From the IMG/VR virus record IMGVR_UViG_2695420822_000001: a stretch of 10,970 bases of DNA; one strand, written 5' to 3'. The notes beneath the pieces were generated by a model. It did not search any database. It saw only the letters and a list, made by a program, of their open reading frames with translations, and was not told where the DNA came from. A program made the translations under genes and the position numbers. Each line of letters opens with the position of its first letter. Within the stretch, counting starts at the first letter, position 1. Origin of the DNA: a virus. Lineage: Duplodnaviria; Heunggongvirae; Uroviricota; Caudoviricetes. Positions 1 to 10,970 of the stretch are shown here, one piece after another.

Positions 1-73
1 ACTAAATCAGTAAGTTGGCAGCATCACCAAAATTGGTTATGCTGTTAAGAGTGGTTACTTCGTCACACAGCTT

Positions 74-101
74 AAACCCGCCGTCGAGCGGGTTTTTCCA
101 T
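74..101 (+). terminator. Intrinsic terminator, likely tR' of the late leader (6S RNA terminator equivalent)
   Basis: Perfect 8-bp stem aaacccgc (74-81) / gcgggttt (88-95) with 6-nt loop cgtcga, followed by a T-rich run (ttttt cc attttttg). It sits about 120 nt upstream of the holin start, where lambdoid phages place tR' between pR'/qut and the lysis genes. Confidence 0.6.
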
Positions 102-218
102 TTTTTGAGTCTCGATATTAGCTGATAACCCAATACCTGAGTTATTCACTGACTCCGAGTCTGTTACGTTTCGTAGTATTCCCTCAATTTACACCCGCTT
201 TGTCTGCGAGGTGGGGTT

Positions 219-434
219 ATGAAATCCATGGATAAGTTAACAACGGGTGTCGCCTATGGCACCTCAGCAGGTAGTGCCGGGTACTGGTTTTTACAGCTGC
301 TAGATAAAGTCACGCCCTCACAGTGGGCGGCAATTGGAGTGCTGGGTAGCCTGGTATTTGGCCTGCTGACGTACCTGACAAACCTTTATTTCAAGATTAA
401 AGAAGATAAGCGCAAGGCTGCGAGAGGTGGATAA
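219..434 (+). CDS. S: Class II holin (pinholin), phage 21 S21-like, with dual-start motif
   Basis: 71-aa ORF beginning MKSMDKL (Met1 and Met4 give the antiholin/holin dual start known for S21). Two hydrophobic segments and a charged C-terminus ([13 protein letters not shown]). GAGGTGGGG Shine-Dalgarno upstream. Stop TAA overlaps the next start (TAATG). Strong resemblance to phage 21 S as I recall it. Confidence 0.9.
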
Positions 435-931
435 TGCCTCCATCATTACGAAAAGCTGTTGCTGCTGCTATTGGTGGCGGGGCTATTGCTATAGCATCTG
501 TGTTAATCACTGGCCCAGGTGGTAACGATGGTCTGGAAGGTGTGAGACATAATCCTTACAAAGACATAGTTGGTGTATGGACTGTATGTTACGGGCATAC
601 AGGAAAAGACATCATTCCCGGTAAAACGTATACCGAAGCAGAGTGCAAAGCCCTCCTGAATAAAGACCTTGCCACTGTCGCCAGACAAATTAACCCGTAC
701 ATCAAAGTCGATATACCGGAAACAACGCGCTGCGCTCTTTACTCGTTCGTCTACAACGTGGGTGCTGGCAATTTCAGAACATCGACGCTTCTTCGCAAAA
801 TAAACCAGGGTGATATTAAAGGCGCATGTGATCAGCTACGGCGCTGGACATACGCTGGCGGTAATCAATGGAAAGGACTGATGACTCGCCGTGAGATTGA
901 GCGTGAAGTCTGTTTGTGGGGGAAACAATGA
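434..931 (+). CDS. R: SAR endolysin (T4 E-like lysozyme, signal-anchor-release type), phage 21 R21-like
   Basis: 165 aa. N-terminal Gly/Ala-rich weakly hydrophobic SAR segment ([20 protein letters not shown]). Catalytic spacing E-x8-D-x5-T in [16 protein letters not shown]. Position immediately after a pinholin is the canonical pinholin/SAR-endolysin pairing. Confidence 0.9.
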
Positions 932-1386
932 GCAGAGTAACCGCGATTATCTCCGCTCTGGTTATCTGCATCATCGTCCGCCTGTCATTGGCTGTTAATC
1001 ATTACCGTGATAACGCAATCGCCTACAAAGAGCAGCGCGATAACAAGGCCAGTGAACTGGAGAAGGCGAACGCCACCATCGCTGACATGCGGAAGCGTCA
1101 ACGTGATGTAGCAGAACTCGACGCAAGATACATAAAGGAGCTTGCTGATGCTAACGCGACTATCGAAAGTCTCCGTGCTGATGTTTCTGCTGGGCGTAAG
1201 CGCCTGCAAGTCGCCGCCACCTGTGCAAAGTCAACGACCGGAGCCAGCGGCATGGGCGATGGAGAAAGCCCAGGACTTACAGCAGATGCTGAACTCAATT
1301 ATTACCGTCTCCGAAGTGGAATCGACAAGATAACCGCGCAGGTTAACTACCTGCAGGAATACATCAGGACGCAATGCCTGAAATAA
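928..1386 (+). CDS. Rz: Rz i-spanin (inner-membrane spanin subunit)
   Basis: ATG at 928 overlaps the endolysin stop (ATGA). N-terminal TM helix ([20 protein letters not shown]) followed by charged coiled-coil-like periplasmic region. The track ORF 916..1386 starts at an in-frame GTG 12 nt upstream; the ATG at 928 is preferred. Confidence 0.85.
1148..1333 (+). CDS. Rz1: Rz1 o-spanin (outer-membrane lipoprotein), embedded in the +1 frame of Rz
   Basis: Embedded ORF with signal peptide and lipobox (LLGVSAC, Cys as lipidation site), followed by a Pro-rich mature region ([14 protein letters not shown]). The track begins at TTG 1142; the first ATG is at 1148. Fully nested in Rz as in lambda/21. 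Confidence 0.75.
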
Positions 1387-1417
1387 TTTTTTTGCAAATC
1401 ACAAAGTCCATTTAATG

Positions 1418-1441
1418 AGCCTCGCGATGCGGGGCTTTTTG
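1418..1441 (+). terminator. Intrinsic terminator after the lysis cassette
   Basis: Stem agcctcgc (1418-1425) / gcggggct (1429-1436), one G-U pair, loop gat, then ttttt. Lies 32 nt after the Rz stop. Confidence 0.55.
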
Positions 1442-1447
1442 CAATAA

Positions 1448-1472
1448 ATGCGTACCGCAACGCATGTTTTTT
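1448..1472 (+). terminator. Second tandem hairpin with T-run (possible back-up terminator)
   Basis: Stem atgcgt (1448-1453) / acgcat (1460-1465), loop accgca, followed by gtttttt. Confidence 0.4.
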
Positions 1473-1587
1473 ACACCGAACCTGCCCCTTTGGAATGGGC
1501 CTTTGAGGATACCAGTTAGTGCTGGCGAGCCTCGGTGGGCTGGTTTCCTGTGCGGCAAAGGTTCATTTCAAAGAGTAGGTACACGCT

Positions 1588-2085
1588 ATGAAATCATTAA
1601 CCCTCTTCAATCAACCAATTCGTATCGGTGAAGATGGCATGATCTGCCTCACTGATATGTGGAAAGCCAGTGGTAAAAGTGAATCTGAATCGCCTTACCA
1701 CTACCTGCGAAACAAGCAGACCAAAGAGTTCTTAGCCGAGCTGGAGAAAAACCACGAATCTGTGGTTTTTACTGAGCGCGGTGTACACGGTGGAACATAT
1801 GGCGGGAAGTTTGTTGCTTACGATTATGCGGCTTGGTTAAACCCCGGGTTCAAGTACGCGGCCTATAAAGTCCTCGATGACTACTTCACCGGAGAACTTC
1901 AGCATCGCAACAGCTTAAGTGCGCAGCTCAACATGAAATGTCATGAATTTGACCAGAAGAAAGACATGGCGAGCTTCTGCGGACAAGGGCTGGCAGCATG
2001 GCGCTATACGAAGCCAGTGTTGGTCGCTGAGATTAACTCCCTGGCTAACCAGCTGCAGATTACGATCCCCGGGCTTCCGGGATGA
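1588..2085 (+). CDS. KilA-N domain protein (APSES-type DNA-binding fold), function unknown
   Basis: 165-aa ORF. Motifs typical of KilA-N: GMICLTDMWKASGK and YHYLRNKQTKEFLAEL near the N-terminus, then GVHGGTYGGKFVAYDYAAWLNPGFKYAAYKVL (compare the GTWVHP..A...A.WLSP.F pattern). About 55 aa of C-terminal extension of unknown function. Family assignment is from motif recall, not a search. Confidence 0.65.
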   Translation: MKSLTLFNQPIRIGEDGMICLTDMWKASGKSESESPYHYLRNKQTKEFLAELEKNHESVVFTERGVHGGTYGGKFVAYDYAAWLNPGFKYAAYKVLDDYFTGELQHRNSLSAQLNMKCHEFDQKKDMASFCGQGLAAWRYTKPVLVAEINSLANQLQITIPGLPG

Positions 2086-2339
2086 GTGATCATGTTATTG
2101 AATGCGCCTCCAGAGCGGGGCGCGACTTCTCAGAGTTCATGAAAGGCGAGAAGGGCATGATGGAAGCATTGGCCTCGGTGGATGAGTTTGGCGAGCAGCT
2201 GCGCCTCAACGGCTGTGTCAATCATCACTTTGTTAGCTACATGATGCGGAACTCGATCATGCAGGCATTCATGGACATGGCAAAAGCCGAGAGGAAAGAA
2301 GAGCGCCGGCGTAAGCGAGCGGAAGCAAAAGCGAAGTAG
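2082..2339 (+). CDS. Hypothetical 85-aa protein, translationally coupled to the KilA-N gene
   Basis: ATG at 2082 overlaps the upstream stop (ATGA at 2082-2085). Acidic core with C-x36-C-x2-HH spacing and a highly basic tail (KAERKEERRRKRAEAKAK). No family recognised. Confidence 0.55.
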   Translation: MSDHVIECASRAGRDFSEFMKGEKGMMEALASVDEFGEQLRLNGCVNHHFVSYMMRNSIMQAFMDMAKAERKEERRRKRAEAKAK

Positions 2340-2340
2340 C

Positions 2341-2376
2341 CATTACAAAGCCCATTTACGGGTGGGCTTGATAATG
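2341..2376. repeat. Hairpin-containing direct repeat, copy A
   Basis: cat-t-acaaa-gcc... with perfect 7-bp stem aagccca (2348-2354) / tgggctt (2363-2369), followed by gataatg. Starts 2 nt after the stop of the 85-aa ORF. No T-run follows. Confidence 0.5.
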
Positions 2377-2637
2377 AAACCGGAATTTATTCTGGGCCAC
2401 CAGTTAACGGCAGTACCACGAAACAACCCAAGCCAGTAAGTGGGGAAATAACACCGGCAGCCACTGAAAGATGAACCTCCTGCCTTATGGCAAAAAAGAT
2501 TCTTTGTGGTGGCGGACTGATGGAAAGACATCCCAATTTCAGCCAAACATTGAAGGAGTTGTTATGTCAGCAGAAGGTTTCAATAACCCATCAAAATTCC
2601 GGGATGAGTGGGATAGCAGCGTAAAGAGTAAGTGATG

Positions 2638-2678
2638 CCATCACAAAAGCCATTCCCTACAGAGTGGCTTTGATAATG
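2638..2678. repeat. Hairpin-containing direct repeat, copy B
   Basis: cca-tcacaaaa-gcc... with perfect 7-bp stem aaagcca (2646-2652) / tggcttt (2665-2671), 12-nt loop, followed by the same gataatg. Same flanking words as copy A, about 297 bp downstream. Confidence 0.5.
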
Positions 2679-2693
2679 GCTTATACCCTACAC

Positions 2694-2719
2694 GGGATAA
2701 CTTAACTGATATCCCTTTT
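2694..2719 (+). terminator. Terminator-like hairpin (+ orientation)
   Basis: Stem gggata (2694-2699) / tatccc (2710-2715), 10-nt loop, followed by tttt on the + strand. On the - strand it is not followed by a U-run, so it reads as a + strand terminator. Confidence 0.35.
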
Positions 2720-2736
2720 AAAGGATAAAGGTATTC

Positions 2737-2951
2737 NNNNNNNNNNNNNNNNNNNNNNNNNNNNNNNNNNNNNNNNNNNNNNNNNNNNNNNNNNNNNNNN
2801 NNNNNNNNNNNNNNNNNNNNNNNNNNNNNNNNNNNNNNNNNNNNNNNNNNNNNNNNNNNNNNNNNNNNNNNNNNNNNNNNNNNNNNNNNNNNNNNNNNNN
2901 NNNNNNNNNNNNNNNNNNNNNNNNNNNNNNNNNNNNNNNNNNNNNNNNNNN
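2737..2951. other. Run of N (215 nt), undetermined or masked sequence
   Basis: Contiguous n characters; content cannot be assessed. Confidence 1.
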
Positions 2952-3028
2952 CACTTCTGGAGTGAATCCAGATTAAACATCTCATTGCTGATGCTTGATA
3001 TTGAGCATTTTGCGCGCGGTAAGGGGCT

Positions 3029-3626
3029 NNNNNNNNNNNNNNNNNNNNNNNNNNNNNNNNNNNNNNNNNNNNNNNNNNNNNNNNNNNNNNNNNNNNNNNN
3101 NNNNNNNNNNNNNNNNNNNNNNNNNNNNNNNNNNNNNNNNNNNNNNNNNNNNNNNNNNNNNNNNNNNNNNNNNNNNNNNNNNNNNNNNNNNNNNNNNNNN
3201 NNNNNNNNNNNNNNNNNNNNNNNNNNNNNNNNNNNNNNNNNNNNNNNNNNNNNNNNNNNNNNNNNNNNNNNNNNNNNNNNNNNNNNNNNNNNNNNNNNNN
3301 NNNNNNNNNNNNNNNNNNNNNNNNNNNNNNNNNNNNNNNNNNNNNNNNNNNNNNNNNNNNNNNNNNNNNNNNNNNNNNNNNNNNNNNNNNNNNNNNNNNN
3401 NNNNNNNNNNNNNNNNNNNNNNNNNNNNNNNNNNNNNNNNNNNNNNNNNNNNNNNNNNNNNNNNNNNNNNNNNNNNNNNNNNNNNNNNNNNNNNNNNNNN
3501 NNNNNNNNNNNNNNNNNNNNNNNNNNNNNNNNNNNNNNNNNNNNNNNNNNNNNNNNNNNNNNNNNNNNNNNNNNNNNNNNNNNNNNNNNNNNNNNNNNNN
3601 NNNNNNNNNNNNNNNNNNNNNNNNNN
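3029..3626. other. Run of N (598 nt), undetermined or masked sequence
   Basis: Contiguous n characters. Hides the 3' part of the minus-strand DUF1398-like gene and whatever lies between it and position 3028. Confidence 1.
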
Positions 3627-3929
3627 GAAAACCCCTGCTGTAGCAAGATTTTTCCTGTATTCGTAAAATGATAACTCTCCTGATTTGAATCCTTTTAAGG
3701 TGGCTTCTATAAGGCATTTATTTTTTGAAAATCTTACATTTACAACCTTACCCTGTCCTTTTATTAAAACCGTATTATCGTTTTCAAGAACAAGATGAAT
3801 ATTCTCTGTGGCTAAATAGTAAATGTAATGTGAGACATTGTGACGTTTTAGTTCAGAATAAAACCAGTGATAGTTTAAATTATTTCGCACTTTATCGAAT
3901 ATTTGTTTAAAAATGGCAACCTGAGCCAT
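3627..3929 (-). CDS. DUF1398 family protein (YbcV-like, annotated in prophages as putative envelope protein); N-terminal about 100 codons visible, 3' end lost in the N-run
   Basis: Minus-strand ORF reading [101 protein letters not shown]. Preferred start is the ATG at 3929-3927, which has a GGAAGG Shine-Dalgarno 7 nt upstream; an in-frame ATG at 3944 has none. Resembles DLP12 YbcV/DUF1398 as I recall it. Family proteins are about 130-180 aa, so the gene should end inside the N-run. Confidence 0.6.
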
Positions 3930-3986
3930 TGTAGTACCTTCCATGTGATATGAGGGGGCGTAGTCTGCACGATTATCTAAATTGCT

Positions 3987-4220
3987 TCAATCTGGTCTAA
4001 CCTGTTTTCTGAGCAATTCAGTAATGTCACTCTTTTCTTTGTTTGCTTCAGGCGAAACTCTTTTTTCTGAGCACAGTCTCCGGCGGCAGGCTTCAATGAC
4101 CCAGGCTGAGAAATTCCCGGACCCTTTTTGAACAAGAGCGATGTTAATTTGTTCAATCATTTGGTTAGGAAAGCGGATGTTGCGGGTTGTTGTTCTGCGG
4201 GTTCTGTTCTTCGTTGACAT
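3987..4220 (-). CDS. Small ribbon-helix-helix-like protein (DUF3950 / YlcI-like), putative DNA-binding regulator
   Basis: 77-aa minus-strand ORF MSTKNRTRRTTTRNIRFPNQMIEQINIALVQKGSGNFSAWVIEACRRRL... Basic N-terminal arm, then a strand-helix-helix pattern like the Arc/MetJ/CopG fold. Sits directly upstream of, and co-oriented with, the DUF1398-like gene (43-bp spacer). Confidence 0.6.
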   Translation of the reverse strand: MSTKNRTRRTTTRNIRFPNQMIEQINIALVQKGSGNFSAWVIEACRRRLCSEKRVSPEANKEKSDITELLRKQVRPD

Positions 4221-4389
4221 GAGGTTGCCCTGTATTCAGTGTCGCTGATTTGTATTGTCTGAAGTTGTTTTTACGTTAAGTTGATGCAGATCAATTAATA
4301 CGATACCTGCGTCATAATTGATTATTTGACGTGGTTTGATGGCGTAGATGCACGTTGTGACATGTAGATGATAATTATTATCATTTTGC

Positions 4390-4590
4390 GGGTCCTTTCC
4401 GGCGATCCGACAGGTTACGGGGCGGAAGGCGCGCGGGTTTTCGCTATTTATGACAATTTTCCGGTTTAAGGCGTTTCCGTTCTTCTTCGCCGTAACCTAA
4501 TGTTTTTATTTAAAACACCCCCTGAAAAGAAAGGAAACGACAGGTGCTGAAAACGGGCTTTTTGGCCTCTGTCGTTTCCTTTCTCTGTTT
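4390..4590. other. cos: cos site (cosQ-cosN-cosB) of lambda type, with variant cosN core
   Basis: Near-identical to the lambda genome ends as I recall them: ...gggtcctttccggcgatccgacaggttacg (lambda right end, contains cosQ) | GGGCGGAAGGCG (12-nt cohesive-end position, 4420-4431) | cgcgggttttcgctatttatga... cosB terminase-binding repeats: R3 cgtttccgttcttcttcg (4472-4489), R2 agaaaggaaacgacag (4528-4543) and R1 ctgtcgtttcctttct (4569-4584), R2 and R1 inverted. An A/T-rich IHF-like site lies between R3 and R2. The Nu1 start follows at 4609. Confidence 0.85.
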
Positions 4591-4608
4591 TTGTCCGTGG
4601 AATGAACA

Positions 4609-5128
4609 ATGGAAGTCAACAAAAAGCAGCTGGCTGACATTTTCGGTGCGAGTATCCGTACCATTCAGAACTGGCAGGAACAGGGAATGCCCGTTCTGCG
4701 AGGCGGTGGCAAGGGTAATGAGGTGCTTTATGACTCTGCCGCCGTTATAAGATGGTATGCCGAAAGGGATGCTGAAATTGAGAACGAAAAGCTGCGCCGG
4801 GAAGTTGAAGAACTGCGGCAGGCCAGCGAGACAGATCTCCAGCCAGGGACTATTGAGTACGAACGCCATCGACTTACGCGTGCGCAGGCCGACGCACAGG
4901 AGCTGAAAAATGCCAGAGACTCCGCTGAAGTGGTGGAAACCGCATTCTGTACTTTCGTGCTGTCGCGGATCGCAGGTGAAATTGCCAGTATTCTCGACGG
5001 GATCCCCCTGTCGGTGCAGCGGCGTTTTCCGGAACTGGAAAACCGACATGTTGATTTCCTGAAACGGGATATCATCAAAGCCATGAACAAAGCAGCCGCG
5101 CTGGATGAACTGATACCGGGGTTGCTGA

Positions 5129-5154
<26 letters not shown>
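4609..5154 (+). CDS. nu1: Terminase small subunit Nu1
   Basis: 181 aa, MEVNKKQLADIFGASIRTIQNWQEQGMPVLRGGGKGNEVLYDSAAV..., essentially lambda gpNu1 (winged-HTH N-terminus). Same length as lambda Nu1 (546 nt) and same position relative to cosB. Confidence 0.95.
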
Positions 5155-8835
<3,681 letters not shown>

Positions 8836-8855
<20 letters not shown>

Positions 8856-10155
8856 TCTCCCGCATATTGCCAGCATGGCTTTTAATGAGCCGCTGATGCT
8901 TGAACCCGCCTATGCGCGGGTTTTCTTTTGTGCGCTTGCAGGCCAGCTTGGGATCAGCTGCCTGACGGATGCAGTATCCGGCGACAGCCTGACTGCCGGA
9001 GAGGCACCCGCGGCGCTGGCGTTATCCGGTGATGATGACGGACCACGACAGGCCCGCAGTTATCAGGTAATGAACGGCATCGCCGTGCTGCCGGTGTCCG
9101 GCACGCTGGTCAGCCGGACGCGGGCGCTGCAGCCGTACTCGGGGATGACCGGTTACAACGGCATTATCGCCCGTCTGCAACAGGCTGCCAGCGACCCGAT
9201 GGTGGACGGCATTCTGCTCGATATGGACACACCGGGCGGAATGGTGGCGGGAGCATTTGACTGCGCTGACATCATCGCCCGTGTGCGTGACATAAAGCCG
9301 GTATGGGCGCTGGCCAATGACATGAACTGCAGCGCAGGTCAGCTGCTTGCCAGTGCCGCCTCCCGGCGTCTGGTCACGCAGACCGCCCGGACAGGCTCCA
9401 TCGGCGTCATGATGGCTCACAGTAATTACGGCGCTGCACTGGAGAAACAGGGCGTGGAAATCACGCTGATTTACAGCGGCAGCCATAAGGTGGATGGCAA
9501 CCCCTACAGCCATCTACCGGATGATGTCCGGGAAACATTGCAGTCCCGGATGGATGCAACCCGCCGGATGTTTGCACAGAAGGTGTCGGCATATACCGGC
9601 CTGTCCGTGCAGGCTGTGCTGGATACCGAGGCTGCAGTGTACAGCGGTCAGGAGGCCATTGATGCCGGACTGGCTGATGAACTTGTTAACAGTACCGATG
9701 CGATCACCGTCATGCGTGATGCACTGGATGCACGTAAATCCCGTCTCTCAGGAGGGCGAATGACCAAAGAGACTCAATCAACAACTGTTTCAGCCACTGC
9801 TTCGCAGGCTGACGTTACTGGCGTGGTGCAAGCGACGGAGGGCGAGAACGCCAGCGCGGCGCAGCCGGACGTGAACGCGCAGATCACCGCAGCGGTTGCG
9901 GCAGAAAACAGTCGCATTATGGGGATCCTCAACTGTGAGGAGGCTCACGGACGCGAAGAACAGGCACGCGTGCTGGCCGAAACCCCCGGTATGACCGTGG
10001 AAACGGCCCGCCGTATTCTGGCCGCAGCACCACAGAGTGCACAGACGCGCAGTGACACTGCGCTGGATCGTCTGATGCAGGGGGCACCGGCACCGCTGGC
10101 TGCAGGTAACCCGGCATCTGATGCCGTTAACGATTTGCTGAACACACCAGTGTAA
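8836..10155 (+). CDS. C: Head maturation protease / scaffold protein gpC (ClpP/SppA-like serine peptidase fold)
   Basis: GTG start at 8836 preceded by gaggaggagaag, giving VTAELRNLPHIASMAFNEPLMLEPAYARVFF..., lambda gpC-like. 1320 nt, same as lambda C. The track ORF from 8701 is an upstream in-frame extension inside B and is not the start. Confidence 0.9.
9550..10155 (+). CDS. nu3: Scaffolding protein Nu3, in-frame internal start within C
   Basis: In-frame ATG at 9550 (MDATRRMFAQKVSAYTGLSV...) gives a 606-nt nested gene sharing the C stop, the same length and arrangement as lambda Nu3. Confidence 0.75.
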   Translation: MDATRRMFAQKVSAYTGLSVQAVLDTEAAVYSGQEAIDAGLADELVNSTDAITVMRDALDARKSRLSGGRMTKETQSTTVSATASQADVTGVVQATEGENASAAQPDVNAQITAAVAAENSRIMGILNCEEAHGREEQARVLAETPGMTVETARRILAAAPQSAQTRSDTALDRLMQGAPAPLAAGNPASDAVNDLLNTPV

Positions 10156-10164
10156 GGGATGTTT

Positions 10165-10497
10165 ATGACGAGCAAAGAAACCTTTACCCATTACCAGCCG
10201 CTGGGCAATAGTGACCCGGCTCATACCGCAACCGCGCCCGGCGGATTGAGTGCGAAAGCGCCTGCAATGACCCCGCTGATGCTGGACACCTCCACCCGTA
10301 AGCTGGTTGCGTGGGATGGCACCACCGACGGTGCTGCCGTTGGCATTCTTGCGGTTGCTGCTGACCAGACCAGCACCACACTGACGTTCTACAAGTCCGG
10401 CACGTTCCGTTATGAGGATGTGCTCTGGCCGGAGGCTGCCAGCGACGAGACGAAAAAACGGACCGTGTTTGCCGGAACGGCAATCAGCATCGTTTAA
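10165..10497 (+). CDS. D: Capsid decoration protein gpD
   Basis: [43 protein letters not shown]..., lambda gpD-like, 333 nt as in lambda. The track ORF begins 6 nt upstream at MFM; the MTSKE start corresponds to lambda D and has taaggg as Shine-Dalgarno. Confidence 0.9.
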
Positions 10498-10518
10498 CTT
10501 TACCCTTCATCACTAAAG

Positions 10519-10539
10519 GCCGCCTGTGCGGCTTTTTTT
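10519..10539 (+). terminator. Hairpin plus T-run in the D-E intergenic region (possible attenuator or partial terminator)
   Basis: Stem gccgc (10519-10523) / gcggc (10528-10532), loop ctgt, followed by ttttttt (10533-10539). Confidence 0.35.
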
Positions 10540-10552
10540 ACGGGATTTTTTT

Positions 10553-10970
10553 ATGTCGATGTACACAACCGCCCAGCTGCTGGCGGCAAATGAGCAGAAA
10601 TTTAAGTTTGATCCGNNNNNNNNNNNNNNNNNNNNNNNNNNNNNNNNNNNNNNNNNNNNNNNNNNNNNNNNNNNNNNNNNNNNNNNNNNNNNNNNNNNNN
10701 NNNNNNNNNNNNNNNNNNNNNNNNNNNNNNNNNNNNNNNNNNNNNNNNNNNNNNNNNNNNNNNNNNNNNNNNNNNNNNNNNNNNNNNNNNNNNNNNNNNN
10801 NNNNNNNNNNNNNNNNNNNNNNNNNNNNNNNNNNNNNNNNNNNNNNNNNNNNNNNNNNNNNNNNNNNNNNNNNNNNNNNNNNNNNNNNNNNNNNNNNNNN
10901 NNNNNNNNNNNNNNNNNNNNNNNNNNNNNNNNNNNNNNNNNNNNNGCCTGAGTTTAACGGACACTCCTTC
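10553..10970 (+). CDS. E: Major capsid protein gpE, 5' part; interrupted by an N-run and running off the window
   Basis: MSMYTTAQLLAANEQKFKFDP... matches the lambda gpE N-terminus, 56 nt after D as in lambda. Only 21 codons are readable before the N-run at 10616. The 25 nt after the N-run are not in frame if the N-run length is taken literally. Confidence 0.8.
10616..10945. other. Run of N (330 nt), undetermined or masked sequence inside gene E
   Basis: Contiguous n characters. Confidence 1.

Follow-up and report, generated by a model that had tools for sequence, protein, structure and literature searches.

A mobile KilA-N gene pair of E. coli-type prophages lies behind a conserved structured leader RNA

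Results

Organisation of the locus

We analysed a 10,970-nt stretch of caudoviricete DNA (IMG/VR record IMGVR_UViG_2695420822_000001; hereafter, the window) that carries a two-gene cassette between its lysis genes and its cos site. As originally predicted, the cassette occupies the slot 3' of the lysis genes, which encode a holin of the P21 type, lysozyme and Rz. A lambda-like cos and Nu1 follow approximately 2.1 kb downstream, and the cassette is co-oriented with both the lysis and the head genes that flank it. The following elements were identified:

1418–1440, + strand: intrinsic terminator T1, stem-loop AGCCTCGC-GAT-GCGGGGCT (1418–1436) with a T-run at 1436–1440 (sequence, folding)
1448–1472, + strand: hairpin P1, the first leader helix, 1448–1453 paired with 1460–1465 around the loop ACCGCA, followed by T6 at 1467–1472
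1455–1458, + strand: 5' strand of the PK helix, CCGC, in the P1 loop, pairing with 1552–1555
1474–1479, + strand: 5' strand of helix H_B, CACCGA, pairing with 1532–1537
1488–1573, + strand: core long hairpin (MFE z = -3.6; covariation; covariance model R1)
1532–1537, + strand: 3' strand of helix H_B, UCGGUG, in the apical loop, pairing with 1474–1479
1552–1555, + strand: 3' strand of the PK helix, GCGG, in the bulge of the long hairpin, pairing with 1455–1458
1577–1580, + strand: Shine-Dalgarno-like AGGT, 8 nt before the ATG (sequence)
1588–2085, + strand: gene for a 165-aa protein with KilA-N (aa 9–101) and ORF11CD3 (aa 109–161) domains (Pfam; PHROG 129 and 10441)
2082–2339, + strand: gene for an 85-aa helical protein, p85 (PHROG 875), whose start overlaps the upstream stop through ATGA at 2082–2085
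2348–2369, + strand: hairpin AAGCCCA...TGGGCTT just 3' of the p85 stop, followed by GATAATG, without a T-run (sequence)

The two overlapping open reading frames described from the sequence are both present, and both are real genes under purifying selection. The pair, including its 4-nt overlap, was seen again in approximately 80 viral contigs, nearly all of which retained the overlap; at ≥80% coverage, 389 (~7%) of 5426 complete E. coli genomes carried it, in O157:H7 Stx prophages among others. A scan of species-representative genomes yielded only six loci and little added diversity. The proposed coupling of the two genes is borne out by the retention of the overlap, and the pair acts as one mobile unit behind a conserved intrinsic terminator; the cassette is a mobile accessory element that is common in prophages of the E. 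coli type. Previous records in HK620 (hkbK/hkbL), Stx phages and E. coli prophages annotate the pair without characterisation, and our literature search found no functional paper on hkbK/hkbL. Judging by its sequence, the hairpin at 2348–2369 is a possible 3' boundary of the cassette; it belongs to a three-copy boundary motif (D1/D7) whose copies lie 3' of the stop codons of Rz, of p85 and of a small ORF further downstream.

The 165-aa protein combines KilA-N and ORF11CD3 domains

The assignment of the first protein to the KilA-N family was confirmed by a match to Pfam KilA-N (PF04383) of 57.6 bits over residues 9–101 (cutoff 23.8). The same search revealed a second domain that had been missed, ORF11CD3 (PF10549; 50.5 bits over residues 109–161, cutoff 25). 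The protein bears the database name 'KilA-N domain-containing protein' and is hkbK in HK620. Its AF2 model (pLDDT 84.5) comprises an N-terminal beta/alpha domain, with two beta-hairpins plus helices in residues 1–85, and a C-terminal two-helix hairpin (residues 86–156). A fold search of this model against the PDB returned nothing significant, with Mbp1 (APSES) among the top matches at E = 0.79; matches for both this model and that of p85 were limited to generic helical bundles and winged-helix proteins. With ORF11CD3 attached to an interchangeable N-terminal module, the protein belongs to the 'Bro network' of domain-shuffled phage regulators listed in PMC10111431. The Pfam search detected no ANT or P22_AR domain in it, and searches of PADLOC and defence families gave no assignment, the single weak local match being to candidate PDC-S22 (1.2e-8 over ~30 residues).

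p85 is a narrowly distributed partner of Bro-network genes

The second protein, p85, belongs to no characterised family, in agreement with the original prediction: it matched nothing in Pfam or NCBIfam and is a full-length member of PHROG 875, which is labelled 'unknown function'. Its dN/dS of 0.05–0.31 against relatives at 53–84% identity indicates strong purifying selection. AF2 confidently models p85 as a bundle of three helices (pLDDT 92.9), for which fold searches against the PDB and BFVD returned nothing significant. In a set of 1.8 billion proteins, this very narrow family forms 137 clusters at 90% identity and has 19 representatives at 50%, and it occurs in Enterobacterales wherever the source gives the organism.

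The cysteine–histidine arrangement noted earlier (C8, C45, H48 and H49; C-x36-C-x2-HH) is present, together with the basic tail KEERRRKRAEAKAK, but it does not amount to a conserved metal site. C45 is invariant in the family, whereas C8 is replaced by Ser and Ala in two more distant relatives (P0122 and P0132, respectively), and some close homologues have Tyr or Gln in place of H48 and Tyr in place of H49. A zinc-finger reading of p85 was rejected, since these ligands vary among relatives. In P0132, a p85-like domain is fused to a T5orf172 domain. P22 orf80 was also considered as a homologue of p85 and rejected, as it gave no tblastn match and corresponds in position to HK620 hkbM.

The p85 gene invariably stands directly 3' of a Bro-network gene, encoding KilA-N+ORF11CD3, KilA-N+P63C or pRha. 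Among 115 distinct genes led by the RNA described below, it was found only after KilA-N+ORF11CD3 (22 of 24) and KilA-N+P63C (all six), and one relative, at 57% identity, overlaps an upstream pRha gene by the same 4 nt. More distant KilA-N+ORF11CD3 genes in the equivalent slot are without p85. No domain is common to all three partner types, and a direct complex between p85 and the upstream protein thus stays a candidate.

The cassette is preceded by a structured leader RNA

The ~130 nt upstream of the gene pair (1448–1580) form a real structured RNA that is strongly conserved and previously undescribed. Its core is the long hairpin, composed of a lower stem (1488–1505/1556–1573), an AGGA/UCCU helix (1506–1509/1546–1549) and an upper stem (1511–1517/1538–1544). 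A 3' bulge, GUGCGG (1550–1555), holds the target of the PK helix, and the apical loop (1518–1537) holds that of H_B. The RNAalifold consensus failed to capture the long hairpin and combined helices that are alternatives to one another, so helices were re-derived column by column. For the long hairpin, 90.9% (41 sequences) and 92.5% (33 sequences) of cells were paired, versus 34–44% with slid partners, and 31 of its 44 pairs showed changes on both sides. The covariation score of the leader was 0.391, as opposed to ≤0.085 in slid controls. Hairpin P1 is kept family-wide, mostly without the T-run, with both-side changes in three of five stem pairs.

The two remaining helices, of the pseudoknot type, gained support although the search model did not contain them. 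Variants of PK are complementary (CCGC/GCGG, UCGC/GCGA, CCAC/GUGG, UCUC/GAGA and UCAC/GUGA; the helix is longer in HK97/phiEt88 types), with 96.8% of cells paired and all four pairs changing on both sides. H_B occurs in at least seven in-register variants with matching complements (CACCGA, CGUCGA, CAUCGA, CACAGA, CUCAGA, CAAAGA and CCAAGA), with 97.9% of cells paired.

Covariance model R1 scored 141 bits at the leader of the window, and R1 copies precede every KilA-N/p85 cassette tested that had sufficient upstream sequence, with one exception (L090). Overall, the leader is present in ~18% of complete E. coli genomes, at up to five copies per genome. Searches of Rfam 15, which includes isrK and C4, gave no match to the leader at E ≤ 1 when 4.7 kb was used as the query and only noise with 241 nt (E ≥ 0.17, far below gathering). 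The leader core is near-identical to 'P22F', an 89-nt small RNA that was sequenced in P22-infected cells and was absent from uninfected ones (PMC13397905); this was the only paper found in a literature search for the leader sequence.

In a nascent transcript ending at 1537, H_B is part of the MFE structure, and further extension of the transcript displaces it; by the nearest-neighbour model, the long hairpin is favoured over H_B by ~14 kcal/mol. Steric constraints probably prevent H_B from coexisting with the full long hairpin. The start codon lies 6–12 nt past the end of the RNA model in 24 of the 25 family members with a clear start. Sequestration of the Shine-Dalgarno sequence by the leader was not significant (median unpaired probability 0.28 versus 0.34 with shuffled upstream sequence, p = 0.11); it is at most a possibility in those subtypes whose basal helix takes in AAGG.

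The upstream terminator probably does not separate the cassette from the late operon

T1 lies directly 3' of Rz; it is G+C-rich and folds as a 9-bp hairpin followed by T5. The element is annotated as 'terminator' in the records of HK544, Emek, ES18, phi80, HK75 and mEpX1, and a G+C-rich stem with T5 was found at most 160 nt upstream in ~90% of 115 distinct leader copies. T1, P1 and the rest of the leader are contiguous. Of the two tandem terminators proposed earlier, the first (1418–1440) is canonical. The second (1448–1465) is the leader hairpin P1, whose T-run is absent in most relatives, although in the window itself the hairpin is followed by T6 and was flagged as terminator-like by our scan.

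A promoter of the cassette's own had been placed in 1473–1587. We found no sigma-70-like site on the + strand between 43 and 4355, and the stretch in question is filled, up to the ribosome-binding site, by the covariation-supported RNA. The related proposal that the terminators insulate the cassette from the late operon is not supported either. Q-modified polymerase of lambda passes intrinsic terminators, and the cassette points in the direction of late transcription, so terminators upstream of it would provide no insulation from that transcription. Moreover, T1 travels with the cassette into tail operons, where a terminator is tolerable only under antitermination, which points to the transcription logic of a late operon.

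In the sense of Hendrix and Juhala, a moron consists of one or more extra genes between conserved neighbours, with their own promoter upstream and a terminator downstream. The cassette resembles a moron in its mobility, which extends into tail operons, and in being a variable insertion between conserved neighbours (KilA-N plus p85, Rha, or KilA-N alone, depending on the phage). It departs from one in that no promoter-like site was found upstream, the downstream hairpin (2348–2369) has no T-run, and the terminator of the cassette is the upstream one. We consider it unlikely that the pair is a true moron, driven in the lysogen by a promoter of its own and acting in BstA-like superinfection exclusion or abortive infection with p85 as a helper or immunity factor. 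An insulating role would account for the upstream terminator, and insertion at varied places fits such an element. Further, the slot beside cos in lambda holds conversion genes, and DUF1398 and DUF3950 genes are found in the slot of the window, but the typical morons of the window lie on the opposite strand. The weak PDC-S22 match and BstA itself, which has a KilA-N-like N-terminus and defends the host of prophage BTP1 (PMC8585504), also lean towards defence. However, the space for a promoter is taken by the leader RNA, the 165-aa protein is approximately half the length of BstA and carries ORF11CD3 in place of the BstA C-terminal domain, and bstA adjoins the repressor locus and shows high expression during lysogeny (PMC8585504), whereas the cassette lies within the late operon and has its orientation. 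The same leader also precedes P22 rha, a late-operon gene that, according to work cited in PMC4936722, harms its own phage under some conditions.

Terminator and leader form a front end shared by unrelated genes

The cassette follows Rz in the window, HK620, HK97, HK022 and Stx phages, and in Klebsiella phage RAH1 and a Raoultella MAG it lies between tail genes, together with its terminator and leader. This shows that the terminator–leader–gene unit moves as a whole among positions in lambdoid late operons. The leader heads genes of the types pRha+ORF11CD3, pRha, KilA-N, KilA-N+P63C, P22_AR_N and HNH_3(+AP2), as well as the 'Ant' gene of POCJ13, which shows that the terminator and leader are a common front end of interchangeable Bro-network genes and HNH endonuclease genes.

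Some of these associations recall antirepressors, and the KilA-N protein and p85 could, like P22 Ant, inactivate resident, heteroimmune or own repressors late in infection. The p85 relative P0122 lies within an arc-mnt-like/P22_AR_N/pRha/p85 operon with the layout of P22 immI, P0132 stands beside Arc, P22_AR_N and Bro-N genes, and the leader heads P22_AR_N genes and POCJ13 'Ant'. Close homologues even carry database names such as 'antirepressor', but these names are annotation transfers rather than experiments. The lack of an ANT or P22_AR domain in the 165-aa protein, the absence of Arc/Mnt-type operator control at this locus, and the general view of KilA-N as a DNA-binding rather than repressor-binding domain (Iyer et al. 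2002, as cited in PMC8585504) make an antirepressor module distinctly improbable.

The HNH_3(+AP2) genes behind the leader raise a different prospect, namely that the terminator–leader–ORF unit spreads selfishly by recombination in its flanks, like free-standing HNH genes, with little or no function for the phage. A conserved 5' flank (the leader) and 3' flank (2400–2530, common with P22) bracket unrelated ORFs, some phages have two copies, presence is patchy with gain and loss of p85, and the T5orf172 fusion in P0132 is of the kind expected. Nevertheless, neither cassette protein has a nuclease domain, p85 is under strong purifying selection, and covariation shows selection on the fold of the leader, beyond any use as a mere recombination anchor. 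We regard a purely selfish cassette as very improbable.

Discussion

The reading we prefer, with a probability of roughly 0.55, is that of a mobile late-operon cassette that is transcribed by Q-antiterminated read-through, controlled after transcription by its leader, and encodes a Rha-like DNA-binding protein with a small helical partner. The cassette would have no promoter of its own and would be transcribed by the Q-modified, terminator-resistant polymerase that runs from the lysis genes to cos and the head genes. T1 would stop unmodified polymerase, which would keep the cassette genes silent in the lysogen. The leader, modelled as a long hairpin that two pseudoknot-type helices lock in place and that ends a few bases before the ribosome-binding site, may set the amount of protein made or the processing of the mRNA. 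The 165-aa protein would bind DNA through its predicted KilA-N fold, with the helical-hairpin ORF11CD3 domain probably serving oligomerisation or partner binding, and may represent a domain-swapped counterpart of P22 Rha in an equivalent slot behind an equivalent leader. p85 would be a small, basic-tailed helical partner, made together with the 165-aa protein through translational coupling and modulating or assisting it.

A more far-reaching version, which we put forward tentatively and with less conviction, treats the leader as a new cis-acting RNA class, a double-pseudoknotted portable 'expression gate' capable of switching between two folds, with p85 as a hitherto unrecognised partner module of the Bro network. 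Within lambdoid late operons, such a gate could guard DNA-binding and nuclease genes that are harmful and exchanged horizontally. It might alternate between two states that both have covariation support, H_B/PK-docked and full hairpin, driven by folding kinetics or by a phage or host factor, and might also direct a specific cleavage that gives rise to the P22F RNA.

The leader is the more important result, as it is proven by covariation, lies outside Rfam and precedes accessory genes of at least six unrelated kinds. Should it control expression, this would explain how toxic Bro-, Rha-, Ant- and HNH-type genes, and even intrinsic terminators, are tolerated in mid-operon, in the lambdoid operon with the strongest transcription. 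It provides a simple sequence marker by which such cassettes can be found, and it corrects an annotation, since the annotated start of P22 rha falls within the leader RNA. For the protein, the relation to P22 Rha offers a concrete phenotype to examine, growth in IHF mutants. A simple explanation through IHF sites was dropped, as these are not enriched in the window (11 IHF-consensus sites versus 7.2 expected, none in the leader core).

Comparison with known systems

The closest known relatives are HK620 hkbK/hkbL and the pairs named 'KilA-N domain-containing protein' and 'hypothetical protein' in Stx2 phages 1717 and 2851 and in many E. coli prophages. They are the two genes of the cassette at 94–99% nucleotide identity and in the same slot, with no substantive difference. 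In HK97 and HK022 (HK97p60/p61), a p85 homologue starts within 2 nt of the end of a KilA-N+P63C gene and is 83–94% identical across the aligned N-terminal 54–66 residues. That pair, too, stands behind T1 and a divergent leader (29.7 bits) in which PK and H_B are compensated, but its C-terminal domain is P63C rather than ORF11CD3, and the KilA-N domains could not be aligned by BLAST at 1e-5.

BstA, an abortive-infection and defence protein, differs in architecture and position: its own C-terminal domain is absent here, where the 165-aa protein ends in ORF11CD3, and its gene, which carries the aba DNA element (PMC8585504), adjoins the repressor locus, whereas the cassette lies between Rz and cos.

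In Gifsy-1 IsrK-orf45-anrP, P1/P7 c4-icd-ant and P22 sar-ant, as at this locus, a structured RNA precedes a Bro- or antirepressor-type gene that is harmful when over-made, and the authors of the P22F paper drew the analogy with IsrK themselves (PMC13397905). Unlike isrK and C4, to which it has no sequence or structure match, the leader is a hairpin with two pseudoknot helices, and no antisense partner was identified. Translation of the MS2 maturation gene and of hok mRNA is limited by folding kinetics. The leader resembles them in that a transient 5' helix in the nascent RNA, H_B, is predicted to be displaced by a stabler long-range hairpin near the ribosome-binding site; given the negative sequestration test, this likeness is to be taken purely as an analogy.

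P22 rha (orf201) and ES18 gp79 occupy the slot described here, between the Rz/Rz1 spanin and packaging genes, behind leaders scoring 140.8 and 142 bits with R1, respectively. P22 rha has been described as a late-operon gene (PMC4936722), and Rha is stated to harm phage growth in IHF-deficient hosts in work cited there; phi80 rha was compared by phenotype only. P22 is without a p85 gene, its orf80 and orf59c being the counterparts of HK620 hkbM and hkbN. The N-terminus of P22 Rha is Phage_pRha (PF09669; 79.8 bits), whereas that of the 165-aa protein is KilA-N with no PF09669 match at E ≤ 1, which places it outside the Rha family by domain content; its gene nevertheless shares the late-region slot behind the same upstream element. 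Both proteins end in ORF11CD3 (35% identity over the C-terminal 68 aa, E = 2e-8), and natural hybrids occur, among them P0146, in which a pRha N-terminus is combined with a C-terminal part that is 97% identical to that of the 165-aa protein.

The cassette in its late-region setting

The window represents the late region of a lambdoid prophage of E. coli and matches several chromosomes of this species at up to 99.4% identity. Its main features up to the cos region are the following.

Features of the window
219-434: holin, P21-type (Phage_holin_2_1)
434-931: lysozyme whose N-terminal segment is hydrophobic (SAR-like)
916-1386: Rz, with an embedded Rz1-like ORF at 1142-1333
1418-1440: terminator T1
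1448-1580: folded leader RNA
1588-2085, plus strand: 165-aa KilA-N+ORF11CD3 protein
2082-2339, plus strand: p85, an 85-aa protein
3627-3944, minus strand: visible part of a DUF1398 gene, between the cassette and cos
3987-4220, minus strand: DUF3950 gene, between the cassette and cos

The lysis cassette (219-1386) is of the P21 type. Upstream of the holin (region 10-101), a strong terminator-like hairpin at 74-95 probably marks where the short pR' leader transcript ends (tR'); a Trp_leader match there was sub-threshold (28.8 bits versus a gathering score of 41). The minus-strand DUF1398/DUF3950 block spans 2982-4220 and is partly masked by N (runs at 2737-2951, 3029-3626 and 10616-10945 of the window); long ORFs listed in the masked parts, large portions of which are N, were rejected as artefacts. 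These two genes look more like classical morons than does the KilA-N/p85 cassette, which was originally predicted to be moron-like. A lambda-like cos region (4400-4600) is followed in order by Nu1, large terminase, portal and head genes. From about 4433 we take the sequence to be nearly identical to the left end of lambda, including the palindrome at 4523-4589, where Rfam microRNA matches were spurious; the cosN core of the window is not the same as lambda's GGGCGGCGACCT.

Two coupled genes of known but uncharacterised families

Both ORFs are present as predicted and overlap by ATGA at 2082-2085. The KilA-N domain of the first protein was borne out (Pfam, 57.6 bits), and a C-terminal ORF11CD3 domain (50.5 bits), overlooked in the original prediction, was also detected. 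The AlphaFold2 model of this protein (pLDDT 84.5) comprises a beta/alpha domain towards the N-terminus, followed by a C-terminal hairpin of two helices; it had no significant structural neighbours, with Mbp1 and winged-helix DNA binders topping the list. As had been claimed, p85 lies outside recognised families (no Pfam or NCBIfam match); over its full length it belongs to PHROG 875 (function unknown). It is a real gene, given a dN/dS of 0.05-0.31 against relatives down to 53% identity and a confident AlphaFold2 model (pLDDT 92.9) of a three-helix bundle, the last helix of which extends into the basic tail. The C-x36-C-x2-HH pattern does exist in p85, yet its residues do not form a conserved ligand set: more distant relatives have Ser or Ala in place of C8, and H48/H49 vary, leaving a zinc motif unsupported.

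The pair corresponds to hkbK/hkbL of HK620 and is annotated in Stx phages 1717 and 2851 and many prophages as 'KilA-N domain-containing protein' plus 'hypothetical protein'; a literature search found no functional study of it. Both proteins thus belong to known, uncharacterised families. At ≥80% coverage, 389 of 5426 complete E. coli genomes carry the pair, in up to three copies each. The p85 family is highly restricted: it has 137 clusters at 90% identity and, among 1.8 billion proteins, only 19 representatives at 50% identity. It belongs to Enterobacterales wherever the source names an organism. An identical p85 is encoded on a 4-kb contig (JARKOR010000234.1), whose leader score of 141.2 bits equals that of the window; the contig is filed under a Candidatus Nanosynbacter (Saccharibacteria) MAG, a placement that is almost certainly a binning error.

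A covarying leader RNA upstream of the cassette

Two tandem terminators and a separate promoter had been proposed between Rz and the cassette. T1 is a canonical terminator, conserved and annotated as such in relatives. The second element is instead the first helix (P1) of a leader RNA; P1 covaries, and its T-run is peculiar to the window's subtype. A promoter scan of the window found no sigma-70-like site in 1474-1587, arguing against the promoter placed in 1473-1587; this region folds strongly (z = -3.6 versus shuffles). Starting from an alignment of 41 non-redundant leader copies, we constructed a covariance model and brought in divergent copies; the wider set held 33 sequences, HK620, HK97, RAH1, phiEt88 and Cronobacter included. 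All four elements covary.

Covarying elements of the leader
1448-1465: P1 hairpin
1488-1505/1556-1573, 1506-1509/1546-1549 and 1511-1517/1538-1544: long hairpin
1455-1458/1552-1555: pseudoknot PK, P1 loop with the long-hairpin bulge
1474-1479/1532-1537: helix H_B, 5' strand with the apical loop

Across the wider set, 92.5% of cells were paired (34-44% with partners slid) and 31 of 44 pairs carried both-sided changes; the covariation score was 0.391, against ≤0.085 for slid controls. PK (96.8% paired, 4/4 pairs covarying) and H_B (97.9% paired) were both absent from the model used for sequence alignment. Complementary versions are diverse (at least seven for H_B, at least five for PK) and few single-stranded bases are invariant, a pattern more in keeping with a structural scaffold than with a ribozyme or a ligand pocket.

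For a nascent transcript that stops at 1537, the minimum-energy fold includes H_B, which is displaced after the 3' arm is made; an H_B-plus-PK state lies about 14 kcal/mol above the closed hairpin in the nearest-neighbour model. An alternative docked double-pseudoknot fold would be possible if the lower stem stays open. In the subtypes of POCJ13, HK620 and HK97, the ribosome-binding site contributes its AAGG to the basal helix; in the window this helix ends 3 nt 5' of AGGT. Shine-Dalgarno occlusion by the leader was not detected (median unpaired probability 0.28 versus 0.34 with shuffled upstream sequence, p = 0.11). The leader may act in translational throttling, processing or stability control.

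The leader heads a class of swappable late genes

The stretch 1474-1587 is 95% identical to the sequence upstream of P22 rha and holds the 89-nt 'P22F' RNA sequence. P22F was recovered by sequencing of P22-infected cells and vesicles, uninfected cells giving zero reads (PMC13397905). That report was the only paper found to contain the sequence, and no Rfam family matched it. A pattern scan placed the leader in at least 120 viral contigs, and blastn located it in 954 of 5426 complete E. coli genomes, each holding up to five copies. In a set of 115 distinct copies, the next gene's start codon lies within about 30 nt, and a G+C-rich stem with a T-run precedes about 90% by ≤160 nt.

Genes downstream of 115 leader copies
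KilA-N+ORF11CD3: 24
Other KilA-N types: 22
KilA-N+P63C: 6
Several Phage_pRha types (P22 rha, ES18 gp79 and POCJ13 gp45 among them): 41
HNH_3 with or without AP2: 11
P22_AR_N: 4
Unknown gene: 3
Without match or too short: 4

By covariance model, the leader precedes every tested KilA-N/p85 cassette with enough upstream sequence except a Trabulsiella locus, where none was found in 309 nt. What is new here is the leader RNA, through which the cassette is linked to an entire class of exchangeable late-operon genes.

Two copies about 1.4-2.7 kb apart, each heading a different accessory gene, occur in POCJ13 and in records L103, L131, L152 and L154. In Shigella phage POCJ13 (L097; copies at 193-326 and 1565-1695), one leader heads 'Ant', located between lysozyme and Rz, and the other a Rha-like gene that follows Rz; Klebsiella phage RothD has a leader-headed HNH gene between tRNAs and holin. 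In P22 (L095, NC_002371), the annotated rha (orf201) start at 1076 falls inside the leader RNA (1003-1135). The start in all relatives is an ATG 9 nt 3' of the leader (MNELIANHDF...), which would give a P22 Rha of about 178 aa.

Partners, mobility and expression

Almost every one of about 80 viral contigs retains the stop/start overlap. p85 also follows a KilA-N+P63C protein after a 2-nt gap (HK97, HK022 and three enterobacterial genomes), and a 57%-identical relative overlaps a Phage_pRha gene by 4 nt. With these partners, p85 is consistently linked to the 'Bro network' of domain-shuffling phage genes (PMC10111431) and to no single partner domain. In a distant relative, P0132 (L218 4001-4495; E = 6e-5), a p85-like N-terminus is joined with a T5orf172/MUG113 domain; its gene lies in the tail region of a prophage, next to KilA-N+P63C, Arc and Bro-N genes. 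This arrangement suggests that p85 itself is a shuffling module of this network. This setting would also suit an antirepressor-type role for the pair, as would the operon of the 57%-identical relative (arc/mnt-like, P22_AR_N, pRha, p85), which resembles P22 immI. More distant KilA-N+ORF11CD3 genes occupy the same slot without p85, for example in Erwinia phage phiEt88 and Cronobacter prophages.

The slot is bracketed by conserved sequence, with the leader at its 5' side and, 3' of p85, a region (2400-2530; small ORF 2487-2624) homologous to P22 sequence downstream of rha, namely the 3' two-thirds of the 'P22G' small RNA and the orf25 region. A terminator-like hairpin lies at 2497-2476 on the minus strand. 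An exact 14-nt direct repeat, TTCCGGGATGAGTG, spans the KilA-N stop/p85 start (2075-2088) and recurs 522 nt downstream (2597-2610); chance alone would give about 0.003 such repeats in 1.36 kb. The repeat may be a scar of p85-segment insertion or deletion. The motif ATCACAAAG(N)CCATT stands directly 3' of the stop codons of Rz, p85 and a small ORF (1398-1412, 2342-2356 and 2640-2654, with 2362-2376 and 2664-2678). Each of the three copies enters a hairpin ending in ...GGCTT(T)GATAATG or, at T1, in a T-run, and the motif resembles a repeated element that marks module boundaries or terminates weakly.

In Klebsiella phage RAH1 and a Raoultella MAG the pair lies between tail genes, and both insertions carry the entire unit: terminator, P1, leader, KilA-N and p85. 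A terminator amid a tail operon would be tolerable only under terminator-resistant polymerase, for which Q is the established source in lambdoid late transcription. The cassette is oriented as the late genes are, and P22 rha has been described as a late-operon gene (PMC4936722). Together with the lack of a promoter-like site, these observations favour transcription of the cassette by late read-through, the terminator presumably silencing its genes while polymerase is unmodified. This points close to the opposite of the suggested independence from late transcription. The original interpretation is partly borne out, in that the cassette is coupled, mobile and preceded by a terminator; a promoter of its own lacks support, and so does a zinc motif.

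Comparison with known systems

The 165-aa protein is best read as a DNA-binding accessory protein that would be expressed late, together with a small coupled partner; rival readings are the antirepressor-type role, a role in defence and a cassette that is purely selfish. Among characterised proteins, P22 Rha is the nearest to the 165-aa protein in position, leader and C-terminal domain. According to work cited in PMC4936722 and the ES18 annotation, Rha and its namesake from phi80 inhibit the growth of phage when the host is IHF-deficient. BstA, in contrast, has only a KilA-N-like domain in common with the 165-aa protein, and differs from the cassette in architecture, location and expression (PMC8585504).

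Follow-up and report, generated by a model that had tools for sequence, protein, structure and literature searches.

The closest described counterpart of the locus studied here is the gene pair ynfO-ydfO (b4533, b1549) of the Qin cryptic prophage of E. coli K-12. Members of the same two families, DUF3950 and DUF1398, are found at the right end of phage lambda and in DLP12, where the order is bor, lambdap78/ybcV (DUF1398), lambdap79/ybcW, ylcI (DUF3950) and cos. The solution structure of YdfO (PDB 2HH8) is a structural-genomics entry with no assigned function. In the literature searched we found no functional study of either family and no defence phenotype for either gene, in agreement with the preliminary description of this DNA, which held that neither family has an experimentally defined role.

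The bor and lom genes of lambda are similar to ynfO-ydfO in that they are minus-strand or autonomous and lie beside the late operon; they are dispensable for lytic growth, as the pair may be. Lysogen expression and phenotypes have been documented for bor and lom, whereas the ynfO-ydfO pair and its relatives are represented by scattered transcript data: ydfO mRNA rises sharply after ionic-liquid shock (PMC4077768), a pdhR mutant has tenfold less ybcV mRNA (PMC7660256), DicC induction alters ydfO (PMC11430063), and the convergent transcripts of ylcI and ybcW overlap in half or more of the K-12 RNA-seq samples examined there (PMC12288877). By CRISPRi, lambdap78 is non-essential (PMC10695390). A 2026 preprint reports that lambdap79 (K-12 ybcW) is the trigger of the Vulcan NADase defence, and describes lambda escapers of a defence system in which the region was swapped by recombination with Qin and which were still viable (bioRxiv 10.64898/2026.09.04.749371). 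The lambdap79/ybcW gene is absent from the DNA analysed here, and the Qin-recombinant escapers, which lose this gene, acquire the same adjacent ynfO-ydfO layout that the window has.

A Qin-type gene pair at a lambdoid right end

The window, by which we mean the whole 10,970-nucleotide stretch of DNA that was analysed, is a lambda-like prophage segment with the following features.

219-1386, plus strand: holin, endolysin and spanin (S/R/Rz) genes
1588-2085, plus strand: KilA-N (KilA-N/ORF11CD3 protein) gene
2082-2339, plus strand: 85-aa ORF, overlapping the KilA-N gene
2737-2951, 3029-3626 and 10616-10945: N-runs
3627-3929, minus strand: DUF1398 (YdfO/YbcV-like) gene, 101 visible codons
3930-3986, minus strand: spacer between the ynfO-type and DUF1398 genes, 57 nt
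3987-4220, minus strand: ynfO-type gene, encoding a 77-aa YlcI/YnfO (DUF3950) protein, of which residues 51-77 form the variable tail
4221-4389, minus strand: region upstream of ynfO, 169 nt
4290-4322: imperfect inverted repeat
4390-4431, plus strand: cassette boundary, from the cosQ heptamer to the cosN overhang
4609-5154, plus strand: Nu1
5129-7054, plus strand: A, followed by W, B and C

The 77-aa ORF (4220-3987, minus) scored 72.8 bits against Pfam DUF3950 (PF13132; E 2e-20; cut-off 25 bits) and 35.2 bits against NCBIfam YlcI_YnfO_N (NF041551; cut-off 30 bits), and in alignments it carried the family motif K/R-x-IRFP ... NFSAWV-E/D-AC as RNIRFP and NFSAWVIEAC. The 101 visible residues of the frame that follows it scored 106 bits against DUF1398 (PF07166, the family of YdfO, YbcV and YcgX; E 1.7e-30; cut-off 22 bits). 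The ORF and the minus-strand frame from 3929 are almost certainly a DUF3950 gene and a DUF1398 gene, as they had been annotated beforehand, and the statement that the pair runs opposite to the late genes also held, all neighbouring phage genes being on the plus strand. The GC content of the pair is distinct from that of its neighbours (31-37% for the DUF1398 gene and 42-47% for ynfO, against 52-59% for Nu1). Between the spanin gene and the cassette are the KilA-N gene and the 85-aa ORF, and Stx phages have the same two genes in the same position.

Qin and the window share gene order, strand relation to nohA/cos (nohA is divergent in Qin) and the 57-nt spacer; the YnfO proteins are 97% identical and the YdfO proteins about 75% identical. 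The two loci differ in their DUF1398 allele, the visible 101 codons in the window being identical to WP_000079508. Unlike Qin, the window has a variant cosN overhang and a full packaging and head module. Lambda and DLP12 have both families on the same strand as in the window, with the same cosQ-side upstream region, but differ from it in that plus-strand lambdap79/ybcW and about 650 nt separate the pair and in that YlcI is a protein of 64 aa with another tail. The lambda ylcI ORF (48,109-48,303, complement; 3110-3304 in locus L017), which starts 200 nt from the right end and encodes 64 aa identical to DLP12 YlcI, has no annotation in NC_001416; in some other lambda records it is entered as hypothetical.

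The DUF3950 protein is under strong purifying selection and has a sequence pattern like that of ribbon-helix-helix repressors

Alignment of E. coli prophage copies indicated that YnfO residues 1-50 are nearly invariant and the tails wholly different. Over the first 49 codons, comparison with Stx-phage copies gave a synonymous divergence of 0.45-0.66 and a non-synonymous divergence of about 0.05 (pN/pS of the N-domain about 0.1). This is strong purifying selection, and it points to selection on the YnfO protein beyond any conservation of the cos-side DNA. The DUF1398 gene is under moderate purifying selection (pN/pS 0.27-0.54), and since both genes are selected they are not mere chance ORFs. 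The tail of YnfO varies with the downstream neighbour, which suggests a recombination joint at about codon 50 of ynfO. The family is small, with 112 representatives at E ≤ 0.001 among 1.84 billion, and its distant members retain K/R-x-IRFP, an acidic helix and NFSAWV-E/D-AC.

The preliminary description had called the 77-aa protein ribbon-helix-helix-like. Its sequence pattern does resemble that of Arc/Mnt-type ribbon-helix-helix repressors: Arc and Mnt of phage P22 and CopG are similar in size to YnfO and share with it a strand motif, N-x-R-aromatic-P, and after it two helices that have a G-x-S/N-S cap. Profile-sequence comparison by hhalign put YnfO residues 14-38 on Arc 11-35, with N14 and R16 opposite N11 and R13, the base-contacting residues of Arc. 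Six of the seven ribbon-helix-helix proteins aligned in an equivalent register (P 0.004-0.17); the four controls in the same comparison gave P 0.2-0.55 and nonsense alignments.

The AlphaFold monomer of YnfO has helices at 19-32 and 34-52, with pLDDT of about 85 there and a model mean of 69.5. Its N-terminus is unstructured and forms no strand, as expected for the monomer of a fold in which the strand arises solely on dimerisation. The searches that would attach the protein to a known fold gave nothing significant: Foldseek against the PDB returned as its best small match the ParD2 antitoxin at E 8.7, a BFVD search with YnfO returned no match, and neither did PDB profile searches with two alignments of the DUF3950 family. 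In this respect Arc, Mnt and CopG differ, since none shows a significant sequence, profile or fold match to YnfO. We regard YnfO as likely to be a ribbon-helix-helix-type DNA-binding protein.

The DUF1398 gene runs into a masked stretch

The DUF1398 frame starts at 3929 on the minus strand (alternative ATG at 3944) and enters the N-run at 3626; its truncation by the mask had been noted correctly. The last ~35 codons are masked (N-run 3029-3626), and judging from its relatives the stop codon would be expected near 3519, within this mask. The YdfO NMR structure PDB 2HH8 was matched over 135 residues (E 2.9e-67) by a full-length relative that has the same sequence throughout the visible part, and the predicted DUF1398 structure had low confidence (pLDDT 50.7). 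On reading the sequence we saw no hydrophobic segment in the DUF1398 protein. It had no defence match in PADLOC (best E 0.023, to an unrelated Csx23 model), and neither it nor the DUF3950 protein matched a toxin model in Pfam or PADLOC.

We rejected two labels that are attached to DUF1398, 'head protein' (PHROG 413) and an older one, 'envelope protein', because this non-essential gene lies on the opposite strand and outside the head module. We also set aside an oxidative-stress effect of YdfO, since it goes back to Wang et al. 2010, a study that reportedly concerns yfdO of CPS-53. The two genes, ydfO (Qin) and yfdO (CPS-53), have seemingly been confused in print: the effect was credited to Wang et al. 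2010 under the name 'YdfO' (PMC4077768), and 'ydfO' is listed in the SrsR paper although the text of that paper has yfdO (PMC9181523).

One relative, L012, is 100% identical to window positions 2000-2736 and 3627-4700 and has an intact 136-aa DUF1398 ORF. The distance between these flanks is 890 nt in the window, 299 nt in 25 relatives and 1635 nt, with an IS3-family insertion, in two loci including L012. The 77-mer visible between the masks (2952-3028) is, in other prophages, part of a 50-aa ORF directly after the spanin gene, where it precedes a segment equal to window 2636-2736; in the window, by contrast, it follows that segment, out of the usual order. Given the length of the 890-nt stretch and the displaced 77-mer, the masks in 2737-3626 probably hide a rearranged second copy of the post-spanin segment. 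Exact-pattern scans of metagenome and genome collections yielded no match for the masked sequence, and searches of E. coli genomes found no record with the flank spacing of the window. The suggestion that a further gene of the operon might lie under the mask appears unlikely to be correct, since DUF1398 is the last minus-strand gene in every relative. In L012 the IS3-family transposase gene (5382-6610) is inserted directly downstream of DUF1398, and this intergenic spot thus tolerates insertions.

The two genes are adjacent in close relatives, and the pair is not obligate

The best 80 viral contigs, a sample that leans towards close relatives, all had the arrangement Nu1(-) DUF3950(+) DUF1398(+), and at 77 of these 80 loci an intact 136-aa DUF1398 ORF began 56-59 nt past the DUF3950 stop codon. 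In the window, the spacer at 3930-3986 contains a GGAAGG Shine-Dalgarno sequence ahead of the ATG at 3929, and no terminator-like hairpin was found in its 57 nt (RNA fold z-score +1.34). A weak promoter-like site, TAGACC-16-GATAAT (9/12), is located at 3999-3972 on the minus strand. With both genes on one strand and a short, conserved, terminator-free spacer between them, ynfO and the DUF1398 gene have the features of an operon, and this arrangement makes their co-transcription reasonably probable. A cloned ydfO promoter fragment behaved like a promoterless control (PMC4077768), a result that fits co-transcription from ynfO and fits weak expression equally well.

The DUF3950-DUF1398 pair is not obligate. 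Stx2a_WGPS8 and JLK-2012 have DUF3950 alone, with no DUF1398. Its neighbour there, at a distance of 41 nt, is a divergent HNH endonuclease gene, and terminase small and large subunit genes unrelated to Nu1/A come next. In lambda and DLP12 the opposite-strand gene lambdap79/ybcW sits between the two, and K-12 has three DUF1398 paralogues, with ycgX elsewhere in the genome, against two DUF3950 genes. More distant DUF3950 proteins adjoin integrases at regulatory positions, in contexts without terminase genes.

A satellite-like contig (L018, 4137-5103) carries an integrase, a small ORF and a gene for a 129-aa protein in which a Terminase_2-like N-terminal segment is fused to DUF3950. The fusion gene is divergent from a primase operon, and the spacer between them holds three GTGCA(C)AAACAC repeats. 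We considered the fusion protein beside the PICI Rpp packaging proteins, and a search of the PDB with it gave no match.

The upstream DNA lies next to cos

The preliminary description had drawn cosQ too wide, at 4221-4400. By comparison with lambda, the cosQ heptamer GGGTCCT is at 4390-4396 and the 12-nt cosN overhang at 4420-4431, so that 170 nt separate the ynfO start from cosQ and 200 nt separate it from the nick. The overhang in the window, GGGCGGAAGGCG, differs from that of lambda, GGGCGGCGACCT, at 5 of 12 bases, with cosQ and the flanks lambda-like; this variant was present in 9 of the 84 fetched loci with this cos context, including L001 and L012.

The 169-170 nt upstream of ynfO hardly differ between the window, lambda, Qin and DLP12, and this near-identity among lambda-type copies makes footprinting by comparison impossible. 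Any ynfO promoter must lie in 4221-4389. A consensus scan found no minus-strand sigma-70 consensus in 4221-4400, and the ribosome-binding site of ynfO is weak. The region does contain an inverted repeat at 4290-4322 (ATCAATTAATACG / CGTCATAATTGAT), imperfect, with 13-nt arms and a 7-nt gap, 70-102 nt upstream of the ynfO start codon, which is kept in lambda, Qin and DLP12 and is the sole operator candidate that we found for YnfO. No counterpart of this repeat was found upstream of the Stx-phage copies, and the lambda-type and HNH-type upstream regions had no motif in common beyond chance. After DUF1398, no canonical or intrinsic terminator was found in the relatives, and Rfam had no match in the window. 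On the plus strand, just upstream of cosQ and directed towards Nu1, there is a sigma-70-like site at 4357-4384 (GTGACA-16-TATCAT, 10/12), which overlaps a palindrome, ATGATAATTATTATCAT, at 4368-4384.

A proposed accessory cassette and its alternatives

We interpret the locus, with moderate confidence, as a Qin-type ynfO-ydfO accessory cassette at a lambdoid right end, positioned between the lysis genes and cos and read against the late operon. Its first gene would encode a dimeric ribbon-helix-helix-type DNA-binding protein, in which residues 13-18 (RNIRFP) would be the DNA-reading strand, the helices would span 19-32 and 34-52, and the tail would be dispensable. A weak promoter within the 170 nt that separate the ynfO start codon from cosQ would drive ynfO, and YnfO may repress this promoter itself, although we propose such autorepression tentatively. 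The DUF1398 gene would be co-transcribed with ynfO, and its product, predicted to be soluble and cytoplasmic, would be the cargo of the cassette. Expression would occur from the resident prophage; lytic growth would not need the cassette, and late transcription running through it would occlude it. An accessory, lysogen-expressed role seems fairly probable. Several results weigh against parts of this interpretation: the non-significant fold and profile searches, a YnfO model with a mean pLDDT of 69.5 and no strand, the scans that found neither a minus-strand sigma-70 consensus upstream nor an intrinsic terminator after DUF1398 in relatives, the weak ribosome-binding site, the search that found no operator motif in common with the Stx-phage copies, and the cases in which the two genes are unlinked. 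The preliminary description was right in its observation and annotation of the pair, and its interpretation is partly supported.

The main alternative that we weighed holds that the two genes are independent neighbours brought together by mosaic recombination, with DUF3950 tied to the lysis/packaging junction and DUF1398 as separate cargo. Independence is supported by Stx2a_WGPS8 and JLK-2012, where DUF3950 occurs alone next to HNH and terminase genes of which the latter are unrelated to Nu1/A, by the splitting of the pair by lambdap79/ybcW on the other strand in lambda and DLP12, and by a YnfO tail that changes with the downstream neighbour, as if joined at about codon 50, but the 56-59-nt, terminator-free spacing in 77 of the 80 close relatives speaks against it, and we consider it somewhat unlikely. 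Under this alternative DUF3950 might, for instance, bind DNA where the packaging module starts and there affect transcription or DNA transactions. The fusion of DUF3950 to a Terminase_2-like segment in the satellite-like contig is in its favour; the lack of a common DNA motif in the lambda-type and HNH-type upstream regions and the distant members in contexts without terminase genes are not. A narrower form of this proposal makes YlcI/YnfO more than a regulator of cargo: it would be a DNA-binding protein dedicated to the lysis/packaging junction of cos phages, where it might limit terminase access or read-through at the packaging site of the resident prophage. This would explain its position beside two unrelated terminase systems, its nearly invariant N-domain and the satellite fusion to a TerS-like DNA-binding segment; we regard it as improbable.

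The remaining proposals concern what the cassette does. As a prophage defence or superinfection-exclusion cassette with DUF1398 as its effector, it would have the position and orientation of lysogen-expressed cargo such as bor, an AT-rich gene, and the retention of that gene in the cryptic prophages Qin and DLP12; the locus is also tied to phage-defence interplay through the neighbouring lambdap79. The PADLOC result (nothing better than the unrelated Csx23 model at E 0.023) and the literature searched, which holds no such phenotype, leave this proposal improbable as well. A type II toxin-antitoxin-like pair, in which YnfO would be the ribbon-helix-helix antitoxin and its variable tail would neutralise a DUF1398 toxin, is very improbable: each gene occurs alone, lambda and DLP12 split the pair, so that the expected co-occurrence was not found, neither protein matches a PADLOC or Pfam toxin model, and the K-12 paralogues number three for DUF1398 and two for DUF3950. 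The least probable proposal is that the genes are decaying, non-functional remnants conserved merely because they flank cos. Such decay would be in keeping with the near-identity, among lambda-type copies, of the 170 nt upstream of ynfO and of its first 150 nt, and the exact downstream sequence in the window is masked, but the excess of synonymous (0.45-0.66) over non-synonymous change (about 0.05) against Stx-phage copies and the intact DUF1398 ORF in 77 of 80 loci oppose it.

Distribution of the pair

The ynfO-ydfO pair is already known, being present in K-12 and lambda and annotated in thousands of genomes. DNA matching the region occurred in 4755 of 5426 complete E. coli genomes, at a median of two places per genome, and the matches were annotated 'DUF1398 domain-containing protein', 'YlcI/YnfO family protein' and 'terminase small subunit'. 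The assembly collection has 8495 blocks with the exact 77-aa protein; on these counts the pair is already catalogued. It is very common and ordinary, and in itself it matters little. Its appeal is that two genes of the best-studied phage and of most E. coli strains are still without an assigned function, and a small, strongly conserved, DNA-binding-like protein encoded beside cos would be a cheap target for a first functional study.

Many YlcI/YnfO and DUF1398 'homologues' filed under unrelated taxa, among them Pseudomonas, Flavobacterium, Cohnella, Staphylococcus, a spider and a fungus, were in fact phage lambda DNA (L110-L138; proteins P0023-P0120). The six such contigs that we checked, about 3.5 to 4.5 kb in length, shared 99.8-100% identity with lambda 45,042-48,488 or with the lambda right end, and presumably match the nanopore 3.6-kb control amplicon. 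These lambda-derived records, of which a 3566-bp Arcanobacterium hippocoleae 'plasmid' (L115) is an example, inflate the apparent taxonomic range of both the DUF3950 and DUF1398 families.

Follow-up and report, generated by a model that had tools for sequence, protein, structure and literature searches.

The cos site contained in IMGVR_UViG_2695420822_000001, of which we analysed a stretch of 10,970 nucleotides (the window), has surroundings very close to those of phage lambda and a cohesive end that departs from it, raising the question of whether such a site can still be cut and packaged. An earlier note on this DNA had reported that 5 of the 12 overhang positions differ from lambda, and had offered two readings, a natural variant tolerated by a lambda-type terminase or a cosN that has decayed in a defective prophage. 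Alignment with lambda J02459 confirmed both the lambda cosN given there and the number of differences, with no shift of the alignment. The lambda record starts with GGGCGGCGACCT while window positions 4420-4431 read GGGCGGAAGGCG, and the two 12-mers align without gaps between identical flanks, CAGGTTACG on the 5′ side and CGCGGGTTTTCGC on the 3′ side. In its wider context the window reads GGGTCCTTTCCGGCGATCCGACAGGTTACG GGGCGGAAGGCG CGCGGGTTTTCGCTATTT; the start of J02459 in longer form is GGGCGGCGACCTCGCGGGTTTTCGC. The changes from lambda to window are 7 C>A, 8 G>A, 9 A>G, 10 C>G and 12 T>G, with C11 retained, and a sequence search located GGGCGGAAGGCG as a single copy in the window, at 4420-4431 on the + strand. 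We consider this most probably to be a working lambda-type cos site carrying a minor natural allele of the cohesive end that is tolerated by lambda-type terminase, a reading to which we assign a probability of roughly 0.88. The elements of the site and the adjoining terminase genes, as placed in the window, are as follows.

4390-4396, + strand: cosQ heptamer GGGTCCT, the packaging termination signal, identical to lambda in sequence and position
4397-4419, + strand: cosQ-cosN spacer, ending ...TTACG 5′ of the top-strand nick, with one change from lambda (4403 T>C)
4420-4425, + strand: left half of cosN, overhang bp 1-6, GGGCGG, identical to lambda in the alignment; mutations in this half are deleterious (PMC4669245)
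4426-4431, + strand: right half of cosN, bp 7-12, AAGGCG where lambda has CGACCT, five of six bases differing and C11 the same
4432-4433, + strand: CG dinucleotide 3′ of the bottom-strand nick (bp 12/13), conserved in the alignment
4469-4484, + strand: cosB R3, the TerS anchoring site, bp +50 to +65, identical to lambda in sequence and in distance from cosN
4527-4542, - strand: cosB R2, an inverted R box, identical to lambda and placed by analogy to the lambda and phage 21 annotation
4570-4585, + strand: cosB R1, identical to lambda in the alignment
4609-5154, + strand: Nu1 (TerS), 181 amino acids, K48R, A75T and L132I relative to lambda, 98.3 % identical
5129-7054, + strand: A (TerL, ATPase and cos endonuclease), 641 amino acids, T151S, D185E and T466I, 99.5 % identical to lambda

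The lambda-like flanks described in the earlier note were borne out, cosQ, R3, R2 and R1 being unchanged and Nu1 and gpA carrying three changes each. Window positions 4058-10615 and the lambda record PV340536, which spans cos, align without gaps and are 97.8 % identical (146 of 6558 positions mismatched). The cosQ heptamer, whose lambda counterpart we take from the Feiss-lab literature to be bp 48473-48479, lies about 30 bp upstream of the top-strand nick, as expected of a lambda-type cos site, and the cosQ-cosN spacer has the same length in window and lambda. CG pairs are present at both nick positions, 12 bp apart, in the arrangement ...TTACG/GGGCGGAAGGCG/CGCGGG..., as in lambda. The interval between cosN and R3, the latter extending over bp 50-65 (PMC9026076), contains no indel relative to lambda, and the R3-R2 spacer, which holds the IHF site I1, carries two substitutions, at +97 and +102. 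Lambda therefore shares with the window cosQ, the spacer length, the CG pairs, bp 1-6, C11, R3, R2, R1 and a Nu1 start at about bp 190, and differs from it in overhang bp 7-10 and 12. J02459 is one base longer than the window downstream of cosN (220 versus 219 aligned bases), placing its Nu1 start at 191 and not 190. The extra base is presumably a G in the R2-R1 spacer (AAAGCGAGGC; compare window 4553-4556 with J02459 bp 131-140), where PV340536 reads AAAGCGAGC and aligns to the window without a gap; the likeliest cause is a discrepancy in the old sequence or a difference between strains.

Within the 6.5 kb alignment of window and lambda, the five mismatches in six bases of cosN form the densest cluster of differences. 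By a binomial estimate with a background rate of 2.2 %, the chance of such a cluster arising anywhere in the alignment is about 2e-4, and its improbability at the background rate points to a distinct allele block as opposed to scattered point drift. The overhang G+C content is 10/12 in both variant and lambda and the predicted Tm values lie within 1.5 °C of each other (46.3 versus 47.8 °C), so cyclisation should be unaffected. The 16-bp cosN contains four rotationally symmetric pairs in the window versus five in lambda. As to the source of the hexamer, AAGGCG also stands at the start of R3 (4468), but with six + strand copies in the window a copying event from that position is indistinguishable from chance.

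The position of the changes within the overhang accords with the published tolerance of cosN. Feiss et al. 2015 described many mutations of bp 7-12 with minimal phenotype, C11G having none while the symmetric change G2C lowered yield by about 10-fold, and attributed this left/right asymmetry to the right half being the nearer to cosB, where R3-bound TerS positions TerL (PMC4669245). According to the same study cosQ, the left half of cosN and the CG pairs beside each nick are conserved while no selection maintains bp 7-12 (PMC4669245), and a right-half mismatch does not, therefore, exclude membership of the lambda-type cos class. This also means that the new bearing on terminase nicking specificity anticipated in the earlier note was overstated, as right-half tolerance was already published (PMC4669245). 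Natural variants relative to lambda are documented for N15 and phiD326, at bp 9 and 12, and for the Salmonella phage Gifsy-1, at bp 8, 9 and 11 (PMC4669245). The Gifsy-1 changes are confined to the right half, as in the window, although they occupy a different set of positions that includes bp 11, which the window keeps (PMC4669245).

We checked the N15 cohesive end in sequence as GGGCGGCGTCCG. The N15 and phiD326 ends are natural right-half variants of the 12-nt lambda-type end that have T12>G and keep C11, like the window, and terminases of lambda and of N15 specificity cut them with equal efficiency. N15 combines its two differences from lambda (9 and 12) with a single-R cosB and a TerL about 65 % identical to that of lambda, whereas the window combines five differences with a near-lambda terminase and a lambda cosB. 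Counting against a functional allele, five simultaneous changes exceed the two to three of the published natural variants, the rotational symmetry of cosN is reduced, and T12>G adjoins the bottom-strand nick, although N15 shares that last change. Substitutions restricted to bp 7-12 with the other constrained parts of cos retained are nonetheless the pattern of the N15/phiD326/Gifsy-1 class. A dedicated survey of the natural history of cosN has reportedly been made by Vahanian et al. 2017 (Virology 509:140).

The earlier note had raised the possibility that the variant recurs, and it does so in IMG/VR, metagenome, E. coli and plasmid sequences. The exact 32-mer identified 14 IMG/VR contigs with the AAGGCG allele, and a pattern in which the left half and the spacer were left free identified 49, alongside at least 118 lambda-type contigs. 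GGGCGG and the ACG flank were invariant in 49/49 of the AAGGCG contigs even though the search did not constrain the left half, while the 19-nt cosQ-cosN spacer occurred in 14 versions, all with the terminal ACG. A further 31 contigs with the allele were present among JGI/ENA metagenomes (human gut, food and others), and 23 plasmid records in PLSDB carry it. In complete E. coli genomes, searched with a 45-nt query that seeds only where overhang bp 1-11 match exactly, AAGGCG was found at 170 places in 159 of 5426 genomes and the lambda type at 8393 places in 4474, the variant thus accounting for about 2 % of such sites. This recurrence rules out a sequencing artefact as the source of the variant cosN. 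A collection with one genome per species yielded no match to the exact 32-mer and lambda-type sites only with the degenerate pattern, and a full-text literature search for the variant 12-mer returned no relevant paper.

Exact lambda-type cos sequences occur in assemblies of Raphidiopsis brookii D9, Aeromicrobium sp. and Archangium violaceum and in a 39.8 kb 'plasmid' of Alicyclobacillus fastidiosus (loci L148-L151), where they most likely represent contamination by lambda or vector DNA. In the 56 kb metagenome-derived viral contig IMGVR_UViG_3300045988_113976 the variant cos is present twice, once in each orientation (L215 and L217), and the contig could represent two adjacent prophages or an assembly chimera.

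The allele is unevenly distributed among replicons. Plasmids bear 16 of the 170 AAGGCG places in E. coli genomes as against 20 of the 8393 lambda-type places, and the plasmid records with AAGGCG, in both E. coli genomes and PLSDB, are mostly non-mobilizable replicons of about 46 kb. One of them, pRHBSTW-00124_4 (CP056845), is an N15-like linear plasmid prophage with a protelomerase, SopAB, a complete lambda-like head and tail gene set and the AAGGCG cosN. The plasmid enrichment suggests that the allele is at home in a Ravinvirus-like lineage with lambda-type terminase.

At least two types of TerS adjoin AAGGCG, lambda Nu1 and, at locus L154, a protein 47 % identical to N15 gp1. A third arrangement was seen in IMGVR_UViG_3300039332_000035 (L011), where a cosB of the phage 21 type lies downstream of the variant cosN and 21 gp1 breaks off after 30 codons, at which point it is joined directly to the interior of a lambda-type A gene; the element, a deletion derivative, can encode no full terminase. 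Rare right-half alleles, each in one to two contigs among the matches listed, comprised AAGGCT, AAGCGT, AGACCT, TGACCT, CGACCG, CAGACG and CTGACG. The single change C7>A, giving AGACCT (GGGCGGAGACCT), is present in the isolated phage PhiR70_1 (PV340577) and in one IMG/VR contig (L167), in the latter beside a TerS 47 % identical to N15 gp1 and with a lambda-type gpA.

We identified two phage records with exactly this cosN, YDC107_1 (CP025712, Ravinvirus) and PhiR46.1 (PV340565). Together with pRHBSTW-00124_4 they share with the window GGGCGGAAGGCG followed by CGCGGGTTTTCGC, a lambda-type cosQ, R3 and Nu1/gpA. PhiR46.1, a telomere phage resembling N15, encodes a gpA and a Nu1 that share 99.5 % and 93.4 % identity, respectively, with those of lambda; it and pRHBSTW-00124_4 carry telL/telR or a protelomerase and ParAB or SopAB, and YDC107_1 belongs to the same genus, Ravinvirus. 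The primary paper on the PhiR phages is said to be Brenes & Laub 2025 (Cell Host Microbe 33:1004). The supplement of PMC13190303 names PhiR46.1 among temperate phages that were isolated; the study includes efficiency-of-plaquing assays on a panel of lambda-related temperate phages, and from it PhiR46.1 is known here as isolated and listed. No contig, whether among the 31 from metagenomes or those from IMG/VR, ended exactly at the variant cos, and among phage records we found none that begins with the variant end.

In contrast to PhiR46.1 and pRHBSTW-00124_4, the window passes from lysis to head genes through a junction of lambda/21 type, as is usual in integrated lambdoid prophages. The complete E. 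coli genome that matches it best covers only 79 % of its left part. Upstream of cos it encodes a phage-21-type holin, a lysozyme, Rz, a KilA-N protein, a YbcV-like ORF and a DUF3950 ORF, a gene set that is a typical lambdoid late-region junction. The KilA-N protein, which also has an ORF11CD3 domain, is encoded between Rz and cos (1588-2085, + strand) and shows a weak match to the PADLOC candidate defence family PDC-S22. A 320-amino-acid ORF lies in the moron region that separates the lysis genes from cos (2982-3944, - strand). Its first 107 amino acids match the YbcV/DUF1398-like phrog_413 while the remaining ~210 gave no Pfam, PHROG or PADLOC family match, and an overlapping ORF of 358 amino acids in another frame (2641-3717) had no matches whatever.

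An improbable alternative is that selection maintains CGACCT and AAGGCG as a dimorphism, defining two compatibility classes of cohesive ends that would limit productive recombination and act as a weak reproductive barrier when lambdoid and N15-like phages co-infect a cell. A chromosome cut from a hybrid concatemer would carry five end mismatches and would fail to cyclise, so that rare and intermediate alleles would be selected against. The strongly bimodal spectrum in IMG/VR is consistent with this, with at least 118 contigs of CGACCT and 49 of AAGGCG against the one to two contigs of each rare allele among the matches listed, as is the enrichment of the variant on plasmid prophages. A mismatch of only 2 nt between ends already cuts viable yield by about 4-fold (PMC4669245). 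AGACCT and AAGGCT moreover resemble single-switch chimeras such as nick-translation repair of a heteroduplex cos might yield. However, neutral drift together with hitch-hiking in a lineage that has done well, and later spread through recombination, would give the same pattern, and the allele counts include clonal sampling, the lambda-type count in IMG/VR being a lower bound.

Decay of cosN in a defective prophage, which would prevent proper nicking and self-packaging despite intact head genes, we regard as highly unlikely. In its favour, the densest cluster of differences in the whole alignment falls in cosN, most occurrences of the allele are in prophages that may or may not be active, and some carriers are defective. 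The latter include the deletion derivative L011 and a lambda-like prophage beside ybhC in E. coli APEC E14033 (NZ_CP126948; L177, 26151-38452), which has the same variant cosN and an interrupted capsid gene. The major capsid gene of that prophage is split by an insert of ~11 kb that encodes an integrase, a primase and SSB as well as a major capsid protein and a decoration protein of its own, and judging by this gene content the insert looks like a capsid-forming PICI-type satellite inside gene E. Decay would however strike cos at random, whereas the constrained elements are untouched and the tolerant half alone has changed. The same hexamer is found in more than 250 independent sequences on varied backbones, with the left half fixed while the spacer varies, and the allele is carried by an isolated temperate phage and by N15-like plasmid prophages with complete gene sets. 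Taken together, Nu1, A, W, B, C and D differ from lambda by 114 nucleotides and 23 amino acids, with no stops or frameshifts; changes that are mostly synonymous in this way argue for purifying selection on the head genes and against decay. The second of the two readings in the earlier note is accordingly left unsupported.

We compared the terminase proteins of 20 loci with the variant and 42 with the lambda-type cosN, all encoding full-length gpA, and found no residue of gpA or Nu1 that co-varies with the cosN allele. The closest was T466I of gpA, present at 13/20 variant and 9/42 lambda-type loci; the C-terminal part of gpA, in which T466I lies, carries the endonuclease activity. Both alleles were found with the same proteins (two identical gpA and four identical Nu1 sequences), indicating that one enzyme lives with either site. 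That AAGGCG is read by a co-adapted terminase of new packaging specificity, and would not be cut by that of lambda, is the least probable of the explanations considered, since the T466I association is incomplete (T466 occurs at seven variant loci and I466 at nine of lambda type), identical gpA and Nu1 proteins accompany both alleles, the allele also lies beside a TerS only 35 % identical to the window Nu1 (best match N15 gp1, 47 %), and lambda-specific and N15-specific terminases show no cosN specificity (PMC4669245).

A natural variant tolerated by lambda-type terminase, the first reading of the earlier note, is by comparison well supported by changes that affect only the tolerant bp 7-12, by recurrence on varied backbones and by the isolated carrier PhiR46.1. 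In such a working lambda-type cos site, Nu1 bound to R3 at the lambda distance from cosN would position gpA on cosN, where its nicks would fall after ...TTACG on the top strand and at bp 12/13 on the bottom strand. We infer these nick positions, and the competence of the site for packaging, from the near-identity to lambda terminase and from the presence of the allele in an isolated phage. Nicking would leave complementary 12-nt 5′ overhangs, 5′-GGGCGGAAGGCG on the left and 5′-CGCCTTCCGCCC on the right. As both ends of a packaged chromosome are cut from copies of one cosN in the concatemer, they are always mutually complementary, leaving the overhang free to change wherever the terminase does not read it. 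Published genetics and biochemistry show bp 7-12 to be this unread region, since in the right half it is the cosB anchor and not the local sequence that directs nicking. Recombination has probably spread the allele among integrated prophages of lambda type and linear plasmid prophages of N15 type.

The window adds an unusually divergent natural allele to the documented variation of the cosN right half, the underlying principle being already published, together with population figures for that allele, which makes up about 2 % of such E. coli sites and is enriched on N15-like plasmid prophages. Predictors of cos sites or genome termini that match GGGCGGCGACCT miss phages with this allele, and prophages with an AAGGCG cosN should not be annotated as packaging-defective. 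If selection for compatible ends does maintain the dimorphism, cosN would provide a modestly interesting non-coding isolating mechanism in phages.
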